Shown here one piece after another: positions 1-64,000 of a stretch of 64,000 nt of DNA (position 1 is its first letter; every line of letters starts with the position of its first letter). This stretch comes from Paramecium tetraurelia. Lineage: Eukaryota. The position numbers and the translations under genes were made by a program. Under the pieces are notes generated by a model. It made no database searches, was not told where the DNA came from, and worked only from the letters and a program-made list of their open reading frames with translations. Where the stretch lies: the NCBI GenBank assembly GCA_000165425.1, contig CT868185.1:1-64000 (forward strand). The letters are read 5' to 3'.

Positions 1-1274
1 GAACGCTAGCTCCCATGCTTGGGAAATTCGTTTTACATGTTTTAACAAAGGTATGATTTACTTTTGGATGATTTCTTAGCTTTTACTTTAGATAAATTGA
101 ACAGATCAAAAGAGGCTTTAGAAAATTATGACTAAGCAATTTAGATAGGCCCAAATATTTCTGACTATTATAATGGCAAAGGTGTAATTAGATATTGATG
201 ATTACTTAGCATTGACATTAGTGAAAATGAATCGATACTATGAGGCTTTAGAAAATTACGATTAAGCAATTCTGATTAATTCAAATGATTTTCGTTATAA
301 TTTTAACAAAGGTATAATTTATTTGGATGATTTCTAAGCTGCTCTTCTATATAATATGAACAAATTTGAAGAAGCTTAAGAAAATTATGAAATCGGATTT
401 CAGAAAAATCCAGAATATTATGACTATTATTATCGTAAAGGTATAACTAAATATAGTTGATATCTTAGCTGATACTCTAGAGAAAATGAACAGATTTTAA
501 GAGGCTTTGGAATATTATGATGAGGCAATATTGAAAAACCCCACAATTTCAAAGTACTATAGTCGCAAGGGTATAATTCAAAAGAGATAATTTAGCTTTT
601 ATATTATGTAAAAAGAAACAATTTGAAGAGGCTCTGGAAAATTATGATATAGCAATCTCAATAGATCCAGAAGATTCCGAAGGTTATTTTGGTAAAGGTA
701 TAATACAATATAAATGATTTCTTAGCTAATACATTATCTCAAATGAACAGATTTGAAGAGGCTCTATAATTTTATGAATCAGCAATTTAGAAAAATCCAG
801 AAAATTCAGATTATTGTTATCACAAAGGTAAAACCAAAAATGGATTAATTTATTAGGTTATACATTAAATCAAATGTAAAGATTTGAAGAAGCTCTGTAA
901 TGGTATGATTCAGCAATTGAGAGAAATCCAGAAAAATCTGACTATTATAATCGAAAAGGTAACATATAAAATGGATGATATCTAAGCAAATACTTTAGAT
1001 TAAATGTAAAGATTTGAGGAGGCTTTGGAAGGTTATGATTTAGCAATTTAGAAAAATCCAGAAAATTAAAGTTGTCATATTAACAAAGGTATACACATCA
1101 ATTTATAATTTCTTAGCTTATACTCTAGATAAATTGGACAAATTGTAAAAGATTTTCAATATTTAGAATAATTCAAATGTTTAAAAGAAATATAATTACA
1201 ACTTCTAACTTATAAAATAATATATTAACAGGTATTAAGAATTTCGTGATTTGGTTAATGAACATTCTAAATGA
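1..1274 (+). CDS. Tetratricopeptide-repeat (TPR) array protein, 5'-truncated by the window edge
   Basis: Eight 102-nt exons each encode a 34-aa TPR (e.g. ANTLSQMNRFEEALQFYESAIQKNPENSDYCYHK). Introns at 51-79, 182-209, 312-338, 441-468, 571-595, 698-725, 828-856, 959-986, 1089-1116. TGA at 1272-1274. Confidence 0.9.
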
Positions 1275-2213
1275 ATATCGATATATTTTTAAAATATTTT
1301 CATCTAAATTAAATAGATATAAAGAAGACAATAATTTTGAGTCAATTTCAGCAATTTTAAAAATAAAAAAAAATATCAACCTTCTAATTTGTACATACAA
1401 TTACATAATGTTATATTATTTATTTAAATAAAGTTTTTGCTTTATTAATAGGTTGCTTAAATAATACCTTTGTTCAAATAATAGTTCGAATCTTTAGGGT
1501 TTTATTTATCTAAATTTTTCTTTTATCTCGTAATGCAATTTAAGTTCTGTATTATATTTCAAATGATTCCATTCTAAACTGATATCTCAAATCCATTATC
1601 TTTTATATTAACCTCAAAAGGCTAGAATATAAGCTTTGGATGTCAAAAATACAACATAAGAAAAGTATACTCCACAACTCATGAAACAGCAACTTCCACC
1701 CCACTATATCTATCGTTTTTGAGTGATTTTAATTAATTTCTTATTTGCAAATAAAAGTAACTGTATGTACTTTTGTTATAATTAGTGATTTAAATTTGAC
1801 AATAGTTTGATAGAGAGATAGAATTTAATGGAATTTTTAGAAGATAATTTGATTTTGGCCTATTCTTATTCTTTGATGGCTCAAAACCATATCGCCTAAA
1901 AATTTTCTTTCAACCCTCAAGATCTAAAATTAGTATAATTTAAACTTTCATGCTTGATTACCTTTTTCAATGCATTCTTTACCAAATAAGTCATTAGTTA
2001 AGTAATAATATTTTTAGTATAATTGCTAAATAATATAAACATTAAACAATAGATACTCTTACTTCTTGATAAGAAAATTTTCAATTAATTTAAATAAAAT
2101 CAATTTAAATTGCAACATTCTTTCAAATCAAAATCATTCCTTTTAAAATTCTCATTTCTATTTAAACTTATAACTCCTCCCTTACTTGCACTCATTTAAA
2201 CATTTGTGTTTGA

Positions 2214-3031
2214 ATGGTATTAATAAAATTTAAATTTAAGTTTTCGATGGTTGCATGTCTGAATTTGAATAGAATTTCAATTCTCAGTACTGGAGAATTA
2301 GTTAGATGAAAAAATAGGAACTATATCCAATAATAGAGGCTAAGATATTGGACTAAGAATCAAAACAGAGCCGGGAAACTATGAGGAAACAAGTTTTGAC
2401 TTATAAGTAGCCTCCTTCTTATAGCTAACTGTAGCATAAAGGTCGAGAGAACTTGAGGACGCTTAATTTATTGAGAACGCATTGAGCCTGGCCTAGATGG
2501 TTGATGAGGGAAAGGACGACTTTCTTCTTCCATTGAAGATATTCCCCGGAAGGCTGATACCGATTTGCAGAAACCTATGGGTTGAACAACTACCTTAAAA
2601 AATTTATGAAACTCAACCGTGGATATCTCAAATCCACCAAGAATTTGGATGGGTTAGGAAGAGAAAGAGCGAGAAAGATGAAAGAGATTAAGACAAAGAT
2701 TATCTAAGAATTCAAATTGTTGAAGGCCGAGAATGATGAATAAATAGAAAGTGTAGACCTTGCAATCCAAAGAGGCTTCCACAATGAAATTTTATTCGAG
2801 ATCAAATATTATTATAATTTTTATTTGCCTATTTCCAGAGCTGTTCAAAAAATTGCAATCCCAGCCTGTGTGTAATATTTTGAGGAGGATTATTTTTCCT
2901 CTTGGTCCAGAAATATAGCTTGATAAATATAAAAAAAAAATAATAAAAAGGTAAGTAGATTTAATCAATAATAAGATCAATTTAAAAGAACATAGCAGAT
3001 AATTGAGGCAATATGAGCTTTTCGAAATGAT
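2214..3031 (+). pseudogene. Coding-like region with disrupted frames (probable pseudogene or assembly errors)
   Basis: Higher GC and purine-rich. Protein-like stretches switch between frames, and the frame starting at ATG 2255 has three internal TGAs. Confidence 0.35.
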
Positions 3032-3059
3032 AAAATATATATTTATTATTTTTTAATCT

Positions 3060-3870
3060 TTAGTTTTTAGATGAAATCTTGATAAAATTAATTCAACTTT
3101 ATTAAAATTCATAGCTTTGGATAATTACTAGCCCTTGTCATTTCATTCATAATCAATGGTATTTTCTGCCTAAATATTGGCGATAAAAATATTATCTGTA
3201 AGAACGTTATAAAAGAGAGTTTGAAGTATCTTAATCTCTCCTCTAGAAGGGAAAGAGATTAGGTCTGAGTTTTGACTTCCCAAAAATATTTGGCATAAAG
3301 TATACTTACTCATTTTAGTTACGTCTTATAATTTAATAACTATTAGTTTTTAAGCATCTATTGAATTTCTTTCTTCATTCTCAAATTCGAGCCTATCTCC
3401 ATTATAAGTTTCTATTAATGATGTTTGCTATATTTCAGTTTGATCAAAAATTCGTTTCATTCCTATTTCATCCCCCTCGATCTTCAGAAGTATTCATAAG
3501 AGGATTTTGTTATTCTCTAAGGATTATAGATGAATTCGAAATAGTATGTAAATTTTTATCGCATTATCTTGTTAACATTCAAAGATTAAAGAAATATTGT
3601 CGATATTTTTTATACCAATTATGTCTCTTCATATTTTCTTCCAGATTTTCAACACCCAAATCTTTATAGATCTTTAGTTTTTGGTTGTAGATCAATAAAC
3701 AATAAAGTTTCTTTTCGAAAAATGATTTTAGTAATTTGTATACCTCTCTTTTTCTTTTTGTTTTGACATATACATTTTGAATATCATTTTTCTGGTGTTA
3801 CTTTTAACAAAGTTTTTGTTTAAAAATTTCCCAATTTTTTCTAGCTTAAGGTATGATTGTCGTCAATTAA
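3060..3870 (-). pseudogene. Degenerate coding-like region
   Basis: The minus strand is purine-rich with short open segments, but TGA stops occur in all frames and I could not remove them with tiny introns. Confidence 0.25.
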
Positions 3871-3942
3871 ATTACAAATTTCAATACTGTAAAATTATAT
3901 TTTATTACTCAAACTTTAAAGTAAATTTTAAAATATTCTGTT

Positions 3943-5072
3943 ATGAAAAAAATAGACGGGAATGGTGAAAAATAGTTAAAGGATGTTGAAGGGAATTCAG
4001 CATCAATGAGTAAAGATACTTTTTATTGTGATAGATTATCCTATACCACTCGAGTTTGATAGCAAAAAAAACCATCCTAATTATCTAAAAGGCAAAAGTA
4101 AAGAAAATCAAATTACATCAAGTAGTTATATATGATCATTAGTAGTCCAATAAGATTAAAAAAATCGCAAGCCAGTTTAGGTTAGTATTGATCGCCCTTT
4201 AGAAGGCAAAAGATTCTTGAACAAAGAAAAGAACTCATAAAAAATATTTTTATAAGTAAGAAATGATAATGGAAGTGAAAACAGCAGTTGTGAATTAGGA
4301 AATTCAAATTCAGATTGCGAATGTGCAAAAAATATGATCCCTAAAAAAAATATCGAAATAAAAATGTATTTAGTTTTAATTTATATAGAAATCGAAAAAG
4401 AAAAAAGAAGACTGATACAACTCCATTTTATGATTAAATCATCTACCATGATCCAAGAATGAGGAGGATAAACTTCGTTTACAGTTCATCTGGATCGTCA
4501 GATTCTGAATATGAAAGGGTTTTTATAAAGAAAGAAGAAATACCTGAAAAAAAATATAAAGATAAGCCATCAAAAAAAGATCCATCAGAAAAAGAAATCC
4601 CATTACCAGAGCACATTCTTGAATGTCCAATTCAGCCCCTTCCTATTCCAAAAGTTGAAAAATTACCAGAAGTGAAAAAACCAAAATAGGAAAAACCTAT
4701 TAAATAACCAAAGATATAGAAATACCGCCCAAAACCTCCAGAAGAAGAATGGGCGAAATATGAAACCCCAAACGTTGTACATCCATATTAATTAAAAAAA
4801 CCTTAAAAGCCAGTTGAAAAACAAAAAGACTCTAAACCAATTTATGGGAAACCAAGAGAAAGAGTTGAATTTAAAGCTCCAAAAGTTAATTTATTATTTA
4901 TTCTTAGGCGTAAGAATAAGCAAATGATTTTATTCCGAAAGCTCTTCCAACTCAAAATGCAGCACCATTAAAAGAAAAACAAAAAAAGAAATAAAAAAAA
5001 TAGAATCAATCATCATCCGGCTCAAGTTATTGTTATGAGTGTGAGTGCTTAAGCGATGCATGTGATTGTTGA
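3943..5072 (+). CDS. Hypothetical Lys/Pro/Glu-rich protein with Cys-rich C-terminus
   Basis: ATG 3943 and several tiny introns. Includes ORF 4459-4689 and ends CYECECLSDACDC-TGA. One homopolymer-run frame inconsistency near 4325-4350. Confidence 0.6.
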
Positions 5073-5153
5073 AAATATACTTTGAATTATAATTATTCAG
5101 TATTGCTTTAATTTTAAATCAAAACTCAAGAATATTTAAGACTTTATTCATTA

Positions 5154-7239
5154 TCATTAGTTTTTAAAAGAAATCAATTCTTTTAGACATATTATTGAAT
5201 CTTCGATGCATTTCGCTGATTCTTTCATTCCTCCTAACATGTAAAAACTTAAAAATCCGTGTGACATGCCTTCATAAACAATAATTTTCACATTTCTTTA
5301 ATTTTTGATTAAAGAGTGAGCTAACCTGTGGGAATGATCTAATAATGGATCTTTTGAGCCAACTAATATTCTTACAGGAGGGAATTTTGAAATAATCTTG
5401 AATTTATACAATTTTTACTTCATCACTAAAATGATTGGGGCTTCTAAAAGGGTCAAATTCATAACTGGCTGGATGATTTGTGTACGCATCTATGCAAATA
5501 TCCATTAATGTATGATTCAATAGAAAATCTTCTAGTCCATGCATATGACTTGGTGAATATTTCATTTTTAAATCTAGCACAGGGTAAGATAGCAGAAGTC
5601 CATCGGGCACTTTAATACCAAATTTAATAGCTAATCCTGTTAATGCACAACAAAGGTTGCCTCCTGCGGAATCTCCTGCTAAGATAATTTTTTTTGGCTA
5701 GATATTAAAGTGATATTGAAGATGGCTTAAAATCCAATGATAGGCTTGCCAACAATCATCAACTGCTTAAGGATATCTATATTTGGGAGCTAAGCTATAA
5801 TCAACAGAAAAAATAGGAATTCCTAATTGATTAGCCCATCTAATTTAAAGAAACAGATTACTCTCTTGTGTAATTTTAATGACTAGATGATGACATTGAG
5901 ATAAAACCTCCTCCGTGGAAATGAATAATTATAGTCTAAAACGTGTCATAATTCAAAGTTTCATTTTTTATTGATTATGAAAAGGTTTACTGAAATTAGT
6001 TTGTTTTCACTAAAGATTTTGAGGATAGTATTCTTATTCGTAATTTAGTTTTATCTTTAGTCAATATTGATTTGTGTTGTTTAATATCGTAATGTATAGA
6101 TTTATTAACATATTCTAAGGGTTCATTGGTTATTTTATTCAGAATCCCTTACTCAAATTGTTTATTCATGTAATTTAGGGTCAGAGGCGAAACAACAGGA
6201 TCAATGTAAATTTTGATATTATGTTTGATGGAAGTAATTCCAAATTCAATTAAATGCTTAATCCCTGGTTTTTCAACCATTCCCATAACACTCATAGCAC
6301 TTTCTACTTGCATATCGCACATATGTTCCATAGCTCGTAATTTTGCTCTTCCATCCAATACAAAATACCAAACTGAAGAGAAAATAAAAATGATATCTCT
6401 CATAAATGAATTTTTAAATTTAGATTTCTTTAAAAATATGGCGTGACCAATTCTTATGGATTTCATAAAATTATAGTATGATTAAGATATTTAATCCGAG
6501 TTCTAACTCAACTTCGTATATGTAGAAATTGCCTTAATTTGCCTCCAAAATAGATGATTTTTATTTAAACAAATTATGTCTTATTGACTCATATCAATAG
6601 CTGATGCAAATATTCTCACCAAAATATTAAGATGTGAATTATAAACAACCAATTTTTCCTCTAATGCTTATGAATCATGATTGGAAAGATAATGGTGACT
6701 TATTCTAATAATTTATTTTAGAGTATCTTGAGTAAAAACATGATTCATATGTTATAGTCCAAAAAAATTGATATCTTGAATATTTCTAGCTTTAAGCCGA
6801 AATTCTTCGTTATCTTAGTATTTTGCTAATAAATCTGAAAATTTTGGGCTCGACTTTTCTGTAGAATCTGCAAAAATTTCTAGCAAAGTTTCATACAAAT
6901 CTTTTAAAACAACCAAATAGTTAACAGCATATTAAATTCTGTGTATGGTGCAATTGCTTTTGATATATTTATGAATTAAATTGTTCATTAGTTAAATTAG
7001 GTCTGATAATGTATTTCTAACTAGTAATATAATTAAGTAATACTCAAAGTGCAATTCAATCTAAACTCATCAATAGTTAACTATTAGTGACTATCTACAG
7101 TCATTATTTACTCGAACAATGAATCAACGTGACCCAATAAATTATCTTCTTCACATAAGTTCGATGGCTTATATATTGGGAATATGGCATCCAAAATCTC
7201 CTTATCCAATTATTCATAATCGGCACAAAGTTTTTCCAT
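5154..7239 (-). CDS. Hormone-sensitive-lipase-like alpha/beta hydrolase
   Basis: IIHFHGGGFISMSS oxyanion motif, LAGDSAGGNL nucleophile elbow, DPLLD acid region and MSHGF catalytic His near the C-terminus. Confidence 0.9.
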
Positions 7240-7385
7240 TGATAATAATTAAATAATCTGATAAAAGAATTTTCAATCACAAATTTGATTTCACAAACTT
7301 AAATATAATGCTGTTATTTTTTCATTATATCTAACAATATTATTATTTCTTAGACTTTGAGTCAAGCTTAATATTATACTTGTTA

Positions 7386-9498
7386 TAAACTATTATAATT
7401 ATTTAATGATTAGAGGGACAATAGAAATATTTGTTTATTTAAAAGAGTTAAGGAACATTGATCTTTTTTAACAGGGAGTTTATCAACTTAAGATTTGCAT
7501 ATATAAGAAAGATGATACTTAATTAGATATTATATCAGCTTAACCATACATGACTGTGGAGTAGAAGAGATTTTTCAATAAACAGACAACAGATACTTAT
7601 GTGTAATCTTCAAAACTCATTGATACAAGCTTTTACAGCAAAGCTTTTATTATTAAATATTGTGATTAAGTTGTAGAGTTAAATGAGGGATGTGTGTTTA
7701 GAATTGAAATCCAAGCTTATCCAGAAATGAACCTTAACGAATTATATTGCATTATTGAACTGCATTTTTGTGAACTAAGCACTATAACACAAGAGGATTT
7801 TAAGCCAGTATTATTCATTTTGAATTATTAGGATCGATTACAGAATTATCAAAAATGCGTAGCGAAATTTTCAAGCAAATTACACAATGTTAAATTTATA
7901 AAAGAATATGTCCCTTGTGTATTTGATGAATCCCACTTTTGCTTATTAAAATTAAGTCTACACTCAGTTTTAGTTGACTTCAAATATTATCAGCAAAATG
8001 ACTTATCACTTCAATAATTTATGAATAAAATAACAAATCAATGTAAATGATCAAATTAGCAATTAGTTTCTCCTCATCTATTAAATGGATTCTACTCACA
8101 TTATAATAAAATGCTTATGTAAACTCATGAATAAGTAGCCAATTATTATTAAACTAGAGTGAAGCAATGCATTTCTGATGAATAAATTTAAAATAAATAC
8201 AGTAAGTTCACCTATGTCAATACTAAAACAGCAAATTATAAGCCTTTCTCTGAATATGTCACTAAGATCAATGACATCAAAAATAATCCTTAATTGTAAT
8301 AAGAAATATGCAATTAGATGTTTTTAGAAATCAAACATATTTCCTCCTAAATCTTTGTGGCTTGGTATCAATTTGTTGATGCCTATAATTTTATGGCTTC
8401 AGCCTTAACTAATAAATTAGAGCAGGAATATTTACAGAAGATTAAGGAAAGGTGGGGTGAAAGTATATTCTAGCATATTTAAACTGTTGACGATCTCTCT
8501 TTTTAAGATACCTAATCAGGGAAGAACCATAAATAAATGGCATAGCAATATCGAAATAACAATTACTATAAACAATTAGAACCATTAAATATTGAAGATC
8601 TTGATTTATTTCCAGATGCTAAAATACACCCAATAGTTTTTAGGGACGTCTCTCAAAAGCAATAAATTTAACGTAAGTAAATCAAAGGCTTACATTTATT
8701 TGTATTTGTTCATGGTTATTAAGGAAATTCTTATGATTTAAGACTGTGGAGAAATAACATTTCTGTAAGATACCCTGAACATTTAACTTTGCTCTCTAAA
8801 TGTAATCAAGATAATACAGAATAAGATATAATGGCTATGGGAGAGAAATTGGCACTAGAAGTAAAACTTTGGATTAAAGAATGGTGCCCTAAAGAGAATT
8901 TTTCTAAACTTTCCTTTATTGGTCATTCGCTAGGTGGTTTGATCATTAGAGCCTCTTTGCAATACTTAACAAAGTACAAAGATAAAATGTACACATATTT
9001 ATCATTGGCCACACCTCATTTGGGTTATTCTTTATCTTCAAGCAAACTTGTAGACACCGGTTTATGGGTCATTCGTAAATGGAAAAAATGTATATGCTTA
9101 AATTAGCTAACTTTAAATGATTCTCAGAATATTCAAGAAACCTGTCTTTACAAATTATCTAAGTTGGAAGGTTTAGGATGGTTTAACAATATAGCCTTGA
9201 TGAGTTCCTACTAGGACACTTATAGTCCATTTGAGTCAGCTAGGATCTAAAGACCAAAAGGAAATAGTAAAGATGTTATAATTACCAACAAAATGATTGA
9301 TAATATAATGGAAACTTTATAAAATAAAAAAATAGAAAGGTTGGATGTTAATTATGAATAATCTGGAAGGTATTTTTAGAATTTCAATCTTGTAGATCTT
9401 TAGACGTTATGATTGGTAGAGCAGCTCATATTGCTTTCCTAGAAAACAGCGCATTGATCAAATTATCTGTTTACAGTTTCGATGAATTATTTGAATGA
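7386..9498 (+). CDS. FAM135-like protein with C-terminal DUF676 lipase-like domain
   Basis: N-terminal LKELRNIDLFQQGVYQLKI. C-terminal LFVFVHGYQGNSYDLRL, SFIGHSLGGLIIR, ATPHLG and IGRAAHIAFLE. Confidence 0.85.
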
Positions 9499-9603
9499 TT
9501 ATTCTATTAATCTTTATTATAACGATACTAGTGCAGGCATATTAAAACTTTTTAAAATAAATTATGTTAAAATTAGTGAAATTCTGTTTTTATAATTATT
9601 ATA

Positions 9604-10530
9604 ATGTAGGAAGTATATTTATGCGCCTTATTTGAAAATAATTCATTGCCAGAATTAAAGAGCTTTTTCATTCATTTTAAGAGAGCCAATCCAAGAGTAA
9701 AGAAGGTTTACTTTAGAATAACTTCAACTGATTTGGTTTTATATTGCAAAGAATCAATTTCGTCTTGCTATTATATTAGTTATGTTAGTCTTATATATTA
9801 GATAACAATCAAGTGATCGAACAGTTAAAATTGGGCAATTAACAATGCAACAATAAATACATTATATTATAGTTCTAAGATTTCGATACTGTAGTTGGCG
9901 CTGTAAATAAAATTGCCTCAAATCCAAAAGATGTCAGAATTTATTTAGAGCAAATTGAGGATTAAATATTTTTGACTGTATAGAATTCAAATGATTTTAG
10001 TGGAATATCACATAACAAGATGACACAAGCATTATTAAATAGACATACATTGAATTTATTGAAGAATTAGAGATTGTTCAATTAGAACTTTAACCTATGA
10101 TAATTATGCCTACTTATTTATTGAATTAGTAAAAACTAACTTTAACTTTAGAATGGCTACAATAGCAAAAAATTATGATGCCCCTTTAAGATTGAATTTT
10201 TATAAATAATAAGGCTTATATTCAGTTGAAATAATTGTGTAATTAGAAAATGATGTCCCCTCCTTCTCCACACTCTTTTTGGCCTCCTAACACCAAGCAG
10301 AAAATTTAAAACAGATTGATGTATACGATTATGTTAATAGATATTAGAGCTTTTTCTAAATATCAAAAAACTACATCCAATAGTTTATTGATATAACATC
10401 GATAGAAGAAAACATAGTTATTACTTTGGATTAATCACCAACTAGCCCATTAGTTCTCAATTACTTATCTGGTAGAGCTGTGGAAATGGGCATTGTTAAA
10501 CAGTTCATCATATAAAGAATGTATAGTTGA
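9604..10530 (+). CDS. Hypothetical protein, possibly Hus1-like (9-1-1/PCNA-fold clamp subunit)
   Basis: About 290 aa. The N-terminal pattern KKVYFRITSTDLVLY...NNKYIILQF...DVRIYLEQ..FLTV resembles Hus1. Weak, by-eye similarity only. Confidence 0.4.
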
Positions 10531-10574
10531 TTTATAATAAATATTTGGCTTAATTAAGATATATTTTAAAGAGA

Positions 10575-11719
10575 TTCAAGAAATCAAGCTTTCTTATTAC
10601 TTTATTTTCATAGAAGTGAAATATCGTTTATATTGAGTCTTAGTCGTATTAATATGTTCTGATTTCGTTAGGTCTTCGTTTGTATGATTTTATTCTTGTT
10701 ATTAGATCATTTATTAAAGTTTTAATATGCCTTTATTATTGATTTCAATATTCTATTGCATCACAAATGATGGCTATTTGATTAGATAGGGGATAATCTT
10801 CCATTTCGTTATTTTCTCTACATAAAATATGTTTTTCAATATCATTGTAATTAACCAAACTAAAATTATGCTTATGACACAGCAAATAACTATGAAAAGA
10901 ATAATGAAAACTTTAGAATTTAGAAAGTTTTATCTATTTTTAGTTTCCTTTATTGAAGTTCTAAATCTTATTAATAAATTTACAATCTAATTGACAATAA
11001 AATAACCATCACTATAAGTACAAGTTAAAAAGTGACCAAGCAAAATAATGGGATTTTATCTTTACTTTACTCCCAACCTAATCTCTTTATAATATAAGAA
11101 CATTAATTTACCGGAAGAAAAATGAAATTTCCCTCTATTATCATATTGAATTTGACTTAGCATGAAGAACATTTTGCTCCTCTTATTTTATAATTATATT
11201 CATCCAAAATTTACTGCTTTAAGCATTCCTCATGAACATAATACCTCGACCTTACGCATTCACAAGCTTTGATTAAAGGACAGTCATCAGAATCTCCATC
11301 TCCACAAATTCTGCATTAATTATACGAACTAAAACATGTTTCTTGCTTCAAATTGTAAATTTACTTTAATTTTTCTTTGGTTTTTCTTTTGTTTATTGGT
11401 TGATATTGTTTTAACATCTAAATGTTATCAGTTTTTAATCGTTGACTTAGTTATCAGATCGCGAAACTAATATATCTGATTAAGTTGTTTGATTGATTTA
11501 TGTCTGTTGAATTGGTTGATTTTCAAGATCAGGTGCAATCTGATTTTATCTGACTTTTTAATACTCCTGTTATTAATATTGCGAACTTAAGATGTATAAG
11601 CATTAAATTTACATTCCAACTCTCCTTTATTTATACTTGGATTAAATTACTTTGCTAATGTCTAAGTTTTCAAGATCATCTAGATTATTTTCATCCTAAT
11701 CTTCATAATCAGTATTCAT
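10575..11719 (-). CDS. RING-CH (MARCH-type) membrane E3 ubiquitin ligase
   Basis: CRICGDGDSDDCPLIKACECVRSRYYVHEECLK...KCSSC (C4HC3), followed by hydrophobic segments. Confidence 0.8.
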
Positions 11720-11827
11720 TTATTATCTAATTATTTAATTTACGATAATATTATTAATTAATAACATTTTTCATTCTTTATAAGAAGAAATAATAGAAAG
11801 TTAGACAGTTTTATTAAAAATTAAATA

Positions 11828-12956
11828 ATGTTTTTACACGAATTTTAATCAGGCTCTTATTTCTAGGTTTTCGATCCTAAGGAAGTAGAAACCAAAGGAA
11901 GCAAAGAAAAAGAAGATCTTTATAAAAAGTTGTTCAAAATCAATTACCCTTTAAAAAGTTCAAGGTATTTTGATAAAGAAATGAAAGGTAATTAAAATCT
12001 AAATCCCAGGATTTATTTATGAATTCTTAGGTGACTCAACTAGGATTCAATTTCCAAAACAAGGAGAATTAGGCTTGATTCAATAGTTTTTAGTGGTATA
12101 GGTTAATATAGATCTTGGGTTCGTTTGGACTCTAGAGTTGGATGTGACTGATACTACAAAAACTAAAAGAAGAATAGTATTAACAGATAGTGTGAAGAGT
12201 CTTGAAAATCATCATTTCCATATTAAATCCCCAATAGATCATGTAAAAAGAGGATAATGGTTAAATCTCTGCATAGATGTTTGGAGTTTCATGGAAGCGT
12301 TTAAAGGGTGCACATTTCGATCCATAGATTAGATAATTATTGGTTCGCCATGTAAATTAAGGAAAATTTATATTATGAAATATCCAATTTAGGATAGCGA
12401 AATAGATATCACCTTCACTTAAGGTTTTGCGGTAGTTCCAAAGTAGGTTAATTTTCCTGAGGGTTTCCCTTATTAAAACTAATTAATTACTTTTCGACTG
12501 TTGAATTATAATGAGTTTGCTTTAAGTTCTCAAATTCAAAGCCTCCCTAAAAGCCCTGATAAGTATTATTGAAATATTTATAGATATGTTTATGATGTAA
12601 AATATCCGATAGAGTAAAAATAAAAAATAGGAAAATATAAATATAACAAACCTGAACAATCTATTTAAAAAAAACAGACCTAGCAATAATCTTAAAATTT
12701 TCAAAAATATGATAATATTGATTTAGATGAAAAATTATAATCTTCCTTGAATGATGAAGAATCAGAACCTAAAGATAATCCATCTTATTTCGAAGAAATT
12801 TAATAGGATTAATATGAAAATGAATAATTAGAAGATTATCTAGAGGATTTCGATCAAAAGGATGAAGAGTATCTCAAACTAGTGTACGATCCGAAATTGA
12901 AATGCTTTTATGATCCTTAAACTAATGAATATTATCAATTAAATAATTAAGAATGA
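11828..12956 (+). CDS. CFAP20DC: CFAP20-domain-containing protein (C3orf67-like)
   Basis: N-terminal CFA20/DUF667-like domain (LGLIQQFLVVQ, LELDVTDTTKTKRRIVL, GQWLNLCIDV, CKLRKIY). C-terminal LVYDPKLKCFYDPQTNEYYQL motif. Confidence 0.8.
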
Positions 12957-13216
12957 ATTTTAATTATATGTTCATTAGGAATTATATATATTTAAATAAC
13001 AACATCCTATGTCAATGGAGTTTATTATTACTAAAATGTCTCAAACCATTAACACTACAAAACCATGCAATTATTCAATGAAATAAAGCTGAAAAATGAA
13101 ATTATTTTAATGTGTTCTAAAAAATAATAATTATGAAAAAATGATAACCTTCTTGAATTTATTTATTTTATTAGGCTTTGTTTGGAGCCAAAAATAATTG
13201 ATTTATTATTCAAATA

Positions 13217-15204
13217 ATGAAAAAGAACAAACAAGTTTCAGCCAAATCATAATATTTAAAAAAGAAAAAGGAAATGCCAAGTGGAGTGGATGATTTAGCA
13301 ACGCATGAAGAGAATGACATTCATTCTTTTAATTAGCTAAAATAATAACAGAATCCAAAATTTTAACAAATTGCTATAAAAGAAGGAGACACAAGTTCAA
13401 GTGAAGATGATGGGGAACTCAAGAACAGAGATGATCCTGATGAGTAATCCCGTTTTGTATTAGGCCTAATCTAAAAGAATGTACGAGTTTAAAAATATTA
13501 TGAAAATAGAGAGTTAATGAAAAAAATTCATTTGAGATACCTATGATCAATATTAAAGATCTAAATGCATTCAAATGTATGTGATTGTTCATATTTTAGA
13601 GATTGAATAAGGAGATGCTTGGAAACAAATCTCCGCTTCATTAGATGCGGGATCGAAAATATATGGGTTTAGGGTTGATTTAGTACATTAGAACACATTT
13701 AAAGTACTTGGGGGTTTGCATAGAACCTAAATTAATGAAAAACAAAATTAGGAAGAATAGCAGGAATATGAACAAGAATAATTGAGAAAAAAGAAATTAT
13801 AAAATACAGGAGGAGAGAACACACTAGAGAAAAACCAAGCAAACATAGACACAAATAAATATGATTTAGAATTTGAAATTGATCCTCTATTTTAGTAAAC
13901 ATCTGCAAAATTTGATGAAGCAGGAGCAAAGGGATTATTGATGAACAATTTGACAATAAATGAGAATTTAATGCTTGCATTGGATTCGGATGTCTTGCCC
14001 ATCAAACCTATCACATGCTCATTGAATATAGAAAGTAACATATAAAAAATATAAATAGAATATAAGTCCTTTTTAAAGAATTTACAAAATTTAAAATTGT
14101 GTCCAGAATTAACTGAATTCAGAGAGAATATGTTTCAAAAAGGATAGAATATAATAGAAATTAAATAAAACATCTCATTTGCAAATGTGATGGACCCAAT
14201 AGCTCTGAACATGGATTTTAATTAAGAAGATTAAGTATATGAGAATATGAATATGGCAGAAGAGGTAATGGATGAACAAGCATCTATTCTTTCAGTAAAT
14301 TAATAATACTAAAATGGTATGGTTAATTAATATAGCGGACATAAATTCTCATAAAATAAATTCAATATCTTAAATTTTGAATAAGCTGCAGCTAATATTG
14401 GAACAGGAAAAGTCTTTGAAAATGAGAAGGAATAAGTTGCATGGATGGCTTTGGATATGAATCAGTAGCCTAAAAAAAAAAATATTGCTTAACTAAATGA
14501 AAAGCCCAAGAAGAACAAAACTAAAAAGAAAAATGGTCTACCTTTTTCATTTGATCCTGAAGAGGATGATCAAGATTTAGATCGATAAAATATCCTTTAA
14601 AAAAGGGATAAAGAAAATTATTGCAATAACAAAGAAACCATGAATTAATTATATCTATTACCTAAATCTTATCAAATAGATAGATAAGAGTAAATATATT
14701 TAATTATATAATTAGTTTATGTTAACCATTTTAAGTTCCAAAATTACCAAAGTGGGAGGAAGAAAATTAGGAATAGCCATTTTTATAACATGATAATTTT
14801 GATACCGGAGGAATCGATGAGGATCCTTAACCACTTATAACATAATAAAATACAGCCTTTAACTCAGCATACAAAAATACTAATAATGCTCAGGGGAAGT
14901 TGAATATTCCGATTAAGGAATTAAAAACATAAGTTTGGCAGAATTTATAGTAATAAATACCTGTAATTATTTAATATTAATTTCCATATAGTTATCAACA
15001 GATAATGCTGGTTTAGAATTTAATGAGATTAACAAAATTTTACCCAAAATTTTAAAAATTCCTTAATCTAAAGGTAGAGTTTCTATACAAACTTGTTTTG
15101 TCACAATGTTACACTTAGCTAATGAATAAGGATTGAAATTTATTCAGAGTGATACTGAAAACGATTTTGTAATTCAAAGAGAAATATTGCCTCAATAATC
15201 ATGA
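13217..15204 (+). CDS. NCAPH: Condensin kleisin subunit (CAP-H/Barren/Brn1)
   Basis: ISASLDAGSKIYGFRVDLVHQNTFKVLGGL, FEIDPLFSKTSAKFDEAGAKGLLMNNL and C-terminal TCFVTMLHLANEQGL. Confidence 0.9.
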
Positions 15205-15231
15205 TTTTTTTCTAATATTTTATAATAAATA

Positions 15232-17757
15232 ATGTAATTTAAACAAATCAATTTAGAGGAATTCAATGAATAAAAAGCTTTAGATTACTTGGAATTAAAA
15301 AATTAAAGTCTCCAATAAACTCTCTTAGAAGATCCTAAAATAGCTCGTTATTTAGATTTTGCTGATTACTTGTTAAGTTATCATTTTTAATAGACGATCC
15401 ATAAGAAGGCACATGAAAGATTATTGGTGGAAATGTTTAATACAGACTATATACTTTCGAAATTGTACGGATTGGAACTGCATAAAATTAAGGAATACTT
15501 TGTAAAATTTGGGAATAGGATAAAAATTTCAGGATTTGTGTTATTACTTTTGAAATTGATATAATTTCAATTAGATGAAGTTCCATATATGATAAATGGG
15601 TTGAGAGAGTTAGCTGAAAAGATAGCTCAGAATGGAATAATCACATTTGAATAATTTGTTGCATATTATATGTCATGCAGTGAGAATGATGAGTAAGACA
15701 ATATCCAACATGCTTATTACAAAATAGTCGAAAGCAAAGGTTAAGACACAATGTACCATAAACACGAGATATAAAAAGTACTGGAAATTATATGACTTTT
15801 TAGGCAATCTACACAAAATCGATCCAAAAAATTGCTTTGCTCGAAGAAAATTAACCACAAATATATTTGTTGGGGACAGACTTTCAGATACATAAAGAAA
15901 TAAAACTAGATAATCCTGATACACATTATATAATTTTAGATTTTGACTTTGCTGAGAATATCAAAGAATTTTGTTGCAGCTTGTCTAATAATCATATTTT
16001 ATTCTTGAGTTTTGTAATAAGCTATAATTAATATTAGATGGATCAATTGCATAACAATAAATTAGTATAATGTGAATACTTATTGACCAAGATTCAATAT
16101 CTTTAAATGCTTGATCACTGGGGATCGGTCACAACAAATTAGTAATTGATATTATGGCATCCAAAGACGCATCAACAAACCAGAGTACCCTTATAATTAT
16201 AGGGTGGAAAGATTTAGAGCATAATAGAACTTTAGAAAAATGAAATGATTTGTTTATAAACTGATTTGAAAAGAGTGCACATTTTTAATCCTAAATTTGA
16301 ATAACTGATTGTTATATAGGATTCATTGCTTATTTAGACGTAATTATATCTATCATAGTTAATTTTTAGATTTATATTCTATGAAGCAGGACAATGCTTT
16401 TATTCTATAAATTTTACTCATAAAATCTAAAAATGGTTAATCGAAGAGAATGGTGTTGATTATACTAAAGATAAAACTATTCAAATTTGTAAACCAGAAT
16501 ATACAGTTCTTGCTATTGGTTTTGTTTAAGACTTATTAGTAACTTATGATTCAAGTAATTAAATTAGAGTGTTTGATACTGAGGATTTCAGAAAGTTAAC
16601 TACATATAAAAAAATACTTAAACCTACTAATCATATGAAGATTATTGAAATCAATAAATATTAATTTATAATCGTTGGTAATAGAATCAGTTCATTTGAA
16701 ATCGATGTTAGAATTGAAGAAAAGTAAATCTCTAATAAAGATGAACTTGAGAAACATAATGAAGATTTTGAAACTCAAATGAAATCTACTAAACTATTAA
16801 TGTAGTAAATTTTAAAGAATCAGCCTTAAGTGGTAAACTTTAGAGGGACCAAACATTAAGATCAGATGTAAATAATATAATTGAATTAAGAGAGTCAATT
16901 TTAGAATAAATCAAGGGGGCTAAGAGTCAATTGCTTCCGAAAATAAAAGTGAAGGAAATTCATCATTATACAGAATTGCCAGATGAGTACATTAGAGAGA
17001 AAATAGAAGAAATAGAAAAGAACATATATGCAAATAAATTGTTAAAAGACAGAATACATTAAGCAACCGAACCCTTCGTTGATTCACAACCTGATCCCAT
17101 AGATCCAAAAATATTATAAAAATTGTAGCCTTTATAATAAGGGTTCTAAAAAATAGATCATAAACATAACCAATCAGAGTAAAATGGCTCCAAGATACAA
17201 TCTGTTAGATAATTATAAAAGTAAGATTTGATTAAAAAGTATATAGTAATAGTAAAGTAAAAAAGAAGTTTGACATTTTAAATTTTGATTTGTAAGAAAA
17301 ATCAATTCGTTCAAAAATTGACCCTTTGTTAGACACAGATACAAATTTCTTATTCAAACAATTAAAAGATGATTATTTGAATGTTCAATCTAAAAAATCT
17401 ACAAAAACCTAATCATTATGTTATGAATCCAGATATGAATATTAAACTTAGAGAGGGAAATTAAAAAAATAATTATTCACAACTTAATACAAAACAAAAG
17501 GACAAAAAATAAAGACTATACAATCTATACAACCTACTAATCAAACAATTAATCAAACAATTGCTTTATCAAGAACTTCAAGAAATAGTAGAAATACTAC
17601 TTACCCCTATTCATAATTATAACAGAATGATTAGCCTCCTCCAATTCCATTAGAATGCATCCCATAGATGGAAAAGGTTAAGTTATTTTACAATGAAGCT
17701 GTTAAGGCAATGAACTATTTAAAAGAATAAAACCAATTTTTGTTTTTTGACTCTTGA
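15232..17757 (+). CDS. Large hypothetical protein with EF-hand-like N-terminus and probable WD40-like repeats
   Basis: Long table-6 frame with tiny introns. NGIITFEQFVAY is EF-hand-like, followed by beta-rich segments (QLILW, QIRVFDT) and a Q/K-rich tail. Confidence 0.5.
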
Positions 17758-17768
17758 TTCATAATTAT

Positions 17769-19571
17769 TCATAATTATTGAGAATTAATTATGTTTTAAT
17801 TTAAATTAATACAGAAACATTAAAATATCAAAATTTTTTATACATTATTGATTTTTTGAAGCGTCTAAATTATCAAATATAAAATTTACATACGCATTTA
17901 CTGCTGCTTATTTGAGAATCATATATTTACATTCGATTCCCTCTTCTGATTCGTTCATTTTAGAGAAATCTCTAATGGTTTCCTCAACCTCTTCTTTTTT
18001 GTATGACAGTTATTACTATGAATTAGAATTCTTATTTATTGCCTTCTTATTTTGACCAGTAATTTATTCCATATAAGAATTAGGAGTAATTGTTAACTTT
18101 TTTTCTTGCATATGTGGTCTCTTCTATTCTGGAGTCAATGTAAGGTTCTGCTTGCTATCGCGTGCTCGAGAATTAGAATTAAATGATAGTTTGCTTAATC
18201 TACTCAACATACTTGGCTAAATTCCTAGCATAACACTTCCATTGTTATCCATTTCAGAATGAGAATCATTGTAACTACTCACCGATTGCATTCTATTTTT
18301 TCTTCTATTAATATCTGGTGTTAAATTAGATTTTCTTTATTCTGGAGTCTTGAGCAGCGAATTCATCTCCAATTATTCAAGAGAGTAATTAAGAAGTGAT
18401 CCTCCAATGTTATTGGATGAGATGTCATCTTTTGATTTTTTAAATCTAAAAGAAAATATTTCTATTTTAATTACAATGAGGGCTTATTATTAACCAAATT
18501 GCTATTTTAACTACTAGGTAAATGACCTTCAATGGTTTATTTTCTCTTATCATCGTTCCTATCTGATTTAGGACCTGTTTCCCAATCAAAAACTAGATCT
18601 TTTTATGTATAGTTGTGTTCTTAGCATACTTTCTTAAAAAAGGACTAACAATGCTTATAATTGGGTTCAGCTTTGAATGGTAACCCTTTTATGTATTCTA
18701 GAAATCGTCCAAATTCTATTGGAATTCCTTTACAAAGTTCATTCGTTTCCATCTTCATCTTCATTTAGCCAACTTAACGCATTTTATCTTCCTCATCTGC
18801 GAATTGTAAATTTTACCAGGGTAATTAACCTTTATAATATCAAATAGGTACATTTTACCCTTTAATAAAAAGATAAGCATATAGCCTAATGATTCTAGAT
18901 CATCTCTCCTACTTAAAGATGTGCCTTTATGAGCATTAATGCTGGCATATCTTGTAGTTCCAATAAATGGTTAGTTCTCCCTATATGAACTAAATTATAC
19001 TGATTTATTTTACATGTGTGAATCATTTTCATCCTTATAAAACTTGCTAATTCCAAAGTCCACTATATATAGTAGATTCTCTTCTTCCTCTTTTCCCACT
19101 AAAACATTTTCTGGTTTAATATCACGATGCAACACTTTGCTAAATTTTTGATTTATCAATTTCTTACTTTTTGTGAATATTTTCTATGATGTTGATCATT
19201 TACTCAGCTATATTGAGTACACAGCGAAGTGAAAATTTACGAAATGTTTTCATGTAATGTGTCAAATCCCTTCCCAAATATTATATAACAAGCACATTTG
19301 AATCTCCTTCTTTTCCTGCCCAATGTAACTTTGGAATCTAAGGTACCTTTTACAATCTTTTCAGTATTTCGGCCTTAATGTTTCATGATATTTAAATTAC
19401 CTCTCGTTCTAAACTTGAGTCTTCTTTATTACCCTTCTCAATCTTTATGGCAACTAATGCCCTGGTATTTATGTCTTGACCACAGTATACTACACCGAAA
19501 GATCCAGCAGAAACTCTCTTTTTAGTTATAAAAGTGTTGTTTATCAACTTTTAAAGCTATTGATTGCTCAT
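17769..19571 (-). CDS. Casein kinase 1 family Ser/Thr kinase
   Basis: [62 protein letters not shown]. The 3' end is approximate. Confidence 0.92.
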
Positions 19572-19749
19572 TAATTTATAAACAACTCTAATTATTAAAC
19601 AAATGATAGCTGATCTCATTTATTAATTAATTCATTTATAGATTACAATTATAAATTTCTACTTTTAATTTTATCACTTCTCTTCCTTTCTAAAATAATA
19701 TTTATCATAGATTATTTCAAATAGTAAAAGAGATTAGTGTTGATACTGC

Positions 19750-21000
19750 ATGGAGAAAATATTCAAAGTTCATGGACGGCTAGAATGATATTCATTATAA
19801 ATCAAAGATATTCAAGAGTATTTTTATTGCTGCTAATTTATAATAATAAAATAATCATGACTTAAATATATACTTCAACATTAAAGGTCCGTTTAATTAG
19901 CAAATAAGATTATCGAAAAATTTACACACTTTTAGGGAAATAAAAAAAAATGGAATTTAAAGAAATACAATATGGAACTATATAAAGAATAATGGCATTC
20001 ATTAAATGCAAGACTAACAAATAAAATGGTTGAATAAACAATTTAAAGAGAATATCTTATTTCCAAAGCCTACTCTCCCTCATTCAAAACTTATGTGAGT
20101 GATTTATTAATAATTTCATCATCGCCAGACCAACATTGATTGACTTGAATAGCAAAGTATTAAATTTTATTTTATACAGAAGGTTCTTAGAGTTGATCAT
20201 GGCAATTCATTCAAATGTCCTAAAGTATCATAGCTAGCAGACTAAATAGTTTTTAGGTACATTACTTGTAAAAATCACTTGGATTGAATATTCCAACTGC
20301 AACTTCTTATAAATCTAATTGCATCAAAATAAGTTTGATTTAGAAATGAAATGGAATATAATATAGGAAGTCAACTAGGTCATTCTCGATTCTTGATGAT
20401 ATTATAATCCAAACAATCATATAATTTTATTATTTTCATTTTTACACAAATTTTAAAAATTATTTTAATATATAATTTATGTCTGAAAAAAATATAATAA
20501 TTTAATAGTTGTAATTCTTTTGTGATGAAATAAACACTATCGTCATTAAAGTTGTAAGCATTTTGTATCAACTCCGAAATGGTTTGAATTAGGCTTATCC
20601 AACTGTGGCAGCACATTTACTGCAATGCTAAATTACATCTTTGCAGTCATTCTTGCAAAATGGCAAAAATGCAAAAGGGAAACATAATAGAAGTAAGAGG
20701 ATAGCACAAAAATAGGTATAATTCCCATTTTAGTAGGCAATTAAGGTTTCAGATTTCTAACGACAAGCAGGACAGTCTATAAAGATTGGAGTCCTAGAGT
20801 CATCTGCCGATTAAGGAAATATAAACATTGATTAGACCTCTAATGGTTAGTCTATTAATTAGCTTTGGTTTAGTATTAATAAGACAGATTTTTTTTATCC
20901 TTTATATGTATCTAATTAATTAATTTTGAAAATACTTTTGCAAGTATCTTACGTTGATTATGATTCTCCAGATTTTTGCAATGAATAACAGCTAGTCTAT
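19750..21000 (+). pseudogene. Decayed coding-like remnants
   Basis: Protein-like fragments and intron-like GTA...AG segments, interrupted by TGAs and frame changes. Confidence 0.25.
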
Positions 21001-21232
21001 GAATTTTTCAGCATTATAAATTTAATAAATAATGTTTAATTAATCGATCTAATTTTGGTTTATTAATGATGTTTTAATAAAAGACTTTTTGCGATTAATA
21101 CCAAATATAAGATAAATAAGATATTATTTCAAAATGAGAAAAGTTGATAGGAAATAGATTTTTTGACTATTTTAATATTTTATTATTAACATATGAAGAT
21201 AACAGAAATAATATTAAATTAATTTATCAGTT

Positions 21233-22346
21233 ATGCAGCAATACCCATAATTAGCTCCGGTATATGAAAAATGCCCTAAACACGCTATCAATGACATTGT
21301 GTTATTTTGTCTACATGATTAATGCAGAGAAGTATATTTTAAATTTAATTTTTAAGCCCTTATGCAAAGAATGTTGTAAAATACATATTCAATTGCATAA
21401 TTTATAAGGAACACCTGCGAATATTGATACAGTTGATAGTGTTAGAGAGATGTTATTTAGTGATGTTCACAATCTTAAGGTCAGATTTGAAGAGTAAGTT
21501 TGATATGAATATGCTAGAGAAAGAGAAATATTACATCATTTTTCAGATGGCGAAAATTCTTAACTGATTAAATAAATTCATACGAAAGTAGAATAAGTCA
21601 AGAAAAATCTTCTTTAATTGGTTAATGATTACTGTAATTAATTGGAAAAAGAAATCTAAAAAAGAATCCATTAACATAAGGTATTATTTGATTTTAAATT
21701 AAGGCTGCACATCCTGGAGAGAAAAAAGAATTGCATCACAAACTGAACACAGTTATTACTTAATTGGATTCACAAGAGAGGGCACTTTTATCACAAAAAT
21801 ACATCAAAGCTTGTTTAGTTGTGATATCTGAGGAGAAGAATCATGATTTAGAAGGATTATCCCTTGATATTGACAATGCATTAAAACATTACTTGGATAA
21901 TATGTTTGATTTATGCATTCATGAAGATAAATTACAAAAAATTAGTAATATTTTTATTTATTCTACTTCTAGGTGATGCTTTGAATGAATATGTTGAAAT
22001 TCATTAAGTTAATTTAGCGGAAGAATTAGAATATTATACTTAATAAATTAGAGAAAAAAAAAGGACTTCTGGAATGCAATAGTAATAGTATAATTAGTAA
22101 TTGAAACAAAATAATGTAAAATAAGAGATCAATCCTCCTATTTCCCAAACAATTCCTTAAAGCAAACTGAATTATTCTTCTATTTATGATGCTCCTCAGT
22201 ACTCATAGAATATTCGTAAAAATAAATCCATATTTAACTTAATAGATTCTTCGCTTCAACAATCCAGGGTGGGTCCAACATCATCTAAGAATTATGAAAC
22301 TAGATTGCAACAGAATAATGAAAAATTGAAGTAATTTTATGGATGA
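21233..22346 (+). CDS. B-box-type zinc finger / coiled-coil protein
   Basis: CPKH...LFCLHDQCREPLCKECCKIH followed by heptad-rich helices. Several tiny introns. Confidence 0.7.
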
Positions 22347-22381
22347 TATTAAAATTAAAAATTATATAAATAACAGCAATT

Positions 22382-23124
22382 ATGAATAAAGGCTAATCTC
22401 CAAGAAGAGATCATTCTCCAAATTTCTTCTATAATATTACAAATGATAATTACATGTATAAGAGGAGTACAGATACATAACAAACAGATCAAAATTGCAT
22501 GACTAAATAAGCTAGAAATTATGTGAATAATGCAAACATTACAAATTCTCCAAAACCTGCTGGATCACCTTCAAGAATGAATTTTACTATGCAAAACAAA
22601 TATTTCCATCAATCAAATATTTTTGATGGAATTCAATAAACAAAAGAGTATAAGCAACCTGAATAGGCATAGAAGGAGAAATATCGAGACAATAAATCTC
22701 CTTCAATATTAAATGGAGCACAGATTAACAAAAATTATAATTGCACATCTGGTAAATCATAGCCAATAATCAATAAATCAAAATAAATTACGGTTGAGTT
22801 TTAAACAGACAACAATAATTTTGATGCTTTGGATTTAAAAAGATCTTTATTAAAATAAGGTATTTAGATTTCTGATATATAAATGAAAAATCCCATTAAC
22901 TCAGGAAGAACTAAGAATGTTGGAAATCTGACAGTGAGAGGAGATGAAGACAAGTTGTCTAATCTCCATTAAGAACTTGAAAAAGTTGGACTTAAAACAC
23001 ATGACAAACCAAATAATTATTATGTAATTTGTAAATATCAATTCTCTAGAAATAACAAGCTGATCATAGTTGGATGCTTTAGAAATAAAAATATGATAAA
23101 ATTGAATATTTCAAGAATCGTTGA
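22382..23124 (+). CDS. Hypothetical protein
   Basis: Open table-6 frame from ATG 22382, one intron at about 23024-23049, TGA at 23122-23124. Confidence 0.65.
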
Positions 23125-23149
23125 TTTCAAATAAATGTAGTATACCTTA

Positions 23150-24072
23150 TTTAATCACATCTCTTCTCTAACTTCATTTCTATTAGCAAAATTGATCCCA
23201 ATCAATTTCATCATCTATCAATGATTGAAATGAAAAAGTTCTAAGTTTCCTTTGAATCCCTACCCTACTTTATTTTGGATCAATCAATATTTTGCCTGCT
23301 TAAATAACCATATTTTTAGCTTTTCGTTATTTACATTAACCTTAAGGCTAGGATTTATGAAAGATCGAAAATAAGCAATAAATCTAAGCATATGAATTCC
23401 ATGCCCCAAATATTATTGGGAGATAATTTACATTATAGAATAATGGATACATACATTTTTGTCAAATGGTTTCAATAGTTAATAATTTTCACTGTTCTGA
23501 CATCTATCTCTGATAAAATTTAATTTAAATCAAATAAAACTTCTCTCAAAACTTTGGCTATTGTAGAATTGAGTCATTTCTATAATAATAATGAATGACT
23601 AACTAGAGGAAGTTTTCATAATCTGAATTTTGGCTCTTAAACTTCTCTATCGTCATAAGTCAACAATATATTTCAATTAATGTTATCTTTACTTAGCCTG
23701 CTTCAAATCGTAATTTTGTATTGAATAACTTTTGTTAACATTTTCTGAATATCAACTGATTTAGCTGTAATCTGAATGAATCTTAATTAATTATCTTTTA
23801 TAAAGATTTAAATAAACCCAAAAATATTATAAGCCTAAGGAATCAGTAAAGAATATCTCTTATATTAATTATTTAATTTATAGTGCGTCTGTTTTTTCTT
23901 CAAAACAATGCTAGAAAAGGTTGACGTTGTTATCATGTTAATAGTATTGTAAATAAGAATCTGGTAAATATTTCATGAAATATCAATATAAACCTTCCTC
24001 GCTTGTTCAGTTTTTAATTGATATTATTTTGAACTTTTTATTATTTTTCTTATGACTTTGTTGACTTGTCAT
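23150..24072 (-). pseudogene. Hypothetical or disrupted gene
   Basis: Coding-like minus strand, but there is an early TGA after ATG 24072 and the frame changes. Confidence 0.3.
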
Positions 24073-24119
24073 ATTAATTTCAGATTTTGAATATAATAAT
24101 ATATTGTATTTTAATTTTG

Positions 24120-26541
24120 ATGCAAAGACCCCTTGGTTCTCCTATTGATAAAAAGTCTATGATTCAAAGAAACAATGTGTCTTTAAGGAATTTGGCTGAA
24201 AAATCAATCTTTGCCAAGCAATAGCTCAGTAAGTAATAAAGATAAATGATTGTTTAGAAAAAGAAGTCAATCTATTAATCTTTAATAATAAGATGAACCA
24301 TCTATACATTATTCACATCCAATAGAAACAAAAAGGGTGTCATAAGCAAGTGTCCCTTTAATTCAGCAAGATTCCAATGAATGCTTTTAAAAAGTTCTGG
24401 GATCTAAACAAGGATCAAAAGATGGGAGTGGAGAAGAGGATGATAGGATTGTTGCAAATGAACCAAGACCGTCAAAAATTAGACGATTATCTCGTTTGAA
24501 GGATATTGAACCACCAGAATCTTATAAATTCTCACTGATCATAACTTAATAAAGTAGATTAAAATAAACCTGGGATGCAGTCATTTTTATAGTATTAATG
24601 TATAATTATACGATTTATTAGATATATTTGTATATTTACTCCATATAAAATGGCATTCATTAACGATGAAGAATACCCTGTTTGGGACAGTTTCGAAAAT
24701 CAAATTGACTTTATATTTATGGCAGATATCCTAGTCACATTTTTTTGTTCTTATTATGATGAAGAGAACAATCTAATCAAAGAACCTAAGTTAATAGCCA
24801 TCAACTATTTAAAAGGTTGGTTTACAGTCGACTTAATGGTATATATATGAGAGATAATTCTTAGTCTTGCTTTCCATTCCAATACATATTCCAAGATTAT
24901 GATAAATCCAGCAACATTGCCAGATTATCAAAACTACCCAAAATGTATAGAGTTATTAAAATGGTTAAAATATTTCGTATGATTCAATTAAAAGATGTTC
25001 AGTACATCAAAGTGATTAACATTAACATAGGAAGTGAAAGATTTCTTTATGCATTCATATTGTTGATATTTAGTTGTCATGTTACTGGATGTATTTGGTT
25101 TTTCATAGCATCATTATCAGAAGATCCTGATTGGGAATACAATTTCATTTCAGGATATGATCAATATATAGTCTCTTTATATTGGGCAGTTCAAACTATT
25201 TTAACAGTTGGATATGGTGATGTAAAAGTGTTTAAATGGCCTTCATATCTATTTGCAATATTTTGGATGCTAGTCTCTGTGTACATTTTTTCATTTGCTG
25301 TTGGTTCTTTAGCTTCTTTTCTAGACAGATTGGATCATGCAAATTCCATTTATGTGAATCGACTCTCTACTTTGAAAAACATTAAAAAAGAATTTCATAT
25401 TTCCAACACCATCTTCTAAAAAGTAAAAAAAGAATTGAAATCTGGCAAGAAAAACCTATTATTAAATTATAATACTTTATTGGAAGATTTGCCTCCCTAA
25501 TTAAGAGTTGAATTAGCATTTATTATGAATAAATAATTATAAGAAGAAATTTAGTATTTCAGAGATAAAGCACCTACTTTTATTGCTGCCATAGGACCTG
25601 TTTTAACTCCATTAAAAGTCGGAGCTCATGAATACTTATTTATGACTGGAGATAATGCAGAAGAAATTTATTTTGTAAAAAGTGGAAAATTAGCTTTAGT
25701 TATTCCAGACAATGATAATTTCAAATTCTTAATGATTAAACCTGGATCTTACTTTGGTGAAATTGATATCCTATTTTATGGAGAGAAAAGAAAATACACA
25801 ATAATGACAACAAAAAAGTGTGAATTTTATGTGCTATCAAAAAAACATTACAAACTCATTTATTTAAACTAATTCAGAGATGAAGGAGCAAAAATGATTA
25901 AAGAAGCTCAAAAAAGAAAGCAAATGATTAAGTCTGCCTACGAAGAAGCTATGCAGTTTATTGAAGCCCATGGGGATAAAAATTTTAAAAGAAATTAATA
26001 AACTTCTACTTAAACAATTTAACTTAAGCATATGAATTCCGTTTCAAGCTCTAAAAGTCCTTAAGAAAGTAAACGTTATTAAATATTTGAAGTATCTGTG
26101 TCTAATCAAAAATTCTAATTAGAGAAAATCATTTAGGAAGAGAATGAAGATGATGATCAAGAAAGAGAAACTGAAGCATTGATGTCTTTAATGGATAGAT
26201 AATAATTTAGGAAAAAGATTTCTTAGTTAGAAAAGTAAATCTAGTTGAAAGATTAAACTATATAAGCCATTTAATAGGAACTTGATGAGTTAATGACTGA
26301 AATCTAATTAAAAAATTTGGACGCATTACAAGAAAAAATCAAAGTCCCAAAAACCTTTGAAGAACATTTGTAACAAAGGCGTTTCTTGAAGGCTAATTAA
26401 AAGCTTAAAGAAAAGTTGAAAAAAAGAAGAAGTAGGAAAGTTTCATTACGTTTCTCATTTAAGTAAACAACTTCCCTTAGTGAGTCAGAATAAAACTGTA
26501 AATCACTCTCTCCTTTAAAATTCGATGGTGAATAAGATTGA
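24120..26541 (+). CDS. Cyclic-nucleotide-binding-domain (KCNH/EAG-like) voltage-gated K+ channel
   Basis: S1-S6 hydrophobic segments, S4 RLSKLPKMYRVIKMVKIFR, pore YWAVQTILTVGYGDV, CNBD GSYFGEIDIL...KRKYT. Confidence 0.95.
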
Positions 26542-26597
26542 AAGAAAATTTATTTAATACTAATTTACTGCAGTTTATATTGCCTTAATTTTGTAAG

Positions 26598-29500
26598 TCA
26601 TTCTAATTATGATTCGATCTTCTATTATTCCTCTTCTAAATATTTGCCTACAAACTCTTTGGGTTTCTGATCTGATTGTATTTAAACTTCCTCTTCAAAT
26701 TGCTAGTTTAATGTTTCTCTTTCTTAAAATTCAAAATAAACTTGCTCTTCTTATAATTCAACGTTATAATAACCCTTTTCTGTTGCTTCTTGAGGTTGGT
26801 ATATTTCAGATTATTGTAAACTATCAGTATTTTAAATATCTCCAATGTGAGCTGCTTGTTCTTTTAAATTTGGAAAACATGTGATTTATTCAGTTAACTA
26901 TGGTTAAATGTCGTTTTAAAGTAATTATTCATTTTAATTTTATTAAATAATCGAGTTTATTTGCTCTGTCTTTGACATTTATTGAATTGCTTTAGTTTTC
27001 ATTTTAAAATTCTATTCATCTTCTTTTTGTTAATCTAATTCTATTTCAGGCTATTAAACCATCTAAACAATTTTAACTTCTGGTTCCTGCAATTGAACTA
27101 AATCTTATGTTTCATTTTATTGTTTCTCATCATTTTATTATTATTCTGATTCTGAATTGTCATCTTACCTTTATTAATTCCTAAGTTCAAAATTCTATTC
27201 ATCTTCTTTTTGTTAATCTAATTCTATTTCAGGCTATTAAACCATCTAAACAATTTTAACTTCTGGTTCCTGCAATTGAACTAAATCTTATGTTTCATTT
27301 TATTGTTTCTCATCATTTTATTATTATTCTGATTCTGAATTGTCATCTTACCTTTTATTAAATTCCTAAGTTCAAAATTCTATTCATCTTCTTTTTGTTA
27401 ATCTAATTCTATTTCAGGCTATTAAACCATCTAAACAATTTTAACTTCTGGTTCCTGCAATTGAACTAAATCTTATGTTTCATTTTATTGTTTCTCATCA
27501 TTTTATTATTATTCTGATTCTGAATTGTCATCTTACCTTTATTAATTCCTAAGTTCAAAATTCTATTCATCTTCTTTTTGTTAATCTAATTCTATTTCAG
27601 GCTATTAAACCATCTAAACAATTTTAACTTCTGGTTCCTGCAATTGAACTAAATCTTATGTTTCATTTTATTGTTTCTCATCATTTTATTATTATTCTGA
27701 TTCTGAATTGTCATCTTACCTTTATTAATTCCTAAGTTCAAAATTCTATTCATCTTCTTTTTGTTAATCTAATTCTATTTCAGGCTATTAAACCATCTAA
27801 ACAATTTTAACTTCTGGTTCCTGCAATTGAACTAAATCTTATGTTTCATTTTATTGTTTCTCATCATTTTATTATTATTCTGATTCTGAATTGTCATCTG
27901 ACCTTTATTAATTCCTAAGTTCAAAATTCTATTCATCTTCTTTTTGTTAATCTAATTCTATATCAGGATATTAAACCATCTAAACAATTTTCACTTCTGG
28001 TTCCTGTAATTAATCTATATCTTATGTATCAATTAATTATCTATGATCGATTTTACTATTAAGTCTCTTAAAATTTTATTACTATTCTGATTCTGAATTA
28101 TCATCTGACCTTTATTAATTCCTAAGTTCAAAATTCTATTCATCTTCTTTTTGTTAATCTAATTCTATTTCAGGCTATTAAACCATCTAAACAATTTTAA
28201 CTTCTGGTTCCTGCAATTGAACTAAATCTTATGTTTCATTTTATTGTTTCTCAACATTTTATTATTATTCTGATTCTGAATTGTCATCTTACCTTTTTTC
28301 ATTTCTAAGTTCGAAATTCTATTCATCTTCCTCTTATTAATCTAATTCTATTTCAGGCTATTAAACCATCTAAACAATTTTAACTTCTGGTTCCTGCAAT
28401 TGAACTAAATCTTATGTTTCATTTTATTGTTTCTCAACATTTTATTATTATTCTGATTCTGAATTGTCATCTGACCTTTATTAATTCCTAAGTTCAAAAT
28501 TCTATTCATCTTCTTTTTGTTAATCTAACTCTATTTCAGGCTATTAAACCATCTAAACAATTTTAACTTCTGGTTCCTGCAATTAAACTAAATCTTATGT
28601 TTCATTTTATTGTTTCTCATCATTTTATTACTATTCTGATTCTGAATTGTCATCTTACCTTTTTTCATTTCTAAGTTCGAAATTCTATTCATCTTCCTCT
28701 TATTAATCTAATTCTATTTCAGGCTATTCAACCATCTAAACAATTTTAACTTCTGGTTCCTGCAATTGAACTAAATCTTATGTTTCATTTTATTGTTTCT
28801 CATCATTTTATTATTATTCTGATTCTGAATTGTCATCTGACCTTTATTAATTCCTAAGTTCAAAATTCTATTCATCTTCTTTTTGTTAATCTAACTCTAT
28901 TTCAGGCTATTAAACCATCTAAACAATTTTAACTTCTGGTTCCTGCAATTAAACTAAATCTTATGTTTCATTTTATTGTTTCTCATCATTTTATTACTAT
29001 TCTGATTCTGAATTGTCATCTTACCTTTTTTCATTTCTAAGTTCGAAATTCTATTCGTCTTCCTCTTATTAATCTAATTCTATTTCAGGCTATTCAACCA
29101 TCTAAACAATTTTAACTTCTGGTTCCTGCAATTGAACTAAATCTTATGTTTTATTTTATTGTTTCTCAACATTTTAATTATTATTCTGATTCTGAATTGT
29201 CATCTTACCTTTATTAATTCCTAAGTTCAAAATTCTATTCATCTTCTTTTTGTTAATCTAATTCTATATCAGGCTATTAAACCATCTAAACAATTTTAAC
29301 TTCTGGTTCCTGTAATTAATCTATATCTTGTGTATCATTTAATTGTCTATCATTGATTTTATTATTTAGTTTATCATCATTTTTATTAATTGTTGTATAT
29401 GACATTTATTATCCTAAATCTAATTACTCTTACTCATTTTATCCTCTTTCTTTAAGTTATTTTGGAATCTCTTCACTCTTTTTTTAATATTCTTCATCAT

Positions 29501-32458
29501 TTTCTTATTAATTAAGACCGCTTCTTAATTCAAAGTTACTACAATCTTCGTTTTCCTAACTAATTTCTTCATTCTACGTGCCGTTTTATTTTATTTCTAT
29601 TTAATTATTAGGTATATATAAATTGGTCAATTGTTATTCGTTTTTCCCATTATTTTTTATTGTATTATTTGTTTGATTTTTTAAGTCGTTAATATCTTTT
29701 GTTAATTTTTCTTATTTTACTTGTGCTTATAAATTATATTCTTAAATTTCTAATGTTTTTTATTTTATTTAAACCTCATAAGTCTAATTTTCCTATTTCA
29801 ACTATTGTATCTATTCTATTAGTTAATTAACTTTAATTTTAAGTTGCTCAATCTCTTCTTTCTTTATAAAATCATTTTTTATTACTTATTATTAAAGCAC
29901 TTTTAATTATTCATCTTTTGCTATTAAAGATAACTATAAATCTTCGATTTTTTTTTAATTTTCACTTATTTCTATTATCTTCAATTTTTATGTATTAATC
30001 AAATCATCTATTTACTTTTCTAATTTACCATTATATTTAAATTAATTTTGTTATAATTCCTCTATTTCTTCTCTCTTTTTCTCAAGACTTTTCTAAAGGT
30101 CATCTTTTACGGCTTACAATTCATTAACCTTTTATTTTAGCTCTTCGTTATTCTGTTTTTGATCAAAAAATTATTTTTCCAATTTTTCTATTATTTCAGC
30201 GTCATCATTACTGTTTGAATGCAACAAATTTTCTAGATCTTAATTTTTTTGTTTTAATAATTCATTCTCATTTAATAAAACATCTTGATAATTTCCTTAA
30301 TTTTAAGCTTCTAAATTCTATTCCAGTTCTTAAATTTTCATATTTGATTTTATTATTTGTGATTCTTAAGTTTCTTATTCAGATTAATAAAGCTTATTTT
30401 AATCAAAAAGATGTTTATTCTGCTCCTTCAGTTAATTGATTTCTATCACTTTTTGATTGACTTCTTCTTCTAATTCTCCTATTTTTTCTTGTAATTTGTT
30501 TCTCTAATGATAAAGTTTTGAATTTTCATTTTCTAATTATGTAAAATTTGATAACTTTTCTTCTTCAATTTTTTGTATTTCTTTTTATTTAAGTTCAAAA
30601 TTGTTTTTTATTTGTTATTTTTCCTTCTCTAAAGAATTTATTTTTATTAGATTCTCTTCATGAATCCTTGTTAAATCATCAATTTCTATCTAACATTTTT
30701 ATAATTCTTCCGAAATTTCTTTAATTTAATTTTATAATTGAATGATATGATTTTTTAATTAAGATTTTTCAGTTTAGTACTCTTTATTTTCAGATTTTTA
30801 TTAAATTATAAATTTTTCAAAATCTTTTATATTTTAATTTTACTTTTCTAGTTTGTTTAACAACTATAATATCTCAACATCTTTTTAATTATTCGTCAAA
30901 TTTAATTATTCTATTTACTAATTCAAATCATTAATTTTATATTCCAATTCCACTAACTATGATTATTAATTTGATAATCTAATATTCTCTTATCTCAATT
31001 AATTTACTTCAGCTTCTTATTATTTAATTTTCATACATTTACTTTCTAGAACTTTATATCCTTCAGCATGCTGTTATTTTAATTCTTGATTATTCTTTTT
31101 TATTATCATAAGTTCTTCATTAATTTCTTCAAAATCCACTTATTAATTTAAAAGTTTTTCATTTTATTCCTATAATTCTATTACCTTCCTTTCATAATCT
31201 TTTATCTCTTATTCAAGGTAATTAGTTTTTGGATTATTCTAATATTCCACTTTTAATTAATTAATTTAATCTTCAAATAACTTCAATTATTATTTTAAAT
31301 CATGATTCTGAATTTTCTGTTCGTAGATTATCATTTAAAGGTTGTCATTCTCTTTTTCATAAGATGTTTCTTTCAAAAATTCTTTTGCTTGCTATTTTAA
31401 TTTCCCATTTTCTTCTTCTAATAAACTTATCTCTTAGAGAAATTAATTATTAAGATTTTCTAAATGCTGTAATTTTTCCTAATCTTGCTAATTTGTCTTT
31501 TTCTTTGATTCTCCAATTTAGATTTGTAAAGTATGGATTTATTTATCTTTTCCTTGTAATTGAATCTGTAAAATTTGAATTTCTTGATGTTTTTATTATT
31601 CAATCTATTAATCAAGAGAATTCATACATTATTGCATTTTTTTATTTGTTCATTCAATTTAGAAGTCTACAACTAAAGATTTAATTTTAACTCCTCTGTA
31701 TTTTTCTCTAACTCTTATATTTATTCTTGTAATTAACGAGTTTCAGCGTCTCTTTCTTCTAGTTTTATTGTCAAATCCTTAAAATAAATTTTCTGCTTAC
31801 ATTCATTTCATTGTTTTTCTCATTTGTCATGTTTTATAAATCTAGTGCTTTATAAAGGTTTTCTCTTTCATTTTCAAATCTAATTTCAATAGATTCTATT
31901 TCTCTCTAATATTATTCGATTATTTCTTCGTATTTCTTTCGAATTTAAGCTTATTCCTATTAAGATTGTCGAGATAAATGGGCTTAACGATACTAATATT
32001 CTTTAAGATTTGCAAAGTATTTCTCCTTCCATTATGATAATTCCTTATTCAAAACTGATATTTCTTCTTTATAATTGTCTTCAATAATTTAGACTTCATT
32101 CATTTCCAGAACAAATTATTTGATTTGAGATTATTAATAGACGATCTCCTTGTCTCTAGCTTTTAATTTTGCATCTTAGGAATCTATTCTAAATTGTAGT
32201 TCATCAATTTTCTTTTTTAGTTAAGAAACATCATTTTCTTTTGTGATTATAAAGCTTCCACTAGTTTTAGTTGATATCTCATATGATTTATTATTAACTT
32301 AGTATTGTTATCTAAATTGTTTTAATCAAATACCTGGAATTTCCTCTTTTTATAGAATCTCCCCTAGATCGGATATCATTTGCTTATCGAATCCCCACTG
32401 TAAGATCTTAAGAATTATTTTTGAGATGGCTTTCAAATAATAACTTCTTTCTATCCAT
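26598..32458 (-). CDS. Giant Q/E/K-rich coiled-coil protein with a 61-aa acidic tandem-repeat domain
   Basis: ATG 32458, long heptad-rich frame, repeat array at about 27004-29335, TGA at 26598-26600. Apparent indels at about 29176 (+1) and about 27355 (+2) in this assembly. Confidence 0.75.
27004..29335 (-). repeat. Coding tandem repeat, 183-bp unit, about 13 copies
   Basis: The unit marker TCTATTC(A/G)TC recurs at 27011, 27194, 27379, 27562, 27745, 27928, 28135, 28318, 28501, 28684, 28867, 29050 and 29234. It encodes NFELRNQQRQDDNSESEQQQNDEKQQNETQDLVQLQEPEVKIVQMVQQPEIELDQQKEDEQ. Confidence 0.95.
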
Positions 32459-32673
32459 TTAATTTGAATTATTATATTGTATATCAATTTAATTTAAGAA
32501 TATAATTGCAATAACATCTAATAAATTGACGTAGAATAATAAAGTATCATAATCATAAAACGTGACTACAAACTATTTATCATGAAAAAGATCTTAATTT
32601 CGTCATTTCTAAAATCTCAACCATTTATAATTACGAAAAGAATAAATGAAAATTATTAAATTAAATAATTGTA

Positions 32674-33809
32674 ATGTTCAACATGTTTTTTAAATAATAA
32701 ACTGAATTCGAGAAAGCCTTATCAAATAGCTCTATTTTGAATAATAAACCCTCATTGAGTATTGCAGACTTGAAACATCTGATTTAAGGTTTCCCTTAAC
32801 AGTCTTAATCAATGTGTCGAACTCCTTAATCAATAAAGAAAACTTTTTAAACATTTTTTTAAGCCCTACCGGAAAAGACTTCCTTTCGAGTAAAACTGAA
32901 AGTTTTAGCCACTTGCCATGTCCTTTTAGAAGATGGTATACACGGATAGTAATTTTCTGAATCCCTTCTAAGTTGGAATGGATTTCGGATTAAGTAAAAT
33001 AATATAAGCAACATAGGATTTAGAGATAAAAATCAAGATCAGGAGAAATTCGTTTAAATGTATTAGGAAATGCTAAAAAGATTCGCGTATGGATTTGATT
33101 TACTGAGGATAGCAAAATCGCAGTAAATAAATTCTTCAAATAGTATTTATCATTTTTAATTAAATTAGCTACTATTGATTGCACCTATTATTACAAGGCT
33201 ATTAATTTATTAAACCATATTTTCAGTTATTCGTAGGTATTCTAATTTAGGATTATTTTTAGTTTATTAAATATGTGTTTGAGACAGTCTAAGAGTTGAT
33301 TGTTGGCGAGATATTACTATTAATTTGGAATGATGTTATAGCAACATATTTATTTATTGAAAAGTAATAATTTGAGTAAATTTAGAATCATATTTCAATT
33401 CCTTGTAGATTATTAAATCATCTAAGCATCAATATTCTTTTAATTAAATGGCCTTATTCCAGAATTTATTAGATTAACATCTTAAATATAAAAGTTTTAT
33501 GAATCAAATTAAAATTTCTTGAATTTAAAATAATTTAAGGCGCCTGCATGGAAAATAATTGATTAAAAACTGTTGTAGGATTTAGAAAAATAGAATCAAA
33601 CATTAAAACTTTAAAATGCCAAAGATAGGTTGACTAAAAAATAAAGTTCAAAAGCATCTTCCTTAAGTACACTTTACTCTACCCCTTAACATCAAACGGC
33701 AAAGTCATTTTTATTTGGAAACACTACTTTTGGTTATATTAAAAGATTATCAACACTTAATGATCCTTTTGATGATATTGAAGAGATGACATAAGGTTTT
33801 AAGATTTGA
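32674..33809 (+). CDS. ANTH/ENTH-like (AP180-like) protein
   Basis: TEFEKALS...RVKLKVLATCHVLLEDG resembles the ANTH 'K.LI..H.LL.EG' helix. C-terminal DPF motif. Internal intron structure is uncertain. Confidence 0.5.
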
Positions 33810-33836
33810 TTAAAATGAAATAAATAAGTATGCTTT

Positions 33837-34657
33837 TCACTTTTAATTCTTATATTTTATCTCAGGCATTGCAAAATCATTTTTGATAACTAATTTATTA
33901 TTTTTTGCGTAGGTTACAATCTATGGTCCTTAGTAAGTTTTCCGTGGTTCGAACTATTTTTTAGAATTTAAAGTTGAATTAGCTCTTGTTGAATTTGAAC
34001 TTGTGATTTTTGGTTAACTTAATAAACCTGACTATCGTTATTGAACAGCCTATTGACCAACGATGTTAAGACCTGATAATTTTTTATCTTAAGTTTTTGT
34101 CATTTACCAGCCTTTCGCATCCTGTGGATTCTCACTTATTTTTAAAGAGAGGGGTTCTTTTTTTCCTATCCTTATTTCCTTTTCATAATTCCTTAATTAT
34201 TGAATAAATCCATAATTAGGTTATATAACGCTTCTCTTCTTTTTTACGAAATTAAAAGCTTCTTAAAAGGCTAACCCTTTTTTTTTCATCAAATATGCTA
34301 TCACTACTGAAGCAGACCTGGAGACACCTGCAGCACAATGCACTAAAACTGATCCTCTTTTTAAACCTTCAATTATTTAAGTGTTCGTGTCTTAAAATAA
34401 TCTTCCAATGTTTGCAGTTTCTGAATCTAGGATATGATATACCTTTCTGTATTTAGATTTACTACCTTGTGATTTATCCCAGGCTCTCTGTAGGCTATAT
34501 CTAAGCCAGTTGCAATAGTTAACACTGTTTTAATACTTTTTGATTCAAGCAATGTCCTGTCTAATGCTGCAGTAAAATCACCAAGCCAGAGGACATTATC
34601 ACCTTCTTCATATATAGGATTCATTTATTGATAACTGGAATCAAACAATCTAAACAT
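33837..34657 (-). CDS. Dual-specificity protein phosphatase
   Basis: LWLGDF, VLVHCAAGVSRSASVVIAYLM (HCX5R) and IQPNYGFIQQL. Confidence 0.95.
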
Positions 34658-35586
34658 TTTTGATAATTTATTTTATGATTATAATAAATGACATAAGTGA
34701 TTATTATGTCAAGTTGACGTACGTATAGATTTTTTACTTAAAACACCAGCATTCAAACTCATTCTTAAGGTTCTTATTTAGAAAAAAATTCTAAATATAA
34801 ATATCATATATTCATCTAGTTTAGAGGAAAATATCATTGAAAATATTATAAGGGTGATATCATAAAGAACAGAAATTTCATTAAAATTTCAAATAAATCT
34901 GTACAATTGGTATAAAAATTGATTTGTTATTGATTGTGATATAACTTCAATTATCTTATTAAATTGAAAGAAATCAATGAGAATTGCCCTTTTGAAGATT
35001 ACTTAGTATTTGGAAATATTAAATGAGTTGAAACAATAGTGTAAAAAGAATAAAATTGGGATCTATTCTCAGATTTGATTAAAATTAAATCAATAAGTTA
35101 AAATTATAATTTATTAGATAGGAATATAATAAAATAAATCTGAGAGTTAAGCATTTAGCAATTTCATTGATTTGATGAAACAATTTTTATTACAAAATAC
35201 AATTGTTCAAGAAAGCAAAAATGATGATTTCTATTTTTTTTTGTTTAAAGTTCCCCTATTTAGAATTCGACTTCCTTTGTTAAATTAAACGAGTTTTAAT
35301 GAATAAAAATTAAGGAGTCTTGATAAGAAATTGTTTACTATAAATATATAAATCATTAATTAATATATAGTATAATTGCATAATAAAATAAATTAAAATT
35401 CATAAATCATAAATCATTTGATCGATATTCCATTGATAGATGAGATATTATCATTTGACAACTATAAATTTGATTACTTTCAATTAATTTTTCCATTAAA
35501 AAGTTAATACCTCGAAGATTATTGAATACATAAAGAATAATTATTCGACTAATTGAGAATATAATAAATAATAAATCATTTCTTTA

Positions 35587-37606
35587 ATGGAAATTTTAAC
35601 TACATCTAACCAAATCAATGAATGTAAGAATAATGAGACGATAAAAGGAACAAAATAATTTCGCTCTAAAAACACCTAACTAGATAATTAAAAAGAAAAA
35701 TCCTAGCCTGAATGCAAAAAAGATTCAGAAGGAACTAATTAAGGGAATGTATCAAGTTTAGTTTAAATTAATAGAGTAAGGCAATATCAAAAAAAAAGAG
35801 CGATGAGTATGAAGCTAATACAATTATAAAAAACATAGTATGTTTATCTTTGAGTATTGTTAATGAAGAACTTTAATTTAATTGTTAATAACAGATTTAG
35901 TAAGAATAAATTTCTGAACATCGTAAAGTTTTATAAATTTGTGATTAAGAAGATATTGACTCGTTTTAATTACCCCCAACAGACTAATAATTTCCTTAAT
36001 AAAAATAAAAATCTCATAAAAAAACAAAGAACAGAAAGAATAAAAAAGATCCCTAGGCAAGAATATCAAAAAATTAAACACTCACATAAAAATAACAACC
36101 TCAATAACCTCCAATTCAATAACAATCTAAAGAAAAATAATTTCATTAACTTTCTCCTCAAGAGTCTAATAAAATAAAACAGCAGATAGCATAGTCGAAG
36201 ACAAGAAAACAGCCTAGTATCACCTAGATAGAAAAGTGCGAATAGGAAAATAAAAAAGATTCTGCTGACTTTGATGCTTAATTTAGTCATGTACTTTATT
36301 AATACTATGTTAGATTGGAGCAAGAAGTACAACTGCTGGAAATTCCTAATCTGAATCAGATGATTGTCTTTAATAATCAGATGAAAATAAATAAAGCGCA
36401 TAAAAATTATCAAGCAGAGATAAACCAAAGAAAAAAAACTATAATAACAATGGAGAAAAAGTTGGAGATAAATAATATCCTCATTCCACATAAACAACAC
36501 CAATTAAAAGAAAAAAGTTAAATTTAACAAAATCCAAAACTCATGACATTGATGAATTATCTAGTGCTATTCTATAAAAGAGCTATCAAAATAGAATCAG
36601 AAAATAAATCTGTTTGAATAGACTTAATTATCTTATCTATACCAATTACCATCTCAATATGTACCCTTATGGATCCTTTGAAACTGGTTTAGATTTGGAA
36701 ATAAGTGATGTAGATGTTGGTGTTTGGGGATCATAAAACTTAAGCTATGCTTAGATAGTAAGTTTCTTATAACTTTTAAATAATACATTAAAGTAGACAC
36801 CCTTTTTAATTAAATCAAAGTAAGAATTTTAATAATAACAATTTAGATTGATTCAAGGTCAAATGCCAATATTGAAATTAGAATTAAATCCAAAATCAGG
36901 TTTTTATGATGAGGATTAACACATTCAATAGAACTGGTCGTATTTTCATTTAGATCACAATGATTAAGGTATAATTATAATAGTAACCCTTTAGGAAGAA
37001 TTATTTAGGTGGATATAACTTGGATTTACTAATCGAGCAATGTATATAATAATCCTCATTTGGGATTTGCCTCAACAACTATTGTTAAAGATTGGATTCA
37101 TAGATTTGTTTGGTATAGAGATATTATGTTAATTCTGAAACAATTAGTTAAATCAAAAAATTTAAATGATGCCCACACAGGTATTTTATGCATATCTATT
37201 TTAATAGGCGGAATAAGTTCCTTCTGTTTATCAATAATGTTAGCTGCAATCTATATGTGTAAGCATTACACTCAAAATGATAAGAAATAAATTCTTCTTG
37301 ACTTTTTAAAGAAGTATGGCACTCAATTCGATCCATTAAAAGAGGGCATTTACATTGACAGTTATGGGTATGCAATAAGTCTAAATTAGTTAACAACATC
37401 CATTTATAGCTTTGGAAGAATGTCCTCCTTATAATCCTCTCACAATTTATTCACCTATCAATTATTAAATCATTTCTCAAAAAGCTCATAGATTTTTAGA
37501 GATCTAAGAAGAATTTAAATAGTTCTATGAACACTTGACTAAATCTAACAAAATTTAAGACTACTTTGATTTCCCTTTATAAGTGAATTAACCATTATTT
37601 ATATGA
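35587..37606 (+). CDS. Non-canonical poly(A)/poly(U) polymerase (Trf4/PAPD5/Cid-like nucleotidyltransferase)
   Basis: PYGSFETGLDLEISDVDVGV (GS + DxD), MPILKL, QVDIT (third Asp), LNDAHTGGISSFCLSIM and a PAP-associated-like LTIYSP. Long Q/N/K-rich N-terminus. Confidence 0.85.
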
Positions 37607-37636
37607 TTATATTGTGACTTATATTTATAATTTTAA

Positions 37637-38213
37637 TCAGTATTCATCTAAGGCTTTATGAGTTTTTGAAAAGGCGACACTTGTATTTAAACCATCGAAT
37701 TTATAAGTGTTTCCTAGAAATCCTGAAGTAAATTTAGCATCTCTAGGGTAATACTTTTCAATTAATTCAAAGTTAGTAGGATTCAATTACCCATATTACA
37801 TATTCGAAGTTTCGTATATAGGTAGGCCTATATAAGTAACTCAAACTTCATAATACCAACATTGAGTCCCAAAGGTGGTTTTTTGTATTAATCTTCTTTT
37901 ACAGGAAAAGGTTTTGGAGGTACTTTATTATCGATTTTTCTTCTTTGTTTCTAATCTTCAGTTTCCTTCTTTTAAGATTCCAGGCTGATCTGTTATGCGA
38001 CCAATTTATTTTTTATCAATTTTTCTGCTCGTTTGAAATCCTAATATTGTAAATTAGCTAAATTACTTGCATACTTCTAACGATTTCTGCATAAGTAGGA
38101 ACTGGAGCCTCATTCACTTTGATTTGCTATTATCCTTAATGTAATAACCAACCTTATCCATATTATGAGTTGCAGGTTCTATATTATGCGGAATTAGATC
38201 TAGTGGACTACAT
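37637..38213 (-). CDS. Small hypothetical protein
   Basis: ATG 38213, one tiny intron, open table-6 frame to TGA at 37637. Confidence 0.6.
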
Positions 38214-38464
38214 GTTATTAATTATAAAATATAAGAGAAAATTGGTTAAAGCCTGAATTATAAACAATATAAAAATGATAATTTAAATTTAAAATTATAC
38301 AAAGAAAAGTTGCTTAATTTATATACAAAAAGGTTATTTCCCTTTGATTTACACTACTGAAGTTATCTTACATTTTATAAGAAAACAGAAAATATTATTT
38401 GTTTTCGATGTTTTATAATACTTCAGAATAAATTCGTCATATATTTAAATTAAATTATTTTACA

Positions 38465-40158
38465 ATGATTGAATAATTACCAACGATCTCACTTTGTGAA
38501 TCAACTCTGCTAGAATAACCACTTCTTTCATCACAATAATCTTATACTGAGAAAAAATGTGGTAGTCGGTTTTAATTTATTAAATGTGAATAAGAAGATA
38601 AGCAATATTAGGCAGAAAATAATAGAAATAGGATTAAACAATAATTAAAAGGTATAGTATCTAGTAGAATGATAGGAAGACTGTAACTAATAATAAAAAA
38701 ACCTTCATATTACGAGAAGAATTCATAGGAGGAACTTTAGGAATTAGGATAGAAACTAGATGTTGAATTTAGTGATCTAGACTCTTTATACATTTGTGCT
38801 GACACTAAAAAATTCGATTAAGAATATGAGATGATGGAGATTCTAGGAGAGGGGTGTTTAGGATTAGTGAAAAGGATTATAAATAAGCAGACAAAAGAGG
38901 AATATGCAGTTAAAATAGTGTAAACATAGGATGATGAAATTATAAGAAATGTAAGATAAGTATTAGATTTAGATGATAATTGAATTTAAATCACTTTAAA
39001 AGTTAAATCATGATAATATTGTAAAGGTTCATCGATTATATATTGATTTTAATAATGGATTTTAATCTGAAAGTAAAGCATATGCCATAATGGAATTGGT
39101 CAAAGGATAAGAAATGTTTGAAGTAATTAATAAATTAGGACATTATTCTGAAAGTGTTGCTAAGGAACTATTCAAACAACTATTGAGTGCAATTGAATAT
39201 ATGCATAGAAATGGAATTTGTCATAGAGATTTAAAACCAAATAATATTTTATGTGTGGAAAGTATTGTTAATTATTTATTAGATAAACAACAGATAAAAG
39301 TGACTGATTTCAATGTGAGTAAATTTAGTGATACTTATAAAGAATTTGGAGATTTGAAAGACAGAGAAAAAATTGAAATGTGGACATATACTGGAACTGT
39401 TGCATTTTCTGCACCCGAAATATTTACAGGAGAAGGCTACAAGTAATAATTTTCTATAATTTCTATTTACAAAGTTAGATGGTTGATATGTGGAGTGCAG
39501 GATGTATTTTATATTCAATGCTATCTGGCTAATTACCATTTATTTCAGAATAGTAAATTAATAATGTTAATTTAGTTTGAATGATTTGATAGAATAAATT
39601 AAAGAAGCTTAAATTTAATTTCCTGATGAATTATTCAAATAAATTTCAAAAGAAGCCAAAGATCTAGTATCCTAATTGCTACAAAAGGATTCATCTCAAA
39701 GACTTTAACCTGATGCGGCCTTAAAACATCCATGGTTTGAAAATGTAGTCCTTGAATAAGATATAGAACCATTTTTAAATCTAGCAATCTTAAACAATAT
39801 TCCTAGGTTATCCTCAAAATATTCAAGGAACAACTAAAAATCTAGAAGTATCCTTTTGAAATCCTCATAAAATACTGATAAATCAAATCTGTTGCAATCC
39901 GAGTTTACTTGCAGTCCTACAAAATTTTCAAGTAAAAAAAATAATTTCTTCTCAAATTCTGTTTTTGAAAGCTAATTAAATAATTAAGGTGCAATCCAAA
40001 ATGATAATACTTCAATTACAGATTTTGCTAACTTACAATTAATTAAAAACACATCAAATATTAGCGAAGATATTTCTGATCTTTAATATGTAAAACTGGA
40101 GCAATTTATTGTTTACAAGAAAAATGAAAATTAAAATCAAGAAACCTAACAACAATGA
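38465..40158 (+). CDS. CAMK-like Ser/Thr protein kinase
   Basis: LGEGCLGLVK, YAVKIV, CHRDLKPNNIL, VTDFNVSKF, TGTVAFSAPE, DMWSAGC, ALKHPWF. Confidence 0.93.
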
Positions 40159-40770
40159 TAATTATTATATAATTATACTTTTTCTATTTTATTAATTTAT
40201 TAGAATTATTTCACTTATCTGTTTTAAAAACTTAAGAATTCTTTTTGAATTTCTTAGGTTCTACCTAACATACATTTAATAATTGATCCAATATATCATA
40301 AATATGTATTCCTTAATGATACTATATATTTCTTATGATTAATTAAAGAAACCATTCAAAAATATCATGGTCTGAAATACTAATTCATCTAAGAAACAAA
40401 GATGTGAAGAAATAATAAATAAAAAAGAGGCTAGATAAATTAATTTCTAAAATTGAACATTTATGATTTGATAGTATTCGTGTGTTAATATTAATAATAA
40501 TAATTAAAGAATATCTTAAAGAGACTTGAAAATAATAATAAGAATTTTAATATATTAAAATAAATATATTATTTAAATAAATTAATCGATGAATTAAATA
40601 GAACGAAATTGGACCGATTTCATATAATTATTTTACAACTGAAATCTGAATGGAAATATTGTGAAATTCATTTAGTCCCTAAACTAGAAATAAATTGCTT
40701 AATTAAAACATCATTTTAGTCTAGAATAAATTTGATCTGTTCGATTTAATAATATCATTTTTATTATATT

Positions 40771-42241
40771 TCAACTCTAACTTTTGATGTAAAAGTAGAT
40801 TCCTGCTCCTATTAAACCTGAAAGTGCAATTAAGGCAATTCCATATTTTGGATGATAAAATAACCAAGCAAATGCTATGGTTAAGAGTGAAAACGGAATT
40901 GATATAATAAAACTCACCAAAAAGAAAATAAATCCTGTAATAGATGCTAAAAAGTTTCCTACCAATGGGAACCATGAAACCAACCATGAGATTGGAGAGA
41001 ATATCAAACAAAATCCAATTCCCTACAAAATTAATCAAATTAATTACCATCAATATATAACCACCTATTCTTTATGCCAATGTGAGGCATGCATTTTCTT
41101 CTGCTTTTTTTTTAAATACCTGATTTTATGTCATAATTTATTCGAAGATCCAATCTATTTGAGTTAGAGGCTTCTCAAGTGCTCTACATAGTTTACAACA
41201 GAAACAGCAGCATGTAGTACATGTCAATGACATATCCTCCAAATTTTCATCTCTAGCCAAGGTCTATTCAAATTTATCGTGAATAACAAATGGTGTGAAT
41301 GTATCATTATATTGTTGAGAAACTACAGTTGTAGGACCAGTTCTGGCAGCATCAAATGAGACTCTTAAATCATTCATGGAGACAGTTCCTCTATTTTATT
41401 AGAAATATATATATTGTCCATTTGCTTCGCTAGGATATAAATAGTTTTTTATACTAATTCTAAAACCCTTTTGAAAATCCATAGAAATTGGAAACTGCTT
41501 ATGCATTATTCGCAGCCATTGGAATACTCTCATGGGCATTTGTTTATTCTGCCAAAGACTTGCTCATTAAATACGCCCCGATACGAACATTCAAGTTGAC
41601 TTGGGTCTCTTATTCGACAATCCATTTAGATTTATCATTGTAGTGTCCATCTCCGCAATCAGAATGGAATGTTGAACTCCATTCTTAAACATAATAATAG
41701 ACAGTTCTTTTATTTTCTTCTCTTGATTTGCGTACCCATTAGTACATTTCAACTGTCCTAACTAGTTTAATGCAATCTTTCATAGACAAACCAAAAGTTG
41801 CGTCCACAACTAGATCATTAGTCTTGCTCTCACCTAAAATTTATTAGTTGATATATTACCATTTGTGTGAATCAATTGATGATTGGTATTTGGATTTACT
41901 TCTGCTGAATTGACTGATGTACACTATTTCTTTGCTTATTCTAATCTGTATTCAGTAATTGCTTATCTAATATTGTTATGTGATAAATAAATACCTTCTC
42001 TCATTGTACCATAACATAGCAAACGCCCCAAAAACACACAAGAATCCAAAGATTACAGCAGCGATTGGGTTCCCTTTTGAATGGCTCGAATACAAATGCT
42101 TATTTTAAGGCTCTAACTGTATTGTTATGTAATACCCTCAATGTGTCCTCTCAAATGATTGATTGCATCACAGGAAGAGATAAGTAAAGCAAACAATGTA
42201 AACACAACAAGGCCATGATTGGACTAAGACAATCTTAACAT
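40771..42241 (-). CDS. TMEM43: TMEM43/LUMA (DUF1625) homolog
   Basis: AMLWYNER, VDATFGL, KLVRTVEMYQW, DLRVSF and C-terminal TMs ending LLTIAFAWLFYHP. Confidence 0.85.
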
Positions 42242-42527
42242 TATTTAAATTAATTAATAATATTACCATTCGAATTATTTTGTATATAAATATTGCAATA
42301 AATTTTAATAAAACATACTTAATAAATTAAATCTTTCATCGAAGTTAATTAAGCCTAATTAAATTATTAATTGAATTTTTAGATAATAAAATAAATTGAT
42401 AAATTTTTATTGAGCATATTTTACTAGATCTATTAAAACTATTCAACAAATTATTAAATTATATATTTATATAGATAAACAGCGTAGCTAAAACTTGAAA
42501 ATATATACTTTTTTAATATACTAGTTA

Positions 42528-43671
42528 TCAAACTTAACCCATCGCAATACCATAACCAAACTTATATGAATCCTTATTGTAATCTGCAACGGCACATAAT
42601 TTTAATTGATAAGCGAATCCTTACAAAGTTAAAGCAGAACTGAACTTCATTTTTGAATTTATAGTGATTATGACTTCAGAAGTGGCAAACTTTTATCTGT
42701 AGCCCTTAAAATGATTTAATAAATTCTATTACAAGAATAGTTTTGGATTCCCCTGATTAATTTGAGTATTCAAGTTCTGACATGAAGTAAGCTTTGTCCA
42801 AGAGCTAATTTAAATACAGTCAAATACTCTATGGTTGTAGGCTAGAATTAATTAATCTGCAGCTCCAACGTATTAGGCATACAAATTCTACTTTTAGCTG
42901 ATTCCAAACTTAAAGGCATAACTCATCAATGACATGTTTCTTTCAGTCTATTTTATTTTAATTTTATACCAATGTCATCATTTCATATCCCAGTACCACT
43001 CTCTTTCCGATGGTTTACATCATATTGAAACTGTATAATCCTGTGCCCAGCTTAACGGAGTGAACATAATCATCTCCAGTTATATCGCAATCAAAATGGA
43101 CTTGTGCATTATTTGGACTAGAATCTAAATAGAATGCGCTGAATCTATTTTAATGATAGAAATTCGTTGATGTACCTAAAATTAAACATTTCATTCAATT
43201 TCTTTATAATGGCAGCTTCCAATTTACCAGTAGAGTCCCATCTTCCTGTCATGATATAAGAAGGTTGATCAAATGGAGTTCTCAACTCTCCTCCTAAATA
43301 TTGAGCAGCTAGAGTGTAACTTGGAACTGGAGGTTGTTTCATAGGATTAGGATTAGGTGCCTTGCCTTTGCTCTATAATTTTAGATATGTTCAAATACTG
43401 ATGGTGGAATCATCCAGGAATGAGCTAAATGAAAATTACTGGATAATCCTCCAGCTACTTCAAATTTAAATCCTTTGATATGTTCTACTTTTTTTGTAAC
43501 AGCCCTAACATTGTTCAATAAACCATCAAAAAGTGGTGGTCTTCTTGGGTAACGATTTCTAAATTAAGGTGGTAAACTCATTTCTTCCTCATCATTTATT
43601 TTAAGATGTGGATCTTGTTAGGCGAATGCTGGATTATCCATGTCAACCTATTCTTTGTTCATTGCTGCCAT
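42528..43671 (-). CDS. TOM40: Mitochondrial import channel TOM40 (porin-3 family)
   Basis: GFKFEVAGGLSSNFHLAHS, MTGRWDSTGKL, FNMMQTIGKRVVLGYE and C-terminal YKFGYGIAMG beta-signal. Confidence 0.8.
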
Positions 43672-43694
43672 TATTAATTTTTAATTAATTTATT

Positions 43695-44620
43695 ATGAAT
43701 TAAGACGATCACAATTCTAATCAACAAAATCTCCATAACAATTTACTCAATTTCGACCAAGCAAAGCCTTAAAAACAACAAACCATATCATCAAGATTCA
43801 CTCCATAATAGTTATGTCTCTTTCCAATTTAAAATCATCTCTTCATTCAATCTCATATCTGAACAAGAAACGATAGATTAAATTAAGTTATTGACAAAAC
43901 TATCAGCTGATTATGGTTTTTGATAATAGGAACAAAATTATAATTGGCTTTCTACGAATAAACTTCTTTTAAATAAGTAAAAACTAAAAATCAAATTTTT
44001 TAACCTAACTAGTATACTCTTTAATTTTGATAACCATACTCTCCTCATTTGTAGAAATCTTAATCCTTATGATACTTCCTAGGATTAAAAATCTTTATCT
44101 AAAGAGTTGTAATATAACTCAATCTATTGATTTAATATAAGAAGGTCTCCTCTTTTTAATGTAATTACAAAAAAAAGTAAATGCTTAAATTTCTATTTCT
44201 AATGTTTTCCAAAGAATTCGGTTTAATAATCAATATATTTTTTGTATTCAAAAAGTGGTAATTGTGCTATATACAAAAATAGAGAATTGGAAATCCTTAT
44301 AGAAATATATTAATTTGTAGAAGAAGCTCTCTCAGAAACCTAGAAACATTATAACTAAATTTTAAACTCAAAATGGTTGTAGCCAAAAATCCTCTTGATT
44401 AATTAATGTTCAAAAATATAGAAAGAATTGAATTTTAAGAAGTATAAAAAAAAAACTAGGAAGAGTTGAAATAGTAGAAATTTGGCTATAATCAAACAAT
44501 TTTGTGAATGCTAGAGCGTTAACTAAAAAAATAATGATCGATATGAATTTGAGAATTGTCTTTATAATGAGTAGTAGCAACTATAAAACAAAAATTATGT
44601 TTTCTCTATTGAAATAAATT
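43695..44620 (+). pseudogene. Disrupted coding-like region
   Basis: ATG 43695 opens a protein-like frame that is broken by TGAs and frame changes. Confidence 0.3.
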
Positions 44621-44665
44621 TATTTCATTAAAACATAATAGAAACATAATTAAAAATATATTTAA

Positions 44666-46194
44666 TCATGGAACTTTACTTAAGTTCTTTAGCTCTTTTA
44701 TTAAAGGTAAAATTTTCTTTCCTTCTCTCTAATGTTCTTAAATTTTTTAACTTGCCCATATCAGGAAAATTTCATCCTCTTTTTCTATCTTTCTTTATTT
44801 CTCTTCTTATTAATCTAATTATTCAATATACTCTTTTTCTCTTATAACCTATGAGATATTAATATGATAATAATACTTTCTTTTCATCAATTTAGTTTTA
44901 TTAAAATCTTGCATTCTAAACTCTTCTCTCTCTTTATGCAGTAGTTTCAGCTCTTTCTATTTCTTCTAATTCTTTACCTCTTCTTTCCCAGTATGTCTGA
45001 AACTCTTTTTTATGATAATCAACAGCTAAATATTAATTAATATAAAATACATTTAGATTCTGTTTCTTTCACTTCTTCTTTGATCTTTCTACTATAATCA
45101 ATTGCTCTACACATTTATTCTCTCTTCTGCTTTTTTATTTTTTCTACTTCTTCAGCTTTAACTTAAGCTTCTATAATTTATTTATTTAAATGTTCTTCCT
45201 AGGCTTTCTTCAATCCCTCTAACTATTAAATCTATCGATCAATCATTTTTTATCTCTATTATTATTTTTCATGAAATTTTAAATCCTCCCTCACTTTTCG
45301 CATCTCAGCTATTCTATGTTTCTTTTCAGCATGTTATCTTATCTTTTCATCTTCTTCCTTCTCTTTAATTTTCTATTAAATCTTGAATTCTGTTAATTAA
45401 TCATTCGCCAATTATACTAACCTCTGATTCTCCTATATCTTTTCCTATTTTAGTCTTTATATCTTTTAATCCTCTTCTAAAGCATCCCTAACCTTTTACT
45501 TAATCAATTCTCCTTCAATTCTTTCTTCCTTTAATTTAGTTAGATATTTCTCTTTCATTTCTTCATGTTATCTAAATATATGTTATCATACTTATGGAGC
45601 ATATCCTTTTATTCCTTCTTCTTTTATTGTAGTAATTTCTATTTTACAATTTACTTCTAATCATATTCATCCAATTGTTCTTCTATGATTTAATGATAGA
45701 TCTCTTCCTATTATTTCAGAAGTTCTTTCTTATATTTCTCCATTACAATTTATTCATCCCTCTCCTGCAATACATCTGAAAAAAGCATTTTCCCATGAAA
45801 TGCCTTTACCCTATCGCCATCTTCATAAATTTATATGTTCGCTTTTTATAAAGTTATTTTCTTCTGTTCCTTCTAAAATTTCTCCTCTTCAACATCAATT
45901 TGCCTTCTCTCTTCTTCTGCTGCTGTGAATTTTTCAAATCTATGCTAATCTCTTTTTTGTTTATAAGCTGCTATAGTCGTTGGCCAACGTTTCATCCTTT
46001 CTTCAGAATTTGCCTTCCTAAAATGAAAGCAAGTTATACATTCTCATTTTATCCAGTTACCGTTCTTCTGTGGCCAAATTCCCTCCCTTAAGTTTTCCCC
46101 TTATATGATTGATTTCAGAAAGTGGTATAAGAGTTTGAGTTTATGTTTTTGAAAATTGATTTTATTGCTACCCTCTCGATGTATTGGATAACAT
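44666..46194 (-). CDS. CFAP210: Trichohyalin-plectin-homology coiled-coil ciliary protein, CFAP210/CCDC173-like
   Basis: RMKRWPTTIAAYKQKR...EEERRQIDVEEEKFQ...DRVKAFHGKMLFSDVLQERDEQI matches the CCDC173 N-terminal pattern, followed by an E/K/R/Q-rich helix. Confidence 0.7.
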
Positions 46195-47118
46195 TTATTA
46201 TAATGAGTTATTTATTAAACATAAATTTTCAAGAAATTTCACAATCTATTGATTATATGACATTCATCATATGGTTGACTTATGAGTAAGAAAACATATA
46301 TCGACATAAGACAGAATTAAAGTATAAAATAAATCATCTAATTTAAAATGCATATCCTCCTAATTCAATATATGAATTAATATTTTATTTCAACTGTTAA
46401 ACCTAAAGTTTATAATTTCATTCAATCTTTGTTGTTTTTAATCATCCCAACATAATAAAAAAGCTCAATTAATTTAGTAGATAGAAGGAGTTTGAAACAC
46501 TGGCTTGACTCATACTTTATTTGTTATTTATAATATATTTCTATTTAAAAATGAATGAATCAAGTTCAATTTGGACTAATTATATTTTATTGAGAATGAA
46601 AAAGGTAGAGAAAGTTTTAACACTAAAATGATAAAGATTAATTGGAATATTTAAGAATTGAGTAAGAACTACTTAAAATATTTAAAGAAAATATAATCAT
46701 ATAAATTTAGCAAGACTGAATTAAAATACTGACTTTTTTAATTTATTAAAAGTTTAAATGCTAAATAATATTAAACTTATAAAGTAAAATTAGATTTGAT
46801 ATATTTATTCTTCCTATTATCTTTCCATCTTCTGTCTTTCAGTTGTACGATTTGAATTAATAAATATTCCTTAATCTTATTATTCCCTTTAGCCCATCAA
46901 TAAAATTTTCCTTTTCCATTTTTACCTACTTAATATTAATAAAGCTATAAATAGAACAATTTACTCTTATTAATCAAAAAAGTGTAAATAAATGAATATT
47001 CTTTTGGAACAAAGTATTGATACAATAAAGAATAATAATATTGTGAGTTTTAAGGATATTTTCAAGTTCTTATTATATAATAAATTCTAAATTATTAATG
47101 GATACAATTCTTATAAAA

Positions 47119-48229
47119 TCATTACTTTAAACTTGTGAATCTTTCTTTTAATAAATTTTTTAAATCATCTATTTCTTTTTTGTATTTATCTTGATAGTTT
47201 TCAATCAATTGATCAATACTATGACAACTAAGTTCTTCTTTTTTTCTTGACATTATTTCATTTGATTTTTGAATCAAATTTTCTGGTCTGCCTTATTTAT
47301 TCGAAGGTGATTCGTCTTCAGGCATATTAGTTTAACTTTCATTCTATAATTTGGTTAAATGTTCTCTAAACTCTTATCCCCAAGCAAGTACGAATGCCCA
47401 ACTTACGAAATGCTTATGCTTATTAATGTCATATAAGTCATCTTCAGCAGATAAGTCTTGAATAGTACTCTCAGGTTGATCTAACTGCTTATGTTTATTG
47501 TTAAAGTTTAGATTATCTTCACCAGAGAAGTCTTGACTAAAATTCTCATGTAAATCAAAATGTTTTTGTCTTTTAATATCATGTAAATCATCTTCAACAG
47601 ATATGTCTTGGCTAGAACACTTTGATTAATCTGTTAATTCTAGGAGGTTCTTCAATGTTCTCTAGAAATCTTGATGTATGATGGGATTTAACAACATCAT
47701 TTTCGAGTTTGAGTTTTCTTAATCAAAAGTAGCTTCATCAGAAGTATTGTCTCCGAAAATAAAATAATTCATCTGCTGCTTATCCCCAATCAATTTTATT
47801 GATAAATGGTTTTCAAGTTTTTTTAATAATTTAGTTTAGAGCTCCTAAATATTTATATATAATAAATAATTTACAGTAGCCTCTTCTATAAATGTTTATC
47901 GTTTAAGTTTGAAGTTATTAAAAGTAACTTCTTATTAGTTTTCAGGCCAGAAAGAATTCTTTAGTTTATTTGCAGATTACCCGCTGAGACACTTAAATAA
48001 AATTTGACATTTGCTTGCTAGTATTCGAACGATTTCTCTTGTTTCATTATCTGTAAACCAGTATTATTTTTAATTATTGTTTTATTGTTTTTGGTCGATT
48101 GAAGGTTGAGGTGACTAAGAAAATCATCTTATCTTTTTTTACTTTATATTTAGGAGGTCTTCCTCTTTATTTATTAGTAGAAGGTTTCTTTTATTATCCA
48201 TTTGATTATTTTTAAGGTTGTTTCCCCAT
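47119..48229 (-). CDS. AT-hook-containing hypothetical protein
   Basis: N-terminal KQRGRPPKYKVKK and an internal duplicated acidic segment (offset 150 nt). Confidence 0.6.
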
Positions 48230-48429
48230 ATTTATTAAATAATTATCATTTTATATATAGGTTATTAATAATTTTATATTATTGTGATCAGATAGAATTA
48301 AGTATATATTTATAAGTTATTTGATGTTAAGCAATTTAAATGCGAGTTCAAATCATTATAAAGTTATGATATATTATTTTATTTTTAATATTTATAAGAG
48401 AGACTTATATTTATTTTAGAAATAAAGTT

Positions 48430-49403
48430 TCAATAAATCAAAATTTGAAAAGATTTCATTAAATTTGAAAATGATTCAAAATCTAATATTAGATGTTAGG
48501 CTTCCATGTGACATAAAACTGGTTTGATTTTTTCTAAAATTTAATGATCAACATCTAAGTTTATAAAATCAGTGGATATTTGTCCATCCTTATCATTGTC
48601 AAGTTGATTAAATATTATCCTCAAAATTTCTTGATTCTGTTTAAATTACATCCTCTGTTATGCGAACTCAATTAACTTTTTTCTCTAAGGTATTCCTATC
48701 AATTATGCTAATTCATAATCTTCTTAATCTATTTTTTTGCTTACTTTCTTATATATATTATCTTTTGTGATTTTTGGTTTAAAATCATGACCAATAGGAG
48801 AGTTAGACTCGATTCTCAGCTTTTGCAATCTTTTTTCTGACACATTCTTTTAAGATATCAATCTATTAGCCAAGTCGACTTGTTCTTATCTTGATCTTTT
48901 TGGTTGCTATTTGTAATCCTTATTCTATTCGATATCAGTTACACATTTGGCATTCCTCAGTTCATTTTTTTTTTATAACAAATTTCCCTATGATTTCTAA
49001 CCTTGAATTATAAAATTGCTTGTATTTCGCTAATGCAATTAGGCAGTTGATGGTTTCTTCTAAATCTAAGCCCAAACTGTATTATGAAGTGCTTCATAAT
49101 CATTTTTTTCTAAATTAATTGTTTAAATTAATTACTAACTTATGCTGGTTTTTAAATAATTGCTTATGATTAACATTGTTTCAATGTATTTGTTTATGGC
49201 ACAAATTTCTATCTGATTTGCTTCTCTTATAATTTTAGTTGATCTCTAATGTGATCAATTATAAATTATTTGCCATCCTCTTGAATATTGTGTCTGTCAC
49301 AAAAGAATTCTGCTAGCATCTCGATGTCATCTCCTTCATAGATGTGAATATATTCAGGTTTGTCTCCAGTGTCCAAAGTGACGATTGCCTTCAAAGCACT
49401 CAT
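48430..49403 (-). CDS. Hypothetical protein with C-terminal EF-hand-like motif
   Basis: MSALKAIVTLDTGDKPEYIHIYEGDDIEMLAEFFC... and IFNQLDNDKDGQIS. Confidence 0.65.
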
Positions 49404-49539
49404 TGAATTTTTGAATTAAATATTAATTATAAGTGTATTTATTATATCGAATTAGATTATTGTTTGAATAATTTGATTATTAAATGACAATACAATAATA
49501 AAACAAATTTAATAATTCTGTAACAATAATCTTAAATTT

Positions 49540-50139
49540 ATTTCAATAAACATATGACTTTTATCTGAACATTTTCACTTGAGCCATAGCTTAATTCTAT
49601 CCATTCAATTTTAGATATTCACATGTTAGGTGTTTCAAATAGTAAGATCTATCTAGAATAACTATAGTTAAAAGATTCTTCGCCATTTATATGAGGTTTG
49701 TTCGGTCTGTCTATATATTTGAGGTATATTTAAATTACCTATTCAAATCTTGGGATTTTCTCTTAAATTATTTGGTTGAGTTTATCCTAATATGTAGCTA
49801 TAAAGAGTTGTTGTTTGACATTCAACAATTCTATAGTCAATCTAAAATTTATAACAACAGCAGATTTGATATAATAGTTGATTGTTTTTTATATAATATG
49901 TTTATCTGATAATCATAATATCATCAGATCAAAATTGGAAATGGATATGCCAAGAATCTACAATAAAACAAGACTATCATACCTCACTTTTTAATGATTT
50001 AATGAGCTAATTTGGCCTTAAATAAAAGCATTTGTTTTGGATTTCGGAAATCTATTTTCTCAACAGCAGAATAAAAAATTGAGGAGTTTGAACAACTGGA
50101 TCGAGATGCTTTGATTGTTTCGGGAGTCTTCATGTTCAT
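49540..50139 (-). CDS. Hypothetical protein (structure uncertain)
   Basis: ATG 50139 opens a protein-like frame with a GTATG...TAG intron. The downstream frame is unresolved. Confidence 0.3.
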
Positions 50140-50546
50140 AATAGATATTTTATGTTTAATTATTTATTAAATGAAGTGATATGTAGAATATGGCTTTGTA
50201 ATTTATCAAGCCACTTCTGATTTTAAGTATTTTCTATTCATCAGAGTCTCTACTGCTAATTTTTAAATGCACTCTATCTAATTGCTATCTTTAAAAAGAA
50301 CAAGCAAGGTGGCATCTCTATAAATTTAGACAGTTATTTTAGGATTTCTTTACGGCAACAGTGATTCATTAATCTGTATGTTTAAATAAAATAATTTAAA
50401 TGATTATGCCAAAAATAGACAAAATGGTAAAATTTATTATTATCTCACATCATTTCAAGAATTCAGTATTGAAATCTACAGTGTTTTGTAAACTCGTCTA
50501 GCTTTTTAATATTTATATAATATAATTAAATTACATAAAAACGGAA

Positions 50547-50884
50547 ATGAGATTATTATTGGTTCTATTGATTGTGACAATTGTTTCTGCCACAATGGCT
50601 CCCCCCATAACAAGTAATGATAAAAAATGGGTGAGATCATCTATTGAAAATAATGATTGTCACAAAGATTGCAGAAGAGCAGATGGTCATGTTTGTGCAG
50701 GATTACATAAATCATAATGTTGCCAAAGACATTGGTGTTTATAGGATGAAAAACTACATGATGTGTGGAGCTGCAGAACTGGATTGTAACATTACTTGTT
50801 TTTATAAACTCTAGCGAAATTCACGTTGATTCATGTAATTCTTTCCCTAAAAGAGATGCAGGATTTCTATAAGAAAACAATTGA
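50547..50884 (+). CDS. Small secreted cysteine-rich protein (102 aa, 8 Cys)
   Basis: Signal-like MRLLLVLLIVTIVSA, intron 50786-50814, Cys spacing C-x3-C-x7-C-x7-CC-x4-C-x11-C-x10-C. Confidence 0.8.
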
Positions 50885-50929
50885 TATAAGCAATTAAAAT
50901 AATTTACATATAGTCGAAAAATAATTTTA

Positions 50930-51598
50930 CTTAAGCATTTAGTCAATCCTTGGATAATTTTGCATAAATTTTCATCAATTATTTCATTCGACCAAAATGA
51001 TAGTTATAACTTCATTGACAAATATTCTGGTTTAATTCAATCATAAAATAAGAAACTTACAGCCTAAATTGTTTATTTGGAGTTAATAAGGAAGTTAAAT
51101 AAATGCTAGATTATATTTCCTTATTTATTTCTTCAAGATATTCTACCTTGCATCATTATATTTACCATTAATATTCAATCTTGTCCTTCAGAGTCCTAAA
51201 AACAGCGACTTTTTTGATTTATAATTCATCTAATAAAGTTGTTAACAATTATTCTTTAAAAATGAATAAGGTTAAGTTATTTTTAATTAATTTTTTCCTT
51301 CTAGTGATAATATATCCAGTTAGCTTTATGTGATTATAAATTCTAATTCAATAACAATAATAATCTATTCAATTTATCCAAATATTTAACTAAATTAAGC
51401 TATGAATTTAGATTCAATATATTATAAATTAGTTTTTAAATACTAAATTTTTGGCTGTTGAAGAATAAATTTGTGAAAGTAATTGAACAATTCATCAACT
51501 TTCCTAAGGATATATTAAAATATACTGGGTTGTGATTACTATTGCAAAAGAAGAAAACAAATTTATACTTTCAAGTTGATAAGATATTTAATATACAT
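50930..51598 (-). CDS. Hypothetical protein (possibly degenerate)
   Basis: About 130 open codons from ATG 51598. The 3' part is unresolved. Confidence 0.3.
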
Positions 51599-51619
51599 AT
51601 ATTTACTATTTCATTTTTT

Positions 51620-53121
51620 AATTTAAAGGATACTAAAACTGCAATCTAATGCAGCTATTGCACATTTATCTTTTAAAATATTCATTTTCATTGTCTTTGC
51701 TCTCATTTTCATAATTTTATCCCATTTATTAAACTATTCATTTACAAGTAAGATAGCTACAATCGATAAAAATCAATACTTCCATCTTCACAACCTAAAA
51801 TTAGAGACTAATCAGTTGAGCATACGCACCAAGGATTGAGCTTTTTATCTGGATAAGTGATTTTCTTAATTAAATGGTAATTCTCTAAATTCCAAACTGT
51901 GATTTCAGAACCAAAACCGAATAATTAGTTCATTCTTACTATCAAAGCATATTGTGGCTAAGATGTATCAATTTTTTTTAATGGAGTATTTGATTCATAT
52001 TACCAAAAGTATATTAGGTTCTGTCTAACACTTTTAGTCTTCATTTCCCATAAACTGAAACAAAATAGCCTTTTTTAATTGATCAAACACATAGGTCCAA
52101 ATGTAGAACCCTGTATTCTATATTTAATTAATTTACCAGAGTCTAATTTCCATTAATAGACATAGTTTTAAGAGATAACTTAGAAGAATGTATTTGTAGC
52201 AAATATTGATTAAGTTTAGGCACAATAATATAGTTTACTTGGAGTTCCTTAAGATTCTTCAAATTCTAATTTATTCTCCACATATTGATGGTTCACCCAT
52301 TAAAATAGTTTAATATTATGCACGTAGGCTAATACTATTCTATCATTTCCAATTGCAATTGAATCATAAACCCCGTTCTTTTCTTAACATATTTATTATT
52401 TGATTATCTACATCTCAGGATCAAATATTATGTATGGGTTATAATCTCCAGCTGCAATTCCCAATAGGTTATCATTCAACCAAGTGATGCTATACATTCT
52501 TTTAAATTTGAAAGTTGTTGGGATCTCAAAACTATTTGATTTCTCAACTAGATTTTGATTGAGGATTGGAATGTCAACTTATTTTATAAACAATGAGTCT
52601 GTTTCTTCCTTATTAGTAGTTTTAATCAGATCTTGATCATCATCAAAATTAATAGTTTACACTTCTTTAGTGATATTTTAATTCTAATTAAATTACGATA
52701 TACATCTTTAGATTGTTTATTCAAAATGTACTACTTCTTGTAATTTCTCTTTTATTTACTTTATTTGATCTCGAGCAATATAAAAATTTATTAACTGAAA
52801 TAAATATTTCTCCTCCTCATTTTGCAATATCATCATCAGATTTTCTACTTATTTCTTCTGAGAACTCTTGATCAAGTCTTAATATGATGAATTAATCTTG
52901 GAGCTGAGTTATTCTATTGAAATGGGTAATTGATCGTATAATACGATTTACAGTTCTGAAAGCAACGGAAGTGCTTTTTATTGGAAATCCATCAAATCAG
53001 CTTTTAGGACAAATTTATGAGATTCAATGCATTCTATATCATTGCAAATATCACAAACCTCCTTGATCATCTATTACTCAATCAAATAACCTATCTTCTA
53101 ATGACTGCAATTAATTATCAT
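51620..53121 (-). CDS. Hypothetical protein with probable WD40-like beta-propeller
   Basis: ATG 53121 and a coiled-coil segment, then beta-rich repeats ending in WN (QWNLDSGKLI, ITVWNLE). May contain disruptions. Confidence 0.4.
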
Positions 53122-53336
53122 TAATATTTTATTAGTATTTCATTTATTGCAATAATTATTTTTATTATTCAATTCCCAAACTATAAAACAACACTAAATC
53201 CACCCAAAACCTAATATAAATCGATCCCCAAAAAGATTCTAATCAAAACAGATGCAATACAAGTCTTTTAAATTAAGACAATAAATTTTGAATTTATAAA
53301 TAATAAAAAGTTCTATTCTTATTATTATTTTACAAA

Positions 53337-54548
53337 ATGTAAGAACCTTTTGATTTATTTGGATTTTAATTGAATGAATAAATATATCAGTACTCTGATT
53401 CCTCAAATGATGGGTTATTTCAAAATAACAATTAAAATATTGATGCAATTTCAGAATAGGATAATGCCTTGATTTTAAATTAAATAGAATCACCTCCACC
53501 TCAAAAGGAGGATATTGATGTAGTTAGAATCTTAAATTTTGAAGAAGTTAAAGTGTTCATAGATGAATTAATTTGTCCCATTTGCTCTTACATATTGATT
53601 GATCCAAGAATATGTTCGGATTGTAGTCAAGGATTTTGTAAATAGTGTCTTACATAATGGTATCTAAATCTTCATAGATATTGCTTAGGTTCAATAAATA
53701 TCATTTGAAGAGCTGCCCTTGTTGTAGATCTATTTCAAATGAACCAGATGATGGATCAAAAGCCCCAAAACTATTGTTTAAATTGTTGAGCAAATTGAAA
53801 ATAAGTTGTAAATATTAAGTAAAATATTATACCAATCTTAATAATAGAATAATGGTTGTAAGTAGGCCATTTGGTATGAGAGCAAAGAAAAGCACTACGA
53901 AAAAGAATGCGAATATAAAGCAATTATTTGTCAATATTGTTTTGAAATATTTTTGAAAATGGAAAGTGAAACTCACGTAAACCATATTATGTAAAATAAT
54001 AGTTTGAAAAATGTTAATATAAGCCTAAAAAATGTAAATGGTGCTCTAAATCATTTTCTTATTACAAGCACTAAAAACATTAAGATGATTGCTCCCCAAG
54101 AAAATTAACCTGTCCAATCTGTGTATAGGAATTTTCAATTAAGAAGATGGAAGGGCATATTTAATTTTGCTTTCCAAAAAAGTAGTTAAAGATAATAAAG
54201 AATGAACTGTAAGAAAGTATATAAGAAGTTTAAAAGGCAAAATAGGAGATTAAAGAATCAATCAAAGAAATATTAGAGATCGACATGTTTATAAGAAAGT
54301 AGAAATAAAAATGTTAAAAAAAAAAATAGTTAGATGAAATATTGAACAATGAAATTATAAATAGTTTTGAATAACCGGTTTGTTAATAAAAAGATGTAGA
54401 TCCTTAAGAGTTGAATTAAGAGTAAGTTGATTTCTAAGAACACCATTTATAATAACAGATTAAAGATGCTAGCATCCAAATTTAAGAATTTGGAGAGGAA
54501 CAGAAAATAAATAATATCTGCTAGGAAGAAGCAGAGTTTTAGAATTGA
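53337..54548 (+). CDS. RING finger / TRAF-type zinc-finger protein
   Basis: LICPICSYILIDPRICSDCSQGFCKQCL...CPCCR, LKISCKY..NGC, HYEKECEYKAIICQYC and further CxxC..H..C repeats. Confidence 0.85.
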
Positions 54549-54951
54549 CTATTAGTAAAAATTACTTATTATTATTTTTTAATGATTCAATAAATGATGT
54601 ATATTGAAATACGATACCATTCTAAATTGATCATCATCACTTTACAATATATATATATAAGTGTGTTAGTTCTGATTTCACAGTATGAACCACTTTAAAT
54701 TCTCATATTTACAATTTTATTTACACAGAAACATAGTTAATGTAACTTGAGCCTTTTGTACAACTAAATTGTAATCTGCTAACTTGAGTGTAATTAGTAA
54801 CAATGTTTTCATAAGTATCATATTTATTTGCAATATAAAATACTCATCATTTTCATATCTACCTTTGAGATTATCTTATAATTGATAGCGTTGATGTTGG
54901 TGTTATTGATTCTTAAGAAGAATTATAATAAATATTAATTTATATTTTAAT

Positions 54952-55906
54952 ATGAATAAAGAGAAAGATAACTAGGAACTATTAATAGGAAAGGATTGGG
55001 AAGGAAACCAAATTCATATTCATCACAATGATCTTCATAAGGCAGAATATGTTGACGTTTAGGCTATGTTGAATGATACCTTAGATAAATTGGATAAAAT
55101 AGAGAAGATAGAAATATTTATGACCTTCCTTAACTTTACTACAAAAGCCTTATCACTCTACCTCGTCCTCATTTATTATGATACAGTTTTCAAATACGAT
55201 TCTCTATTGCTATTTAGTTATCTCTTATATGCTCTGCTTGAGGTGGTGGCTTTTGGAGCTGCATTTGCAGTTGTTTTGAGTGCTCGTATAATTTCAGCCT
55301 TGTTGGGAGTGAACGTATTCTATTTAGGTAAGATGCAACCTATGATTTAGACAGCTTCATTTATTTACCCATCTTGTATTCTGTATTTAAGTTTTGCTTT
55401 GTGGTAACATTTCTTGTTTAATCATTGACCGTGGTGATCTTTTCTAAGTTTTCCCATTGGGTGTTCCCTTTAGTTTTGGTATAAGAAGCAATTGAAATAT
55501 TAAAATAGATAGCCTCCCTGTTTGTGACTCTGATATTGCAGGTTAGTCGATTGATCCTGATGGTGGGTGGGAAGGTCAGTTCCATATCGAAGTGTTTTGA
55601 TACCAACTGGATATTTAAGATATTGGCTCCTGAGAATTGGCAGAAGGTATGCTATTTAATGCTATGAATAACAAGAGTTACCAATTGACAAGGAATATGC
55701 TGTATCAATTTTTGAATATCTTCGAGGAACTCAACCCAGAATACAAAGAATTTATACAGAAGGGTTACAAGTATCAGAAGCAAGTGATCGAATTGAAGGA
55801 GGACATCGAATGGGCCAAAGATTTCATCAAGAGATCGATCATAGAAAATAACGATGTTCCAGGCAATACTACTTCTAATAGATAATCTCTTGCCGTACAA
55901 CATTGA
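54952..55906 (+). CDS. Hypothetical multi-pass membrane protein
   Basis: Intact after removing introns 55328-55350 and about 55647-55675, which join ORFs 55066-55350 and 55637-55885. Several hydrophobic segments. Confidence 0.7.
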
Positions 55907-56004
55907 ATATGCACTATTATTATAATTATTCGCTTGTACCATAAGCTCTTGATTAAGTAGTATTTTAAAATCAATTCCTAATTCAATTATTATTATCAGA
56001 TTAA

Positions 56005-58843
56005 ATGAGCTATTTATCTCAATCTAGTCGATTGACTTTCCTGTTAATACAACTCAAAGGCAAAGATTTAATTACGCCTGACTAATATTCTCGACTTTGT
56101 GACCATGCGGCTAAAGACAACCCACAATTAAAGGAATTGCTAGTTAACTACGAGAATGGTTTATCGTAAAGTGAGCTAATTGACGAATTGTCTAAAATGC
56201 TAAATAATCAGGATGGGAATGAAAACATCGTCAAATCCTACTTGTAAGTTCTTTAATAATACTGCTTAGTGATTCTATCGTGTGCATATGCAAATAACTC
56301 AAGAACAAGATTAAGGAGTTTTATCGCGACATTAAGGTAAATTGAATCTAAATTAGATCTCAGTAAGATATCAACGAAATTTATAAGGAGTGTTTTATTG
56401 CTCAACATCACTAATAGGAAGTAAAGGATCTCATTCGATTGATTCTCAAGCAATTTTATATCAAAGAGTTCAGCCTGCTCCAGTTTAAGCAAGATCATCA
56501 ATGTCACATTCTATCAAATAATTTTGAATCCACTATAATTAAAGAGGCCCAAGAAATTCAAGAGTTCATTGATTCCCAACCCCATCAATAACTATTAGAA
56601 ACTCCAGCAGATTATCTTAGTTTATTAAAAACAGAAAAACTGCCTTAGTATTGTATAATATCTAATAATGATATCTTTTTCTTATCCTTTACTGAAAAAG
56701 TGAATAACAACTTTAAGCAGTATCTTATGATTACTTCTCTTTATGACTCTATTATTTCAATTATCAAACAAGGAAATCAAATAGTGGGATTAAAAAAGTT
56801 ATAGACTATTAGAATGGAAATACTGCAGTTGGTCTCAAGAACAATCAATATTTTGACATACAAACTAATATTTCATATGTTGGTTTAGATTATGAAATAA
56901 TTTAATTTGTACAATTTGGTTAGCCCGATAGACAAGGAATATTATTAGCAACAAAAGGTGACTAATTATCTATTGTTTACATTTAAAAGTGAATGGAATT
57001 GTGTGTTTATAGAGTTGTAAGGCAATCTTTCCTTATAATTGAAAGAAAAGGTCTAGAGTACGTTTAGAAAGAGTATCAAAAGATATAGTAAAAAATTGAA
57101 ATAGAAAAAGAATTTGTTAGAGTCTTTCTAATAAGTTACTTAGCATAATGAAATGATTATGTGTCTTTTCTTTAACAGTTACTTGTATTTGTATTATATG
57201 ACTGTCTAATGGAATCATGATTAATTTGTGTATGATTTGCATATAAATATAGGTCTCGATTCAAACTATCCAGAGAAATCAATCACGGAGATCCCATTTA
57301 CAAGATCTTTGAGAAGAACCCTGTCATAATATCAAGGGTTAAGGAATTAATTGAATCTAAAAATGACCATTTGGAATTTGATGATGGGTTTTATAAATTC
57401 TCATTGAAGGTTGAGAGAGGAAGAAAACAAGAAGTCAAACAAATTTCAGTCTATTTATTTAACATATAATTGAAAAGGTAATTCTACTTGTTATTTATAT
57501 AAGACCTCTCAATGAGTTGTTACAGATCTTCAGAAGCAAAGTGAAAATACTATTAACACTAAAGAAGGCTACTTTGGCATTTAAATCAAAGCAGTTAATG
57601 ATGGAAAACTAGTTCTTTAGATCGTCAGCTTTGGTGATGTACTTGCCTGATCACGATATGAGAAAACTGGCTATTGTTTATAATTAGGATCATGATTAAG
57701 CCCTAGAGAAATATCGTGCAGCCACAATGAAGAAGAAATCAAAAAAATTATCGTTATTTTTAGCCAAATATGAGGAAGAAGATAAGAAAAATCCAGATGG
57801 ACGAAAAATAGCAATAGATCCTAATTTACAAGAGAGATTATTGGATTACGAATTCAATCTATTAAACAAGAAATAATATAAGAATAAGTTCATTATAGTG
57901 TACAACATCTTTGATATGCTGGAATACACCAAACAATATCCATTGAAAAATAAAGAGTTCATCAATTTTTTAACTGCTCTGAAGTACAAATATAATAAGA
58001 CAGCAAATCCATTTCATAATTTTACTCATGGAGTTAATGTGATGCATGGATGTTTCCTTTTTACTCATCATCCAAAATTCGGATTCTGTTTCAATGATTA
58101 ATAGAGATTTGCAATGACACTTGCTGGTTTATGTCACGATGTTGGACATCCTGGGACAAATAACCTATTTTAAGTAAACACTTAAACCAAATTGGCTTTA
58201 TTATATAATGACAAATCTGTTTTGGAAAATCATCATATAGCAGTCACTTATAAGTTGTTAGCCCTGGAACAATGTGATTTTTTGGAATCAGTCCCTAGGG
58301 CTGACAAACTCATGATCAGAAAATATATTGTGAATAATGTGTTGGCAACCGATAATCAATTTCATTTTAAGATACTTAATGACATCGAGATAAAGTTTGC
58401 TCAATCTTAAGGGGATCCCAAAATCTTTGGTACCTTATTTAACTTATATAATAATTAGAATCTGATGACAACAAGCTGCTTCTAAGTGGGTTCTTGACTC
58501 ATGCAGCTGACTTCTTTGGAGCAGCTAAGTCTTATTAAGTCGCTAGGACATGGAGTGAAAGATTAAGGAGAGAATTTCAGGCTTAGGTAAATTACTGATA
58601 TTATGAATTATAAAGTCTTAATTAGAGGATATAGTGGGTATCGCATAGACTCCGTATCTCAGGAATTTAGATGATGAAGTGCAATATGCCAAAAATGAGA
58701 TCGGATTCTTGAAGGTTATTGTGAAACCAATTTATGAATCCTTGAATTAATTCTCTGATGGTGCGATGTCATTACAATTGGCCAATATCAATTTGAGCAT
58801 CAAAAAATATTCGGAAATCGTTGATTCACGGTAATAATTATGA
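56005..58843 (+). CDS. Class I 3',5'-cyclic nucleotide phosphodiesterase
   Basis: NPFHNFTHG, CHDVGHPGTNN, LYNDKSVLENHH, VLATD, HAAD, EFQAQ. Long N-terminal region. Confidence 0.93.
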
Positions 58844-58878
58844 TATATGATTGTATAAAGCCCTATAAAATACTAATA

Positions 58879-59177
58879 TCATTCTAATTCACTATCTGAT
58901 AGATCTGAATCCTTTCCTGAAAATGCTTCCAATTTTTTATTGATATCTTGCATCAGGTCAATGCTTCGATTAAAAGAATTCCTACATTCCTCTATAGACA
59001 CTCTATTTGTCGTTTTGTTTTAACTATTATCACTTTCTGAACATGGACAACTCACCAAATCCAAATTGTTATCTATTAAATAGATCAATCATCTATACTC
59101 TTGTCTTATTCATTCATAGCTGCTTACTCCTTTTGTTCCTCAATAAGTTACTGATTTCTAGACTATAAACAACCCAT
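58879..59177 (-). CDS. Small (about 90 aa) protein with MGC N-terminal acylation-like motif
   Basis: MGCLQSRNQQL..., one 26-nt intron, TGA at 58879. Confidence 0.65.
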
Positions 59178-59209
59178 TAAATAATAAAATATATATATAA
59201 TTAAAACAT

Positions 59210-60164
59210 TCATTTATATTTCAAAAATATAGCCTCTGATCTACCCTCGATATTATCTACATAAGTACATTTGGCCTTCACTGGGTAGTTTTTCTATTTA
59301 TAAATTATACACTATTACTGAATTATATGCTGTCCCAAAAAATTCATCCATGAAAGTATCACCAAAATTTACTACATAATAAAGATGATGTTTGTAATGA
59401 TCGGAATGGTCGTATTCACTATATGATTTATTATTATTTCATACCCTCCATCGTGTCCCATCATCTCATTTACTGTGATATACTCAAAGAAAAACAAAGT
59501 CATCAAAGGGTGTATGGGTATTATCAGTTCTGCCAAATGCAACACAGTGTTCACTTCGCTGATTCCTTCAAGTGGATGTGTTGCACAAAATCCAAAAGCA
59601 GTGGGTTCTCTGAATGAATGGTGTATGTAATGAACATATTTATAGAGAAATCTGAAGTGGAAAATTCTATGAACCCAATATCCCAAAACTATTCAAATCA
59701 TATAAACTCATACATGTGGTCCAAATATACATAAAGATCATTCCGTATGCAAAGTTCAATAATCCATATTGATTGATCGTATAATAACGATACCAACTGC
59801 AATAGGGATAGACATAATGATAGAAAATCTACGCAAATCACATTAGAATTGTACCATTGAGTAGGCAACTTGTAAAAATATCTATGTTGTTCCATATTTG
59901 ATTTCCCTTTTTATATTTTACATTCTTTTCTAGTTTTTAGGCATTGGATTTTTCCACTCAAATATAGCACTAACCAGCAAATACTGTAATATCCCTACAA
60001 AGGAGTAAGCAGCGATCTGAATTCAAAGTAAATATTACATTATAAACTAATTGGGTTGGATTGGCATTCTCTTAATCACTATATCCAAAGTCAAAGACAG
60101 AATAAGCATTGGTTGGTTAAACACACAAGATCAAAAGGAGAGTGAAAAGAACGATGTTCCTCAT
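59210..60164 (-). CDS. Fatty-acid hydroxylase / sterol desaturase superfamily protein
   Basis: His boxes YWVHRIFH, VHYIHHSF, MMGHDG and H.KHH, plus THPLEG and hydrophobic segments. Confidence 0.88.
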
Positions 60165-60772
60165 TTTACAATTGTTGCAATGAATATAATTTTGAATTGC
60201 AATAAAGATTGTATAAATTAAGATAAATATTTGACGTGACGAGTTGCGCATTCAGAATTTAGATTCAAAAAATTTATAATAAATAAACAAAATAATTATT
60301 AAGTAAATAGTCGATAAATTATGTTATTCTTCCATTTTTAAAAATCTATTACTATAAATTTTAAAAATATCTAAATTAATATCCTAGAATTAACTCTAGA
60401 ATATTGATCAAAATGTTGGATAGTATCGTTGCAAAGGTATCCCCAGAAAATATAGGACTCAAGCATTCTCAAGGATTGGGTAATCATTTTCATTTAAATT
60501 AAGGAATTCTAATCTCATTTATGATGATTTTATTTTAAATGAGATTAACATTGAAAGTAAAATAGAGAAGTTTTGTTAATTATTTGAATCATCTTTTATA
60601 TTTTACAAGACATAATTTAATTGAATTGATGAAGCCCCAATTCTTATTTTGTATTAAGTTTGATCATAAATAATTTCTATTTATTTTATATTATGGTTGT
60701 CTTGCACAGTTAGATAATATTAAAATGTGAAACACATAATTTTAAATCTAATTTAAAAAATCCAAGATTTTT

Positions 60773-61755
60773 ATGAAGGTAACTAAATATGCTTTGCTTA
60801 GTTCAACATTTCCTACCCTTTGACAGGCGCTTAAAAAACAGTCGAAATTGATGATGACAAGAAATGGTAAGAAATTATTGGTGATTATATAGCTCAATAT
60901 TCTTCGATAAGAGAATGGGACAAGTTGTAGAGGCAGACAACTTAGGTGAAGAATACAAAGGATATGTACTCAAGATCACTGGTGGTAACGATAAACAAGG
61001 TTTCCCAATGAGACAAGGAGTCCTATTCAAGGGCAGAGTGAGAATCCTCATGAGAAAGGGACACAAGGGCTACAGACCAAGAAAGGATGGAGAGATGAAA
61101 CGCAAATCAATTAGAGGATGCATTGTAGGTCAAGACATCAGAGTACTTGCCTTGTAAGTCGTAAAGAAGGGTGCCAATGAAATTGCTGGACTCACAGATC
61201 AAAACGTCCCAAGAAGATTGGGTCCAAAGAGATTAACCAAATTGAGAAGATTATTCGGATTCAAGAAGGCTGATGGTGTTGCTATAGTTTAAAAGAATCT
61301 CATTAGAAGAACATGGACCACCAAGGATGGAAAGAAGAGATAAAAGGCTCCAAAGATCCAAAGACTCGTCACCGAATCCAGATTGAGAAGAAAGACCATC
61401 TAAAAGAAGACAGAATAAGCCAGAAAGAACCAAAGCCCAAATAAGCTTTGGAAGCATATAAAAAATTGGCTCATGATGTCCATGAAGCTCACAAGAAGCA
61501 CAGAAAAGCCTCATCAGAAATCAAGGAGAAAGTCAAGGAACAACCAAAAGTAACAAAAATTAAGCTAACCATTAGGCCAAAGACACTAAATAAGTTAAAT
61601 CAACCTAAGCAGCTAAACCAACAACATAAGCTAAGGGTCCTGCTCCAGCCAAAGCAGCTGCTCCAGTTAAAGCAGCAGCCCCAGTTAAGACCACTGCACC
61701 AGCCAAGACTGTACCATAACCAACTCAAAAAGCTCCAACCAAAGCCAAAAAATGA
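60773..61755 (+). CDS. RPS6: 40S ribosomal protein S6 (eS6) with Pro/Ala/Lys-rich C-terminal extension
   Basis: [14 protein letters not shown]..., [41 protein letters not shown]. Introns at 60779-60801, about 60867-60892 and 61550-61575. Apparent +2 frameshift at about 61423-61440. Confidence 0.97.
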
Positions 61756-61809
61756 AAATGATATTATAAAATAAAGTACATTACATAAAATATGATAAAT
61801 TAATAAATA

Positions 61810-62806
61810 TCAATTTGAAAATGAAAACTAGGGAGATTCTTTTTCTTGTTTCTTACCTACAAATTCAAATTTTATCACTTATCTTTATTTAGAAGTTTAT
61901 GGTTAAAATTTAACATGTTCTTCACTCATCTTAGATAAATGTTTTAAAGAGTGAATTTTAGGTTTATTGTTTTGTAAGTCTTTTAGGTAATGTTACTCAA
62001 TTATTAATGAAAAAGGAGGCATTATTTGAGAAAAGTGCGAAAAGTGTCGATTAAATCTATAAAATCCAAGCATCTTCTATTAGAGTACCTAGCACTATCA
62101 TGTTAAATATAAGTGTTTACTTCTTTATATAACTCAAGTATATGTAATTTGTTCTATTTATTATCATTTTAATTTTCGATAAGCGACTTTACATCTTTTA
62201 TTATAAAAATAGCTATGTCTTGCAAATCGTAATATATTTATTTTACTATATCACCAATCAATTAATTGGTTTGAAATGATTCTACGACTTCAATTAAGGA
62301 TTAAATGCTAATTCCTAAATTGCATTAATTTGATAATGCAAAATAAATTAATATATCACCATTGATTACGTCTTCATTAATAAATGTAGTTTAGGAGGCT
62401 AGCTTATATAGATAAAAATAGTATTGTTGGCAGGCTTTTCCTAAAGGAGTGTTGTCGATTTGAATATTAATTTGTTTTGATATTAAAATTTTAGATAATT
62501 CAACTCGAGCTACTGATGAACCTAAAATAGTATGAAGGAAAAGGAGGAGTTTTAACTTTTTTAATAAATTTCCCTCTTCCTAAGTCTCTATTTCAAAAAT
62601 TTTAAATAAGGACTTCAAGAATTATGTCTAGGATAATGGATGCATGATAGTACTTTAATTTGCGCATTCTCGAAAAAGGAGTGCAGACGAATAGAAATTT
62701 ACTAGGAGGATTAGAATTCATTGTTGTTATCGAATATGTTGAGATCTCTGAGGGCCTCCATGGTAGTTTGGGAGTTGCTTGGTAATTCCTTGAAATTAGT
62801 AATCAT
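61810..62806 (-). CDS. ANTH/ENTH-like hypothetical protein
   Basis: LKKLKLLLFLHTILG...LGKACQQYYFYLYKLA resembles ANTH helices. One apparent 1-nt homopolymer frame break at about 62717. Confidence 0.4.
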
Positions 62807-63005
62807 AATAATAGATATTTTCAGTTTATTAATTTTGAGAAATCGATTAATGTTTTTTATGTTTCATAAAGAAATGGTAAGGTTAACAATTTAAGCGAAG
62901 AGAAAATGAATTGGAAATAAATGCTTGTAAATATGAAGAAGATTGTAATTAAGTTATATAGTATAATAATAATTATTCAAATATTTATAAACAATATTAG
63001 GAGAG

Positions 63006-64000
63006 ATGAAGGCTGCTTGTCTATTTTACAATTAAAAAAGTAATAGTTACCTATTTATTTTAGCGTATCTTGGACCAACAATATTTGTGGTGCTGCAAAT
63101 TGGTTTGCATGTATGGGCTTACAAGGAATTCCTATTGTATTATTACATTTTTGGGTTGTTATATTAATGAACTATCAACTAGACCTTTCATGTTTGCTAC
63201 ATGCGGATTGTATTTCATAGTTCGAATCAAAGATCCTGGAACTATTCCAATAGTTAAAGTAGAAATTCCACTTGAGAACAATCAAATTGAAGTATAGATT
63301 GAAAATAACGTAAAAAGAGAAGTACTTAATGCTCAAGCAAATGATGAATCTAATGGTTAGATTTCACTAGATCAATTCAAAGATGGTCCAGACAATGACA
63401 ACACAATTTAAAAGTAATATATAATTTCATATAATTTTCAGATATTACCCAGAATAACAGCAATAACAACAAGCTGACAATCAGCACATCTTATCGGGTA
63501 GAGGAATGCTTTCATCTCCCTCATCTGAATAAGCAAAGATAAATACTCCAAACAAACAAACTTGTATAAGCACCTCAAATGCAGTAAGTCCTCCAACTTT
63601 AGCAGCAGAAAAGAGATTTTGTATGCAATGCTTAAATGAACAACCAATGAGAGCCAAACACTGCCAATATTGTAAGAAATGTATTCCAATGTTTGATCAC
63701 CATTGTCCTTGGATCGGCATTTGCATAGGGGAGAAGAATAAACTGATATTTCTGATCTACTTATTTGTCCAAATTGCCCAGCTGATTGTGGGGATAAGGA
63801 TCTCAGTTCAAAATATTGGATTACTGGTGGTTATGGGGATTATTGTAATCTTACTGATGACTCTATTGGGATTTCATACATTTTATGTTGCTAAGAATAT
63901 TACGACATGTAAAGTGATCAATAATATTAGGGGAATACTTGAGTTGGAAAAGGATTTCGTATATCGACCAGAATTCAAGATACCCATTTGATAAAGGTGT
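63006..64000 (+). CDS. DHHC palmitoyltransferase, 3'-truncated by the window edge
   Basis: KDPGTI, CMQCLNEQPMRAKHCQYCKKCIPMFDHHCPWIGICIGEKN, NITT motif. Confidence 0.95.

What the first reader, a model, noticed from the sequence alone, without database searches (positions are those of the whole stretch)
51..1116. Exon-modular TPR array: eight exons of exactly 102 nt, one repeat each, with homologous phase-1 introns
Seen: exons 80-181, 210-311, 339-440, 469-570, 596-697, 726-827, 857-958 and 987-1088 are all 102 nt. All nine introns interrupt the codon after the conserved Lys, and several share a GATGATTT/ATC-T(T/A)AG 3' end, so exon plus intron was the duplicated unit. Helix-B residues (RFEEALE.YD.AI..NP) are conserved, while residues around the junction (YYNGK-A, YYYRK-AD, YFGK-AN, CYHK-GY) vary strongly. 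Established: TPR helix A lines the ligand-binding groove, and one-repeat-per-exon arrays are known for Tetrahymena LRR genes and brown-algal TPR genes. Inference: any exon can be skipped, duplicated or swapped without a frameshift, giving a candidate diversifying recognition or immune-like receptor system in Paramecium.
Basis: partly seen in the sequence, partly recalled or inferred. Interest (0 to 1): 0.72.

Follow-up and report, generated by a model that had tools for sequence, protein, structure and literature searches.

The report
Paramecium TPR gene, one repeat per exon
The left edge of the window holds the tail of a Paramecium-type gene in which each 34-residue TPR repeat sits on its own 102-base exon between tiny related introns; this is a real product of tandem duplication, but nothing here shows an immune-like diversifying receptor.

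Summary
Eight exons are each exactly 102 nt. Nine GT..AG introns of 25-29 nt all split the codon after a conserved Lys (phase 1). Under the ciliate code the spliced frame stays open for 340 codons, to a TGA at 1272-1274. Every exon tested matches Pfam TPR models in one register.

The DNA repeat unit is 130 nt, that is exon plus intron. The introns resemble each other more than they resemble other introns predicted in the window (0.63 vs 0.40 identity). Joint duplication of exon and intron is therefore supported.

The receptor reading is not supported:
- The units are old (57-80% identical, dS about 0.7).
- The variable positions are the ones that vary in all TPRs (Spearman 0.71 against 533 non-ciliate repeats).
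- Eight Paramecium relatives carry only TPR domains.
- A 2022 paper states that exon skipping has not been reported in P. tetraurelia.

Print already describes P. tetraurelia TPR genes as having "TPR coding exons", each with a germline IES near its 5' end.

Verdict: an ordinary member of a large Paramecium TPR family and a new example of a known kind of gene architecture. The N-terminus, expression and splicing remain unseen.

The parts
2..50 (+). 3' end of an upstream coding exon. The gene runs off the window start. The exon ends ...Asn-Lys + G like the others, but its loop is longer than in the regular repeats.
51..79 (+). intron, 29 nt, phase 1, GT..AG
80..181 (+). TPR exon 1, 102 nt
182..209 (+). 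intron, 28 nt, phase 1; carries an in-frame TGA if retained
210..311 (+). TPR exon 2, 102 nt
312..338 (+). intron, 27 nt (a multiple of three), phase 1, with no in-frame TGA; retention would add 9 residues in frame
339..440 (+). TPR exon 3, 102 nt
441..468 (+). intron, 28 nt, phase 1; in-frame TGA if retained
469..570 (+). TPR exon 4, 102 nt
571..595 (+). intron, 25 nt, phase 1
596..697 (+). TPR exon 5, 102 nt (TPR_11 29.1 bits, cut-off 26.8)
698..725 (+). intron, 28 nt, phase 1; in-frame TGA if retained
726..827 (+). TPR exon 6, 102 nt (TPR_1 28.6 bits, cut-off 27.8)
828..856 (+). intron, 29 nt, phase 1
857..958 (+). TPR exon 7, 102 nt; 80% identical in DNA to exon 6, the closest pair
959..986 (+). 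intron, 28 nt, phase 1; in-frame TGA if retained
987..1088 (+). TPR exon 8, 102 nt
1089..1116 (+). last intron, 28 nt, phase 1
1117..1271 (+). last coding exon. It begins as one more repeat unit and then decays into a 51-residue tail with no Pfam match and no homologue found.
1272..1274 (+). TGA stop codon

Best explanation
This is the C-terminal part of a protein of the large Paramecium tetratricopeptide-repeat (TPR) family. It holds at least nine canonical 34-residue TPRs that should stack into a protein-binding solenoid, followed by a decayed repeat and a short tail.

The array grew by tandem duplication of a 130-nt DNA unit. That unit comprised one 102-nt coding segment plus one tiny intron sitting in the codon for TPR position 8. 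Every copy therefore inherited the same exon length, the same intron phase and a related intron sequence. The copies have since diverged under purifying selection on the structural positions.

Shown here: the exon and intron structure, the 130-nt DNA period, intron homology, TPR identity, overall dN/dS below 1, and membership of a Paramecium-wide family.

Inferred: the duplication mechanism (unequal recombination or replication slippage), the solenoid and scaffold function, and actual expression and splicing.

By analogy with what is in print for P. tetraurelia TPR genes, each unit probably also carries a germline IES near the 5' end of its exon. The TA at exon bases 10-11, invariant in all nine units, is the candidate junction.
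For: Structure:
- 8 of 8 exons are 102 nt and 9 of 9 introns are phase 1. The spliced frame is open for 340 codons.
- All 7 Pfam queries covering the exons hit TPR_1 in the same register.
- TRF finds a 130-nt period.

Joint duplication of exon and intron:
- Intron identity is 0.633, against 0.405 (background vs background) and 0.391 (TPR vs background); 0 of 5000 permutations reached it.
[quoted passage not shown] The shared internal motif is therefore not a general splice signal.
- Mean intron identity (0.68) equals identity at third codon positions (0.68). This fits joint duplication followed by near-neutral drift.

Selection: dN/dS among the units is 0.52 overall and 0.33 in helix B.

Family:
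- A profile of the 8 exon peptides puts P. tetraurelia GSPATT00011674001 on top (441 bits). About 13 ciliate-like proteins are among the best 150.
- 14 named Paramecium proteins (tetraurelia, octaurelia, bursaria) are among 114 hits at E<=1e-10.
- In 13 ciliate-like relatives, 11 junctions have a 'Lys-Gly plus 6-10 extra residues' insert at exactly this position, against 42 normal junctions. In 140 other proteins the counts are 4 and 901. This is what unannotated 3n introns at the same site would give.
- One paralogous contig end in run X15 reads ...AGG|GTAAAT, the same junction.

Literature (passages read):
- IESs present in 3-6 copies stem from expansion of TPR or WD40 repeats.

Candidate IES junction: the Leu-11 codon is xTA in 9 of 9 units, against 4 of 13 for the other Leu codons of the array.
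Against: - The N-terminal part of the gene lies outside the window, so a signalling or enzymatic domain cannot be excluded for this gene.
- Expression and splicing were not shown. Laid contigs gave no joints.
- At the six positions recalled as lining the concave face (2, 5, 6, 9, 12, 13), pN (0.53) exceeds pS (0.39), giving a ratio of 1.67. This rests on only six codons and on paralogous repeats.
- Exon and intron similarity matrices do not correlate. Mantel r is -0.07 for the upstream intron and -0.22 for the downstream intron, p 0.6-0.8. The fine history of exons and introns is therefore not demonstrably shared.
- No identical or orthologous protein was found in the protein collections. The public annotation cannot confirm the gene model.
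- The 9-of-9 xTA result is post hoc. Its nominal probability is 0.0075 at a window-wide xTA share of 0.58, and the units are not independent.
Confidence: 0.8

Rival explanations
1. First reader's reading. The array is the variable recognition part of an immune-like receptor family. Symmetric exons are skipped, duplicated or exchanged between loci to diversify helix-A ligand contacts.
For: - Phase 1-1 exons of equal length make such changes frame-neutral.
- The family is large in Paramecium. Short words of exons 6 and 8 occur at 23-39 times the depth of the single-copy flank in run X15. The tool warns that this is not a copy number.
- pN exceeds pS at six recalled concave positions.
- Analogous arrays in Tetrahymena and Ectocarpus have been proposed as fast-evolving receptors.
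Against: - The units are 57-80% identical with dS about 0.7, so nothing recent has happened in this array.
- The variability profile is the generic TPR one.
- 8 of 8 relatives have TPR families only.
- No register-specific collinearity with any relative was found. This also means no exon sharing was detected.
[quoted passage not shown] Skipping one exon would need a splice of about 158 nt, where introns are 18-33 nt.
- No telomere repeat lies in the window.
Confidence: 0.07
2. Somatic (developmental) diversification. Each unit carries a germline IES. Alternative use of IES boundaries in neighbouring units, or IES retention, would change the number or integrity of repeats in the new macronucleus.
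For: - Passages of Vitali et al. 2019 report that TPR genes are the most IES-dense, that IESs sit at the 5' end of TPR exons, and that these genes are over-represented among genes with temperature-dependent IES retention.
- A TA is invariant at exon bases 10-11 in 9 of 9 units.
- Removing one 130-nt unit of DNA removes exactly 102 nt of mRNA (arithmetic).
Against: - No germline sequence was available.
- 14 DNA-like or unclassified runs hold 0.97 of the words of the stretch.
- No joint was seen in the one DNA-like run laid. Contigs cannot show rare forms.
- The authors themselves offer the simpler reading that excision merely performs poorly in IES-rich regions.
Confidence: 0.05
3. The locus is a decaying or silent gene copy, and the regular structure is only a relic.
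For: - No protein identical or orthologous to it is in the collections searched.
- The last unit has decayed.
- One 3n intron lacks a stop codon.
- Splicing was not observed.
Against: - 340 codons stay open across nine precisely phased introns.
- All 9 introns keep GT..AG.
- dN/dS is 0.33 in helix B, and the structural residues K7, L11, E19, A20 and Y24 are invariant.
- One run on record as RNA holds 0.41 of the words, and three runs only guessed to be RNA hold 0.44-0.51, where DNA-like runs hold 0.97. By my own arithmetic about 0.55 is expected for a spliced transcript. This is a weak hint only.
Confidence: 0.05

Closest known systems
Tetrahymena group II/III LRR genes: arrays of exactly 90-bp exons with phase-2 introns (Xiong et al. 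2019, PMC6564038; passages read)
   Same: - One repeat per exon, identical exon length, and one intron phase throughout.
- The unit is detectable at the DNA level, and the array is explained by clonal expansion of exon-plus-intron units in a ciliate.
   Different: - TPR (102 nt, phase 1) rather than LRR (90 nt, phase 2).
- Introns are about 28 nt.
- This array shows no recent, species-specific expansion (57-80% identity).
- That paper says P. tetraurelia LRR genes lack such a peak, and it says nothing about Paramecium TPR exons.
Ectocarpus NB-ARC-TPR genes with repetitive TPR exons (Zambounis et al. 2012, PMC3341825; passages read)
   Same: A TPR array with one repeat per exon of fixed length, where shuffling would be frame-neutral.
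   Different: - The Ectocarpus exons are 126 nt (a 34-residue TPR plus a linker). Their 102-nt exons are described as truncated and probably non-functional.
- Ectocarpus introns are long and contain dead exons.
- An NB-ARC domain is present there. None is seen in the 8 Paramecium relatives scanned, and the point is untestable for this gene.
P. tetraurelia IES-dense TPR-motif gene family, e.g. PTET.51.1.G1500001 (Vitali et al. 2019, PMC6771405; passages and the Fig. 8 legend read). Nearest proteins: GSPATT00011674001, GSPATT00009802001 and GSPATT00039102001, plus P. octaurelia and P. bursaria TPR proteins.
   Same: - Paramecium TPR proteins with the same Lys-Ala or Lys-Gly junction and the same consensus.
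- They are described in print as built from 'TPR coding exons'.
- Identity to this gene's product is 42-56%.
   Different: - None is an orthologue. Shifts of the alignment register by 34 residues score equally.
- Whether this gene carries germline IESs is unknown.
- The passages I read do not mention the 102-nt length, the phase or intron homology.
Consensus-type TPR solenoids of O-GlcNAc transferase/SPINDLY and of bacterial TPR proteins
   Same: - Canonical 34-residue repeats with A20, Y24, A27 and P32.
- UniRef names the top relative 'SPINDLY'.
- Cyanobacterial TPR proteins score almost as high as the Paramecium ones.
   Different: - No glycosyltransferase domain. The product ends 51 residues after the last repeat with no Pfam match.
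- PF13844 is absent from the Pfam lists of P0004.
- Position 7 is Lys and position 8 is Ala, instead of the usual Leu and Gly (the usual residues are recalled).

Membership tests
Tetratricopeptide repeat (Pfam TPR_1 PF00515 / TPR_11 PF13414) | A sequence match above the curated Pfam cut-off | tested here: met
   - TPR_1: 33.0 bits (cut-off 27.8) for window:212-439, and 28.6 bits for exon 6.
- TPR_11: 29.1 bits (cut-off 26.8) for exon 5.
- The other four single exons score 21-27 bits for TPR_1, below the cut-off as expected for 33-residue pieces.
Tetratricopeptide repeat (Pfam TPR_1 PF00515 / TPR_11 PF13414) | A 34-residue period with small or hydrophobic residues at positions 8, 20 and 27 and Pro at position 32 | tested here: met
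   A8 in 7 of 8 repeats (Gly in 1), A20 in 8 of 8, A27 in 7 of 8 and P32 in 7 of 8. The period is exactly 34 codons.
Exon-modular repeat arrays made by exon-plus-intron duplication (Tetrahymena LRR type) | At least 3 consecutive exons of identical length, one repeat each, with all introns in one phase | tested here: met
   8 exons of 102 nt and 9 phase-1 introns.
Exon-modular repeat arrays made by exon-plus-intron duplication (Tetrahymena LRR type) | The repeat unit, intron included, is detectable at the nucleotide level | tested here: met
   TRF period of 130 nt. Intron identity is 0.633 vs 0.405 background, with 0 of 5000 permutations reaching it.
Exon-modular repeat arrays made by exon-plus-intron duplication (Tetrahymena LRR type) | Recent, lineage-specific clonal expansions with a genome-wide exon-length peak | not testable with these tools
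   No genome is held for the window. Within this array the closest pair of units is 80% identical, so nothing recent is visible.
NLR/STAND-like immune receptors with a TPR sensor (e.g. Ectocarpus NB-ARC-TPR) | An NB-ARC or NACHT nucleotide-binding domain N-terminal to the repeats | not testable with these tools
   The N-terminus lies outside the window. In 8 of 8 Paramecium relatives scanned, no such domain appears at E<=1e-3.
NLR/STAND-like immune receptors with a TPR sensor (e.g. Ectocarpus NB-ARC-TPR) | Diversifying selection on ligand-facing positions | tested here: inconclusive
   - The ratio is 1.67 at six recalled positions (six codons, paralogous repeats), against 0.39 elsewhere.
- The variability profile matches generic TPRs, rho 0.71.
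- No orthologues were available.
NLR/STAND-like immune receptors with a TPR sensor (e.g. Ectocarpus NB-ARC-TPR) | Exon shuffling between loci, or exon-skipped isoforms | tested here: inconclusive
   - No collinear or shared exon with the 8 closest relatives.
- No joints in 4 laid runs, which were contigs only.
- The literature reports no exon skipping in P. tetraurelia.
P. tetraurelia IES-dense TPR-motif genes (Vitali et al. 2019) | A germline IES near the 5' end of each TPR exon | not testable with these tools
   No germline sequence was available. The only pointer is an invariant TA at exon bases 10-11 in 9 of 9 units.
O-GlcNAc transferase / SPINDLY | A C-terminal glycosyltransferase family 41 catalytic domain | tested here: not met
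   The product ends 51 residues after the last repeat, and that tail has no Pfam match. The stop codon is at 1272-1274.

The most novel reading that the evidence does not exclude
The germline repeat unit may be a triple module of TPR exon, tiny intron and IES. Because the module is periodic, the domesticated transposase that removes IESs could join boundaries of neighbouring modules, or leave IESs in. That would produce macronuclei with different numbers or states of TPR repeats. It would be a developmental, environment-sensitive way of varying a binding surface, loosely parallel to transposase-derived receptor rearrangement in vertebrates. Deleting one 130-nt unit of DNA stays in frame after splicing.
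Probability: 0.05. Interest if true: 0.8.

Novelty: new member of a known kind. Interest (0 to 1): 0.33.

Why it matters
If a genome-wide count confirmed many 102-nt phase-1 TPR exons, Paramecium would join Tetrahymena (LRR) and brown algae (LRR, TPR) as a third case. In all three, a repeat-protein family expanded by copying exon-plus-intron units. In Paramecium the introns are among the shortest known, and a germline IES is reported in each unit of such genes.

That would give a compact system for asking three questions:
- How do introns and IESs propagate together with coding repeats?
- Why are these gene models so often mis-annotated?
- Do such arrays vary between strains or between macronuclei?

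As a single locus, with old units and no sign of ongoing diversification, it is a clear but ordinary example.

Tried and rejected
- Own genome. None is held, so no genome-wide exon count and no upstream sequence.
- Laying public runs. Four runs (X20, X18, X17, X15) gave only 31-184-nt contig pieces inside exons 1, 6 and 8 and in the 3' end. There were no joints and no variants, so neither splicing nor skipping could be seen. 'No joints' is not evidence of absence.
- Metagenome scan. I searched for two 'FEEA'-coding motifs spaced at the exon-plus-intron period. It returned 109 loci, and the 109 files on hand were screened. The 4 loci inspected (2 of them the only ones with G+C at or below 0.35 and a period near 130) were non-coding repeats. 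No ciliate TPR array was found.
- Search for the gene's own or orthologous protein:
  - The exon 2+3 read-through gave 3 hits, the best at 36% identity.
  - The unique 51-residue tail gave 0 hits among 6 candidates.
  - A profile of seven window pieces gave 114 hits, none identical.
- Scan notes. They gave nothing relevant.
- Mantel test of exon against intron similarity. It was null.
- Introns 1 and 3 are 89% alike. I judged this within sampling noise for 27 nt among 36 pairs and did not test it further.
- My intron finder for the background set is crude. It used codon log-odds and kept frame-switching candidates only, and the 21 introns kept were additionally chosen for GTA..(T/A)AG ends and 20-31 nt length. 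The background is small and pre-filtered.
- Considered and rejected: that the 25-29-nt segments are IESs rather than introns. They begin GT and end AG. They are present in DNA-like runs at 0.97 word share, while RNA-type runs hold only 0.41-0.51.

Full report
**What is there.** The window has about 25-30% G+C. Bases 1-1274 hold the 3' part of a plus-strand gene that runs off the window start. They are separated and flanked by nine segments of 29, 28, 27, 28, 25, 28, 29, 28 and 28 nt, and all nine begin GT and end AG. Each exon ends AA(A/G)-G, so each intron lies after the first base of the codon that follows a conserved Lys (phase 1). With TAA/TAG read as Gln (table 6), the joined frame is open for 340 codons and stops at TGA 1272-1274. 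TGA as the only stop codon and introns of 25-29 nt fit Paramecium. A paper gives 18-33 nt, 25 on average, for P. tetraurelia introns, and the nearest proteins are from Paramecium species.

**TPR identity and register.** All 7 Pfam queries that cover the eight exons hit TPR_1. Exon residues 1-3 align to profile positions 9-11 in each. Three queries pass a curated cut-off. The intron therefore sits in the codon for TPR position 8. Each exon encodes the second half of helix A, helix B, the loop, and the first half of the next helix A. K7, L11, E19, A20 and Y24 are invariant. A8, A27 and P32 are each kept in 7 of 8 repeats. The 51-residue tail has no Pfam match and no homologue. Its DNA still aligns to the start of a unit, so it is a decayed repeat.

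**Was exon plus intron the duplicated unit?**
- Tandem Repeats Finder reports a period of 130 nt, not 102: 397-1067 at 70% matches and 717-1134 at 75%.
- For a background I predicted introns elsewhere in the window with a crude finder based on codon usage and frame switches. I kept 21 with GTA..(T/A)AG ends and lengths of 20-31 nt.
- Mean pairwise identity of the 14 nt before the AG is 0.633 among the nine TPR introns. It is 0.405 among background introns and 0.391 between the two sets. None of 5000 permutations reached the observed value.
- For the 8 nt after the GT the values are 0.549 against 0.438 (p 0.0008).
[quoted passage not shown] The shared ...GGATGATTTCTTAG-like 3' part is therefore ancestry, not a splice signal.
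- Mean intron identity (0.68) equals identity at third codon positions (0.68).
- Against a simple shared history, exon and intron similarity matrices do not correlate (Mantel r -0.07 and -0.22). With about 28 nt per intron this test is weak.

**Age and selection.** Exons are 57-80% identical, and exons 6, 7 and 8 are the closest (74-80%). Among units pS is 0.46 (dS about 0.7) and pN is 0.29. The dN/dS ratio is 0.52 overall, 0.63 in helix A and 0.33 in helix B. At positions 2, 5, 6, 9, 12 and 13 the ratio is 1.67, but that rests on six codons and on paralogous repeats. I recalled those positions as the concave face; they come from no call. As a control I extracted repeats from the proteins found by the profile search. 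The per-position entropy of the window's eight repeats correlates with that of 533 repeats from non-ciliate, mostly bacterial, proteins (Spearman 0.71, p 3e-6). 'Conserved helix B, variable junction' is thus the generic TPR pattern.

**The family.**
- A profile of the eight exon peptides, run against 1.84 billion representatives, gave 13,338 proteins at E<=1e-3. The top hit is P. tetraurelia GSPATT00011674001 at 441 bits.
- By composition, about 13 of the 153 proteins then on hand look ciliate.
- A word-indexed profile search gave 114 hits at E<=1e-10 among 2453 candidates. Fourteen of them are named Paramecium proteins: 3 tetraurelia, 7 octaurelia and 4 bursaria.
- None is this gene's product or a clear orthologue. 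The best identities are 56% over 169 residues, 50% and 42%. Shifting the register by one repeat scores the same.
- Eight relatives scanned with Pfam show TPR-type families only.
- Several public models read through or mis-frame these units. At the Lys-7 junction, 11 junctions in 13 ciliate-like proteins carry a Gly plus 6-10 extra residues, against 42 normal junctions. In 140 other proteins the counts are 4 and 901.
- The window's own 27-nt intron gives just such an insert when read through. The intron position therefore appears to be shared across the family, including P. bursaria.
- In run X15, words of exons 6 and 8 lie at 23-39 times the depth of the single-copy flank. One contig end shows another exon ending AGG|GTAAAT. 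The tool warns that summed depth is not a copy number.

**What is in print.**
- Xiong et al. 2019 describe the Tetrahymena 90-bp LRR exon arrays. They state that P. tetraurelia LRR genes lack such a peak (passages).
- Zambounis et al. 2012 describe 126-nt TPR exons in Ectocarpus NB-ARC-TPR genes (passages).
- Vitali et al. 2019 report that P. tetraurelia TPR genes are the most IES-dense, with up to 10 IES per kb and 1135 of 44,928 IESs. [quoted passage not shown]
- Arnaiz et al. 2012 ascribe IESs present in 3-6 copies to expansion of TPR or WD40 repeats (passage).
- Guérin et al. 2017 list TPR among macronuclear tandem repeats (passages).
- Gnan et al. [quoted passage not shown]
- In P. bursaria, intron retention and alternative 3' sites are the most frequently regulated splicing events (passage).
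- Five full-text searches turned up no paper among those listed that describes 102-nt phase-1 TPR exons or their intron homology in Paramecium. Supplements were not read.

**A pointer to the germline.** All nine units keep TA at exon bases 10-11. The Leu-11 codon is TTA or CTA in 9 of 9 units, while the other Leu codons of the array are xTA in 4 of 13. The window-wide share of xTA among Leu codons is 0.58. Since IES excision leaves a TA, this is a candidate junction for the IES reported at the 5' end of TPR exons. It is post hoc and untested.

**Splicing surveillance.** Read from genomic DNA, 4 of 9 introns have an in-frame TGA inside the intron. All four are 28-nt introns, and the TGA lies in the shared motif. 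The 27-nt intron has none and would add nine residues in frame.

**Expression.** It was not shown. Laid contigs gave no joints. One run on record as RNA holds 0.41 of the sampled words, and three runs only guessed to be RNA hold 0.44-0.51, against 0.97 in DNA-like runs. By my own arithmetic, about 0.55 of 31-mers would lie wholly within exons and the 3' end. This is a weak hint of a spliced transcript.

**Verdict.** The duplication inference is supported. The receptor or diversification inference has no support in what could be tested, and it runs against what is reported about Paramecium splicing. The locus is an ordinary member of a large, partly described Paramecium TPR family. It is a new example of the known 'one repeat per exon' architecture.

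Noticed in passing
window 27006-29366 (minus-strand ORFs 27002-29626 and 29169-31649): A very young in-frame tandem repeat of 183 nt (61 codons) with 92-97% matches. It lies inside a giant Gln/Glu/Lys-rich, coiled-coil-like gene and has no Pfam family above cut-off. It contrasts with the old 130-nt TPR unit, which contains an intron.
   Followed up: partly
window 312-338: The only intron of the array whose length is a multiple of three (27 nt). It has no in-frame TGA, so retention would escape nonsense-mediated decay and insert nine residues into helix A.
   Followed up: partly
window exon bases 10-11 of each unit (e.g. 89-90, 219-220, 348-349 ... 1126-1127): An invariant TA (the Leu-11 codon is always TTA or CTA) in 9 of 9 units. 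It is a possible germline IES junction, given the published position of IESs in P. tetraurelia TPR exons.
   Followed up: partly
proteins P0004, P0008, P0001, P0012, P0068, P0093 (public Paramecium gene models): Public models of this family contain stretches that look like read-through 3n introns at the Lys-7 junction and, in P0004, frame-shifted translations of whole repeat units. Annotated products of these genes are therefore unreliable.
   Followed up: partly
run X15, loose ends at window 190, 1062 and 1064: Contig ends that leave the window sequence inside exons continue as other TPR exons and introns, one ending AGG|GTAAAT. Paralogues with the same junction therefore exist in the same organism.
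   Followed up: no
window 48115-48142 (minus strand) and 9978-10000: Two predicted introns of unrelated genes also end in ...GATGATTTTCTTAG and ...AATGATTTTAG. A TGAT-containing 3' part is therefore not exclusive to the TPR introns.
   Followed up: no
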